A stretch of 64,000 nt of DNA. Source: Vezdaea acicularis (Eukaryota). Under the pieces are notes generated by a model, which was given only the letters and a program-made list of their open reading frames with translations, did not search any database and was not told the DNA's origin. Below are positions 1 to 64,000 of the stretch, one piece after another (position 1 is the first letter of the stretch; the number at the start of each line of letters is the position of its first letter). The position numbers were made by a program, and so were the translations under genes. Where the stretch lies: positions 62,001 through 126,000 of the forward strand of contig JAPEUI010000037.1 of the NCBI GenBank assembly GCA_026025075.1, given 5' to 3'.

Positions 1-403
1 CCGCAGGCGTGACGCCGTACGAGGCGAGGACGGATGGGTATGCGAAGCCAGACGAGACGAGGCCGTTCGAGGACGCCACCTGGAGGCCACGATGAAGGGT
101 GCTTTCCGTGGCCTGGCCTGGGGATGTTGAGGTTGGTGCTATGGGTTCCTGTTCGTCTAGAGCTGGAGCAGAGCGATCGATAGGGTGTGGAGCTGGGGAG
201 TCGCCCATAGCAGAGTCTCGAAGTGCTGCTTTCTCTTCTTCGGCACTCAAGTAGGTCTGAGGCTGGGCCGAGGTGAAGGCCATTTCGGGGTTGACTACTT
301 CAAAGGGACTCTCCCTACCAGAATGCTCATCGTTTTCGCTGTAGGCGGGGAGGGGTGCTGTAGGTTCAGCGGCCGCTAGGTCTTCATTGACTCTTCGAAC
401 CAT
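1..403 (-). CDS. 5' part of a hypothetical fungal protein (runs off the window's left edge)
   Basis: ATG at 403 opens a frame that stays open to base 1: MVRRVNEDLAAAEPTAPLPAYSEND...LHRGLQVASSNGLVSSGFAYPSVLASYGVTPA. It has no stop within the window, so it is absent from the ORF track. Confidence 0.6.
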   Translation of the reverse strand, partial: MVRRVNEDLAAAEPTAPLPAYSENDEHSGRESPFEVVNPEMAFTSAQPQTYLSAEEEKAALRDSAMGDSPAPHPIDRSAPALDEQEPIAPTSTSPGQATESTLHRGLQVASSNGLVSSGFAYPSVLASYGVTPA

Positions 404-1391
404 GATGATTCAAATCCGAATACGAGGAAATAAGTACTTATTAAGTATTCAAAAGATGAAATCGTTCAAGAACTGAGAATGAGAATGAGGCTGAGTATGA
501 TCAATACTCTTAACCTGCTTAGGTATCCACGGATTGAGAATAGGAGTGAATGGTGATATCGCGCATTCTAAATATCACCAAGTTGGGGAACCCGCATCAA
601 CTTTTATATCAAACCCCCCAAAAACCGACCACATATCCTCGCCCCCCTTCCCCACGCAAGCCAAATCTCCACCTTGCGCGTTCCCTCCCTGCCTATCATC
701 GCCTTGCCCACGAATTACGCGTACGTGGAAGGAGCAGTGTAGGAGAAACATCTCTTTGGTGATGGGGCTTGCGCGTTCCAGGGGCGCGAACGGCCGTAAA
801 GCAGCGTTAGCCGAGTGGGAAGGAGGCTTCGTCATCGGCCGTCGGCGTAACGAGGCGCCGCGTCTCGGGCGAAAGCGAGGGGATTGTTGCGCCGGGAGTT
901 TTTTTCCGTCGCGGGTGAGTCTCCCGAAGCATTTCTGGGTTCTGTGGGGTTTCTACTTTTTTTTTGCCTTTTTCGGCTTTTGTGCTTGAGTGAAGGCATG
1001 AGGATCACGGGGTTTGAGGCGGAGGAGATGGAGGATGAGATGGGCGCGGGAGGCGTGTTGCGCGGCTGGCGACGTGTCGTGGTTCAAGGAAGACCTGGTC
1101 GACGAGATCATGGAATTGGACGCCGCGCTACTCGAAGGTCACTGAGCTAAGCATGAGGTTTGCAGGGGATGAGCTACACTTTATGGGGGTAGTTTAACAC
1201 TACGAAATGATATGTTCGGACAGGGCGCTTTCCAAAGTCGATGCCGCCGGTGCCTTATTCACCGCCCCATTCCTAGATAAGCGTAGTCTTCCAATTGCCT
1301 GGTTCTGGGAATCCCTTGAAACGCCTTTTGAGGAATTGATCAGCCCTTGAAATACAATAAGAATGCTCTGCCGCCCCGTGCACCATTCCCT

Positions 1392-2195
1392 TCACATGTC
1401 CTCGTGGAAGATACTCCGCTTCTCCTCTTGATTGCTGCTCACGCTCAGTTGCGATCGGTGACCTCCACCTGAAGACCCTTCGACCGGCCTTGGACTAACC
1501 CCCCTAAGACTCATATTGCTCGGCTCTGCTGCGTCGTCGAATGGATCGTGTCGCGATCCTCTTGCTGTTTCGGCGTCATACCTCTCGTCCAGACCTCGCT
1601 GCGAGCCTCCCACCATGGTAGGTGGCTCACGACTTCTACTCCGACCTCTTGTCACCTCTCCGTCACCGTAGCCCGGGAGCGCTGCCTTTTTGGTTGCAGG
1701 CCCGCCGTATCCGCCACCCCCGTAAGATGTGTCGACGTTGTGAGTGCTGTGCAAACCAAGCTCCTGCTCTTCATAATAACCCCCCGGTCCGTATCCGTCG
1801 GCCTCATGTCCAACTCTGGCATCCCATGCCTCATCTGGATCCAAGGGGCCGAACCCTCGTGTTGTGTGCCTTCCTCTCGTATCCGCTAGGGGCTCTTCAT
1901 AGGCGCCTCCCGCGGTGCGACTTCGTCGATTCTTCAGCGCTTGGAATTTGTCATTGAACCACCCTACGATACCGCCAGGCGCGGGTGCTGGATAATTTCG
2001 CGGTGCCGATGACTTCTTGAATGGGATGTAGGAGGAAAGTGGTGGTGGAGGAAGGCCAAGGCGGCGAGCGCGTAGTTGCGTGAATGCAATCCAGGCTACT
2101 ATCCCGATGATGATGAGGATGATGAGTACTATAAAGAACGTTGCAACCCCTGAGATCCCATGATGGCTTTCTGGCTTTTCCTTTGTTGCGGCCAT
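1392..2195 (-). CDS. Conserved fungal single-pass membrane protein with a disordered cytosolic tail
   Basis: First ATG is at 2195 (MAATKEK). One strong TM helix (VATFFIVLIILIIIGIVAWIAF) is followed by RARRLGLPPPPLSSYIPF and FGPLDPDEAWDARV, which are typical of a conserved Pezizomycotina hypothetical family. Confidence 0.75.
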   Translation of the reverse strand: MAATKEKPESHHGISGVATFFIVLIILIIIGIVAWIAFTQLRARRLGLPPPPLSSYIPFKKSSAPRNYPAPAPGGIVGWFNDKFQALKNRRSRTAGGAYEEPLADTRGRHTTRGFGPLDPDEAWDARVGHEADGYGPGGYYEEQELGLHSTHNVDTSYGGGGYGGPATKKAALPGYGDGEVTRGRSRSREPPTMVGGSQRGLDERYDAETARGSRHDPFDDAAEPSNMSLRGVSPRPVEGSSGGGHRSQLSVSSNQEEKRSIFHEDM

Positions 2196-3452
2196 CTTCA
2201 AGCGTGATGATTGAGCTTTGTGCACGGCGAAACGTTGCTGAAAATTGAAGCTGAGATCAGGACAAACCGCGGCTGTAAGCTGACATGCGGTTCTGGGGTT
2301 GGAGATCACGTGCAAGGCGAACTCCAGACGTGGAAATAAGGTCCGTGCTGGAGGCTCTTGGCACTCGGCATCCCTTTTCTAGTTGGTTGATTGATCTATC
2401 TCATTAGCATGATCAAAACATAATGCCCTCGTCGCAGATGCTGTCGGTTTGCCGTTATCTTGAAAGGATCTCATGGCTGTTGCCGGTATTCCATTTCTCG
2501 ACAGCATAGCCCCGTCTCAACTATGGTGGCTTACACTCCTTGTCCAGGACGACAGCCTTGTACATAGCTACATATAGCTATAGTGCACCTATGCAGCATG
2601 GGATAAAGCTCCGTCAAAGTACTGACTGTTGGCAAGGGCAGCGCGCAAATTCCAAAGTACCATATCTCGCTGCAATCAAAAACCTGACGCGATTGATATA
2701 AAACCTCCTATGGAGTGGGACCGTTTCTCGCGACTTCACCTACAATGACCAAAACCTCGATGGCGCCTTTGCCATGCTGAGACCCATAGCCATCTCCAGA
2801 CATTGTACGGTGATCCAGTCGAGAAATAGATGGACCGTTGATCGAGAAGAAGAAGACGCGATTCCTTCGACTGCAGGGCCTATCTCATGCATCCAGCGTT
2901 TATGCAAGCCGGAGAGGCTCGCGCGTAGGATGAGGGACGAGGGATTCGGAGCCTGGGCCTTTCTCCCCCGTCGGTAGCCAATGTCCGTTCGGTCGCTCGC
3001 CTAACCTTCCCGTCTAGGCCATGGATGGCCTTCCGGCGTCAGGCTCGCCAGGCAGTCCGAGGGGGCTGTGAGGCCATCAAATAAGGCTGTCGTGCTCATT
3101 CGGGAGCTAACGTAGCGAATGCCCCGCCAGCCCGTTCTCTGGTACTGCACTCCGTACCGTCCGCTCCGCCGGCCTCGCCCATGCGCTCAGAGAGCTCGCC
3201 GACCTTTTAACCTTGGCACTCCCCCACCGACCTCTTACCAATGTACCCCTCGGTCTTGCCATTTGATGTTCACGTCGTATCGATACCCGACCTTGTTCCT
3301 TCGGAATGCGCCTTAGCCAGGACTTAGTAAACCAGAAGTACCCGTGTCAGCTCGAGGACCCTCCGAGTCAGACGTTCTGTTGGCATGAAGTATGTAGGAC
3401 AACGCCTGCCTCACCTCGGACGAGTCCCTCAGGTCAAGAACCGCAACCCACA

Positions 3453-6266
3453 ATGAATTCGAACATCATATCCGGCAATGCGACTTCTGGTGGGCTCAGT
3501 GAAGGTAAAACTTCACCTTCGACAAGCGCTTTTCCAGAAGATCGACCCCTCAGCCTGTCCCCACCGTCCAGCACGGCCGCGGATTCGAGGCCTGACAGCA
3601 TCGTGAGCCGGTATGGATCTATACGGGGCACCACGTATCGCAAGTCATTGCCTCAAACCCCTCCATCGGAAGTAGAATCATTGAGATCACATCAGATGGT
3701 CCCAACTCCCTTCTTCCCGTCCCCATCGCTCAGCATCGTGACACCAACTGCCTCTCCTATAATCAACACCAAAGGCCATCCATCATCAGCAAGTAGCGAG
3801 AATGCCCCCGAACATGTAGTAACGACGGATACTTCGCAAGAACTTACTGACGACAAAATCGACCATCTGCGATGGGAGGAGTTTTCTCCACCGAAGGAGC
3901 TGCTATCGATGGACGATGGTCTTCCGAAAGAGCTCGCAGATATCGTTCGCGACTCTGTGGTTAGACAGTGGGAAACTGCCAAAGCTGCTGAAGAGCGCCG
4001 CCGATCAGTGAGGCCAGGCTCGATTGTCGATGACGGTCCTATGCTGGCGAATGAAAGCGAGGGATTTGAACAAGCTGGCCTCGAGGTTGTCCCTGAGACA
4101 CCTGCAGTCGCTCTCCCTGACGAGGCGGAGCATTTAGGTCGTGACCGAAAGTCTAGCAAATCACACGGAATACCTGGATTGCACGGATTGCACGGCCTAC
4201 ACCTGCGCCACTCTGCGCATGAGACGGTCGTATCACCGACGTCCATAGGCGGCTCAAGCAATTTCGATGCATACGCCACATCAGTCTCTTCAGGGGGTTC
4301 TGGTGAGAGTGGCAAGCGGAAATTCTCTACGAGTCGCACCATTAAGAGGACATCTTCTGAAAAGACCATAACTAATGTTCCGGTCGGGCCTGTGAGTGCC
4401 TGCCAGGGAATATGCCACTAGCTCAAAAGCTTCGCTGACAATTTGGACAGATGGGCTTCATGGCCTATAACGCCTCTACAGCCACCCAGGAGCGATACGT
4501 TCCACCTAAGCTTGTTTCTCCATGGGCTGTCAAGATCAAGAAATTTAAAGAACGTAAAGGGCAGGCAGAGGTCCAGAGCGAATGTATTGTGTGCACAACC
4601 GAGCTCAAGAACAAGAACTTAATTGAGCTCGGTTGCAAACATAAATACTGCAAGGGATGCTTTGTCCAATTCGTGACGTACACATCTTCCCTCCTTGATC
4701 TCATGGTCTCCACATTAACCCTCGCCAGGATGACTATGATGGATGAGGCCTCGTTCCCGCCGAGATGCTGTATGACAGAAGTCCCAGCCAAAATGATCGA
4801 GGCATACCTGAGCCATGACCAGCGAGCCCTCCTTAGACAGAAAAAGAAGGAATACTCGATAACAAGTGAGGATCGCTGGTACTGCCCCAGCCCAGCGTGC
4901 TCCAAATGGATCGACACGACGAAAGGCTATTCAAAGACCGACATGAAATGCCCCGACTGCAAGACCAAGATCTGCACCATCTGCCGTGGAGAAGCGCACG
5001 CGGACGCGGAGGCCTGCCCTCAAGACTTTGCGCTCGAAGCCACCCTCCAAGAGGGCGACCGGCAAGGTACGTTTGCCCACCCTTGACTTCCCCCTCCCCC
5101 TTTAAACTCCCGGCTAAGTTCTGCCATCCCCCGCAGGCTGGCAACGATGTTATAAGTGCCGCGCTCTTGTTGAGCTTTCCGTCGGCTGTCGGCACATGAC
5201 ATGTAAATGTGGCGCCGAATTCTGCTATGTCTGCGGCTCTGTCTGGCATACCTGCGACTGTACGGAAGCGGACCAGATGGCGCGCCAGCAAGAAGCGCAA
5301 GCGCGCCGTGACCACTTCGACCTTGAGAGTGCCGAAATCGCTGCCGCCATCGCGGCCGTCGAGCGCGCCCAAGAGGCCGAAGCCCTCGAGGAACGCCGCA
5401 GAGAGAATAAGCGTCGCGCCGACGAAGAGGAAAACCGTAAGAAAGAGCTCGTCGTCCGCCGCAGGAAGGAGGTACAACGCCGCGAGGGCCTGGAGCGTAA
5501 GTTTGCAGACTACCGCAAGCAGCTGCAGTCGATACATGAGGGCCAGAAAGAGATGATGAATGCACGCCACGCCGCTGAGCGTACCGAGATGGCAGATGCG
5601 CGCAGAGCGGCCGCCTTGGACGATAACAAGGACGACGGCCTCGCCGAGCTGAAGCGCGAGCTAGACGCCAAGAATCAGGAACTGGCAGCGCGCATGGGCA
5701 CCGCGCACAAGGAAGCCCTAGAGGGGATGGCGCGGCGCCACCAAGAGGAAGAGGACGACGCCTTTGTCAGCATCCACATCCGGCTCCGCGGCAAGCCGAA
5801 CCGCGAGGCGCGCGAAAAAGCCATGACGGACAAGATCCTCGCGACGCAGGCGGAGGAGCGCGAGCAGCTCGAGGAGACCCAGCGGGCTGCGCTGGAGGCT
5901 CTGCTGGCGAACGAAAACGCCGAGGTGGCGCGTCTGGAGAAAGCGGCGGGGGAGCGCAGGCGCGAGATGCGCGAGCAGCTCGCCCGTCGCGAGAAGATGC
6001 TTCAGAGGCGCGTCTGGGCCGATGGTGAGTGGTTCGTGCATGTGGCCCGGGAGAGGAAGACTATGCTCGAGGAAGAGGCTGCGAGGCAGCTGGGCGTGCC
6101 ACCTCCCGCCGCCGCGGCGCGTATTCTCCCAATCCTTACCGAAAAGGAGCGTTTGGTGCAAGATCGGCCGCTGCACCCGCTCGAGACGGAGGGGCACACG
6201 CCGACGACGACGCCCAAGACGGGGCAGCCGCATGTTTGGGAGTCACCCGCTATGCCGCTATCGTGA
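3453..6266 (+). CDS. RBR (RING1-IBR-RING2) E3 ubiquitin ligase with a long disordered N-terminus and coiled-coil C-terminus; about 4 exons
   Basis: RING1 CIVC..LGCKHKYCKGC..PPRCC; IBR RWYCPSPACSKW..CPDCKTKICTIC..H..C; RING2 WQRCYKC..GCRHMTCKCGAEFCYVC. Introns at about 4392-4450, 4678-4728 and 5067-5136. The start codon (3453 vs 3306) is uncertain. Confidence 0.9.
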
Positions 6267-7415
6267 TGGCGGGGTACACCTTGGGAGGAAAAGGGAGAGC
6301 AAATTGGCTCTTATTGCCACTCGGAGAAAGAGAATCGCAAGCTGCATATACCAAAACCCCCTTCTTCTCCCCTTGCGGCAATACTGGGGGCATCTTTTGA
6401 TTCAATCTTGAGTGGCAGTAAGCAGTGGAAATGACAATTGACTGCAAGTGGAGGGAGAATGGCGCGGAGGAAAGAAAAAGGAGAGGAAAAAAACGATCGT
6501 CGATCATAAGGTAGACCCCTCAACCAAACCAATACTTCATCATCTATCCGGCTGAGCTGGCCGGGCTGTACTTATATTATACCCCCATTCTCACGTTTTT
6601 TCCATCTCATGCCTTCTTTTTTTCTTTTTCTTTCGTCGAGATTTAGGGTTTGCGCTGTGCCCGGGATTTAGAACCCTTTCTTGTGCTGGAACCTTTTTTT
6701 TTGGGGCGTGGGATATGGGACGGGAGGGGAATGGATAGAGGGGGAGAACTGGATGGATAGATCACTAGCTTAAGTTCTCTTGGAGAAGACATGGATGGCG
6801 AAGGGTGTGGGGGGGGGGGGGGGTTACTCAATCTCACCAAAATGTTCACGTTCCTACCTCTAGCCCCCCACCCGCGAGCTCGGTCCGGAAAAAGGACGAC
6901 TCGACACTGCACAGTACACAACATCCAACCCAACCACACGAACGAAACAGTATGATCGAACATCCCTCTCATCCACCCTCATAAATGACAGAAGTTTAGC
7001 TATTCTCCAACCACCCCCCCCCTCTTTTCCCTCGTCCCTCTTCCCCCTTCAACCGTAGCATCCCGGACCCAGAAACATACATACATACACACAACCCTAT
7101 CCCCTCGCTTCGAAGCCCTTCTCCCCTCTCATCACTCTCCCCTCTCATCCCCCGGTATTCATGCATTCATCCCGCGATACTCATCCCCTAATACCTATCC
7201 ACAGTCTCCATTCTCCCTTCATCAAAATCTAGTTCGTGAAGAAAGCCAAACCACGCTATGCCACCCATCCAACCTGTCCATACGTACAGCAACGGAAACG
7301 GAGACCTTGGGGGGAAATGGTGGCACGAGGTATATACATACATATATACGTGCGAAACGAAACGAAACGAACAAAAACCCGAGGTTTGATGCACGGGTTG
7401 CGGAGGGGTGCGGAC

Positions 7416-7470
7416 GATGTGATGTGAATATATGATGTGTGATGTGTGATGTGTGATGTGTGGGATGTGT
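7416..7470. repeat. (GATGT)n-like microsatellite
   Basis: gatgtgatgtg...gatgtgtgatgtgtgatgtgtgatgtgtg. Confidence 0.8.
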
Positions 7471-7656
7471 GGGTTACTCGCAGCGACGGGGGAGTTCGTG
7501 GGTTACGATCGATTGATGCGCGCGAGAGACGGGGGTGGTATTTGATATACTACACCTTAGACCGTGGGAGGCCCACTCCACTCCACACCTCACACCCCCT
7601 AGGATCATTCATTCATTCATCCATCCACCCCGCCTGTCTGGAGAGAGATAAGCATA

Positions 7657-7746
7657 GGGAGGAAGGAACAGGGAGGAGGGAGGAAGGAGGGAGGAAGGAG
7701 GGAGGAAGGAGGGAGGAAGGAGGGAGGGAGGCACAGAGGGAAGAAG
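7657..7746. repeat. Polypurine (GGAA/GGAG)n tract
   Basis: About 90 nt of almost pure G/A: ggaggaaggagggaggaaggagggagg... Confidence 0.9.
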
Positions 7747-7814
7747 AGTGAGGGACGTTAATTCCTGTCAAACCTCACTCACTCACGATATACAAAGCCA
7801 GAGGCGCAATGGAC

Positions 7815-7903
7815 TGGCTGGCTGGCTGGTTGGCTGGTTGGCTGGTTGGTTGGCTGGTTGGTTGGCTGGTTGGTTGGCTGGTTGGTTGGCTGGTTGGTTG
7901 GTT
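7815..7903. repeat. (TGGY)n tetranucleotide microsatellite with a 12-bp TGGTTGGTTGGC period
   Basis: Direct reading of the sequence; it produces the spurious GWLA and QPTS repeat ORFs. Confidence 0.9.
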
Positions 7904-8879
7904 CATGACGCGCTGGGCTGGACTTACTACGCGTGCGGTTCTTTCATTGTGGATGCGAGCGGTCTGTATATCATGAACGATAATTTCGCGCACGTGCATG
8001 TGCATACGTGCATACGTTGAACCTTAGTTCGTCTTGTCTTCTAAGTGCTCTGAGTGTTCTGATTGGATTGAATTGGTCGAAGAGACGTCCAGAGATATAT
8101 CTACTAAACCACAACGAACAAATTTCTCCGTAAACGTCGTTCTTGATTGGAGGAGGGTAGTAAGGATACTGTGACAGTCTTCTAACTCTAAGAGGGAGGA
8201 GAGGATAGGATAGGACGGAAGTGAGAGTGGTGGGTATATATATACATCTCCCTCCTTGCTCCCTCTCTTTTTCCCATTTTCCCGCCCCCTATTTCTTCCC
8301 CGTTTCCCCATGAACAGCACCACCCAGCACGAAACCAAAACGAAAAAGAACGAAAAAGAGAACAACCGGGCCACACACGCACCACAAAGAAAACCTCGAA
8401 CGAGAAGTTGAATAGTCATAACCCCCATGACATCACACGCACCGCAAACCGCAGACTCAAGAAAGAACCCAACCGCAACACCCGTCGCGCCGTCCCAAAA
8501 ACAAGAAGAGAGAAAAACGCCGGACGAGCGCGCCAGCAAAAAACAAAAGAAACGGGGAACGCGTGAGAACGCGTGAGATTGTTGGAATAAATTGTGACTA
8601 AACCCCCCCCCTGTCCGTAGCCAGGGCTGCCTGGGTAACGGAAAACGAAAGGGGTGGTGGAGAGGTAAACAAAGAGAGGTGGGCACGTCTAATATCGTAC
8701 ATTACAGCCAGTCAACCAGTCCCGATGAAGTGGGGAATGGGACGAGGGGTGGGAGAACAGGAAAAAAGGGGCATATCATTTGACGCGTGGTAGAAAGGCC
8801 GGGGGGGTTCGAGTCCTGCACAGCCACCACAAGCCACCACAGCCACAACATCCACCAGCACAGCAAACCCTTCCATCCA

Positions 8880-11800
8880 TCACGACGACAACCGCCGATC
8901 CGTGTCCTCCCCCCGACTCTCCTCCTTCACCATCGGGACGGGCTCCGGTTTTTCCTCCTCTCTCAAACTCAGAATACCCCTTCCCTCCCGTTCCAGCGCC
9001 TGCGTCTGCGCCAACGACGGCGTCTCGGCCTTGTGCTTGCGGCTGACGTAGTCGGAGAAGGACATTTTTTTGACTGGAGTGACGACGTTGGTTGGGATGG
9101 CGGGGGAAAAGTGCGGTTGCTGCTGTTGCTGCTGCTGCGGAAGAGCAGGGCTAGGCATGGACATGTTGCCAGAGAGGAGGGGGCCGTTGGGTCCGTTGGG
9201 CCCGCTCGTAAAAGGGGACGTGGCGGTTGCGGACGTGGGCGTGCTGGTCACAGAGGGTGTGGTGGCGCCTCCAGCAGCAAAAGACGGATGAGGGGGAAGT
9301 TGGACGTGCAGGTCGACGGCGCGGTGGCCGTTGGAAAGAATGCGGGGCTTGGTGTCGTCCGGGGAGGTGGAAGGGGTGGTCGTAGAAGTCGTCCATGGGG
9401 GTGGCGGCGGCTTTATGGGGGCAGATATAGGTTTGGGGATCGCCTGTGGAGGAGGATTTGCAGAGTTAGAGAGCTGAGTATTGGCTTCGAGCGCGGGCTG
9501 GGTGCTGCCGAGGACGCTGACGTCTTGCATGACCACATCTTCTAGGGGTGGCTGGCTTGGCTCTTTGATCCACGTAGATGTGACAGGATCTTGGACAACG
9601 GCGGGAGAACTGACGGCGCCAACTACACGCTTGGACGGACGCCGCTCAGCCTCCATCTCCATCTCTTCACTCGCTTTCCTCTTCTTGTCCTCTGCAAGTT
9701 GTAACCGCTCTTCATGACATTTCTGAAGAAGCCGCTTTGCCAGCGGCACGAAGGGTTTTCGTGATTTGGGCGATGGCTGTCCCTTATACCAAGCGTCTTC
9801 TTCCGGGTCGGTCTGGCAAGACGCATCGACATAGTTGGGTCGAAACGTTGATGACATTGCATGCGGCGAGAACTTTGTCGGCGACGCAGAGGTTGGGGAG
9901 CCAGACATTCGGTTGCTAGTCCCAGCGTTGATATACTGCGGTCGCGACGATGTTGCAGGAGTGGATGGTTGAGAATGACCGAGCTGCTTCTTCATGGTGA
10001 CATTAGCATGAGCACTGAAGGCTGATGAGGTGCTAGATCTTACGGATTGGCCGACACCAGGCGTTCCACTATTAGAGCCTCCACTCGGACGCTTCTTTTT
10101 TCTTTGCGCCTGGTGGTCAAGCTGCTCAAAGTTCCGCTCGGCTGCAGCGATCTTCCTCTTCTCGCGATCCGACAACTCGGGTCCGCCAGTTGCAGTCTGC
10201 ATGTTGTCGGTTGAATAGTGAGTCGAAGGCGTGAGATCTCGAGCTGGGTTGCTTCGAATCGAGTCCGAGGTGGATCGGCTGTCGTCCTGATCGTCGTCGC
10301 GATCACGTTGGTTCAAACCTTCGCTGCCTGCACGGCTGTTCGTAGCCTGGCCAGTACTGAGAGGCGAGTGGTGCTTACCCTTGCGCCCTTTCTTAGGCTT
10401 GACGCCATTCGTGAGAGGCTGTGTAGACGGGCTCCGAAGGTCGAAGGGCGCAAACATGCAAGCCTTGGGACTGCCACATGCACATCCTCCAAAATTGGCC
10501 AACAGCCGACAGACCCACGAAGACATCGATTCGTATTCGGCGTCGCTCAGAGTTTCGGCCTTTATCATTGGAGTGCTGCGCTCTTTCGGATTGACCTTCT
10601 TGAGACACTCTCGAGTATATTCATCCAGATCCCATGCAATCGTCACCTCTTGGCCCGGTTGCAGTTCTTCAGACGCATGGAAGCAAAAGTGACATTCAGT
10701 CCCATTTGCGACCAGCGACTTCATCGAGGCGTTTGGTCGACAGCTTCGTCTGATGTAACGGCATCGGCTGCCCTCCTTCCGCGTGTCAATGTAGATGGGT
10801 AGGCGTGGGTGGAAGAAGACGAAGGGTGCTGGGTGCTTCAGAAACGCCCAACGGTTCGCTGGATCTTGACGGTATTCCTCGACGTATCCTATGCAGCCTT
10901 TGAGTTCACCCACCACACCACCCTCTGGAACGAAAGAGTCGACGGCAAGATATTGCCAGAGAGGAGTATGACCGGACGAATTGTACTCGAAGTCTTCTTT
11001 TTGCAGCCTCGATATGCTAGGAACCAGGTTTTCCAAGGGCCTATCCAACCGCTGGAAGACCTCGCGAGGTGAAAAGCCATGGGTCGCTTCCTCACAAGCG
11101 TCTTCATCTTGGATCCATGAATGAAGATCATTGATGAGACGCATGATGGAAAAGATGTTTCCCGGTGTATCTTCCTTCCCGGGATCCTCTCTGTACAAAC
11201 GGAGGAATTCCGGACTGTACATGTCGTAGTGAACCCCATTGGGTGCATCTTGAGGGGACTTGGACGGGCTGGTCGAGCGGTACCGTGGAGCCGCTACCTT
11301 TCGATCGCCGAGGACGAGAGAAGGGCTTTGCTTATTGTGGAGTTGTGAACTGATCGAGCTTCCACGTATATGATTCGACTTGGGTTTTTTCGCAGGCGGC
11401 GGTTGGTCTCTCGGACTGCCTGCTCGTCGGTCGGTAGAGTCCTGCTTGTCGTAGCCGTTCACATGGCCACTATGAGACCCTTCCTTCGGTTTGCGCTTGT
11501 GGCTCTTCGTATTCGGTCGCTTTGGTTTTCGATCACCCGGAAGCTGCTGTTCTCGTCGGTTTCTTTGATGTTCCGTCGCATGTTTCTTGTCGAGCACCCG
11601 TGGCTCACAGTCCACACAGCTGTGGGGATCGAATTCGCCTGGTACCTTTCCGTCTGGGTAGTAACATGCGGTATGCTGCCATGTATCGCAGTGTTCACAG
11701 AAGATGGTCTTGCCGTCATCTTCTTGAAAGTCGCAGATGCATTTGATAGTGTATGGCTCTTCCTCCTCGACGGGGGGTGGTCGGACCGAGCCATTTGGTG

Positions 11801-11885
11801 TAGAGGATGAGGTGGATGTCGAGGTAGTGACCGAATTGAGCAAAGGCGCCGTGTGCGTATTAGATGTGTGAGGGATATCAGTCAT
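8880..11885 (-). CDS. SET3: PHD finger + SET domain protein (Set3/Set4-like)
   Basis: PHD finger IKCICDFQEDDGKTIFCEHCDTWQHTACY..HSCVDC. The SET-like segment IDTRKEGSRCRYIRRSCRPNA has RRSC in place of the canonical NHSC, as in the Set3/MLL5 group. Probable in-frame intron at about 9990-10043. Confidence 0.85.
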   Translation of the reverse strand: MTDIPHTSNTHTAPLLNSVTTSTSTSSSTPNGSVRPPPVEEEEPYTIKCICDFQEDDGKTIFCEHCDTWQHTACYYPDGKVPGEFDPHSCVDCEPRVLDKKHATEHQRNRREQQLPGDRKPKRPNTKSHKRKPKEGSHSGHVNGYDKQDSTDRRAGSPRDQPPPAKKPKSNHIRGSSISSQLHNKQSPSLVLGDRKVAAPRYRSTSPSKSPQDAPNGVHYDMYSPEFLRLYREDPGKEDTPGNIFSIMRLINDLHSWIQDEDACEEATHGFSPREVFQRLDRPLENLVPSISRLQKEDFEYNSSGHTPLWQYLAVDSFVPEGGVVGELKGCIGYVEEYRQDPANRWAFLKHPAPFVFFHPRLPIYIDTRKEGSRCRYIRRSCRPNASMKSLVANGTECHFCFHASEELQPGQEVTIAWDLDEYTRECLKKVNPKERSTPMIKAETLSDAEYESMSSWVCRLLANFGGCACGSPKACMFAPFDLRSPSTQPLTNGVKPKKGRKGKHHSPLSTGQATNSRAGSEGLNQRDRDDDQDDSRSTSDSIRSNPARDLTPSTHYSTDNMQTATGGPELSDREKRKIAAAERNFEQLDHQAQRKKKRPSGGSNSGTPGVGQSVRSSTSSAFSAHANVTMKKQLGHSQPSTPATSSRPQYINAGTSNRMSGSPTSASPTKFSPHAMSSTFRPNYVDASCQTDPEEDAWYKGQPSPKSRKPFVPLAKRLLQKCHEERLQLAEDKKRKASEEMEMEAERRPSKRVVGAVSSPAVVQDPVTSTWIKEPSQPPLEDVVMQDVSVLGSTQPALEANTQLSNSANPPPQAIPKPISAPIKPPPPPWTTSTTTPSTSPDDTKPRILSNGHRAVDLHVQLPPHPSFAAGGATTPSVTSTPTSATATSPFTSGPNGPNGPLLSGNMSMPSPALPQQQQQQQPHFSPAIPTNVVTPVKKMSFSDYVSRKHKAETPSLAQTQALEREGRGILSLREEEKPEPVPMVKEESRGEDTDRRLSS

Positions 11886-14180
11886 AATCTGATGTAGAGC
11901 CTTTAGATGGCTTGTTGGAGTGAGGGAAAAGAGGCTCGTTCAGTGTTTCCTAGACCTTAGTCGCATGACGGCTGAATGAACAACGCGAGCAACCCAAGGC
12001 CCGATATGAGTATTGACGAGCCTGCGACCCTTGAGCAAGTAGATCGAGGCTTATATCGGCCGCCTGAAGCCCATGTGTCCTCAAGGAAGATGTGAGCTCG
12101 CTACGTGGGAATCGAAGAGCTTTCGGACGGAGATCGTGGTGCGAAGGGCGCGGCGATTGCCTCACGATCTATTGCGAGAGGAGTGCAAGTGGAGGCCAGA
12201 GGGCAGAGGCCAAGAATATGAGAGCACCAGAGGCGTCGAGGGATCCTGTGACGGTGGCAAGTAGGTGAAGGTTCTGACAAAGACAATGGCGGCGAGAAGG
12301 GTTTCCTCCCGCCTTCGACCGTTCCGTTCGCAAACAAGAGCGCGAATTCGATAGCCGAATAGAATGCGGGATAGACTTCGAGGTCGACGAGAAGCTATAG
12401 ATGGAGAGGAATCGGCAAGAAGGGGGAAACGGGAGGTAACGGTCGCGGTGGAGTGGTGGGATTATGTTGAGAGTCAGAGGGAGAGTAGGCCGGTCGGGAG
12501 GAGGAAGAAAGTGTGTGTCCCCCCCAGCGGAGGAATCTACGATGGGCCCTGCTTGGGATGGGGAGCGAGCGAGCGAGCAGATTTCGCGAGTCGGCTAAGG
12601 TTTGGGGTGTGGTCGTTGCTCGTTGCAGCAGTGCGGGCCAAGGCGAGGGGGGACCCGCACGCAGAGAGGGAGAGGGAGAGGGAGACGCGGGCGTGAGCAG
12701 CAGGAGGAGGATCAGGCCAAGGGGACGAGGACGAGGAAAGAGGAAAGAGGAAAGAGTAGGACGGCGACTTCTAACTTGATGCCTTCGCCGTAAGTGGCAG
12801 GGGCCCCCGGGGTGCAACGTCGAGAACGGCCAGAACAGAAGGCGCGCCCCCCGAGACGAAGTCGGAAGGAACAAGAAGACGGCGGAGGAGGCAGAGCAGC
12901 GAGGGCGCCGTTTCGGCCTTCTGCCCTCTGCCATCTGCCATCTGCCTCGATCTCTCGCCGATAATGCGACGAACCTCCAAACGCTCTGTCCACTGCAGCG
13001 CCGCGCGGTGCGGCCGAGAGGGGGAATAGAGATGGATGGGATGACCATGCGCGGACGCTTCTTCGCTTTCCCTCTCGTGGGTGGATCTGCCCCCGTCAAA
13101 TGGCGAGCGAGTCAGCGTGCGGCCAGCGATGCGGCCGACTCTCGCGCAAGCCCTTAGCGCGCCCCAGCAGCCGGCGTCTGGCCAGTCACGACGCGGACGG
13201 AGGGCCAGCTACTGTGCGCCTGTGGCCAGTGCAGCCAGCGTCCAGCGGCCGAACGACGGGGGCCTTCTTGCCTCTTCCGCGACCGTCACCATGACTAGAA
13301 GCCCTCTCTCCCTTCACTTGTCACTATCTCCACCGACCCATGCACGCACGGACGGAACGAGCGCTGCGACACCATCGACGCGGATCCCATACCGACAGCT
13401 AATCTACGCTGCAATGCCAAACGTCGACCCGTTTCAACGTCTTGTTTGCGCTTGTCCTTGCTGCCCCTTCACTTCCAATGTATCCCAGTCCCACCGCTGA
13501 TGCTTGTTGACACCTTCTTCGAACCTCCGCGTAAAGCGAAGACGCGATGAAAATAGAGTAAGATTTCTTCGTGCGAAGAGATGGCCATCAAAAATTCCGC
13601 CGCCGAGGGATCCGAAGACCACTCGAAGACGATCGACTCCGCGATGTGCAATGCAGGTCTCTCATCTTGAGGACCCATCTTCTTGATCATGGGCCTCGCA
13701 ACAAGGTAAGTATGAAGAGAAGAAGAAGAAAAAGAGGAAAAAGTGGGAGGGAGGGAGCCTTTATATAGTCCTCATGCCGGCACCCTAATTTCCCTGGGCC
13801 CCAACTGGGCAGGCAACAAGCGACCGTTTCACCGCAGCTCGCTCCTTCTGCATTCCACAACACACGAACATGTGACGGGCAATCATGCTCCACCGACCCA
13901 TATCTTGTTTATTGATTGAAGTGAATGCAATGTAAGAATTATTGTGAAAGATCGATTCTCGAAATAGTCCCCATCATTCTGCATAGACATGAGTTGACCT
14001 GCGTGCAAATCGTATGATCCGTAGCGTCATCGCTGGCTGCGTTTGGTGCTACCCGAAGCCCTTGTCCCCCACGCCACATGATTCGCCAAGCGCTTCGCCA
14101 TCAGCTGTCCTATCTTCGTATCCATTGACCTTTCACATCCACTATCGTGAGCAAAGCAGCCGTCGAGAAAATACGACACC

Positions 14181-14798
14181 ATGAAGCTCTCCATCACCCT
14201 CGTCTCCCTTCTCCTCTCCGCCGTCTCCGCCAGCGCTTTCTTCGGCGGTCAGGTCGCCATCACAGACAAGAAACCCGTTCCGGGCAACTCGCCGCTGACC
14301 TACTGCGAGAATTACGTGGATGACGGCATTCTCAAGATCGACCATGTCGACTTGACTCCCAATCCGCCCGTGAAGTACGCTGCCACGAGCTTCACCATGT
14401 ACATTGCAGTAATGCTGATTGTCATTCTAGGGGCGAGAATCTTACTCTCGAGGCCGTTGGCACGTTCTCCGAGCCGGTCGAGAAGGGCGCCAAAGTCAGA
14501 TTACTGGTGAAATACGGCTACGTGAAGATCTTCAACCGAGAGGAAGACCTCTGTGATCAGGTCGGGAATGTGGATCTATCGTGCCCTCTGGACGGCAAGA
14601 ATACCGTGACCAAAATCATCCAGTTGCCCAAGGAAATCCCTCCGGTACGTACCCCCTTCCGGCGTGAGGCCTAGGATCTTTGAGAGCAATCTCACTAACC
14701 ATATCGCGACATAGGGGAAATACGACGTCCAAGCCGATGTCTATACGAAGGACGAGAAGAAGATCATCTGTCTTGCAGCTGAGGTGACATTCCCTTAG
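14181..14798 (+). CDS. NPC2: ML-domain phosphatidylglycerol/phosphatidylinositol transfer protein (NPC2-like), 3 exons
   Basis: Signal peptide, VPGNSPLTYC, DLTPNPP, VKYGYVKIFNREEDLCD..CP, LPKEIPPGKY..DVYTKD..ICL. Introns at about 14375-14430 and 14645-14714. Confidence 0.9.
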
Positions 14799-15227
14799 AG
14801 TTGACACCATATGTAGAAAGAATACAGATTTGGGGGGTGAGAGAGAAATAGCTGAAGTCGGGCTATTATGATGGGATAGCAATTGCTTTAATTTCCTACA
14901 ATGGCATACGTCCATCTGGCTACTCTGCTGTCATTTTCTGGCGTTTGAGGAGGCCATTCTATTCTTACCAATGACGTACGGGAGCGTGCTTACAGGAGCT
15001 TGAATTCAAGATCACTCTCAAAGTCTTTGGTGACGGAACCCGATGACGGTCTATTCTGCGAAGATTATGTTTTCAATCCCACCCAACGCAGCGTGTGACA
15101 TGGTCCCCCTCCCAACCCTCATGCAGCAAGCAAGTCATATACAACCCTCACATTACCATCCATCCCCGCCCCCCTCCCCAAAGTCCTAGCCGCTACTGAT
15201 ATCTACAGAGTGCCCCACCCTTCTTTA

Positions 15228-15835
15228 CTACTCCCCGAACAGCTTCCGCACCCGCTTAAGCACACTGTCCTTCTCCGGGTCATACGGGTGGTCTTTACTC
15301 GGGATCTCTAATAGACTAGGGAATGCAGCCGTGTAGTTGTCGATTCGGTGCCGGATTCGCTCTGCTATCTGTTCTCCTCCACCATGAGAATATCATTAGT
15401 CCATGTGCGTATACCCCGCTCAGGGCCTCTCCCTTGCTTTCTCTCGAGCAAATGCACCACTAAGCCCCAGAAATGTGGCACAACTCACGTGCTGGTTTAT
15501 GAGCAGGATCCCAATGTCCTTCCGCTCGGAGGTGAACCTGTCAAAGGCGGCCTCGATGGCGGCGTTATCGGTCTTTGCGTCGACGACGAGGAAGTTCTTC
15601 TGTGAGTCTGGAGCCGGAGTGACGTGCTATGCTCGCACTATCAGTCAAACACACCCAAGGGCACTCAGGTGTTGAGGATTTCTACGCCAATGCCTGCCAG
15701 CAGGAGGCCTGTAACAGAGTCCTGCTTTCATTCAGCGCTTCATTGTTTAAGAGAAAGGGCGCGGGAATCTCTCACTTCGTCTCCAATCACGGCGAGGAAT
15801 TCTCGGTCTTTGTAGGCGGACGGTGGAGCGGCCAT
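15228..15835 (-). CDS. VMA7: V-type H+-ATPase subunit F, multi-exon
   Basis: [20 protein letters not shown] / [12 protein letters not shown] / [13 protein letters not shown] / [27 protein letters not shown] assembled across introns. Confidence 0.95.
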
Positions 15836-16131
15836 CGTTGTATTACTGATATCAAATTCGTGAGACGGATCGATTGGTGGGGTGTGATGGGATACTGCCG
15901 AAACAACCACAGCTCGGCGAAAAGATCCCCTGCACGAGCTTGCACGAAAGCGAACTCTCTCCGTCTCTCGCCTACATAAACGGTTGCGCGCAACCATCCT
16001 CACCGTTCACGGTAAACAAAGCCGCCCCTTAAGGGCAACGCGGGCGCCGCCATACAGCTTCTAGCTTTTACGACTTGCTGGGCGCGGGATTCGGTCATTT
16101 CAGGTCTTCTTTACGTTCGTTTAGGTTCAAT

Positions 16132-17558
16132 ATGCCTCGCCTTATACGAAAGCAACCTTTCCTTGAACGCGTGCAGGCGTACCTCAATCCCTTGGACTTT
16201 CTGCTCTGGGCGAGCGAGGAGCTCGAAAGCAATGATCTGCAGAGAGCTTATGCCACACCATTGGGTCTACTGCTGAATGTGGTCTTCTTGATCGCGAGGG
16301 CGAATACGGCGCAAAGCAGTAGGGATGCGGTCGACGATGTATTTGGGGAGTCGGATCACAGCGGCGGATGGGTCTCTTGGTTTGTACGGCTTCATTCCTA
16401 TGGGAAACCCTCTATAGTAGCGACCTCAGCTTATCTGACTCACAGACTGCGTTCATCGTCCACCTCCTGACCTGGCTCTCCGTTGTCAACGCCATATACA
16501 CCTTCTACCGCACCCGGCACTATCGCCTCTTCGAAGCCTCCATCGACACCGTACCATCCACGCCCTCTGCCCAGCGCGTCCGCGTCGACTCCTCACCAAT
16601 CTCCTCCTCTCCCCTCCGCTTCCTCTCCACCATCCTCGACTCCTCCGCTGCTGCTACTTCCCGCGCACACCCTGACCCCGCCCGGGACGTATGGGAGCTT
16701 GCAATCTGGGACCCAACCCCCCTCTCCCTGCGGCTCTTCTGCCTCTTCAGCCCTGGCCACGTGCTTGTCTACTACCTCTTCCTACCCACGAGTGCCTTCG
16801 ACACGCAACCTAGCCTGACCGTGCTACGCACTCTCTTCCTTGCTGCCCTTCTCTCCGCGCAGCTCCTCCTTCTCCAATCATCGTTTACCCAACAGGCCAA
16901 AGATACCGCACTCGTCCACAAAGAGGTCCAGCATGAATACAACACGAAGTTTGTACACCCCCGCCTCAACCCGTCCGTTCGTGATGTCGGGACACAGTGC
17001 ACAGGGACTCGGCATGGCGACAGCTACGTCGAGGCGTACTCACCCACTATAGTACAGCATCGTGCATGGAAGCCAAACCCGAATCCGAACTACTCGAAGT
17101 TCTACGATCCGGACGGCACGGGCAGGGTTCCCACTGCTCCTCCTCCTCTACAGCCCTCGTCGTCATTCACGAGGGGAGATGGCGTGGCGTCAACGGGCGT
17201 AAACCCCCTCTTCACCACGCCGCTTCACCAGCGCGACTTCTCCTCCCCACTCAAACCGCGCACCGCCATCCGCCAGCCACAGTTTCACGCCAGCACAGGC
17301 ACGAGTACCGGAGACGGCGGCAGTTTGGGGGTGTACACGCATGCGAACTCGCCCTTGAAGAAATCAATGTCGACGAATATGATACGTGACGACGGAGGAG
17401 GCGGGCGCGCTCGCAGCCCCGTAAAGCGGGATCGTGGGGAGAGAGAGACCAGTCCTCTCAAGCGCAGTTCTCTCCCGCCAGGCCAGGCACCGTTCCTGAA
17501 CGGAGCGCGGTTCGGGCATCTCGCTGCGTCGCCGAGGAGGGAGAGTGGCCGGTTCTAG
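16132..17558 (+). CDS. NUR1: Nuclear rim protein 1 / Mug154 family, 2 exons
   Basis: MPRLIRKQPFLERVQAYLNPLDFLLWASEE, RHYRLFEA..PSTPSA.RV, VWELAIWDP..LFCLFSPGHVLVY, EYNTKFVHPR. Intron at about 16384-16445. Confidence 0.85.
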
Positions 17559-18165
17559 GCATGTGTGCTGTTCGCCGGGCGTTATGTATGTAGAGATAAG
17601 GACGTCTATATACCCCCAAATACAACATCTTTTTTTTCCGTGCTCCCAATATTGGACATTTCAGACTGCTCAGACTGCTCACACAAGGCCACATAGTCCC
17701 GGATGATCCATCACATGGGGCAATGTCCTGTAGCTTTGACGCTATAAAGGGGGTGGACTGCCTCGCTACCCAAATTCCGCCGCATTCGTCCAGCCTCGAC
17801 CATGGAATGCACGATGGCACAACCGTGGAATGTACCCCGCCTCCCGCCTTTCTCATGTGATGATATTATGGATCCCCAGCGCCCTGCCCCGGACACCGTG
17901 TTCTCTGTCCGGCTCTTCGATGACTCTTCTCCGTTCTTGGGCTCTGCGCGGTACCCTGATAGTCACGGAATTAGTCCTCGGAAACTGTCCACAAAAGTGG
18001 AGATCTCTAGCTACGAAGGCAGTGACTCTTCAGCGGCCTTTCTGGCCAGATTGCAAGTTTGTGGGCTCCACCGGGCAGTATTTATATCTCTGGGTAAGGA
18101 CGGGTGAGGGCGTTTTTGATTCCTCTTTTTTATTCTTTTGAGGGTAGAGAGGTCGTACGCTGCTA

Positions 18166-18795
18166 TATACTCACTCTATACACGGTCTTCTGCAGAGATA
18201 TACAATCTGTATTCTTGCCGTATCTTCACTCTATATACGGTCTATAAGTACAGTTCATCTAGTCTGTATTCTCGACATATCTTCACACAATACGCGGCCT
18301 TCCTCAAAGATATCCAGTCTGTACTCAGTGCTGTATCTTCACTCTACACACGGCTTACAGCTGCAGTACATCTGGGCTGTATTCTCGGCCTATCTTATCG
18401 ATATAGACGGGCTTCCTCAAAGATATTTTGTTCGTATTCTGGCCTTCTCCTCACGTTACATACGGCTTACGACTGTAGTTCACTTGATCTGTACGCTCGG
18501 GACAGCTTTGCTCTACATACGATCTTCTTTAAAGATATAAAGCCTATGCTCTTGCCATATCCTCATACTACATACGGCCTACAAATGCAGTTCACTTGAT
18601 CTGTACTCTCAGGATATCTTCACACTATACACGGCTAGCAACTGCAGTACGCTTGATCTGTACTCTCAGGATATCTTCACTCTATACTAGAACTTCCATA
18701 AAGATATCTTATCGTGCTCTTACAATATCCTCACAATACACACGGCCTACAGCTGCAGAGCTTCAATTTACCCGCTCTGTCCCGTTCACTCTATT
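18166..18795. repeat. Degenerate tandem minisatellite of 11 units (54-57 bp) plus a partial unit, with two alternating unit types
   Basis: Units start at 18166, 18221, 18278, 18334, 18391, 18446, 18503, 18558, 18615, 18672 and 18726. The shared core is TATCTTCAC.CTAYACACGG...CTGTAYTCTC. Confidence 0.85.
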
Positions 18796-18885
18796 CCGCC
18801 GAACGAGTGGCCTCCAAACCTCTCCTCATCCACCTCCTCTCTACCTCACACAATCTAAGGACGGATAAAGGGAAACACTGCCAAG

Positions 18886-19875
18886 ATGCAGGATATTCAA
18901 GCTCAGACCTCCACCTCTCTCACCCTTTCCGTCCGCAAACGTTGGGAGAGCGCCAAGACCGCAGCGAAGACCTCGCCGATACTGCACAGCCATGGGCGAC
19001 GAGCCGTCAGCGCACCCGTCACAGGAGCTCTTTCAGGAACGAGCAACAAGGAGATCAACGCCTTCAAACCCATACAGACTACCCAGTTCCCTCTCTCAGA
19101 GGCCAAGGGCGCCCCCCGCAAACAATCACTACAACCTCAAGTTCCTGGCACTCTCCAGAAAGCACAGCGGCCGAGCAGAAGACACGCCCTCCGCTCCTCA
19201 GACTTCCTCCCGATACGGCACCCAAATCCACATACAGGCTTACATAGCCCGCAGACCTCTGAAGACGCTGCTGAAGACTTTGGCCTTGAGACGAAAATGG
19301 TGGGTGGGTGGGACGGAACGGAGATGGGGTGGGTCGAAGGGTTCGAGATCCAGACAACAGAGCAGACGACAGAGCAGACAAACACACAAACAAAGCGATG
19401 GGCCTGCGAGGGTGAAAGGGGCTACCCCGTTCCCGTTCCTATCCGCACCACTGCCTCCACTTCAGCACCCAGGTTTCCCCAACAGCTCCCTCCCTCGCAA
19501 AACAGCCGCAGCAATAGGAAGCACGAAGCATGCCAGCTTCAACGACCTCAGAGCAGAAGCATACACCGCCGGTCAAGCAATCTCATCCTTCTCCTCACCA
19601 CCCTCCGCCAAGCACTCGCACACATGCTCACACACATCGCCGGCGTGCTCTCGCCCTCGACCGACTCGACAACAGGAGGAGAGAAGTGGAAAACAACGGA
19701 TGATGCACGAGAGAGAGCCCTAGCATGGGCCAGAGCGGTGCTGTATATACTCGTGCTGGTGTACGTCCTCAGCTTAGCGGCGACTGCGGGCGGGTTGGTG
19801 GTTGGTGGTCTGGGCTGGCTAGGCTGGCTCGCGAGGTTGGTGGTTTCGGTGGGGAGGACGGTGTTATTTATCTGA
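18886..19875 (+). CDS. Hypothetical protein: disordered N-terminus and C-terminal hydrophobic (TM) segment
   Basis: 329-aa ATG-initiated ORF ending in ..ARAVLYILVLVYVLSLAATAGGLVVGGLGWLGWLARLVV... No family recognised. Confidence 0.5.
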   Translation: MQDIQAQTSTSLTLSVRKRWESAKTAAKTSPILHSHGRRAVSAPVTGALSGTSNKEINAFKPIQTTQFPLSEAKGAPRKQSLQPQVPGTLQKAQRPSRRHALRSSDFLPIRHPNPHTGLHSPQTSEDAAEDFGLETKMVGGWDGTEMGWVEGFEIQTTEQTTEQTNTQTKRWACEGERGYPVPVPIRTTASTSAPRFPQQLPPSQNSRSNRKHEACQLQRPQSRSIHRRSSNLILLLTTLRQALAHMLTHIAGVLSPSTDSTTGGEKWKTTDDARERALAWARAVLYILVLVYVLSLAATAGGLVVGGLGWLGWLARLVVSVGRTVLFI

Positions 19876-20224
19876 TACCCGATTACCAGCTGTTTGGGTA
19901 TGTGGGGGAAACGTAGATAAGCCTTCAAATCTACGTATACTTCAAAACCCTGCTTCTGGTTCCGGACTAGATTTGTTTATGTGACTATGCAATTATGGGA
20001 GCCTGTTCCGCTCTGCCCACCATAATTGAGGGGAGAAGAGGAGGAGATTTTAAGCTGCTTTATAATAAACCTCATACGCACCCTACGACTGACATAAAAG
20101 CCATACCATCCTCCATATCCAGAAATCCTTTCACGAAATTTCCATCTTCAGTTGGTAACTTCCTGTCCAATTTGTCGTGTGATTGATAAATTGTATTTGC
20201 GCTCCCCACACCCATAGAAAATAC

Positions 20225-20336
20225 GGCTTCGTGGCGCAATTGGTTAGCGCGTCCGGCTGTTACACCCACTAGCTATCTCACATGGAGTAGCGGGATGGTA
20301 ACCGGGAGGTTTCAGGTTCGATTCCTGGCGAAGCCG
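20225..20336 (+). tRNA. tRNA-Asn(GTT) with a ~38-nt intron
   Basis: Acceptor stem GGCTTCG/CGAAGCC; D arm TGGCGCAATTGGTTAGCGC; anticodon arm TCCGG-CTGTTA[intron about 20263-20300]A-CCGGG; T loop GGTTCGATTCC; downstream T tracts. Confidence 0.95.
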
Positions 20337-20634
20337 ATCTTTTTGGGTTTTTTAAATAGTACACCATTTTGGTGATATGGGAGAGTATGGAAATATTTTC
20401 TTGACTTTTGTACTGGAACAGTCTGTAAAGGAGAGGTTGATCCCTTTTTGGGGTCATCGTCGTGATAGAAGTCATTTTTAGGCACGCTCGCTAAAGCAAA
20501 CACCAGCCTCCGACATTTGATACGCGATTGCTGACAAGCAGAAGTGAAGCTGGCCATGCCATCGACATCAAGGACATACTGCCAGCAGTCGTAGAAGCGG
20601 TATCGGCTGCTTCATGGTTCGATATACCTTCGCC

Positions 20635-22536
20635 ATGATTCTGCGGTCTCTCAGGTCCCTTGCGGCTTTTATGCCAGTAGCTCTGGCGGCGCAACCATCC
20701 GCCCCGTCACCAGTATCCGCACCGCTTCGGGAGCTTCCCTGGGGCCAGCTGAATGTGCTGCATACCACCGATACGCATGGCTGGCATGCTGGACATCTCC
20801 AAGAGTGAGTTGAGAGTCTACGGCTGTTTCTCTGCTATGTTCCGAGGGTGGTACTGATGTCCTATAGACCATCCTTCTCGGCGGATTGGGGAGACTATGT
20901 TTCCTTCGCGGCGCGCATGAAAGAAGAAGCGGATCGGAAAGGCGTTGATGTGATTCTGGTCGATACGGGAGATCGGGTGGAGGGGAACGGGCTGTACGAT
21001 GGCTCGAAGCCAAAGGGCAACTATACGTACGACATCTTCAAGCAGCAAGAGATCGACGTGATCTGCTCGGGCAACCATGAACTGTACAAGAAGCACACGG
21101 CCGACAATGAATATCTCAAGACCGCCCCAAACTTCAAGGGCAATTATCTAGCCTCGAACATTGACATCATCGATCCCAAGACAAAGGAGAGAGTCCCGCT
21201 TGGCGCGAGGTATCGCAAGTTCACCACGAAGAATCAGGGGATCCGGGTCCTTGCCTTTGGGTTCCTGTTTGACTTCACGGGGAACTACAACAATACGTTT
21301 GTGCAGAAAGTGGCTGAAACGATAGAGGAGAAGTGGTTTCAAGACGCCATACGAGACAAGGAACTGGATCTCATCCTCGTGACTGGGCATGTAGGCCTTC
21401 GAGATGACTCGACCGGCGACGCATACACCAGCATCTATAAAACCATTCGTGGAGTGCGATGGGACATGCCTATCCAGTTCGTTGGCGGACACACCCACAT
21501 TCGAGATTACCGAACATTTGATTCAAAAGCGTATGGCATCGAAAGTGGGCGTTACCTAGAGACGATCGGCTTTGCGTCCATCGATGGTCTCAAGACCAAG
21601 AAAGCGGAAAAATCAGCTGCGAGTCTGAGGTTCGACCGTAGGTACATCGACAACAATCTATTCTCGTATCATCATCATACTGGCTTGAACGAGTCTACCT
21701 TCCCGACAGACCAGGGCCGGAATACGTCGAAGCTGATCCGCGAGGCGAGAGAAGCCCTCGATTTGGATAGGCTGCACGGATGTGCACCGCAAGACTTCTG
21801 GGTTAATCGTGCGCCTTATCCAAGTGACGAGAGCATGTTTACCTGGCTGCAGGAGCATGTCCTCCCGGATGTCATTGTGGATGAGAAGAGAAGTGAGGTG
21901 CCGAGACTTGCAATTATCAATACTGGAGCAATGAGGTTCGACATTTTCAAAGGGCCTTTCACGAAAGACACGGCATATTCGGTATCACCATTCACAGGCG
22001 GTTTCAGATACTTCCCGGACGTTCCGTATAGCGCAGCCTCTAAAGTACTTGACCTACTTAACAATGGTAGCCCAGTATTGGAACAGGGTGACCCACGGCT
22101 TCGGTCTTGGATGCTAGCCCCTCCGGAACAGCTCTCTAGGACAGGGGTTAATGCTTTCGCTGGCGTTGCACCACAAGTGCAGGATAGTCATCTTGGAATA
22201 AAGCAACAGCAGCCACTTGGGAAGCCAGAGCTTACACCTGGATATACCACCAAGGACGACCTTGGGGAGGATGGCGATGATACGTTGCACTCCGAGATCA
22301 AATTCTACAAGGTCCCCAACTGCGTCCAAGCAGAGATTGGCTTCCCCGCAGGTGAGGAGAAGCCGGAGTCGGTCGATTTGGTGTTCATGGATTTCATCCA
22401 GCCGTGGGTTATCCTCGCATTGCTTTTTGCTGGCCAAGACTGCAAGGCGGAAGATGTCATGACGTACATGGACGGCGAGAGCATGACTCGCCTGCTAGTA
22501 AGCTGGATTGAGGAGAATTGGAGCAAGGACTGCTAA
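20635..22536 (+). CDS. Secreted/vacuolar calcineurin-like metallophosphoesterase (5'-nucleotidase-like, yeast YHR202W family), 2 exons
   Basis: Signal peptide, then [33 protein letters not shown] and GGHTH metal-binding motifs. Intron at about 20805-20867. An alternative ATG lies at 20614. Confidence 0.9.
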
Positions 22537-23479
22537 GGGGCGCATGGGCATAGATCAAAAAAACGGTAGAGCGCTGCGACTGGTATTGAATGGTGTTTTC
22601 CCAGCAGGTTGGGGTATCGCGGGCACGTTCATTCTCTGCGGGACTCACCTGTCTTTCTAGACCGTTCGTTTGTCATAATCCCATTTCTCTGCAGATTGAT
22701 ATTCTCTGCAACGGGACCGCTTGTGACACTCCATTGAAAAGCTGCGCTGAAGCTCTCGGTCGTGGCTTGCGTCAGGGGGTCGTGTCCAGACCAACGGATT
22801 TGAACAGCGACCGGCCCCTCGTCGGCCTGCGAGTGGCTAGCATGTTATCTCCTACTGTAGCGCAGTCGACCGCTGCAGGCAGGGGGAATCTCCGTCACCA
22901 ACCACTTGCCCGGAACGGCCAGTTCGCTTACGCCGAATGTGCCGCCACCTGGAGCGCAGCAGCGCAAGCTCGAAAACTCCGGATGCACGTCCACACGATC
23001 CCACGTTCTTCTCTCCTAGAATTGCTTTTCTCCCTCCCGTAACCTTCTTCACGGAATCGCCTCAGTTTCTGGTGCTGCGAAGGGGCTTATGGAAGCTTCC
23101 GCCTGTCTTCTCTCCCTCGCCAGAGCTTCATGGATCAGCGCTCTTCCGTAAATCTTGGCTTTTCTTGACGGCTCGAGCGAGTTTTCTTCGGCCAGCCCTA
23201 CAGCGATTTCACGTCGAGTGCAGCTTGGAAGACCGCATTCGCCCATAGTCTCTTCTTTTCTACATATCATTGAGCTGAGTCGTGGACGACCGCTTCTCGC
23301 ACTTATAAGCTCTCATTTGGATCAAGCTCGGCAGCAGACCGTGCCCGTTTTTAACTTTCTCGCCAGAGCAAACGCAGGAGATTTTTGGAAACGAAGTAAA
23401 CAAAGATTGTATGAGCCAATTGTCAGCTCACTCCAAACCGCACAATACACATCAGGTTAACACACCATTCACATAAAAA

Positions 23480-24058
23480 ATGGCACAAACCTCCTCCAAA
23501 CCCACCATCCCAATGAACGGCAAATTCATCCTGCCCTCTCTGGGTCCCCTTGGGTCCCTTACAGCCGGCACGGACATCCCCCCACCTCCCGACTCTCCCA
23601 TAGAAGAGAAACCCAGCGCCCCAACAACAACCGCAACAACGACAGCGCCGGCCTCGCAGAAAGAAAATCAGCACCCGCAGGGCACAGCTCTCTCCCAGCA
23701 GAAACTGAGCGAGCACGGTCCTCCCGGCTCGCCCACGTCCACCCGTCCAGGTAGCGTTCGGCGCTTCCTCTCCCTCAGATCCCTAAACTCATCCTTCACA
23801 GACTCAGCCCCGGCCTCGCCCACAACGGAGACACCGGGTTCGGTTGGCATGTCCACGGTCAAGCAGAAGCGGAGCTGGTTCCGCAAACGAAAACCCAGCA
23901 CGAGCGACCTTGCCACGACGAAGCCGGCAGAGGAGCAGAAGAAAAAGGGGCCCCCGCCGCCGACGCTGCCAGAGCTGGGCATGGGCAAAGGCGATCAAAC
24001 GAGTATCGGGATGGGAGGAGATTTGGGAGGCAAAGAGCTGTTTGAGAATATCAAGTAA
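23480..24058 (+). CDS. Hypothetical Pro/Ser-rich fungal protein
   Basis: 192-aa ORF with a good start context (aaaaATGG). LGSLTAGTDIPPPPDSP, SVRRFLS and C-terminal GPPPPTLPEL..LF motifs resemble a conserved fungal hypothetical family. Confidence 0.7.
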   Translation: MAQTSSKPTIPMNGKFILPSLGPLGSLTAGTDIPPPPDSPIEEKPSAPTTTATTTAPASQKENQHPQGTALSQQKLSEHGPPGSPTSTRPGSVRRFLSLRSLNSSFTDSAPASPTTETPGSVGMSTVKQKRSWFRKRKPSTSDLATTKPAEEQKKKGPPPPTLPELGMGKGDQTSIGMGGDLGGKELFENIK

Positions 24059-24856
24059 AAGCAACCAAGGAAAAGGGGCGGTGCGGGTTTGTGGTGTCTT
24101 GTATCGATACATGTGAAGCGGAGTTGCGAAACAACGGACAGATATGTTTAGAGGACAAGTGGACGACTGGTCAGATGTGACTAGAGGCATGTGTGCAGCA
24201 TCGGAGCAGCGCAAGGACAACTTTTTTTGTATATTCCCCCTCCTGGATCGAGCCGTGTACTTTTTATCTGAGGATCCTCCCTCCTCATGCAGGATAGGAG
24301 AATTGTTGTACCTTATCAGCTAGGATGAGAAGAAAAGTTTTGGCCATGTCGCTCATGTCTTATGTTCGGCTTGCGCTGTACTGCGGTATGAGCGCTTAGC
24401 AAGTAGCCTTGAAGACCTTTTTGAAAGCGATGAGTTTCAGCTCAGGAACGCCATGATAGTGTGCGAGGCCGGGCCATCAGTGCTGGGCTATGCTGGCAAG
24501 GGATATGCCTTTCTTTTCCCTCTTTTCTCTCTTGTCTCTCCTTTCACTCTTTTATTTCCTCCCCCCCTTTCCTCATCCTTCACACCCCTTCTCCTCCCCT
24601 TTTTCTCTCCCCCATTCCCCATTGTCTTCACTACAACCCCTTTGCCCACTCACAACACATGCCGCACCTTGGTCGTCCAGTATAGCTACTGCTCTCACGC
24701 TATAGGTGGGGGGGGGGGGGGGGGGGAGGCTTCATTTATGCGAGCGTGTTGGTTGTAGCGCCTGGAGAGAGAAGAGTAAAGAAAGATAAACAAAGCGCAA
24801 GAAGAAAGGAGAAAGAGCAGAGAAGTTAAGAAAAGATAGAAAAAAACTCAGTCCCC

Positions 24857-25095
24857 AAAAAAGAACCGACTGCTGTGGTGAATTGCTCTGCAGAAAGCGC
24901 ACCGAGAGATATGGGTAATGAACAAAGGAGATTCGGGCCCGCCAGACCCAGCCTAGCCGGAGGCGGGACACCGGGCTTGACCTGAGATGCAGAAAACACA
25001 ATTCATGCGGGATTTGAACCCGCAATCTCGATGATGGGAGGTAGGAAGCGGTCAACTTGGCTACGGTAAATCACTGAGCCACAGCTACGCCGGCT
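24857..25095 (-). ncRNA. Candidate RNA polymerase III non-coding RNA (about 235 nt) of unknown class
   Basis: Minus strand: TATA-like element at 25127-25121, A box TGGCTCAGTGA at 25081-25071, and B box GGTTCAAATCC at 25020-25010. The 5' end AGCCGGC..GCTGTGG pairs with the 3' CCACAGC.GTCGGTT, immediately followed by a T6 run at 24862-24857. Confidence 0.65.
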
Positions 25096-26020
25096 GAGAA
25101 GCTGGGCAGGAATTAGGCAATATATAATGTCAGAAAAATTAAAAATATACGAATTGAAATCTTTCGGCTATGGTGTGATTGGCGGGTTGATATATCTTTT
25201 TAAAATTATGTGGTGGCCATGGGAAGCTTCAGAAACAAGGCGTGAGATTATAATTCGTATCAAGCTTTTGGCGATAGGGGCTAGGCTTTGAGAGGCGACT
25301 CAAGGATTCAACATCTTGTGGTTGTCACACCTCCATCCAACCTTCCTCAACCCAGAAAATATAGAACGTATGCAGTAATTAGCGTGACGAACATCAAATC
25401 ATGCATGCACTCCATCCCCTACGATTGGAGGTATCACCGCATAGGTCACGGCATAGGGATGAGGAAATTGACGCTCAAGTGGTTGCTCTACTATAAGAGT
25501 TCTAAGTTAGAGAGGGGGGCAAAGGTTGTACGTATGGCGTGTGGGATAAATACACTCCGAGCCCTAGCCAATACTAGACTAGGCCGGGATAAAACAGTGT
25601 GTAAGCCACATTTCCGCCTATTACACGTCAGCGGTGTGATCTCCTTCCATCTATCCTTGCTTGTTTGCTAATTAGCCAACTAAGCAGATGATTCTGTCGG
25701 AGCTAAGGAAACCTCTAACCAAATCCATCATGGTACAATGCGTACTTTGTTCAGTCTAGAAGAACATACGGAGATTATGCCGCAAAGTATGAGATCCGTC
25801 CATTAAGCGGCTAAACCCAAGCCATGTGACTTTCTCGTCCAATCCCAAGGGATATTTACAGAGAAGAAAAAGGGGGATGATGCTGACGACCACTTTTGAC
25901 GACGCTAGACAGTCGCTTTGAAAGCCTCAGAAGTGAGCGGGACAGCGCGTGATACGTTATGAGAGCGAAGTTACGTTTCATGCTGCTTTGTATTATGTCC
26001 ATCATACATGCATGAAGGAC

Positions 26021-29000
26021 TTATCCGTTGAAGCGGAAGCGTGTAGCTTCTAGACGGCCCAGACCCTCGCGGGGAGCAACGTTTCGGCGACGATAGGAGT
26101 TTGTGAAGTCTTCACAAAAGTTAGCGAGAGAGATTTCCCTTATACTGCCAAAGGGGATGGCTCACCTTGGAGAAGATACCGCACTTTTTGTGGAGTGTCC
26201 GCCTGGATGACTCTATATCATGCATCAGTCATACCTCCTGCATTTCTTATTTGATGACTTACTCGTTGGTCCTATTTAGTAAACGCTGCGCCTCGACCTG
26301 CTGCAGGGTGCCAGCTGGCAGCTTTTGCAGCGTCCTAGCAATCCACTGCGTAATCTCATTCGGCATCAACTGGACCAGTCCAAGCAGTACACCGCTTGCA
26401 TCGGGAAAACAGTCTCGTGTAAAGTGAAACATCATTCCTGTCAGTATGGCCTGGGTGAGTGTCTCGCCTTCGACTAGGATGAGCTTCTTAACGGCTGCCT
26501 TAACTTCGGGTGGGTTCTTCTCGCCACTTGAGTTAGGTGGATTGTCGCCACCGTATTGGAGAAAGTCGCGTAGGAAGTGGAGTGTTGCGGTCAGGGGCTC
26601 AGTCTGCTGAAGCGTTAGAGATGCCATGGCAGCGCGGAGAATAGGCTCGATGAGTTCGGAGAGGATGAGCCGGTTGGGATAGTAGAGTAAAGCGTCGGTG
26701 ACCAGGCGGAAGAAATCCTCAATAACTGTACGATAATGAGCTATGAACAAAGGGTTATTTACAGGTTGGGAAGGGTTTGCTTACCATCGGGGAGATCTAC
26801 GGGTGGCAAGTCGTTAAGCGCTCGCAAGAATGAAAGCGCTTGATGCTCAAAGAACGCATATATCTGGTCTGAAGTCTCTTTATCGACGTACTCGGCTCCT
26901 TCAGCGAACTCGCGAACGATTGCGTCGGTTGTCCACAAGAAGCATCCTTGCCTTGACTTAGCGAAACCTGTGGTCAACATCTTTGCAAGAATCGGGAGGA
27001 GAGGAGCAGCTGCGGTTCTATAAGAGAAAATCATTCTACGCCAACAACGACAGACCCTTTCACAGATTGGAGAGCAAGTGAGGAAGTTGTCGACAAGAGC
27101 CCCAAGGATTGGGAAGACTTCGGCACAGTATTGAACCCCTGGGTTTTCTGTACCAGGTGGTGTAGTCGGTGCGATGTAGTCAAAGAATATAGATACAAGC
27201 TGCAATTGATCTTGAGGCTGTCAGAATATAGTTGCGAAATACCAATAGATGTATACTCACCAGCAACTTTAAGTTTCCCCTCATCGTCTTGGGCAAGGTT
27301 TGCACTTCGTTTCAGGCGCTCAACAACAGGATCGCAGAAAAGCTTGAAGTATTTGAAGATATTATCGATAGACTGCGCGGCAACGAGTGACGCTACGCCC
27401 TCTGTGACCTCTTCTTGACTTGAAGTCACAAGCTTGTCAAGTATCGAATCGTAGAATTGCTGTATTTGTTCCATGTAGCCGCCCAGGAGATGTCTACAGT
27501 CTTGGCAAAAGAACTTCAGGGCTAGTGCTGCTGCCCGAATAACTTCTGGCGAGTTTGAGTTGAAAGCGGAGATGATGAACTGTAACTGTGAATCAAGGAA
27601 CGTAGGATGAGCTGCGACCCATTCCGTGTAACGAGCAACTGCCATGATCGATTGAAAACGGACTTTTTCATGATACGGAATCTGGACGATCAGTGGCATG
27701 ATTTGAGGCAATATAGTATTTTCTTCTTTAGCATCCACCTTGCTGCCCATAGAACGCATGCTGAATAACGGTGCTTCCAACTCTTGCCAATTTGGTAACT
27801 TATTCTCGGCCGCTTGTGATCCATAGGACGTGACCCATCTTTGAATCAAAACAAATGCCTTAGAGAGACATTCAGTTGGTCCAATAACTTCACAACAGTC
27901 TTTCAGCACGTCTCCCATTGAATGACGGTATTCTCTAAATTTATCTTCTTGCTCACGATCTCCATCGAAGAGGTCCGTTTCATCTCCAGATTCGGGTGCT
28001 GGGAACTCAAGGTGCTTAATCATAATATCGACCAACTTTGAATAAATATCGACCATGAGGACTCGAATCTCGATGTTTCGTTCTATTGTGAGTAGAAGCT
28101 TTAGCTCATACCAGAACTTGAAAGTTAAGGATACAGCTTCCTTGTCCTTGTCTCGAGCAGCACACTCCAGGATCGCCTCTACTAGGCCTCGAAACTCTGC
28201 TGGAGCGCGTATTATTAGAACTACCCAGGCTTCACCAGCTTCAGCGAAGATTCGTGTATATCCTTTGAAAACTTCAAGGTCCTCGTCTGCAGAGGCTTCA
28301 ACGATCTTCGGCCTCAGAGCAAGTACTCGTGGATAAAGCAATGCAACGGAGTCCATGTATTCGTCGACTTCCCGGGTTTCGACAAAGATAGCACAAAGAC
28401 ATTCCACAGCAGAGTCAAAAGCCGGCTCCGATGCAAGTGCATGGAAAATTACATCTAGTAGTGGAGACTTTACTACATCAGCAGCACCAACCTCTCTTAG
28501 CCACGAGGTGATACATTCCAAGAGGAGAGGATTTGTAGCCGCGGACGCTTTATATTTTAGGTCAGTAGGCGCCGTCAAGGAAAGCTGGGTCCTAAAAATC
28601 TTACCTGATGACTGGGAGTAACCAATCAAGAGCTTTAGGACTTGCTGGGCATTCTCGTCCAGGAGCTCTTCCGTCCTAACCTTCAATTCTTCTTCCTAGT
28701 GTGACATATTAGAGTCTGGCTCGCTGATCGGTACGGCTTTTATGAGTGCTCAAAGGCTAGTGCTCTCTCCGGTCCACATACAGTCAGGTTGATCTTTCGA
28801 CCTTCGGTGACCTCCTCAGGTAATATTCTAAGGAATTCCAATATGCAAGTCCCACTTTCTGAGTCGCTCCCCAGCGTAGAAACTACGAGCTGAATAACAT
28901 TCTTCCATTCAAGCATCTGTATTGCAAGATCTGCAAGGCATACACAAAGCTGTGTCCTTATAGGCCGAGGTCCGGATTTGAAATGAGCCAAAAGTGCTAG

Positions 29001-29398
29001 AAGCGAGTCTCTAAGACCAGGAAGTGTTTCTCGCGGAAGCTGGTGAAGGTCATAGACAATCTATGAGTATTAGCAGTGAGCTGCTATACGCGCAAAATAC
29101 GAGGTATCTCACCTTGCCCTTCAGAGTAGTAGCAGCAAATAGCAGCTCCTCTGGAGCCAAATTCGATGCTTGTAACATTGCCCCAGTGGTTTGCCAAGCA
29201 CTCTCCTACGAAAATTTGTCAGTTGCTTAGCCATGGTTATGACGAGATGGGATGATAGAATACAGATTTTTGAAATGTCTCTAGAAAGGTATGGGCTTCA
29301 GCCTTCTGGCTTCTCTCCCCTGTTCCCTTCATGACCTTTAAGGCCTCCAACACCGGGCCAAAGGCGCTCGACGCGGTACCAGCACCATCCGCAGCCAT
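26021..29398 (-). CDS. MTR10: Importin-beta family nuclear import receptor (transportin-SR/Mtr10), multi-exon
   Basis: N-terminal FAATTLKGK, GPRPIRTQLCVCLA and LPEEVTEGRKI; DLFDGDREQEDKFREYRHSMGDVLKDCC; C-terminal DFTNSYRRRNVAPREGLGRLEATRFRFNG*. Confidence 0.92.
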
Positions 29399-29859
29399 GC
29401 CTGCAGAAGATGGTGGGGCAACTTTGGCAGAGGTATATACCTAGTTCGTAGAATACTTGAAGCAAGAAAGATCGCGCATAAAGGATCTGAAAGCTATTTG
29501 AGAGAACTAGAAGCGTAATACCGGTCGTAAAAGTTTTTAAGTGTCCAGGAGGCTGTGTGTGATAATTGCGTTTAAATTGGCAGGCCAACGTTGGTGCTGC
29601 TTGAATGGCGAACACACCACTATGTAGCCAAGCGAACTTTACGAAAAACAGACATACAACACCAACCAGCATCCTAGCATCCCAGCACATATAGACGCAA
29701 GCCTGGATTAAACTCTAGAGGCGTAGAGTATTCTGCAGGGAGAGGACAGATTCCGCGCTCTTTACTACATACATTGCCTGTTACATCACTCTACTCAGCT
29801 CTGCCCTCTGCTAAGGCCAGGGTCTTCGGTTGCGAATCAGTTTTCAATTAGACAATATC

Positions 29860-30259
29860 ATGGCAGGTCGTGGAGGAGGTGGCGGGAACAGACGGGTCCT
29901 CTTGCCGCCGATAAACTTTATTTTCAAGCTCTTGCAGTCGCATGCTACGGTTCAGATCTGGCTGTACGAGCAACTAGGCATTCGAATAGAGGGGAAAATT
30001 AGGGTATTCATCACATCTATTTTATTGTGAATCTTTAACCGATCAAGCTTCTAGGGGTTTGATGAGTTCATGAACCTAGTGATTGACGATGCGGTGGAGG
30101 TGAAGCAGCCGACAAAGCTTGATCCAGAGGAAGGCAGGAGAGAGTTAGGTCTGTCTAGCACTATTTCGAGTACCATATATACTCATTCTCACTTCTGTAA
30201 TAGGGCAGATACTATTGAAGGGAGACAACGTTTCACTAATACAAAGTTTGCAAAATTAA
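29860..30259 (+). CDS. SME1: Small nuclear ribonucleoprotein Sm E, 3 exons
   Basis: LLPPINFIFKLLQ..VQIWLYEQLGIRIEGKIR / GFDEFMNLVIDDAVEV / GQILLKGDNVSLIQ. Confidence 0.95.
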
Positions 30260-30367
30260 GGCTTTTCTAGGTACCTTCGATTTTATAGGATAGGCATATG
30301 CTTAATGGGTTTTCGGCTCAGCATCACAATAGCGGACGTCTTGCAGATGGCCTTATATTTCGAGCTC

Positions 30368-31174
30368 TTACATGGTTGTATGGTCCTTTCTGCGAATGAG
30401 CTCGCCGTCACCTGTGATCAAGGAATCCATATCCCAGTCCTTATCATCTGTTGGCACCATCTCCGCATCAGGCAAAACCTGCGCGGTCAGTGCAAGGCCG
30501 ACTGATCATAAACTTAGCAAAAATTTCTGGGCGAATACGCATGTCGAAGCGGAGCTTACCAAGGTGTGGCATTTTCAATACCTTCCCCTGCCGCTCGAGC
30601 TCTTCACGATATCTCCATAGAAATGAGTCATAAAACCCCTTTCCATGACCCAACCTTCTCAAACCCTTATCGAATGCGGTCCCTGGCACTACTATGAGGT
30701 CCAGAGGTGGTTCGCCGCCATCGAAACAGTCTTCTCTTCCCGCAATTGAATCTTTGCTAGGCGTAGGAATCCCCCATGAATCTGATAGGAATGAGTCGAA
30801 GTCCTCCCTTGAATTTAAGCGCACCATGTTCATGATTGCTTGCTTTGGCTTCGTTCCCCCAAGCACGGTTTCTTTCCATAGATAAGGTATGAACACTGAT
30901 TTATCCCTGAGCAGAGCATTATAGACAACGTCTGAAGTTCCAATCTCTCCGATTGGCATCGAAAGGTAGACACTGATACGCCTCGCGGTCTTATATTCGG
31001 GTAGAGAGAAGAGCACTTTGAGTGCTGCCTGAGCTGCTCAAAGTTATTATAAGACTCAACGAGACTCGTACTAAACACACTCTGTACGACATAAGTCTCT
31101 TTGGAGATCTTAGAGAGTTCTTTCTTGACCAGCTGTCTGAGCTGGCTCTTTGCAGCGCTCACCGAAGTCGTCAT
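30368..31174 (-). CDS. FAU1: 5-formyltetrahydrofolate cyclo-ligase, about 3 exons
   Basis: AKSQLRQLVK, ISVYLSMPIGEIGT, WGIPTP, LDLIVVPGTAFD..RLGHGKGFYD, then a last exon VGLALTAQV..VPTDDKDWDMD. Confidence 0.92.
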
Positions 31175-31568
31175 CTCGGACGTCACATTTAGGCATTTAT
31201 GCACCCAGTGCTCGCTTCTTAGCCAGGAACAGAAATTAACAAGCAGCAGTCGGCATTGGACCCTGCAGAGTGCAAAGGAGTATTCGAACTAACGGTCAGG
31301 ACTTGGCAACTTTAATCACTCGTTGTTTAAAGCACAATGAGAGCACAGTCATAATTGAGTTTGCCTTCTATGGTAAGCTAGCCTATCATGCGAGCTAGAC
31401 CTTGTGCGAGACTGAGTACTGTGCTATAAAAAGCCTGGTTCTAACGGGTGTGGCGATCTTGGTGGACGCTAAATTTCGTCTATCTTCCGGCCAAATTGCG
31501 AACTACATCCTTTCAACATTGCCAATTCGAGATCAGGTTTCCTACCCACGCTGCCTAGAGTCGCAAGC

Positions 31569-32451
31569 ATGTTCGCATCAGCACCGCAAGGCTTTCTGAC
31601 AGCCCTGTGCTTGCTGTCGACTGCTTCCGCCCAGATTGATTCACAATTGACAGGCACTTGGTCATCCAAGTCAAACAAAGTGTTTACAGGACCCGTACGT
31701 CTCCATGAAGGAACAAGCTATAGATGTCCTTTGAAGTCGATGAAGGTAAAAGGTTACTAACAACATCTTCATCTAGGGGTTTTATGACCCTGTCAACGAA
31801 AAGTTGATTGAGCCGTCTCTACCAGGAATATCATATTCCTTCACAGATGACGGCCACTACGAAGAAGCGTACTACCGTGCTATTCCAAATCGTAAGTATC
31901 AAGACCCATAAAGTAATAGACCGAACTATAACAACTGTATAGCTACACTTCCCTCTTGTCCGAAGGGTGTGATGCAGTTCCAACATGGAACCTTTACGAA
32001 AGCAGCTAACGGGTCTCTGCAACTCACCCCGTTCGGTGTCGATGGACGGCAATTGCTCTCCGACCCGTGCAGAGCCAAGAACTCTGTTCTCACGCGCTAC
32101 ATCCAGCCTGAGCTGATCGACCACTACCAAGTCATCACTGATCCTTACCACAATATCCCACGTCTCAACCTTTTTCAATTTGATGGCTCACCCATGCAAC
32201 CGTTGTATCTAGCATATAGACCACCCCAGATGCTACCAACCATAACAATGAACCCTACAAGCACAGCTTCAGGAGTTGCGAAAGCGACGGGTAAAGTCAA
32301 AAGAGACGGGATAGAGGAGACGCTAGATTTACCCCTCAACAAAAACGCGATCAAGAGGCGGAGAGCCTTAGACTCAGTTGATACGGGCAAATGGTGGTGG
32401 ATCGGAGTCGGCATGACAGCCTTGGGCGCTATCGGATTCTTTTGCTTCTAG
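31569..32451 (+). CDS. ROT1: ER chaperone Rot1, 3 exons
   Basis: Signal peptide, [65 protein letters not shown]-terminal TM. Confidence 0.95.
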
Positions 32452-32794
32452 AAAATCAAGTGCAGGGCATATACGGGCGTATGGAGCGGGCTCTGGTCAA
32501 ACGCATTTGGTTCCTTTATTGGTGGGCGGATTTGGGACCCAGTAAGGCAATAATGTTACACGTTATTGTTAACAACTGTGTTGGGTAACTCTAGGCGCAT
32601 ACCAAGCATAGTTAGACGAGAAGACTGCGACTTGAGGAAAACACCATATCACGAACTCTTGCAAATTAAGCGCCAAATCGCTATACTCGGACTAACTGGA
32701 GCGTCACTCCATTATGCATGATTGATGTCCAAAACTCAGGGCGCCACTCCAGCGGAGCCCTGAATGTGTCGATATGTCCTGTATAGAACCAAAT

Positions 32795-33376
32795 TCAATC
32801 GTATGGCTCACCCACGGCTTTACCATTAACAGGCTTGAGGTTCAACTTAGAGAGTTCAATGCCTTTAATGGCAGAGACCTGGTCAACCAGTATCAGTGCC
32901 CATTTAGAATAGTCTCAACATGGCAACAATCTGTGCTCACATTAATTCCCGTCTTGTCAGGGAAGAAATTAGGGTCCACCGATTGAGCGAAGAGGTTGGT
33001 CCCACACTCCATGCAGAAACGATGCTCAATGCGGCGTGGTCCAAAAGTATATCTCTATTATGAACTCAGACATCACCGTGCATATATAAGAACCTGAAGC
33101 AAGGAGCATACCTTGATCTTGTCTCCTCCAGAATTAACAGAGAGGTCCTCCTTGTCAACGAAGATCATATGAATTCCATTTTTGGTACAAATGGAGCCTA
33201 GAACAACAGCAATGAGCGTACGTTGACCAATGAGTTCAAATCAAAAGGGCCAGACAATTGCAATTTGTTGGAAACTGCTCCTCCAACTCAGATGAGAGGT
33301 TAATGGAGTACTTGATTGCCTTGCAATGGCAGTTGCCTTCATAGGTCTTTTTCTCTGCTTCAAGAGGGATAGACAT
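32795..33376 (-). CDS. GFA / CENP-V (Mss4-like zinc-binding) family protein, 4 exons
   Basis: Manual splice gives MSIPLEAEKKTYEGNCHCKAIKY..TNCN/CSICTKNG..DKIK/RYTFG..EHRFCMECGTNLF..GIN/VSAIKGIELSKL..PYD*. This contains the CxC, CxCxxC and FCxxCG signatures. Confidence 0.88.
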
Positions 33377-33880
33377 CGCCGTCTCCTATTGCCGAAACTT
33401 GGTTATGGAAAGTCTTTTGATCAGCTATGTGAAGCATCAGCTCTTGATTATAATATCCAACATCAGGGAGCAAACAGCTTTGTTAAGTACTGCCACAGTG
33501 CCACAGGGCTAGTGGACCAACATGGACAGATCGACACCGCAAACTTGTCACTCATGTCGGACACTTATGTACCGACTGTCCAGATGGGTTAGGATGCGGG
33601 TTACTCCCGCGTGTGTCAAGTCAGTAGGGGACATACTTTTGTTGAACAGTCTTGGCTGTTAAGCTCCTTTTAGGTTGAATCCAATAAACCTAGTTACTTT
33701 AGCTCCGGACCTCGGCACAATGTAGATCATTAATCAAGTATGTCCAGCCTAGCTTCATCCAACTATGCAGAGCTGAGGAACCTTAAGCATAGCCCTGGGC
33801 ACTAAACTGAGGTTTAACTTCAGTTGAAGCTTCACGGGTGGATTCCACTCCTAATTCTAAGAGAAAATATAGTATTTTTG

Positions 33881-36800
33881 TTAAGGATCTCTAGCTGCAG
33901 AGTGTTCAGACCATAGCTGGGCTACCCAACAAGCCACAAGAGTATCCCACGTCTTAGGATCTGTGCCTTCTTCAAAGCAGAGAGTAGGCGTTGCACCGTC
34001 CCATCCAGCTCTAGCCAAAAAGTTGCCATCCTCAGTTGTCCAACGAAATCCTTTTCCCTCCCTGTTAGACCAATCAGGTGTCCCCCGAAACAGGAAAGTC
34101 GACCTATCCACATGAGATTCATGTACTTTCCAGCCGCCTGTCCATTCTTTAAGCATCTCCCTTGAGGTGGAGTGGCCGCTTTGTGATTTGGCTTGAAGAC
34201 GGATCTCTTGAAAATCCGGGGTAACGCGCGTGATCTCATAGAGAACATTATCTGAGTTGAAATCTTCGGGCCCAAGTGGATAGTCAGCAGCAGCAGCAAA
34301 TTTCTGCGTGCGCCGAATGCTTATGGAAGTTATCGAACTGCTTAGAGGATGAGAGATCTGGTAATATCTTTTACCCTCAGATGTATGATTCCGAGAATAC
34401 ATGAATTGTCCGAAGAGTAACCTTTGATATAAGACCTCATCGAAAATCAAATACATTTTGGAGGTGGAAGGTTCATCATCCTCTGCTGATGGCCAGTGGA
34501 GGTCCCGCACATCGTAGTCCTTTGCTTCTCTCCTTGAAGGCTCAAGAGACAAGCTGGGCTCCAAACCAGTAGGCCCTTGTAAATCATTCAGTTTCTGCAT
34601 AGCGCCTACACTTCTCAATAATTCAGCAGTCAGTAAATGGTTTTCTTTGAGTGCCAGATCTAGAGGAGTCGTATTCTGGTCAGAGATTGGTGAAGGGTCG
34701 GCGCCAGCTTCAAGTAGCATCTTCACACAATCAAAATGTCCGTTGGATGAAGCCCAGTGTAGCGGAGCCCAGTTGAACCTAGTCTTGATGGACGGATCAG
34801 TGCCACTTTTGAGTAAGAATCTGACGTAGTCCAAGTTGCCGGCAGCTGCAGCTGCGTAAAGTTCAGTGACTCCATGATTAGCTTTAGTATTTGGATCAGC
34901 TCCAGCACCAAGTAGAACTCGTAGGATTGGCTCATTCTGCGATGCTGCGTTTGCACTCCATGCGGTTCTACCTTCATCATCCTTGAGATCAACTATAGCC
35001 CCGTGTTGTAAAAGAGCTGTAATCAGCTTCTTATTGCCGCGCCGAGTTGATCGGTGAAGAGACGTCTGGCCTGCGCTATCAGTTGAATTAACGCCAACGC
35101 CTGCGGAGAGCAATATTTGCACCGCCTCTAGATAGCCGCGTTCGACAGCAACAAAAAGAGCCGTTGCGCCAATACTGGAATCTTTGTTTCGGAGATTAAT
35201 GTCATCTTCATTCACTAGGCGTTGGATTTCCTTGTAGTCGCCAGAGTATGCAGCAAGCAAGAGCTGAACTTGGCCTTGTCCCACGCGAGAGCCATATTTC
35301 TTGATCTTTTCTTTCGTTCTATGCACAATGACCTCTCCAACTTTATGCCAGTCCCTTTCTGCAATCAGAAGGAGCACCCCCCTTCCGTGCTCGTTCCATA
35401 AATCAACGTTCGCGCCACTATCAACAAGAAATTCCACAGCCTTTTCAAATCCCCTTTCCATCGCGACAGATAAGGCGGTTTTGCCAGTCTCATCTTTAGC
35501 GTCTATGTCTGGGGATTCCTTAAGCAACATAGAAGCAACTTTGGCGAGCCCCATTGACGCTGCAAGGTGCAAAGCAGTCACTTCTGGGATTCGGCTCGAT
35601 CTAAGTCGAGTTTCCCATGAATTGATATCATTGTCTTTCATTTGATGAAGCGATGGTCGTTCATTGCTTAAGCGCTTCATGGTAGTCACTCCGTCAGCTG
35701 CTATCTCACCACCAAAATTACTACCTTTTTTCACGGAATCGATCTCTAGTGAAGCGGAAGAATAGTATCCGGATTTAATCAGGTCGAGGCCATCTAGAAG
35801 AGATAAGAGAGGTTTTCTCTTATCAGGATGCGACAGAAGAAGACAGATAGTGTCTAAGGTTGACAGTTCCAAAGCGTCTTCTGGATGTTGACGAGCATGA
35901 TCTCCCATATACTGAGCGGCATAACATGCCAAAGGGTAACTTTGAACTATACTCCAGATATTTGCACCTTTGAGCTCGTCCAGGTTTAAATAGGTGGCGC
36001 AGCTTATTGTGATGCTTGCGTGAAATCCTGGAAAGCGGTCGAAGCGGATCTTTACGAAGTAGTCCTCTGTGGTATAATGAACGAAGTTTACAACATTATT
36101 TCTTGGATCAACAATGACCAGCCCAGCACACAAAGCAGTGATGCTTTGTCCATCCATAATAAGCTCTTCATCCAGATAAAAATCTCCAGGCTCAATCGCT
36201 AGAGCGTGCTGAAGTTCTTTGATGGTGAGCGATCGAAAAGAATAACTAATCCAAGCTAAGGTCTTCAAAGCAACATTCCTTCGGTCTGAGTCAAGATTTT
36301 CAATTCGACGCATCGCTTCATCGTATGTTTCCTCTAAAGTTGTTGGGAGAGTTTGAAGTTTGGTTCGCACATGCTTGATCGTTAGAGCTGCTGCGCTGGT
36401 CAAAGATTCCACGTGGAGACGAGCAAGCAAGAACCTTCATCACTGTTAGTATCAACGCTGTTCCTGAATCAAGATCAAGTGACTTTAGATCTCTTACATG
36501 TTGTCAGCTCTCTTTACGACGACTTCTTTGATATCAGCACGCATCAATGCGCTTCTCTCGACCATGTTCTTCAAATTTCGATTCATAGAAATCTGATGGT
36601 CAACAAACAATTCGATATCCTTCTTATTAGCCTTGATTACTACTCGTTCAAATCCTTCGAGCTCTTCAGCAATGCTCTCCAGGAAACGAGATGTGATTAA
36701 AAGATGGATCTTAGGCTGAAGCTTTAGAAGAATTTCGATAAGACCCCACCGGACTCTATCATCGCACTCATCTAAGGCGTCTATTACAAGAAAGTTTTCC

Positions 36801-37993
36801 TTGTATATTTCAACCATAGCAAGAAGCGTTTTGACTACCTCACTAGACGACGGAGGATTATTGTGGTTACGATAACTTTCGTATAAAAAGTGTATAGGGA
36901 CCGGTATGGACTCATGTTCTTCGGTGAACTGCCGCAAAAGGCTTCCAAGGAGATTATTAAGATTTTGCTCTGGATCCTTATATCTAAGGTATAATATTGC
37001 AATACCGATACTACTGTCTAATTTTTGTTTATCTCGCTCTCGACGAAGGTGATCGAAAATGATTGATCTAGGATAGATCAACGCTTGAAAAAATAGGAAT
37101 GGGAGAGGATGAAACAAACGCAAGGACAGTTTTACCAGCTCCAGCTATGTTCGAATAAGGTTATTAAATATAAGAATTAGCCACCATATAGGGTTCTACG
37201 TACGAATTCCGGAACACCATAGAAATTTCTTTTCTCCTGTTCGCCATCTATGGAACTCATCAGATGACAAGAACCAGGCACCAGAACCTTTTTCCGGCTG
37301 GCTTGCAATTGTTTGGTGAATCTGATTCATCTGCAGCGGAGATAACCAGCTTGTGATGTCGGCCTTTATTTTTTGATCGAAAGCTAAGATGATTTAACTT
37401 CAAAAACTGCCGCTAGATATGTCTTTCTAGCCGTTCCTACCTTCTTGCTGCGTCTTTTCGAGTCGTTCGACTACTATGCTACACCAGAAGTGGATCAGTA
37501 TTGTTTCATCTGCAGCATACTTTTTGCAGAATAGAAAGTGGTTTAGCACTTACTATTGGTCGTCCAGCAATAAGGTGGTGACGTGTTGCTGCAAACGTGC
37601 AATGCGTTCAAGCAGTGAATATACTTCGGACTTAGTATATGACCATTTGATTATGGTACGCATTTGTTTTAAACGACTTTCTTGAATTAATTGCCCAGTG
37701 GAGGTGTCAACCTTCAAAGCTACAGCGAGATCATCGTATGCCTTCTGAAAATGATTTACGAGGTCTTTCCGATCACCAAGCCAGTTTTTGTCGGAACTTG
37801 TGGCCTTAGCACGATCTTTAAGTCGTCGAAGAAGTTCGGAAAGATGTTGAGCTTCGACCACTAACAATTTTCTTTCGGTAGAGGCATGTTTTGTATCTTT
37901 TGCATAGGTGATTAGCTCAGAGGTGGTCCGTAACGCTATATCAACTACACTGAGTACGGCTGATAACGCGGAAAAGGCTGTAATGGGATCCAT
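33881..37993 (-). CDS. Fungal NLR-like STAND protein: HeLo-like N-terminus, NACHT NTPase, ankyrin repeats and an extra C-terminal domain; about 6 exons
   Basis: N-terminal MDPITAFSALSAVLSVVDIA; SWLSPLQM..GSGAWFLSSDEFHRW; Walker A LWCSGIPGAGKT (split by an intron near 37145-37203); Walker B LVIDALDEC; LLITSR; FLLARLHVESL; multiple ankyrin repeats (TALHLAA, GKTALSVA, GQTSLH, APLHWAS, TPLDLA). Confidence 0.9.
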
Positions 37994-38865
37994 AGCAATT
38001 CAGTTGCTTGTCTTTATCATTACGTTTAAGAAGCAATAGAGACCTTGACAGTCTACACTGAAGTTGACGCCATCATAAGGAACTCAAAAGCGGATCGTAA
38101 GGAACTCAAAGCGACAATTTGGTGAAAGATGGGAGACTACGAAATATCCCTTCAAGATTCCGTGGATAACCTCTGTATTATTCTCTTGTCTTCTTATTTG
38201 GCAATCTCTTACTAGTGACGCTCGAAAGCCTCAGATCCCGTTGTGCCGAGTAGGTACCTCGTTGGCGTCTTGTCAATCACAAGGTGCGGCAGAGCATCGC
38301 TGGGTCGGCAATAATCGTGAAGCCAATGGCGGCACTGCAAGAGATCAATTGCGATGAAAAGCAGTCCTACTATCAGTAATCTGAGTCTTATTAGAGCTTT
38401 CCTCTATATTCTTTGAGTTGGAGAGGCGCTTATGCCCTATATTGAGTATAGTATTCTGTCCAGGGGAGTGTGTCATAACAACAGGCCGGGATACCTTCTA
38501 TCCGAGCATAGTTTCTCCTCGTCCAGACGAGTGGAATAAGCGCCGGCCACAAAAAGGAACAGCTCTGATCCTCTCCCACTTCAATGAAAGGTTAGGCAAA
38601 GGACGAAACTTATCCGAGGTCGACGGTATTCAGTCTGGCTTTCTGATGATCTTAGAACATACTCTAGCTCAAATCGAGGAGTCGAGCGCACTACAGTAGA
38701 GGGCATCGGAGAGAAAAATGAAAGGAGCGTCAAGCGTCTATCGCGTGGCATAACATGAGCTCTGAGTCGATGCAACCGTGCCAGAACATTCACTTTTCTG
38801 TGCAATCTATAACTTTAAGCAATTTCCCGCTCATTCTACCTCAGCTATTCAGCCACGAGGATACA

Positions 38866-39937
38866 ATGCCTTCGTGCTTTGGGTTGTGCCCGTAAGATCT
38901 AGAATTCACTGCCCTCTGCTTAAGACGCATTCCTTACTTGACGAGAACTAATTAGAGACGTGACGAGGCAACCTATTTCCATTAATCAAGATGTCAGAAG
39001 AATCATATATTATCATCAAACGCACTACAAGGACAATAAGTTCGTCTCAATTCTTCCTATTCTCACCAATCAAACCAACGTGACACATGTCATCATTGCG
39101 GCAATTCACCTAAATGAGCCAGCTGGAAACATTACTGTCAACGATGATCCATACACAGCTCCAAAAAATGACGTTCTTTGGCTGGAAGTTCGTACACTTC
39201 AGAGCGCAGGCATTAAGGTGCTTGGTATGCTAGGCGGCGCCCACCTTGGGTCGTTCAGGGCTCTTGATGGGGATACAAAGAGTTTCAACTCCTATTACGA
39301 CCCACTTCGTCAAATGATTGCTTCAGTTGGCTTGAATGGCCTCGATCTCGATGTAGAAGAAGAAATGTCGCTCCCTGGAATCATTAGACTAATTGATCGG
39401 CTCAAGTTGGACTTTGGTGCGAACTTTCTTATTACGCTTGCGCCTGTTGCGACTGCCTTGCAAAGCAGAGATCATCTCTCAGGTTTTGACTATGAGTCTC
39501 TAGAAAAGGCATTTGGAAGTCACATCGCCTGGTACAATACTCAGTTCTATTGCGGATGGGGTACTATGGAAAATGGAGATGACTACGATAATATTATGGC
39601 CCGTGGATGGCCTGCGGAGAAAGTTGTTCTGGGACTTGTCACAAATCCAGTAAATGGAAAAGGATGGGTCCCCGAGAACGTATTGCGCGAGACACTCCTC
39701 GCTCTTATTCAAAAGTATCCAGATTTTGGTGGAGTTATGGGTTGGGAGTACTTCAACTCTACTACTACAACATCATCTGATGAAGAGCCATGGCGCTGGG
39801 CTCAGTTGATGTCGACCATAATTCGACAATCGTGGCCTGCCGAAGTTGCAATCGCGAGAGCTCGAGCTTCTCTAAGTGACAAAGGCTCGCAGCTACTCAC
39901 TGGGGTTGAACACGCAAGTGGAGGATCGCATCATTGA
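38866..39937 (+). CDS. GH18 endo-beta-N-acetylglucosaminidase (Endo T/Eng18-like); no signal peptide, so probably cytosolic
   Basis: RIIYYHQTH, VTHVIIAAIHLNE, KVLGMLGGA, catalytic NGLDLDVEE, WYNTQFYCGWG, FGGVMGWEYFNS. Proposed exon 1 at 38866-38891 splices in frame to 38956. Confidence 0.85.
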
Positions 39938-40354
39938 GTTTTGTGAGTTGAGTTTACGTCTTCATTTTATGAAATGGCTTAGAAAGTTCCCTCGTAGCAA
40001 TGTTGATAGCTCAAATGTACCTACGGCCAAATATACATGAACATACCACAGGTGAATGTCTGGGAATTTTCTTGCATACTCATCCAAGGCATCATTTCAA
40101 AAGTCATGCCATAGTGCTAGAAGGATGTTTCTACGATATACTCCTGCATAGAAGCCAACGCACAGCTTGAAAATTGAATGTAACCACCACACCCGTTCTC
40201 ATTTCTCGTACAATTTGATTCGGCGAAGTGATAAGATCACAGCTCAAGGATGCAAGAGGTAATTTTGGCATTTCCATCATCCTACTCGGCAGCCGCTGAC
40301 TCTGTCATGAGGTGTCATTGCGCATTCTATACCAGCACATTTGAATGTGCCCGC

Positions 40355-41069
40355 TTAGCCATTTTCTCTGGCTTTGATTTGCTTCTCTATCTCTCTCTTC
40401 CTCGCCTTTTTCTCTTTCCGTCGTCTTTTGCGTTCGTTCTCCCTCAGAACTTGGTCTAGAAATGAGTTCGATCCTTTAACTGCTTCGTCAGCGTCAGCTT
40501 CAGCATTTCTTTCATCCGCGCTTTCAGTACGTTCTCCGGACAAGATTCCAACAGCAGTTCCCTTGGATGTTATAGCTTTGCGTATGCGCTTCTTCCCTTT
40601 CATAGCTCCCAGTGACGAACGACCCTGATCTTCTTCCGATTCAACTTCTATTGGAGCTTTCGGTGTTCGTGTTAGGGGGGCTTTGTTAATATCTTCGGAA
40701 TTGCGAGCCGTGATTTTAGAAGATTTCTTTCCAAGCAGCCTTCTGCGTAAAAGATCATTTGAGGTAAGTTGGTTGGGTTTATTTGCATCGCCTTCCAGGA
40801 AATCTTTAGGAATAGGTGCCCCAAGCCCAAGCCTTTCTTTTTTTAGTGGAAACTTCTGAAAAGCTTTGAAGGAGGTTGAGGCACCTTGGAGGAATTGGTG
40901 CAAATAAAGCCTTTTCCTCCTCTGCCAACTGTTCTGGTGACCTCTGCTTTGCTGCTTCGTCCGGCGTGAGTGGTGGTAGCCACAATTCTACCACGCGTTT
41001 ACTTTTAGCTAAAGCAACATTGATCTGGTTTCGGACAATATCCACGTCACTTGGAGTTTGAGATGCCAT
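40355..41069 (-). CDS. Conserved fungal hypothetical protein (DUF3245-like), 2 exons
   Basis: NQINVALAKSKRVVELWLPP..PPR/LGLGAPIP..LRRRLLGK..EEDQGRSSLG..SFLDQVLRE..KRRRK. Intron at about 40832-40884. Confidence 0.7.
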
Positions 41070-41276
41070 TGTGCTCGCAAATTATCTAGTTCCATGACGC
41101 GAGCGCAGTAGTGGTACGAGCTCAACTTCGAAAGGGAAGTATGCAAGCTTGTCGAAGGCCTCGGTTAAATTCCATGCGCAAGCTTCGATCTAGATCCCCA
41201 GAGTAACCGTTTCTTTTCCGCAATTCCGTGATTAGAGCTCATGCGACGAGGCTGCGCCGGCATTTAATTATCAAAG

Positions 41277-42928
41277 ATGTTTAGATTGGTCCGCAGTCGA
41301 CCCGTTGTCGTCGCTTTCAAGAAAACTCAGGTATATACCAAAGCATCCAGGAATTTCCCTCATGATAATGGAGCTAACCTCAAGCGCAGGCATCGGCTAC
41401 CAGGACTTCGAGGTTCCAACAGCAAAGAAGTCTTTCAATCCATGAATATCTCTCTGCGGATCTGTTAAGAAAGGTCAGGGTTGTCTTATCCAGTATGAGA
41501 GTTATAAAGTAACAATTAAGGCAGTATGGCGTTGGTGTCCCTCATGGCAGTGTAGCGAGGAGCGCATCGGAGGCGGAGGCAATTGCTAAATCGATTGGTA
41601 CTCGATTCTTCATACATATGGTCCACCAGTCTGACACCTATCTAGGGGGGGATGATATGGTCATAAAAGCCCAAGTGCTCGCAGGAGGACGTGGAAAGGG
41701 CACCTTCGACAACGGTCTGAAAGGGGGAGTCAGAGTGATTTATTCGTGAGCAAATATCAGAAGCGCCTTCTACATATTTACGACAGAACTAATAAACTTT
41801 CAAGACCTACCGAAGCCAAGATGTTCGCTGAGCAAATGATCGGTCATAAACTCATTACAAAGCAGACTGGCGCCGCTGGCAGACTTTGCAACTCCGTTTA
41901 CATCTGCGAACGAAAATTCGCTCGCCGAGAGTTCTACCTCGCTATACTGATGGATCGGGCATCACAGGGACCAGTCATTGTTGCATCTTCGCAAGGTGGC
42001 ATGGATATAGAGACCGTTGCAAAGGAAACGCCCGACGCCATCATCACCACATACATTGACATTCACAAGGGCGTGACGGACGATATCGCCCGAAAAATTG
42101 CTACCGATCTTGGCTTCTCCCCGCAATGCGTCGAAGATGCCAAAGATACCATACAAAAGCTTTATAAAATCTTCATGGAGAATGATGCAACACAGATCGA
42201 GATCAATCCGCTCTCAGAAACGTCAGATCACCAGGTACTAGCTATGGATGCCAAGCTAGGGTTCGACGATAATGCCGAGTTCCGTCAGAAGGAGGTGTTT
42301 TCGTGGCGTGACACGACGCAAGAAGACCCCGACGAAGTGAAAGCTGCGCAGTCCGGTCTTAACTTCATCAAACTCGATGGCGACATCGGATGCCTTGTCA
42401 ACGGTGCAGGCCTTGCTATGGCTACCATGGATATTATCAAGCTAAACGGCGGACAGCCAGCCAATTTCCTTGATGTTGGAGGTGGAGCCACGCCTGAGGC
42501 CATTAAACAGGCTTTCACCCTTATCACAAGTGATCCTAAGGTTACGGCTATCTTCGTGAATATCTTTGGGGGAATCGTTCAGTGTGATCAGATCGCCAAG
42601 GGCCTGGTATCTGTAGTAGACACAATGAACCTAAGGCTACCGATCATTGCGAGGCTTCAGGGCACAAATATGGAGGCCGCGCATAAGATAGTGAGTCGAA
42701 AAACAGAATAAAGTGAATAAATCATTGCTAATCTTTGTATAGATCAACGAGTCTGGGCTCAAGATCTTCTCTATAGAAGACTTGCAGAATGCGGCCGAGA
42801 AAGCCGTTCAGTTCTCCAAAGTCGTTAAGATGGGCAAGTTATTTCTATGTCACACTAGCGATTCCATGACTAATTGATCCATAGCTCGCGACATCGATGT
42901 TGGAGTTGAGTTTTCTTTGGGAATTTAA
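41277..42928 (+). CDS. LSC2: Mitochondrial succinyl-CoA ligase beta subunit, multi-exon
   Basis: Presequence, [73 protein letters not shown]; ends ..[10 protein letters not shown]. Confidence 0.95.
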
Positions 42929-43241
42929 GTAGATGACTGGGCGTGTTGTCTTCTGGAACTGTTCTTCTTTCTTTACTTCACTTGTACTGTACGTCGCATG
43001 TCCACAATCCACTGCCCCAGGTTTCTCGGTCCTCGAGAAAGGTAGAAAAGGCAGCCAATATGTCTCGTTCTTCCTCGGATATTTGGCGATTATGCAGTCT
43101 GCAGCTTACGGCGATGCTGGAAATCCGAAGATCATTCGGGTGCTGAAAATTTCCGCTAATCTTGGGCTACTAGCCATTTCTGCCAGTCCCCCACTGCCAC
43201 CCTTTGGCAAGGGTTCTCATTTTCTATCTCATTTCCTCTCT

Positions 43242-43691
43242 CTATGTCCATGTTTGATCTATCATCGTGCAGTCCCAATCATTGCGATGTCCCGGCTCCC
43301 AGCCATCATCGTAGTCACTTTCGACATCATCGTAGTCACTTTCGACATCATCGTCATATTCATCATCGGAATCAGAACAATTGCTTAGCGCGTATGTTGA
43401 TCCGCCAAAATCTGTTGCTGTTCTGACTATTTCCTGCTTGTCTAACACCAGATGATTTGTCGCTATCATGTTGTTGTTGGTTGAGGCCTTGAACCTGAGT
43501 GCGTCCCCTGCAGCACGCCAAGTTCGGAGCTTCTTCAAAGCTATCATCAGCAACCTGAATATATTAACTTCCGTGAGTTTTCGCTCTATCTGCTCCTGTT
43601 TCTTCTTCCCTGTAAGCATCGCTGCCTGGTTAGTGATGATTGGTTTGGCCCGATGTTTTCGCTGAGGTCTTGACTTTCTTATGCCTTCCAT
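43242..43691 (-). CDS. Small hypothetical ORF with an acidic repeat tail (possibly spurious or decayed)
   Basis: 149-aa ATG ORF with a TATA-like element about 60 nt upstream. The DDVESDY repeat comes from a 21-bp tandem duplication at 43304-43354. Confidence 0.3.
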   Translation of the reverse strand: MEGIRKSRPQRKHRAKPIITNQAAMLTGKKKQEQIERKLTEVNIFRLLMIALKKLRTWRAAGDALRFKASTNNNMIATNHLVLDKQEIVRTATDFGGSTYALSNCSDSDDEYDDDVESDYDDVESDYDDGWEPGHRNDWDCTMIDQTWT

Positions 43692-46600
43692 TTCGCGTCA
43701 GAAGGTGCTAAGTTAATTTAGATGTCCCCCGTGGCTCTCTGTCCTCTTATATATAAGAAAGTAACATCATTGGTATATTGTCTATCGGGACAGAAACATT
43801 GTATCCACTTGATTCTTGGAACCTTCAAGCTGAACAAGCAAGGGCTTCCAATGAACGAGCCACACGTGACTGGACATGTTTTGAGACGAGAGGCATGTGG
43901 TGTTGCAAGATGGAGTATCGAACCCGCGAAGGTACATTATATCAATCTCCATTTTGCGGCAAGAGGACGGGTTGCATGTTCGTGGAAACAGGAAAGTGAA
44001 AGGGGGGGTTGGCTTCTCGTATACACCCCACACCTAGTTTTCCTGGTTAAAGGTGCGCCGTCGCTGCTGACTTCGGAGGATTATTTCACTCTGTTCAGAT
44101 CCTCTTCATGAGTTATTCAGAGTGGTGTGAGGTGATGCTACTCCCTCCCGCACTAAAGCAAGATTCTGAGGCACTTGACCTTGGGTGTTTACGATGAAAG
44201 ACTAGATTCGCAAAGTAAGGCTACGTCTATCTTTTTATTAAGCTAGATCGATAATCACAGCTGTACGGGTATGCATAAACAAAGCATCTGTTGGTTCGAA
44301 CATATCGACTTCCTTGGACTGCGTCTAGCTTCGTCGGATGCACTCATGGCGATGGCAACTCTGGGCCTACCATCAGACTGACAATTATCCACGCAAATAT
44401 ACTGTCTCGCTTTTCTCAATGTGGAAATTCCGCTGCTCTTTCGTCTTCTCCATGAAACGGTCAACCTGGAGGAGCACGACCACGCATCGATCCTTGGCCC
44501 CTTGTTTTTTACATCAACCTTCGAGTGTTTCCAGCCGCGCGAGTCAACCAATCTCTTGACGGACTAGATTGGGGTGTTGCACGATTATTTATGGGGTTTG
44601 AAAGATGATGTGATTGCCTGGCCTGAATTGGGAGGCGGTAGTCATTGCTCTACCGAGACTGGCATCGCCGCGTACGCTGGCCTAATCTCAGCTTTTTACC
44701 TAAGCCGGTTGGTTCTGAGTGACTTAGAAGCTGGATCCGAACATATGCCGTCGCTTTGATCATCACAGACCGCTGATGCCCGGACAAGGGCATGGTGCAG
44801 ACGTTGACCCCACGAGGGAGGCTGACTGAACACTTTAGGTCTAGACTCTGGAGCGGCCCATCTCCTGTTTGGGCGACGATCATGGCAGCCATTGGACCCC
44901 ACCTCGGTCTTTCACCTTGACATGATTCGGATCGGAGGACTGCATACATGTTATGTGTTCGCTCATGCTATATGCCCTGCTTGGAACGCCCCCAACCAAC
45001 GCATGCCAGGAACAAAGTGCGCCACCCTTAGATTCCCGCAGCTAACTCTCAGATCCTTCCAAGTGTGCCGAGCCACGCCGTCAAGATCCCTGGCAGAAGG
45101 GAGGGAACGAAGAGAGAGCGAGTGATAAGGAGTGGTTGTCGATTAGCTGGCATCTGTTGGTTCTTTTTCACTCGATCAAGTCTGCCACCATCGCGGGTCG
45201 GAACGGTTCGGATCGTTTCCTAAGACGAGCGGACAACCAACGGATAAGATTCCGAGCATGCTGAATTCGTCGAACTCTGAAAATGATATTCTTTTTTACC
45301 TACAAGACGCTTTTGATCTGAGCTCGTCACGGATGTTCATTGATCAACCACCGCATAGAGCTCAGCTCTCGTCTTCGAGAGAACTTATCACAGAACCTAG
45401 ATACTCTACTCCGAGACCTCGCTCGTTGTTCCCTATTCAGCTATCGGAAGGATGGCTTTGGCAAATCTGCGTGTACGCGGCCCAGCTCCGCAAGTCTGAA
45501 GAACTCGAAAGTGCACAAATTCAGCCACGCTTCGGCAAGCTGACCAACCACAAGTCGAGCTTCCCAACTCGCAACATTCAACGTACACTGACATCCTTGT
45601 ATCCGTCATTCGCGCCTTGTTCCGACCGCCAACATCAATGCCCGTATCCCTATCTACGAGCATCATCCTCCTGTCCTCATGCATGTTTCGTGATCCTCCT
45701 AGGCTGACGCGCACAGACCTAACTCTCCTTTGACAACACTGTCCGCCTAGGGCGGAAGTAGGTCCCGTCTCTTACCGCGCCCGCGGCAAAGCAGCATGAA
45801 TCCTGCTCCGTCTATTTCTGGCGAATGGCAATCTAGAGATTGGCGTTCCAGTATCTGATCTCTCTTTCCTTATGTTGTATCGATCTAGATATGCTACTTT
45901 TGAGACAAATTCTTGACGAGCAAGTTGCTATTTGAGTTCCAGTATATAGGTTTTCATACCTAGCGATGGATCTTGATTTATATTACGATGATACCTTTAA
46001 ACCAACTCTGAACCTGGCAGAGCTTGGCTTTACACTAATAATTTATTCAATGGACTTTCTGTATGGCTATACCCAGAGGCTCTACGCAATCTTTCAAGTA
46101 ATCGAGCGCTCTTATTCGGTCTTGCAGACTTCCTGACGACGCATGGATCTAGGCGCTTCGATGCAAGGGTTCTTCCTAGGACTTGCGACCGTTTCGAGGA
46201 AAGCTTGCCCCCTCAAAGCTTAGCCATCTAGCGAGAGCATGTTGGCGATAGCCCCATCAACTTTCGCGGCAAAGGACATGCTGCATACGAGATCAGTCGG
46301 GTGAAGTCTCCGATCCGCAGTACGTAGCGAGAGCTCTCCGCCTTGACCACAAGCTTCTGCCAACCAACTCGCATCCTCCAGCTGTGCTCTCATCCTCTAT
46401 ACCATGTTCGTCACGTCTTCTGCCTACCTCGATTTCAGGTCTTTTCTCACAAGTTGGCCCCCCTTTTCGTAGTCCCTGGGTAGAGCGATTGTCATGCATC
46501 ATCGCTCAAAGTGTCGCAAGCAGATTGTGACAAGATCACAGCCCGATTGGGGGGCCAAGCTATGAGTTGTGGGTCCTCAATAGAGATATCCCATTCAGCC

Positions 46601-46830
46601 AGCACGGTGGAGCTTTCTTCCACGTATGAAAAGCTTATCAGGCTCTTAAGGGGGGGTTGGCGAAGGAAAGGCGGGACTCTGCGCCGCCAACGTGATGCTT
46701 GTTCAGCTTCCAGTTGATCGCACTTCACTAAAGAGTGCGATTCCTCATATAATCTTTCCTTGCCTTCCTTACTGATGCGTCTTATCTGCATTTTCGATTT
46801 TCGTGTTCTTGCTTCTCTGTGACCGTCGAA

Positions 46831-48568
46831 ATGTATCAACCAACTGGCTCGACTCTTCGAGGAAGCGTTGTTGCTATATGTGGCACGGCTTTTGTTGTAA
46901 GGTTTCTCTTAAGGGCTTGACATGGGGTCTCGAGTACTTACAATTTCCTCTAGCTGGTCGGATATGACCAAGGACTCATTGGAGGTGTTAACACTCTTCC
47001 ATCTTTTCGTGCTCAGTTCAAGCAGCCTGACGCAAACCTTGACGGTATCATTGCATCAATATACGATATTGGCTGCGTCGTCGGATCGATATTTGCTTTT
47101 CTGCTGGCGGACAAGCTGGGATGCAAGCGCAGTATTGCCTATGGTTCCGCCACGGTGCTATTTGGAACCGTCTTACAAACGTCCGCGTCCGAAAGGATTC
47201 AATTGATCACCTCTCGGGTGATCACCGGTATTGGGAATGGATTCACGACATGTGTGGTTCCTGTATGGCAAGCCGAAACCCTTAAGAGTGATAACAGAGG
47301 TGTATGTGGCCTCTAGTATTCTCCAGCTCCTGATGCTGACCATCCAAGGCTCTTCTTATCATCCAAAGTGCTTCCCTCGCCTTCGGCCAACCTTTGAACG
47401 CATGGCTGGCACTCGTTTGCAGCTCCGTCAAGTCTTCATTCTCATGGCGATTCCCGATTGCTTTCCAAGGCGTCATGTCTATCATGGTTCTTTCTGGCCT
47501 TCCTTTCGTGACAGAGTCTCCGAGATGGCTTATTTCGAAGGACCGCTTTGTCGAAGCGACCAAAGTCATCGCGAGGCTTCGCGGGCATGGCGCATCGGTG
47601 TTTGATCCCGAAGTCATTGCTGATCGCGATTATATGGTCCGACTTGTCGACCAAGAACGCGCAGCTAGTAATGCATCTTGGACCGAGCTTTTCGCCGAAG
47701 GAAAGAAACGAAACCTGAGTAGGTTGTTGCTAGGAATCGGACCCTATCTGTTCAACCAAGTAAGTCTCCCGCTGGGACTACTGATACCACTCGACTGATC
47801 GTCCTTGTTCACAGTGGTCCGGAATAAACACATTAGCATATTTTCTGCCCGTCTCGTTTGAGAAGAACATCGGACTCTCACAGAGTCTAAGCCTCATCAT
47901 TTCCGGGGTTCTCGGCACCCAGTTTTTCCTTGCATCGATCATTCCATATTTCTTTATTGAGCGCGTTGGGCGGCGGAAACTCTTGATGTTGAGTTCTGGA
48001 GGCTGTTCCCTTTGCATGGCCACAATCTCGATCGCACTCGCAGTGAACACTAAGATAGTAAGCCCCCTCCCTCAAACATCACGTTTTACCCACTGAACCA
48101 TGCAACGGCTCTCGCATGGAACACTAACAACCACAACAGAGCCGAGGAGTCTTCGTTGCCTCCGCCTTCCTCTACTTCGACATATTCTCTTGGGGTATCC
48201 TGCCCGTGAGCTGGATGTACGCACCAGAAATCATGCCTCTTCAGGCACGCACCAGGGGCGTCGCCCTAGCCGTGGCCCTGCACTGGCTGTCAAACTTTGC
48301 GGTCGTGTACATCACGCCGATGGCCATCAACAGCCTAGGCCTCAAGCTCTACATCATCTGGGCCGGCACATGCGCGAGCTTCGTCCCGATCGTTTACCTG
48401 TTCTACCCGGAGACCGCAGGCAGAACGCTAGAAGAAGTGGACGACATCTTCGCGTCGGAAAAGTTCGGCATCACGAAGACAAGGAGTCCCTTGCTCGACA
48501 AAGTGCCGGATCTGGAAGTCTGCAAGCATTGTGGGCACCATATCGCGCGCTCGATTCTCAGCGGGTGA
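46831..48568 (+). CDS. MFS sugar porter family transporter (STL1-like), about 5 exons
   Basis: MYQPTG..CGTAFV/LVGYDQG, ADKLGCKR, RVITGIGNG..VPVWQAE, SWRFPIAFQ, ESPRWL, IERVGRRKL, WMYAPEI.PL..R, YPETAGRTLEE. Confidence 0.9.
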
Positions 48569-49447
48569 GGGCATTTACGGGGGTTTGTGGTCATAAGACA
48601 TAGACGCTACGAATGCGCTACTCGTTCACAATACTCGAGTTGGGTGTCGATTTCAAAAAATCAACTTGGTAAGGTCTCTTAGGAGGCTCTTTCTTTGTTA
48701 TGGAATACCTTGGGTATATAGATTAGCATAGATGGTTCGGAGTCACGAATGAACTGCTTCTCATTACATTTCCCTATCACATGCTGTGTGCGAAGTGGTA
48801 GTTAGTTGAGATATACGGTCTGGACTGGACGGATCGGATCGAACGACCAAGTTGCGCTCTAGTGACATGAAGAAGGAGCCCATGGACGAATCGAGGGGAC
48901 TGGGTGAATAGCAAACGCTCCACGTGCATTTGTAGCAAAATGAAGTAGTACGGAGGGAGAAAGGGCGCGGGTATCGCAGTGAGGCATGAGAGAGGGGGAA
49001 AGGTAGATAGAATGAAGTGATTCAGAGTTCTTCTACGCTAGCTAATGCAATACACTCTCCTCCTCTGCTCTCCCCAAATTCTCGCTCCAAAGGGGACAGG
49101 GCCTCCACATCATCCTTCCCAATTTTAATCTAGCTTCTAGTAGAAATACTAGTAGTGCTGGCCACCACCAAGAAAAAGGAAGAAATATAGTAGAGCACGG
49201 GCAATCACACAAGCAAGAAATACAAATCAGTCTTTCCGGCCCCTATGAAAAACCTCTGCTTAGTCTACTTGCCCATGGCTTTCGCTCTCTCTATCTCTCT
49301 CTCTCTATCTTCGAGGCATACTAAAGCGACAGACTAAGTTTTTATCGACAGGTGGAAAATCGACAGGTGGAAACGCCGCCATTGAAAAAGATCGGGCCCA
49401 TTTTCAGTCGGATCGTACGAAATACAGCGTATGTGATAGAAAGCGCT

Positions 49448-52400
49448 CTAGAAGTGCGCGACGGCGATAGCGATGGCCTGCGCGTCGCTGTGGCTGATGC
49501 TGACTTGGACTGATTTGACGCCAGCTTGCTTCGCGGCGGAGGCAGCATCACCGTGGAGCTAAGAGCAAAGTCAGCTACATTCAAATCCCGACACATTTGG
49601 GATCAACTTACGTGGACCTCAGGTGCGCCCTTCTCGTTGCTCAAGATCTCTATATCCTTCAAGGCAGCCCCAGCGCCCTTACTCGAGACATTCAATGATT
49701 TGAAGACGGCCTCTTTAGCAGACCAACGACCAGCAAAGGAAGCTTGGGCCGAGGGTGCCTTGCGGCAGTACGCCTGCTCGTTGCTCGTGAAGTTTCGCTC
49801 GATGAAGGTTTCGTTTGAGATGTTAATCGCGTCGATGCTCTCCACGTCCACACCAACCTTGGAGTCGCCTGTGGATGTGGCTGCGACGAGCGACTCAACC
49901 ATCTGTCGGGTCTGGTCGGTCTTCGACTTGTTGATCTTGGCGGGCGTGGAGCTGTATGCCAGCGCCGATGACTTCTTGTCGACTGAGACACGGGCATCGG
50001 GGTTAAGGAAGACTTTGGCTTCTAGCTCGTCGGCGTACGGCGAGTGAGTCTTAGCGACGAACATCGTGTTGGTGATGAGGCCGTTGTGGAAGTAGCGATA
50101 GGCCCGCTTCTGGCGAGCCTCGACTTTAGTACAGTATTTGCTGTATGTGGCTTCGTCAAGAGTGGCAAAGAGATACTTGGGATGAATGCCAATAGCTTGG
50201 GCGCCCTTCTGGCCGAAACCGAAGGATGTGACCGAGAATGCCTTGACCCCATCGGTCTGTATGCTCCGGCTTGGGTAGACAATGTAGTCGAACTTCTCCA
50301 TATTCTTGTCCACGTTGTCCGCATTTCGATTGCCAGGGACCAAGCCTGAGTTCAGTACCTGTAGACATCCGTTGAACATCCATGCACCTGCAGCACCCTT
50401 TGGATGGCCAGTGAGATACTTCTGGAATATGCCGAGAAGCGCGTTCCCCTTTTTCCGACCGAGATGCTTCATTTGCTGGCAGATGACATCTGACTCGTTC
50501 TTGTCATTGGCGACAGTGGATGTGCCGTGGAAGGATGCGACTCCTAGATCGTCGATAGTAAGACCCCACGTAGCGAGAGCTCCACGAAGAGGAGCAATGC
50601 GTGGATCCTTCTTCCAGAAGCTATTACCCAAGCTATCCATTGCCTCTCGCTCTTGACGGTGAGCTTCGCGCTCAATATGTTCTGCACGCTCATCGAGGTA
50701 CTCTGCCTCGCTGAACTCACCACCTTGGGATTTCATGGCAGCGAGCTCTTCCTGCAGATACATAAGCTCGGACTCTTGCCATTGCTTGATCTGCTTCTTG
50801 CGAAGCTCGAGCTGTCTCTTTCTATACTTGATGTCTAGCAGGGGTGAGGGGAATTTCGATGGGTTTTCGCGCGCCGTGGTAAGGACACCCTGCCCAGGAG
50901 CGGGTACGGATCTCCCAATCTTGTCCGTCGCAGTAGCTGTCATGCCAAGAATACCATAGATAGGTACGCCCATGTCCAGAGCAAGCTGAGCAGTCATAAT
51001 GACCTGCATACCGCAGCCTTGCGATTCCATGAAGCCGTTACGAGTCGTGGTTGTAGGTCGAGACATCTCTGCAGGTGTTCTTCCGTGAGCGAACTCGTCC
51101 TCAGCATTGCTGGTAGCCTTCATGTTGGCGAATTCGTACGATCCTTCTTCTTGGAAATCGTCGAAACCGCCGACAAGACAAACACGAGCTTTGCCTTCCA
51201 GAATCGTCTCGTACCCAATATCAATAGATTCAACAGCTGTCGCGCAGGCGCCGACAGGAGTCTTAATCGGCCCAGTAGAAGATAACAGCAACATGTTAAC
51301 CCATGCGCTCATAGTGTTAATAAATGATTCCTGGAGAATGTCCTTCTGAAGCGGCTTGTCCAAGTAGCGGTCTTTGTACATTCCTCTCAGCGCGTGCGTG
51401 CCACCAATACCCGATCCAACGCAATTACCAACCTCAGAAATATGGACATATTTGTAGAACTCATAGGGGTCGGTAATACCGGAGGCCAGAAGAGATTCGA
51501 CTGTGCAGACAAGGACGAAGAGGGTGACTGGATCGACTTGAGATATTATGTCCTCTGGGATACCGTATTGGCGCGCGTTCCATCCAGTGGGGATTTGACC
51601 GGCAACGAGTCTGTCAAATTTGAGAGCCTTCGGGATCAGAAGGGTGGCGCCCTTCTTTAAGCGCACAGTGTATTCACCGGATTCGGGAATTTCGAAGATC
51701 TCCACCTTCTCACCATGCTCACGACGGAACTCTTCTGCGGTCTCTTTGGATGACTCGAATGGCTCGAGATCTTCTTCAATGACAACCTCCTGCAGAAGTT
51801 GCTTTTTGTTAGGATCATAGCCCTTGAACAACTCAGGCTCAATCAAGCGGATACCGGAATGCTGGAGGACGTATTTCTCATACTTCGGCTTGACGTCCTT
51901 GTCGTCGACCGGCTCACCAGTCTTCGCGTCAACCCAGCCGGAGTATTGCTTGCCCTTGATCGGTCCGTTGTGATTCTTGATAAGACCCATGATCCAGGCC
52001 ATTTCGACGCAACCTTCGAGAGAGAATTTGCCGTAGGCTTCCATCTCCCATCGAGTCCGTGAATTACCCCAAGGCCCAACTTCAGAAAAACCGGTCACTA
52101 CGACCACCTTCTGAAGATCGACCATTCCTTTGAGGTTCTCATTGAGAGGCCTGACCTCCTTCTTCCAGTCTGGAAGTTTAGGGAAATCAAACTTGAGATT
52201 GGCTCGTGGCTCGACAGTCACCTTCTTGTACAATTTTTCATGGTCCTCGCCATTGACGATCTTGTTCTCAATCGCAGTTTCCTTCGTCACGGCCTTTCGC
52301 ACCTCGCTAGTCTCGACGATTTCTTTCCGCAACTCCACCATTGCCTCATTAAGATTAGGGATGAACTGGAAGCCACCGTTGAGATCAGCATACACTGGCT

Positions 52401-55141
52401 CGATCTGGCAAAGGTTGACAATAGTAGGCCCCATAAGCCCAAGGATGTTGAACGCCATCTCTTGTTGAGAAAATGTCCGAACACCGAGCTTTTCCACGCC
52501 CTCGGCGATGACATTATTGCCGCTCATCAAACCGGTACCACGTGTCCAGCCAATGACGGCACCACAAATTGTGAGGAAATTACCCCAGCTCTCGGAATGC
52601 CATCGTTGGAATAAAGTCTCAAGGGCTAATTTGGACTCAGAATAGAGGCCGTCATTCCCGAAAGTACCGTGATTAGGCGATAGCGGAAGGACCACTTGAG
52701 CTGGTCGAGTTTCGTATCCGCGCTGCTGCTTCTGGACCTTGACACATCCCAGAAGGCGGAGTAAGTTGGTAAGCATTATTCTGTGAGCAAGCTCTGACTT
52801 GGAGTCAATGCTGTCGATCTCGCGCCCATTCTCGGGGATGGCAGCGAATGGAACAACGTAGTCAAGATCCCAACCGAGACCCTTCTTCGTATCGTAGACG
52901 TATTCAACCAAAGCCTCGACATCTTGCTTACTGCCTTGGTTGAACGGTACCACAACGAGTTGAGATCCACGAGAACCATAGCGAGCATACATAGCCTGGT
53001 AGTATTCCGTAACCTCGCGAGAGAATCTGCTCGTGGTGACAACCACCTTCGCACCACCACTGATCAGGCCTTGTAGCACGTCAGCACCGATTGAACCAGC
53101 ACCAGCGCCAGTCATCAGTGCGTTCTTGCCCTGAAAAGTGACGCCGGACTTGGCGGCTTGTTCTAAGCCATCGAGGTATTGGCCGGTGAGCTTCTTGCTG
53201 TACTCCCAACCATGCTCTTCTTTCCTCTTGAGATGAAGGAAAGGAATGGTCTCGACCTTTCCGGACTTGATGGCGTGTCCGTTCATTTGATGTGATCCAT
53301 TCCTGCCACCCTTCTTGGGCTTTCCGTTTTCAAGCGGCATGATCTGCCCTTCGTTCATGGCCAAAGACCTGATGATGTTGCTATACAACGTCTTAATTTG
53401 GAGATGCGAAGACTTTGATAACTTGTGTTGCTGGCGAATGAGCTTGTAGACACGGCTGAGATCATTCTGTACTTTGGTACGATTACCATACTCGGTAATC
53501 TTGCCGCCTTCCGCCATCTCTCGGACATAGTGCTCGAGTTTTCGAACGCTGGGTCGGGGAATTTCGGCATACTCCATATTGCCACGAGCGTCAACATTGG
53601 TGTGGGGACCAGTTGGAATGGCGACATCCTTATACACCGGGGCCTCATTGAGAACATCCTTGCAGTTCTCGATGAGTTGTTCGCCGAGCTGCTTCGCCAG
53701 TTGGTACGTCTCGCCGCGCTCTGTCGGGCAGTTGTCAATGTGATATTGCATGAAGTCGAGTAGAAGAGGGTTTGAACGGTTCATAATGCGAATGCATTGG
53801 CTGACAATCTCACGATCCACAGCCTTTAGTCTTCCAAAGATAATGTCATAGTACATGTGGAGGGCATCCTGTCGTGCCCAGTTCCACGACGAATCATACA
53901 CGCGTGCTTTTAACTGGCTGAAAGTAGGCTCAATCCCGTTTGCATAGAATTCGCCATGTTCAACGTTCCAAAGATCCAGCTGAGCCTGTAGGGTCTTCTG
54001 GGTCTCTTGGGATCCAACAAAAGCCTTGTCGCCGGCCCTTAAATCCATTTTCAGATATCTCGCAAATAATTCGAGCTGTTGTTTGAAAAGGGCTCTCTGG
54101 TCCTTTGTCAAGGCGTCGATCGCAGCTGGGTCCATCATCATCCCACCACCGCCAGCACCACCGTCACCGCCTGCAGCAGGGGCGGACAGGTTGACTCCAG
54201 CATTGGCAGCATACTTCTGTGAGACATCGTCCAAGAATGCTTTGGCATCATTCTCTGATCCTAGACGAGAAGGTGGCTCCATGGTGAGTGCTAAGAGCAA
54301 GACGCCATCCTGGCGACCTGACCCTAGACCCCACCTCGACTCTAGGTATTTCCGGACAGCAGTGATATTGAAACCACCCGGCATCTTTGATGAAACTAGG
54401 CGGGCCACTAAGGAGGAGGATTGTTTTCCAAGTTGGCCGTTGAAAGTAGCTTGCATTGCAGCGCCTAACTCGTCTAGCGGGGTATCTTCAGGCTTCTCCG
54501 GCGTCGAGCCGAACTCCTTTCCTAGATCGCCGAGAATCTCGTTCTGGAGCGTGGATTTGCCTGAAATGGGTTAATGATAGGGTTCTATATGTGGAACTTC
54601 AAAACTCACCTCCGACGAGATCTTTGATTGCTTTGCTCAATGGAATATCCGCGAAGGGTTTTTTCAGCTTCTGTGCAATCAAAGACCTGACGATATCGAC
54701 AGCAGATACTGGTACGTCTGCTACTTGTGCCGCAGGACCAGCATTTGGAGGTGGGGGAGCGGCCGCCGCGGGGGCAGCCGCTGCTACGGGAGCAGAAGAG
54801 GACGCAGCCGGTCCAGCGCTTGCATTTCCATCTGCGGCCGGAGCTGGTTCGTCTTCCACCGGATCAACATCGTAATAGATCTCCTTCGCATCCTTGTTGT
54901 AGCAGAGAATCTGCCGTTGCACCGAGAGAGCGGCATCGTATGCTTCGTACTTGGCGGCGAGTGTCCGCTTGGCCATGACGCCCAAGGTATCCGCGGGGCC
55001 GATCTCGACGATCCGCTCCGTGACCTTGTCGGCCAAGATCACATCTTGAGTTTCAATCCATCTCACCGGCGAGGCGAATTGGTATGCCAACAGCTCGACA
55101 AGGAGCGTATGGGCGAGCTCTTGCTCGACTTCGGGACGCAT
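49448..55141 (-). CDS. FAS2: Fatty acid synthase subunit alpha (ACP, KR, KS, PPTase), 3 exons
   Basis: [61 protein letters not shown] / HGTST / [23 protein letters not shown]. Introns at about 54563-54609 and 49559-49610. Confidence 0.98.
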
Positions 55142-56654
55142 GGCGCTAGTCCGTTTAACGTCCAAAGACGAGCACCGGATACGGGTTTAATGCTCTTTAT
55201 TCGGAGAAGAACTGAGCATTGGCGTTGTAAGATGTAAGAGGAGTCGTTTCGATAGTCCTGAATGTTCTGGAACTGTCGGATCCAATTGGGCAGTAGAGAA
55301 GGTGTTCGGCGGTGTTGTGTGTGAGGGTCACGGTGATGTTGTTGAGGGAGCTCCTTGAAGCGAGGTCAGGAAATGCAATTTCGCTCAGGGCCTACGATGT
55401 TCACTAATAGCAGAGAAGTGAAGGAGAGAGAAGAGGATGAGGGCAGCACACAAGCAGCAAGAGTGGCGGAGGTTTGAGGACACAATGGGGGAGCAGGAGG
55501 AGGATTGAGTCGGGCGGGCCGATGGTGTTGAGAGCAGAGACGTTGGACCGGACCAAAGCACGGCGAGTCCACCGGCTCCAGCAAGCTCTCACGCTCTCTC
55601 GCACGCTCACGCTCTCCGCCTTTTTTCTTGGATGGTGACGGCAGAACTCGCTCCCAGGGCCCGGCCGGCTGTTGCAGGGGTCGTGCGCTTCACAATTCCG
55701 TTGATGCGCTAACGCCGAACCCGGCAAGTTGGGGGGGCTTGGGGGGGCTCCAACGTCGCCGCCTGCGCGGTGGGTGTGTTGCCGTGCCCCGACCCCAGCC
55801 CCATGCCCTCGCTTGTCGTGTGGCCTCTGCTGAACATTCACACTCGCCTGTGGCTTCTCCGCCGCGCCGAAGCGACCGAGTGGGGAATATATGGAGAAAA
55901 GACGGTGGATGAAATCGGGTCAATTGAACTCAATGCCCGTGATTCCACCGTTCAAAGACTGCGAGTCAGATATGATTCTATCAGCTGCGATTTTCAGTCT
56001 TTTTCCTGCTAGTTCCGAGGAAGACCATCGATCCACTCCGCAGTTGACCCTCTTGCCTGTGTTTTGCACTCATCGTTGGGGAAACATTTTTTTTATGTCG
56101 AGAAACCCAATGTTCCGCCACATCGCTTTGCACTGAGATCAGCCGCAAACTACACCAAGAAGATAGATGTTGGAGACAATCGTGTTAGACTTCTTCTCGC
56201 CACGCTGTTATCATCGAGCCCTACACCGAGAGGGTGTCGTGCATGCTGCGTGCAGTCCGGCCGCGTTCCCAACGTTTCGTGGACCCCGGACGGCTGTCGG
56301 TGCCACGGCCTGCCGTTGCCTGCCTTCGCCTGCCTTCGCCTGCCATCGCCTCCCGCCAAGCAATTCCGCCGGTGCAGGGGTAGCTCCCGCCCAATTACGT
56401 CGCCTCCATCCTCAACACCACGAAAGCTGCCCCAAAGAAATTTGGTTGCCAGGACGGCGTCCCTTGCGATCTCTAAGCTACCCACTCAACCCACTCTACT
56501 CCGCCCGACCCACTCTTCTTCTTCCGCGCAAAGTTGGTCCATCTGAGGTGGATTGTCAGCTTCAATTGCAAAGCTTGCCTTTGCTAAAAGATTCACCAAT
56601 ATCCTCACCAACACTCATCCTCCTCTCTTCTCCCGGGAACGCCTGCACTTCACG
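55142..56654. promoter_or_regulatory. Bidirectional FAS2/FAS1 promoter region
   Basis: Head-to-head start codons 1.5 kb apart. GC-rich cores flank both sides, with CT-rich stretches toward each gene. Confidence 0.7.
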
Positions 56655-59600
56655 ATGTACGGCACCAACCCTCAGACGGGCATCTCGACACCTCGATCGT
56701 CTTCCTCTCTACGACCCCTCATCCTCACACATGGCTCCCTGGAGCATTCCTTCTTGATACCGACCTCCCTTCATTTCCATGCCTCCCAACTAAGGGATCG
56801 GTTTCTCTCATCACTGCCCGCGCCAACTGACGAGCTCGCGCAAGATGACGAGCCCTCATCAGTGGCCGAGCTCGTCGCTCGGTACATGCTCTTCGTCTCA
56901 CAGCAAGTCGACGAGGGCGAAGATGATGTGGGCGGCTCCTACGACGAAGTCTTGAAGCTTGTTATTACCGAATTCGAGAGGGCCTTCTTGCGTGGCAATG
57001 AGGTGCACGCCATTGCCGCTACCCTACCTGGCATCGAACAGAAGAAACTCCTCACGGTCAAGGCTTATTATGCTGCTCGTGCATCATGTAATCGTGCGAT
57101 CAAGACGCATGAGTCGGCGTTATTCCGTGCTGCAGCCGATGGAGATGCGAAGATCTATGCTGTCTTCGGAGGCCAGGGCAACATTGAGGAATACTTCGAT
57201 GAGCTGAGAGAGGTATACAGCACATACCCTGCATTCGTTGAAGACTTCATCGCTTCTGCTGCTGAACTGCTTCAATCACTGTCACGAGACCCCAGGGCGG
57301 ATAAGCTCTACTCAAAAGGCCTCGATGTGATGAAATGGCTGCATGACCGCGACTCGCAGCCTGATACCGACTACCTAGTCTCGGCGCCCGTCAGCCTGCC
57401 ATTGATTGGCCTTGTACAGCTTGCACACTACAGCATCACCTGCAGAGTTCTCGGGATTACACCAGGACACCTGCGAGAGCGTTTCAGTGGAGCCACTGGC
57501 CACTCCCAGGGTGTTGTCACTGCAATGGCGATAGCAGCTGCAGACTCATGGGAGTCGTTCGAAAAAGTCGCAAAAGAAGCTTTAACTATACTCTTCTGGA
57601 TTGGGTCTCGGAGCCAGCAAACGTATCCCAGAACGTCGTTAGCGCCGACAGTGCTTCAAGACTCCGTCAACAATGGAGAAGGTGTCCCCACGCCTATGCT
57701 CAGCATCCGGGACCTGGGAAACGCAGCGGTTCAGGAACATGTCGATGCGACCAACCATCACTTGCCAGAAGATCGGCACATTGCGATTTCACTTATCAAT
57801 AGTGCTCGTAACGTCGTAGTCACGGGACCTCCCATCTCTTTGTACGGTCTCAACCTGAGGCTGAGGAAGGTCAAGGCCCCTACGGGACTCGACCAGACCC
57901 GGATCCCGTTCACACAACGAAAAGTAAGATTTGTAAACCGGTTCCTGCCAATCACCGCCCCATTCCACAGCAAATATTTGGCCGAAGCAACCAGGAACAT
58001 CGAAGAGGATTTGAAACACATCAAAGTCTCATCTAAAGAACTTGCGATACCTGTTTTCGATACCAACAGCGGTGAAGATCTCAGGAGTGAAGGCAGCAAT
58101 GACGTCGTACCAGCCCTTGTACGGATGATTACACATGATCCCGTCAACTGGGAGAAGGCCACTGTCTTCCCTTCAGCTACTCACGTCCTAGATTTCGGAC
58201 CAGGAGGTATCTCTGGGCTTGGTGTCCTCACCAATCGCAACAAGGAGGGCACTGGTGTGAGGGTTATCCTAGCAGGTGCTATGGACGGAACCAATGCGGA
58301 GGTCGGATACAAGCCAGAGCTTTTTGACCGTGATGAAGAGCACGCTGTCAAATATGCTGTCGACTGGGTCAAAGAGCACAGCCCTCGCCTTGTCAAAACA
58401 TCCGCTGGCCGTACCTTTGTTGATACAAAGATGAGCCGCCTCCTTGGTCTACCACCCGTCATGGTTGCGGGAATGACGCCCTGTACGGTCCCATGGGACT
58501 TCGTTGCCGCGACTATGAACGCCGGGTACCAAATCGAACTTGCTGGTGGTGGATACTATAATGCAAAGACGATGACGGAGGCACTAACGAAGATTGAGAA
58601 GGCGATCCCGCCCGGCCGTGGTATCACTGTAAACCTGATCTACGTCAATCCCCGTGCGATGGCATGGCAAGTGCCTTTGATCGGGCAATTACGTGCTGAG
58701 GGCATACCTATCGAGGGAATGACTATCGGTGCCGGTGTGCCCTCGATTGAGGTTGCCAACGAGTACATCGAGACTCTTGGAATCAAGCATATTGCTTTCA
58801 AGCCTGGTTCGGGAGATGCCATCCAGGCCGTCATTAATATTGCTAAAGCCAACCCAACCTTCCCCATCATCCTTCAGTGGACCGGTGGACGTGGAGGGGG
58901 CCATCATTCCTTCGAAGATTTTCATCAGCCCATACTCCAGATGTATGGCCGGATCCGAAGGTGCAGTAATATCGTTCTTGTCGCCGGCAGTGGTTTCGGT
59001 GGAGCTGAAGATACTTACCCATATATCACGGGTACGTGGTCAGCACGATTTGGCTATCCTCCCATGCCATTCGATGGCTGTCTCTTCGGTAGTCGGATGA
59101 TGACGGCTAAGGAGGCGTATACGAGTAAGAACGCGAAAAAGGCCATCGTAGAAGCCGAGGGGCTTGATGATAGCCAATGGGAAAGGACTTATAAAGGTGC
59201 GGCCGGCGGAGTCATCACTGTTCGCTCTGAGATGGGCGAGCCAATTCACAAGCTTGCCACTAGAGGTGTGAAGTTCTGGGCTGAGATGGATCAGAAGATC
59301 TTCAGTCTCGACAAGGCGAAGCGCGTGCCAGAGTTGAAGAAGCAGCGGGAATACATCATCAAGAAGCTGAATGACGACTTCCAGAAAGTGTGGTTTGGTA
59401 GGAACGCGGCAGGCGAGACGGTCGACCTAGAGGACATGACATATGCTGAAGTCGTCCGTCGCATGGTCGACCTTATGTACGTTAAGCACGAATCCCGCTG
59501 GATTGACAAATCCCTTGAAAAGCTCACCGGCGATTTCATCCGACGCGTTGAGGAACGATTCACCTCATCCTTGGACAAACCTTCTCTCCTGCAGAGCTAT

Positions 59601-62600
59601 GGCGAACTGGATGACCCGTACCCAGTCGTGGAGAAGATTCTCAAAGCTTTCCCTCTCGCGGAGAAGCAGCTCATCAATGCGCAGGATGTACAACACTTCC
59701 TGCTACTATGCCAACGCCGTGGTCAAAAGCCAGTTCCGTTCGTTCCATCACTCGATGAAAATTTCGAATTCTGGTTTAAGAAGGATTCGCTCTGGCAATC
59801 CGAGGACCTGGAGGCAGTTGTCGATCAAGATGTTGGAAGAACATGTATCCTCCAAGGGCCGACTGCCGCTAAGTACTCTAAAGTCGTGGATGAACCCATC
59901 AAAGAGATCCTTGACGGGATCCACGAAGCCCATATCAAGGGACTCACGAAAGATGTGTATGGTGGAAAGGAATCGTCTATTCCGCTAGTTGAGTATTTTG
60001 GTGGAAAGATTATTGAACCAGAGGAGACCAAAGCTGAAGGGTTGACGATCTCTGAGGATGGTGCCAAGACAATCTATCGGCTCTCCAGCCTTGCTGCGGC
60101 AACTCTCCCATCGGCCGAGTCTTGGTGCAACTTACTTGGCGGGAAGACCTACTCATGGAGACATGCGTTGTTCACCGCGGAAGTTTTCATCCAGGGGCAA
60201 AAATTCCAAACGAACCCGATCAAGCGAGTGTTTGCTCCTACTCGTGGCATGGTTGTTGAGATAACTCATCCTAATGAGCCATCAAAGACAGTCATAACGG
60301 TCAAAGAGCCTACTAACACTGGCAAACTCATTCAAGTCATCGAGATCAAGATGGATCGGGACGACTGCATTGCGGTCGACATGTTCGAACATCGCACGAC
60401 CTTAGGCGACCCTGTTGCGCTCCCTTTGAGGTTCAAGTATTATCCAAGTGAGGGATATGCTCCAATTAGGGAAGTTATGGAAGGGCGTAATGATCGTATC
60501 AAAGAGTTTTACTACAAGATCTGGTTTGGCGAAGAGAAGGTACCCTTCGATGCCGCTGTCACTGAGCGCTTTGAAGGCGGTCAGGCAACAGTCACCAGCA
60601 AAGCCATCGCGGACTTCGTCCATGCGGTTGGCAATACGGGCGAAGCTTTCGTTGACAGACCAGGCAAAGAAGTCCTCGCTCCTATGGACTTCGCAATCGT
60701 CGTTGGATGGAAAGCCATCACGAAGCCGATCTTCCCGAAAGCTATCGATGGGGATCTCCTCAAGTTGGTTCACCTGTCAAATGGATTCCGTATGGTTCCT
60801 GGCGCCGACCCTTTGAAGAAGGGAGATTCTCTGGATACCACCGCTCAAATAAATGCCGTTATCAATCAAGATTCGGGCAAGATGGTGGAAGTTTGCGGCA
60901 CAATTACTCGTGAGGGTAAGCCCATCATGGATGTCACCAGCCAGTTCCTCTACCGTGGTGCCTATACCGATTTTGAGAATACCTTCCAGCGAAAGACCGA
61001 GACGCCCATGCAGATTCATCTTGCAACATCCAAAGATGTTGCTGTGCTTCGCTCAAAAGAGTGGTTCTGCCTAGATGAGCCTGACACCGAGCTGTTGGAC
61101 AAGGTATTGACGTTCCGCCTCCAGAGCTTGGTCCGCTTCAAGAACAAGACAGTGTATAGTTCTGTCCAAACTACAGGCCAGGTGCTTCTTGAGTTGCCAA
61201 CCAAGGAAGTCATTCAAGTTGCATCGGTAGAATACGAAGCGGGCGTCTCTCACGGCAATCCTGTCATAGACTATCTTGAGAGGTACGGCTCGTCGATTGA
61301 GCAGCCGGTGAACTTCGACAACGCAATTCCTCTTAGCGGGAAAACTCCTCTCGTCTTGCGGGCTCCAGCGTCCAACGAGACCTATGCTCGGGTGTCGGGT
61401 GACTATAATCCTATCCATGTTTCTCGTGTCTTCTCAAGCTACGCCAACCTTCCTGGTACCATCACTCATGGCATGTACTCGAGTGCTGCCGTCCGGAGCT
61501 TGGTCGAGACGTGGGCTGCAGAGAATAACGTCGGTCGGGTGAGAAGTTTCCATTGCTCTCTCGTGGGTATGGTACTGCCTAACGACGATATTGAAGTAAA
61601 ATTGCAACACGTCGGAATGGTTGCCGGTCGCAAGATTATCAAGATTGAAGCTAGCAACAAGGACACTGAAGAAAAGGTCTTACTTGGTGAGGCTGAGGTT
61701 GAACAGCCAGTCTCATCTTACGTTTTCACTGGCCAGGGCTCCCAAGAGCAAGGTATGGGTATGGAGCTCTACGCCAATAGTAAGGTTGCCCGCGAGGTGT
61801 GGGACCGAGCCGACAAGCATTTCATGGACAATTACGGTTTCTCCATCATCAACATCGTCAAGAACAACCCGAAGCAACTCACCATCTACTTTGGTGGACC
61901 ACGGGGCAAGGCAATTCGCCAGAACTATATGTCTATGACGTTCGAAACAGTCGCTAGTGATGGCACCATCAAATCCGAGAAGATCTTCAAGGAGGTCAAT
62001 GAGAACACGACTTCGTATACTTATCGATCTCCGACTGGCTTACTGTCAGCCACGCAATTCACTCAGCCTGCGTTGACCTTGATGGAGAAAGCTAGCTTCG
62101 AAGATATGCGAATCAAGGGACTCGTTCAGCGAGACAGCAGCTTCGCAGGTCACTCCCTTGGGGAGTATTCTGCGCTTGCTGCCCTCGCTGACGTCATGCC
62201 TATTGAGAGCTTGGTCTCTGTCGTGTTCTATCGTGGACTTACGATGCAAGTTGCCGTTGAGCGCGATGCAACTGGTCGGTCCAATTACTCCATGTGCGCC
62301 GTCAACCCCAGCAGGATATCCAAGACCTTCAACGAGCAAGCCCTGCAATATGTTGTCGAGAACATAGCCGAATCGACGGGATGGCTACTAGAGATCGTCA
62401 ACTACAATATCGCCAACGCCCAATACGTTTGCGCTGGAGACCTCCGAGCTCTTGACTGCCTAACCAACGTGACCAATTACCTTAAAGTCCAAAAGATCGA
62501 CATACAAGCCCTGACGCAGCAAATGTCCCTCGAAGACGTAAAGGCCCACCTCGTCGAGATCGTGCAGGAATGCGCGAAGCAGACGGAGGCGAAGCCCAAG

Positions 62601-62998
62601 CCGCTCGATCTTCAGCGCGGATTTGCCACTATCCCGCTCAAAGGCATCGATGTGCCGTTCCACTCCACCTTCTTGCGGTCAGGCGTCAAGCCCTTCAGAA
62701 GCTTCTTGCTCAAGAAGATCAACAAGACCACCATCGACCCGAGCAAGCTGGTCGGCAAATACATCCCCAACGTCACTGCCAAGCCATTCGAAATCACTAA
62801 GGAGTATTTCGAGGAGGTGTATAAGCTGACGAACTCGCCACGGATTGGCAATGTTCTTGCAAACGTGAGTTCACCGGCCCCCCTCCCTACCTTAGGCGGA
62901 ATGTGCCGTTTTGGGAATTCCTGCTAACCTCCTCGATACAGTGGGATAAATACGAAGACCCTAAAGCAGAGCTCTTGAAGCCCACTCCCGCCGCCTAG
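56655..62998 (+). CDS. FAS1: Fatty acid synthase subunit beta (AT, ER, DH, MPT), 2 exons
   Basis: [80 protein letters not shown]. Intron 62866-62941, last exon WDKYE..AA*. Confidence 0.98.
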
Positions 62999-63883
62999 CG
63001 CCCCCATCGCGTAGAGTTTCTTTGCATCAAGGCGTTTTCTTCCCTTCTACCCTTTCGCCTCTAGGCGACTCGAGTTCACTCCTGGTATAAGAACAACCTT
63101 AGACACCCCCCCTCCCTTGCTAGCGAATAGCAACCCCCAACCCAGAAAAATGTATCTCTAGTCCTTATTTTAGAATCATAGAACCAATTCAAAAAGATTA
63201 CTGTCCCATCCCCCCACTATTGATGTGGTCTCTCAACTCGTGCTCGCTGCGCCACTCGCTACGTCTTTATGAGACGTACAACCCTTTTTTCTTTGTCCCC
63301 CTCAGCCGCATTGTCTTTCTTTGTTCTCTTGAACAAGGCATTCTTCTGCATCCACGGACTGCGCTTTGTCTCGATTTTGGTTGTGTTTAGTCGCTGGTAC
63401 CCATCGTAGTGGTTATGCGGGTTTTCGTGGGGGCGGAGGGGGGGAAGAGGAGATGTGAGGGCTAGGGCTAGATTCTGGACTTGGACTTTGGACTTCGACT
63501 GGGTGACATGGCGAGTGGAGAAACACTCAACCGTGATGCGGAGGGTATGGAAGCTGGGTAGGGAGCTTGTGCCGGTGCCGGCGCTCTCATTCTTGGGGGT
63601 GGGGTGAAGAGGGGTTCAGAACAATACCATACGTCTCAAGCCTGAGGCAGCGTCTCAACGTCAGCCTCTCCAATGTCCGAAGCATGTACTGAACCCAGTT
63701 TCCGAGGTGCAATGTACATGTCTCGTAGCCTAGGAAAGCGGACAACACGTCGACGATACCGGTGGAGGTGGATAAAAGCTATATCTCTTTGCCCCCTTTC
63801 CACACATACACACTCTCTCAAAAAACCAGAACTCCCAAACCTTCCGAAATTTCTAAACCTTCTAGAGCTTCTTATCATTTACA

Positions 63884-64000
63884 ATGGACTCCCCCACCGC
63901 CCGCAAGCTCACCTTCCACGAAATAACCCACCTCCTCAGACTCCAACAAAAACCGTCGCTCAACGTGCGCGTATGGATGTGGCTAGCTGGACTCAATCAA
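63884..64000 (+). CDS. Possible start of a coding sequence running off the right edge
   Basis: acaATGG context and an open frame MDSPTARKLTFHEITHLLRLQQKPSLNVRVW.. to the window end. No family recognised. Confidence 0.25.
   Translation, partial: MDSPTARKLTFHEITHLLRLQQKPSLNVRVWMWLAGLNQ

Follow-up and report, generated by a model that had tools for sequence, protein, structure and literature searches.

A candidate tRNA-derived RNA polymerase III unit with predicted sealed ends in Vezdaea acicularis

The window analyzed here, a 64-kb stretch of a Vezdaea acicularis contig, carries on its minus strand an element of ~235 nt that, judging by its sequence, is probably, though far from securely, a stand-alone, lineage-restricted type-2 RNA polymerase III (Pol III) unit descended from a tRNA gene and no longer encoding a tRNA. 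The type-2 Pol III anatomy of the original prediction, with a TATA-like element at ~-30, an A box, a B box in a T arm, a T6 run plus a back-up T run, and sealed ends, was borne out and is non-random. Two genes converge on the element from either side, and their 3' ends are 2 kb apart. One neighbor is the expected MTR10-like gene (transportin-3/importin-13 family), which lies upstream of the element and, like it, on the minus strand.

Promoter, terminator, and relation to tRNA

When we re-read the sequence, every motif listed in the original prediction was present on the minus strand at the coordinates given here. The TATA-like element (TTATATA, 25127-25121) occupies approximately -32 to -26 relative to the proposed start. 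The likely Pol III start zone (25094..25104) was placed from promoter geometry only, and the exact start was left loose because 25095 reads C in two of the four metagenome runs described below. Position 25095, the start originally chosen, is an A in the window and lies 14 nt ahead of the A box. The A box (TGGCTCAGTGA, 25081-25071) fits the consensus TRGCNNAGTGG at 10 of 11 positions, and is unchanged in all covering metagenome contigs. The B box (GGTTCAAATCC, 25020-25010), whose start is 61 nt from that of the A box, matches at 11/11 positions and is held in a perfect 6-bp, T-arm-like hairpin, UGCGGG-UUCAAAU-CCCGCA (25006..25024, pair probability 0.97). A T6 run (24857..24862), the likely Pol III terminator, begins 2 nt past the last base pair of the predicted RNA, with a back-up T7 run (24840..24846) beyond it in a T6-GGGGACTGAG-T7 layout. 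Thus all sequence features of a type-2 Pol III gene (A box, B box, workable spacing, and oligo-T terminator) were found.

The B-box pattern alone carries no meaning, since it occurred four times in the window vs 2.36 times per dinucleotide shuffle. Within a 5-bp hairpin it occurred twice (the true tRNA gene and the element) vs 0.067 per shuffle, and adding an A box 25-75 nt upstream left one occurrence in the window vs 0/300 shuffles. The single true tRNA gene in the window has an AT-rich stretch at approximately -45 to -30 and a T5-GGG-T6 terminator, the same layout as the element, and this shared arrangement counts for reading the element as a Pol III unit.

The element had been called not a tRNA, and Rfam, ARAGORN, and the ~140 nt from the T arm to the 3' strand are all against a cloverleaf. 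The Rfam tRNA model (RF00005) found the T arm only (positions 43-63), at 15.8 bits vs a gathering score of 29. ARAGORN reported no tRNA in the element by default, nor with introns allowed at thresholds of 100, 95, and 90%; at 85 and 80% it forced a cloverleaf, with mismatches in the acceptor stem and an intron of 31 nt. An insertion that split a tRNA gene was also rejected: even with the body ignored, no D or anticodon arm could be drawn. What can still be recognized of a tRNA is limited to the two boxes, the T arm, and a stem resembling the acceptor, with the remainder unrecognizable as tRNA; such a pattern fits uniform decay less well than selective retention of the promoter and of the structure of the ends. 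In our reading, the 5' side of the terminal stem resembles tRNA positions 1-9, after which 6 nt are duplicated in tandem (GTAGCT GTGGCT). A body of ~140 nt separates the T arm from the acceptor-like 3' strand, and 143 nt in all follow the T arm.

Searching the whole window against Rfam 15 at gathering scores gave a sole match, the tRNA at 20225-20336. At E ≤ 10 the 601 nt from 24700 to 25300 gave three matches, all on the T hairpin; models for SRP, RNase P, MRP, U6, Y, vault, 5S, and snoRNA were unmatched at that threshold, in agreement with the original prediction, which had found no U6, RNase P/MRP, or SRP motif. An RNA-gene search of the neighboring 25090-26300 returned a single chance-level match (E 3.7). 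Two readings of the element as a snoRNA behind a leader promoter were discarded, both with no Rfam match: a C/D type, for which we saw no RUGAUGA/CUGA boxes by eye, and an H/ACA type, for which we saw no ACA 3 nt from the end. A protein-coding reading of the 112-codon frame across the element was likewise dropped for want of a relative, with 54 word candidates, none at E ≤ 0.001, and 0 matches in 1.84 billion representatives.

Predicted fold and sequence variation

The first 17 nt of the RNA (AGCCGGCGTAGCTGTGG) had been proposed to pair with CCACAGCAGTCGGTT at 24878-24864 (minus), and this end-to-end pairing was recovered as a 14-bp stem with a terminal duplex energy of -22.3 kcal/mol. That value is rare in the window: only 19 of 31,884 20-mer pairs of the same geometry on both strands reached it, and pairs at the same spacing averaged -6.96 kcal/mol (sd 3.49). 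The 5' strand of the stem, AGCCGGC-GUA-GCUGUGG (25079..25095, minus), has pair probabilities of 0.99-1.00, and the framing helices of the predicted RNA as a whole range from 0.94 to 1.00. The minimum free energy (MFE) of the 233-nt RNA is -83.3 kcal/mol (z -3.09), and 2/200 shuffles were equally low. When 25 positions were scanned on both strands, 50 scan windows in all with 40 shuffles apiece, the element was lowest at -3.57, vs only -1.49 for its plus strand. The one other scan window below -3, 500 nt away (25563-25795, plus strand), scored -3.41 at 40 shuffles and -2.54 at 200. We regard the element's predicted z-score near -3 as modest.

In the favored fold a continuous 3' strand (24865..24892) is predicted to pair with RNA positions 2-17 and 91-108 through 27 bp in four helices. 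Arm A, the irregular hairpin that separates the A box from the T arm (25027..25078, RNA positions 18-69), has helices at 0.94-0.99. The basal helices of arm C, with 5' strands UGAAUUGU and UCUGCA (24988..25005), pair as UGAAUUGU/GCAAUUCA (RNA 91-98/210-217) and UCUGCA/UGCAGA (103-108/204-209) with probabilities of 0.95-0.96. These basal helices were absent from the original model. The nested helices drawn there are indeed complementary, but ACCG/CGGT, TTGACC/GGTCAA, and GAGAT/ATCTC are replaced in the favored fold by the arm C basal pairings; taken exactly as it was drawn, the nested model reached -53.5 kcal/mol, and constrained folding to complete it gave -68.0, vs the -83.3 minimum. The proposed CCCGCC/GGCGGG hairpin fared better. 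This GC-rich internal hairpin (CCCGCC..CCGGC-UAG-GCUGG..GGCGGG, 24938..24967) was found in the centroid and in the MFE folds of three variant haplotypes, with an ambiguous interior in the reference fold (pair probability 0.2-0.36). Overall the predicted interior, RNA positions 109-203, is ill-defined, and it includes a variable stretch predicted to be unpaired (24908..24927, RNA positions 169-188).

The relatives available were near-identical contigs from a single moss-metagenome study, in which four DNA runs (X1-X4) contain 0.18-0.32 of the words searched. The search for sequencing runs listed no RNA run, an outcome without bearing on expression. All four runs were without cover at ~24561-24731, with zero depth at 24582-24722. 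In these relatives there is no change in either box, in the stems, or in the T6 run. Within the element, run X1 has six substitutions and one inserted base; X3 and X4 add a seventh substituted site at 25095. All seven substitution sites are unpaired in the MFE fold, in which 87/233 positions are unpaired overall. Five of them fall in the 20 nt of 24908..24927 in both covering runs (X1 and X4), with P(unpaired) of 0.76-0.97 at all five. This cluster may be a single mutational event, so the seven sites may represent perhaps three independent events. A natural C>U at 25030 closes the arm A bulge, and the MFE of the three variant haplotypes ranges from -86.8 to -89.2 kcal/mol, vs -83.3 for the reference.

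The 59 nt of 24849-24907, spanning the 3' strand and T6, have zero differences in the two covering runs. Beyond the element, X1 and X4 have nine differing letters in 67 nt (24768-24834) and, further off, 21 in 238-252 nt (24309/24323-24560). The relatives' contigs cease to fit the window at 24849, short of the T7 run. In the TATA-like element one TA unit is missing in two of the four runs, and a TATA-like run is still left. The upstream flank of ~600 nt (25096-25700) differs by a single 2-base deletion in X1 and by a single substitution in X2 and X4. The element is therefore kept no better than this flank among the moss-metagenome relatives, and the low divergence of its 5' half cannot be credited to the RNA. 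Using the last large exon of the MTR10-like gene to look for synteny in metagenome contigs yielded only three loci at 37-38% identity; these distant loci had no element by blastn, no B box in a hairpin, and no tRNA. The pattern of an A box, 38-54 nt, and a B box gave 0 occurrences in prokaryotic contigs and 0 in viral contigs, both poorly suited to a fungus.

Alternative origins

The leading alternative, though a doubtful one, is that the element is one copy of a low-copy tRNA-derived SINE, i.e. a retroposed Pol III transcript, like AfuSINE2. AfuSINE2 elements of Aspergillus fumigatus are 140-493 bp long, low or single copy, and transcribed in five of eight cases; a tRNA-related head in which the A and B boxes are degenerate leads into an unrelated 3' extension and an oligo-T tract, and flanking 4-14-bp target-site duplications are part of the definition (PMC5063351). 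The element likewise comes from a filamentous ascomycete, and its tRNA head, unrelated body, and oligo-T match the layout that defines AfuSINE2. In addition, the word CTTCTC directly precedes the element at 25101-25096, is found again at 24825-24820, 32 nt beyond T6, and may be a short duplication. Such flank words are at chance level, however: the longest shared word, 7 nt, was reached in 285/500 shuffles, and the next is 6 nt. The element differs from AfuSINE2 in that no target-site duplication reaches significance and neither a LINE-like nor a repeat tail is apparent, its RNA strand ending ...CACCACAGCAGTCGGTTC and then T6 with no A-rich or simple-repeat tract. Blastn across the 64 kb (word 7, E ≤ 10), a test of little power, returned the self-match and 16 short matches, all at E ≥ 2.2, and so revealed neither another copy nor a fragment. 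The SINE alternative of the original prediction is thus weakened by the single window copy, the lack of a significant target-site duplication, and the lack of an A-rich tail. Contigs also cross the 5' boundary unbroken in 4/4 runs, as expected for unique sequence. Finally, the predicted terminal helix would seal the 5' and 3' ends of the element, which is typical of stable Pol III RNAs and not of SINE RNAs.

We consider it unlikely that the element is a decaying tRNA relic without a stable product, with at most a TFIIIC or poised Pol III role in local chromatin like that of yeast ETC sites or ZOD1. A head that reads like tRNA positions 1-18, the intact T arm, and the location between convergent genes would suit a relic, but uniform decay would not spare the B box hairpin, A box, T6, and 14-bp stem yet erase the D and anticodon arms, and it does not account for the 140 nt of body that follow the T arm up to the 3' strand. 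An ETC site is an isolated B box bound by TFIIIC without other Pol III gene parts (PMC5356446), whereas the element has an A box, a TATA-like element, and a terminator besides its B box. A Pol III-driven small-RNA (milRNA-like) precursor, as for the major milRNAs of Neurospora crassa, is very improbable. Pol III transcribes the most abundant milRNAs of that species, and milR-4 is cut from a tRNA-containing transcript by RNase Z (PMC3547838). The element does have hairpins and a tRNA-like part, but its longest uninterrupted helix is 8 bp, and none is long or regular enough for a typical Dicer substrate. Not being a tRNA, it gives RNase Z no acceptor/T-arm stack to act on, and milR-1 has no A or B box, in contrast to the element (PMC3547838).

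Least credible is a housekeeping RNA too divergent for the Rfam models to catch, either SRP RNA or an RNase P/MRP RNA whose promoter is a tRNA-like leader. The 5' end of the element (GCCGG..GTGGCTCA) faintly resembles that of 7SL/Alu, and yeast SCR1, RPR1, and SNR52 use A and B boxes (PMC2566860). Against this stand the lack of any match to these families among the models searched at E ≤ 10 over the 601 nt, and a length of 143 nt after the T arm that is too short for RNase P or MRP RNA.

Proposed mechanism and known Pol III loci

If the element is the tRNA-descended Pol III unit that we favor, TFIIIC would bind the A box (25081-25071) and B box (25020-25010), and TFIIIB would be placed over the TATA-like element near -30. 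Pol III would start near 25095 and stop in T6 (24862-24857), giving a U-ended RNA of ~235-240 nt. The last 28 nt of this RNA would pair continuously with nt 2-17 and nt 91-108, forming a rod of 27 bp, with interruptions, in which both ends are sealed. The promoter boxes would lie in two hairpins, arm A and the T-arm, that protrude from the 5' strand of the rod, with the less defined GC-rich domain (positions 109-203) at the rod's far end. We infer transcription, the exact ends, and stability via the sealed ends and a La-binding U tail from established Pol III biology.

By analogy, our best guess for the product is an orphan Pol III RNA of low abundance, similar in kind to ZOD1/RNA170, and not a core housekeeping RNA; yeast ZOD1/RNA170 and the low-copy AfuSINE2 elements are its closest analogues. 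In Saccharomyces cerevisiae, ZOD1, iYGR033C, and RNA170 are single-copy loci with A and B boxes and of unknown function, occupied or transcribed by Pol III; ancient tRNA genes gave rise to ZOD1 and iYGR033C, and expression of RNA170 stays weak in the absence of induction (PMC5356446). The element shares their A plus B box form and is single-copy within the window, with the yeast loci known from ChIP and RNA and the element from sequence, and no sequence relation to them is expected. Its predicted 27-bp sealed rod and the 140 nt of body that follow the T arm probably set it apart from the yeast loci. Orphan tRNA-derived Pol III units without known function are already described in yeast and A. 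fumigatus. In the literature searched, no Pol III or TFIIIC occupancy map was reported for filamentous ascomycetes, and their non-housekeeping Pol III products were only low-copy SINE-like elements and Neurospora milRNAs. If transcribed and conserved, the locus would be one more orphan Pol III gene and also a clean case of a tRNA gene remodeled into another structured RNA with its internal promoter kept; if it is a private relic or a SINE copy, the element is ordinary.

A more ambitious proposal, which we hold to be quite doubtful, is that the element founds a still undescribed family of stable ~235-nt Pol III RNAs, exapted from a tRNA gene, in a filamentous-ascomycete lineage. Its acceptor-like sealed rod and intact T-arm would then engage proteins that handle tRNAs (La, T-loop modifiers, exportins) as a decoy or scaffold, making the RNA a fungal counterpart of vault and Y RNAs. 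These animal RNAs have a 5'/3' terminal stem and a 3' oligo-U end, with internal A and B boxes in vault RNA. At ~235 nt the element is roughly twice their size, and it has no Rfam vault or Y match at E ≤ 10.

Yeast RPR1 and SNR52 carry A and B boxes in a tRNA-like leader that lies ahead of a non-tRNA body (PMC2566860); the leader is removed. The body of the element is unlike RNase P RNA or a C/D box snoRNA, by the Rfam search and the inspection for boxes reported above. In contrast to the removed RPR1/SNR52 leader, the 5' end of the element pairs with its 3' end, which suggests that the 5' segment stays in the RNA.

Promoter anatomy and departure from chance

The candidate Pol III RNA gene, hereafter the element, reads on the minus strand from a purine at 25095, the 5' end of the proposed RNA. 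All coordinates in the original prediction were correct when we re-read this strand. A TATA-like TTATATA (25127-25121) precedes the 5' segment AGCCGGCGTAGCTGTGG, which overlaps the A box TGGCTCAGTGA (25081-25071). An irregular stretch of 46 nt separates the A box from the T hairpin TGCGGG-TTCAAAT-CCCGCA (25024-25006), which contains the B box GGTTCAAATCC. Next come a body of ~140 nt, the 3' strand CCACAGCAGTCGGTT (24878-24864), a C, a T6 run (24862-24857), and, after GGGGACTGAG, a T7 run (24846-24840). The true tRNA gene of the window (20225-20336, plus strand; Rfam 54 bits, 38-39-nt intron) had the same promoter-terminator layout, with AT-rich sequence at about -45 to -30 and T5-GGG-T6. ARAGORN missed this gene at default settings and, with introns allowed, called it Thr(ggt), an assignment that looks doubtful.

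The B-box pattern alone occurred at chance level, with 4 in the window vs 2.36 per dinucleotide shuffle. Two lay in a 5-bp hairpin, those of the true tRNA and the element, vs 0.067 per shuffle; the matches at 8806 and 10310 had no hairpin. Adding an A box 25-75 nt upstream left one instance in the window vs 0 in 300 shuffles. The element's two ends, set independently by promoter geometry (5') and the T run (3'), pair at -22.3 kcal/mol, a value equalled by 19 of 31,884 same-spacing 20-mer pairs sampled from both strands of the window (mean -6.96, sd 3.49). The case for the element is strong on these two counts, the promoter combination and the pairing of its ends. The 233-nt RNA folded at -83.3 kcal/mol (z -3.09; 2/200 shuffles equally stable), and when 25 positions were scanned on each strand (50 windows with 40 shuffles apiece), its minus strand was lowest (z -3.57), with its plus strand at -1.49. 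Because 25563-25795 on the plus strand was also low (z -3.41 with 40 shuffles, -2.54 with 200; the one other such case), fold energy is supportive but modest evidence. This second locally well-folding stretch contains a 14-bp stem (25631-25644/25770-25783) and had no match in an Rfam search.

Predicted fold and excluded identities

Numbering the RNA 1-233 from 25095, the predicted fold has a robust frame with pair probabilities of 0.94-1.00, in which the terminal stem originally proposed was recovered as helices 2-7/226-231 and 11-17/218-224. The frame also comprises a branched arm A (18-69), the T hairpin (72-90), and two helices overlooked previously, UGAAUUGU/GCAAUUCA (91-98/210-217) and UCUGCA/UGCAGA (103-108/204-209). 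The final 28 nt are predicted to pair without gaps to two separate 5' segments, thus forming a 27-bp interrupted rod from which both promoter-bearing hairpins would stick out. Pairing within the interior (109-203) was ambiguous (probabilities 0.2-0.36); the proposed CCCGCC/GGCGGG hairpin was present in the centroid and in the minimum-energy folds of the variants described below, but in the reference it falls within this ambiguous interior. The nested helix model was complementary on paper but unfavoured, at -53.5 kcal/mol as drawn and -68.0 when completed vs the -83.3 optimum, placing the full model ~30 kcal/mol above it.

Rfam at gathering scores matched only the tRNA at 20225-20336 across the whole window, and no known family on the element. 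At E<=10, the 601 nt around the element gave three matches, all on the T hairpin: the tRNA model over positions 43-63 alone (15.8 bits vs a gathering score of 29) and, on the other strand, two plastid UTR families. Models for SRP, RNase P/MRP, U6, Y, vault, 5S, and snoRNAs had no match in that search. ARAGORN at default found no tRNA; with introns allowed, its sole call across the window was the true tRNA. Run with introns on the element itself, it called 0 genes at the 100, 95, and 90% thresholds and, at 85 and 80%, drew a forced cloverleaf whose acceptor stem was mismatched. Together with the partial Rfam match, this rules out a tRNA, as the original prediction held. The 112-codon frame across the element had no relative among predicted proteins.

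Origin and competing explanations

On our reading, the 5' end resembles tRNA positions 1-18, an acceptor strand GCCGGCG and then TAGCT..CAGTGA, and a 6-nt tandem duplication (GTAGCT GTGGCT) interrupts this segment. At the 3' end, GTCGGT resembles the 3' strand of an acceptor stem (6/7 pairs, two G-U) and is separated from the T run by two bases. Of the tRNA arms, the T arm survives intact and the D and anticodon arms have been lost, and ~140 nt have no counterpart in a tRNA. We lean towards a real tRNA-derived type-2 Pol III unit with a predicted ~235-nt rod-and-branch RNA whose ends are sealed. This keeps the type-2 anatomy, non-tRNA identity, and terminal stem of the earlier interpretation and drops its full nested helices. 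Loss of the rest while the boxes, T arm, and end-to-end stem were kept would be better accounted for by selection for transcription and protected ends than by uniform decay, which makes a silent or TFIIIC-only relic unlikely.

A single copy of a low-copy SINE, the alternative raised originally, is doubtful but deserves somewhat more weight. AfuSINE2 of A. fumigatus is described as having a head related to tRNA with degenerate A and B boxes, target-site duplications, and an unrelated 3' extension before an oligo-T tract, at 140-493 bp and low or single copy number, with 5/8 transcribed (PMC5063351). Against a SINE, blastn (word 7, E<=10) found no second copy in the 64-kb window, only the self-hit and 16 short matches at E>=2.2. 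Words common to both flanks were at chance level (a 7-nt word was reached in 285/500 shuffles), although CTTCTC, which might be a short duplication, does sit directly at the 5' end and turns up again 32 nt beyond T6. The element has no A-rich or repeat tail, and contigs from all four metagenome runs described below crossed its 5' boundary unbroken. Major milRNAs of N. crassa are reported to be made by Pol III (PMC3547838), and a milRNA precursor is very improbable here. A divergent housekeeping RNA is harder still to credit given the lack of SRP, RNase P/MRP, U6, 5S, or snoRNA matches in Rfam at E<=10.

Comparable orphan Pol III units are described in yeast, among them RNA170, of unknown function and induced by nucleosome depletion (PMC5356446). 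In RPR1, SNR52, and ZOD1, regular A and B elements are reported to precede the mature RNA (PMC2566860). In the literature searched, we came across no tRNA-derived Pol III RNA of panhandle shape from filamentous fungi, nor a map of Pol III or TFIIIC occupancy in such a fungus.

Relatives and genomic neighborhood

Four DNA runs from one moss-metagenome study (X1-X4) contained 0.18-0.32 of the element's words. Compared over 24300-25700, their contigs matched 24849-25700 closely (in X1, 8 differing letters and 3 gaps over 852 nt). On the plus strand, 25095 was T>G in X3 and X4 (2/4), and all four runs had G>A at 25030 and one base inserted in the C run behind 24972. Substitutions at 24927, 24918, 24917, 24913, and 24908 occurred in X1 and X4, the sole two runs covering these sites, and may be one event. 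Outside the RNA, the TATA-like run had lost two bases at 25127 in X1 and X2 (2/4). The A box, B box, T hairpin, T6, and both strands of the four framing helices were unchanged in covering relatives. All seven substitution sites fell among the 87 of 233 positions that the minimum-energy fold leaves unpaired, and the three variant haplotypes folded at -86.8 to -89.2 kcal/mol, with C66>U closing a bulge in arm A. These relatives, near-identical and all from one study, weakly suggest a constrained frame and are not covariation evidence.

Counting against a constrained frame, the ~600 nt upstream were even better kept than the element, with one 2-base deletion (X1, X2) and one substitution (X2, X4). 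Likeness to the window stopped at 24849, 8 nt beyond T6; to the left, the two runs covering this end differed at 9 letters over 67 nt and at 21 over 238-252 nt. Divergence in X4 was very uneven, with 2 differing letters over 661 nt (24996-25656) vs 21 over 252 nt (24309-24560), which could reflect constraint or a recombination boundary.

The element sits in a ~2-kb gap flanked by two convergent genes, with the 3' end of each facing it. On the plus strand is a low-complexity, Pro/Ser/Thr-rich ORF of 192 codons (23480-24058), for which Pfam gave no family at E<=0.01; the minus strand carries an MTR10-like gene of the transportin-3/importin-13 family. A synteny search of metagenome contigs with the MTR10-like exon recovered three distant loci (37-38% identity) and no others, and the element was absent from all three. 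Pattern scans of prokaryote and viral sequence collections found nothing. By eye, the MTR10-like gene may continue past its stop at 26259 to one near 26051 (26050-26262, minus), with GTAAGT..TATAG and GTGAGC..CTAAC..GAAG spliced out as two short introns. A low-complexity block (24520-24850) adjoins the element; it comprises an AG-rich tract and, close behind the terminators, a CT-rich tract and a C19 run (24708-24726 on the minus strand).
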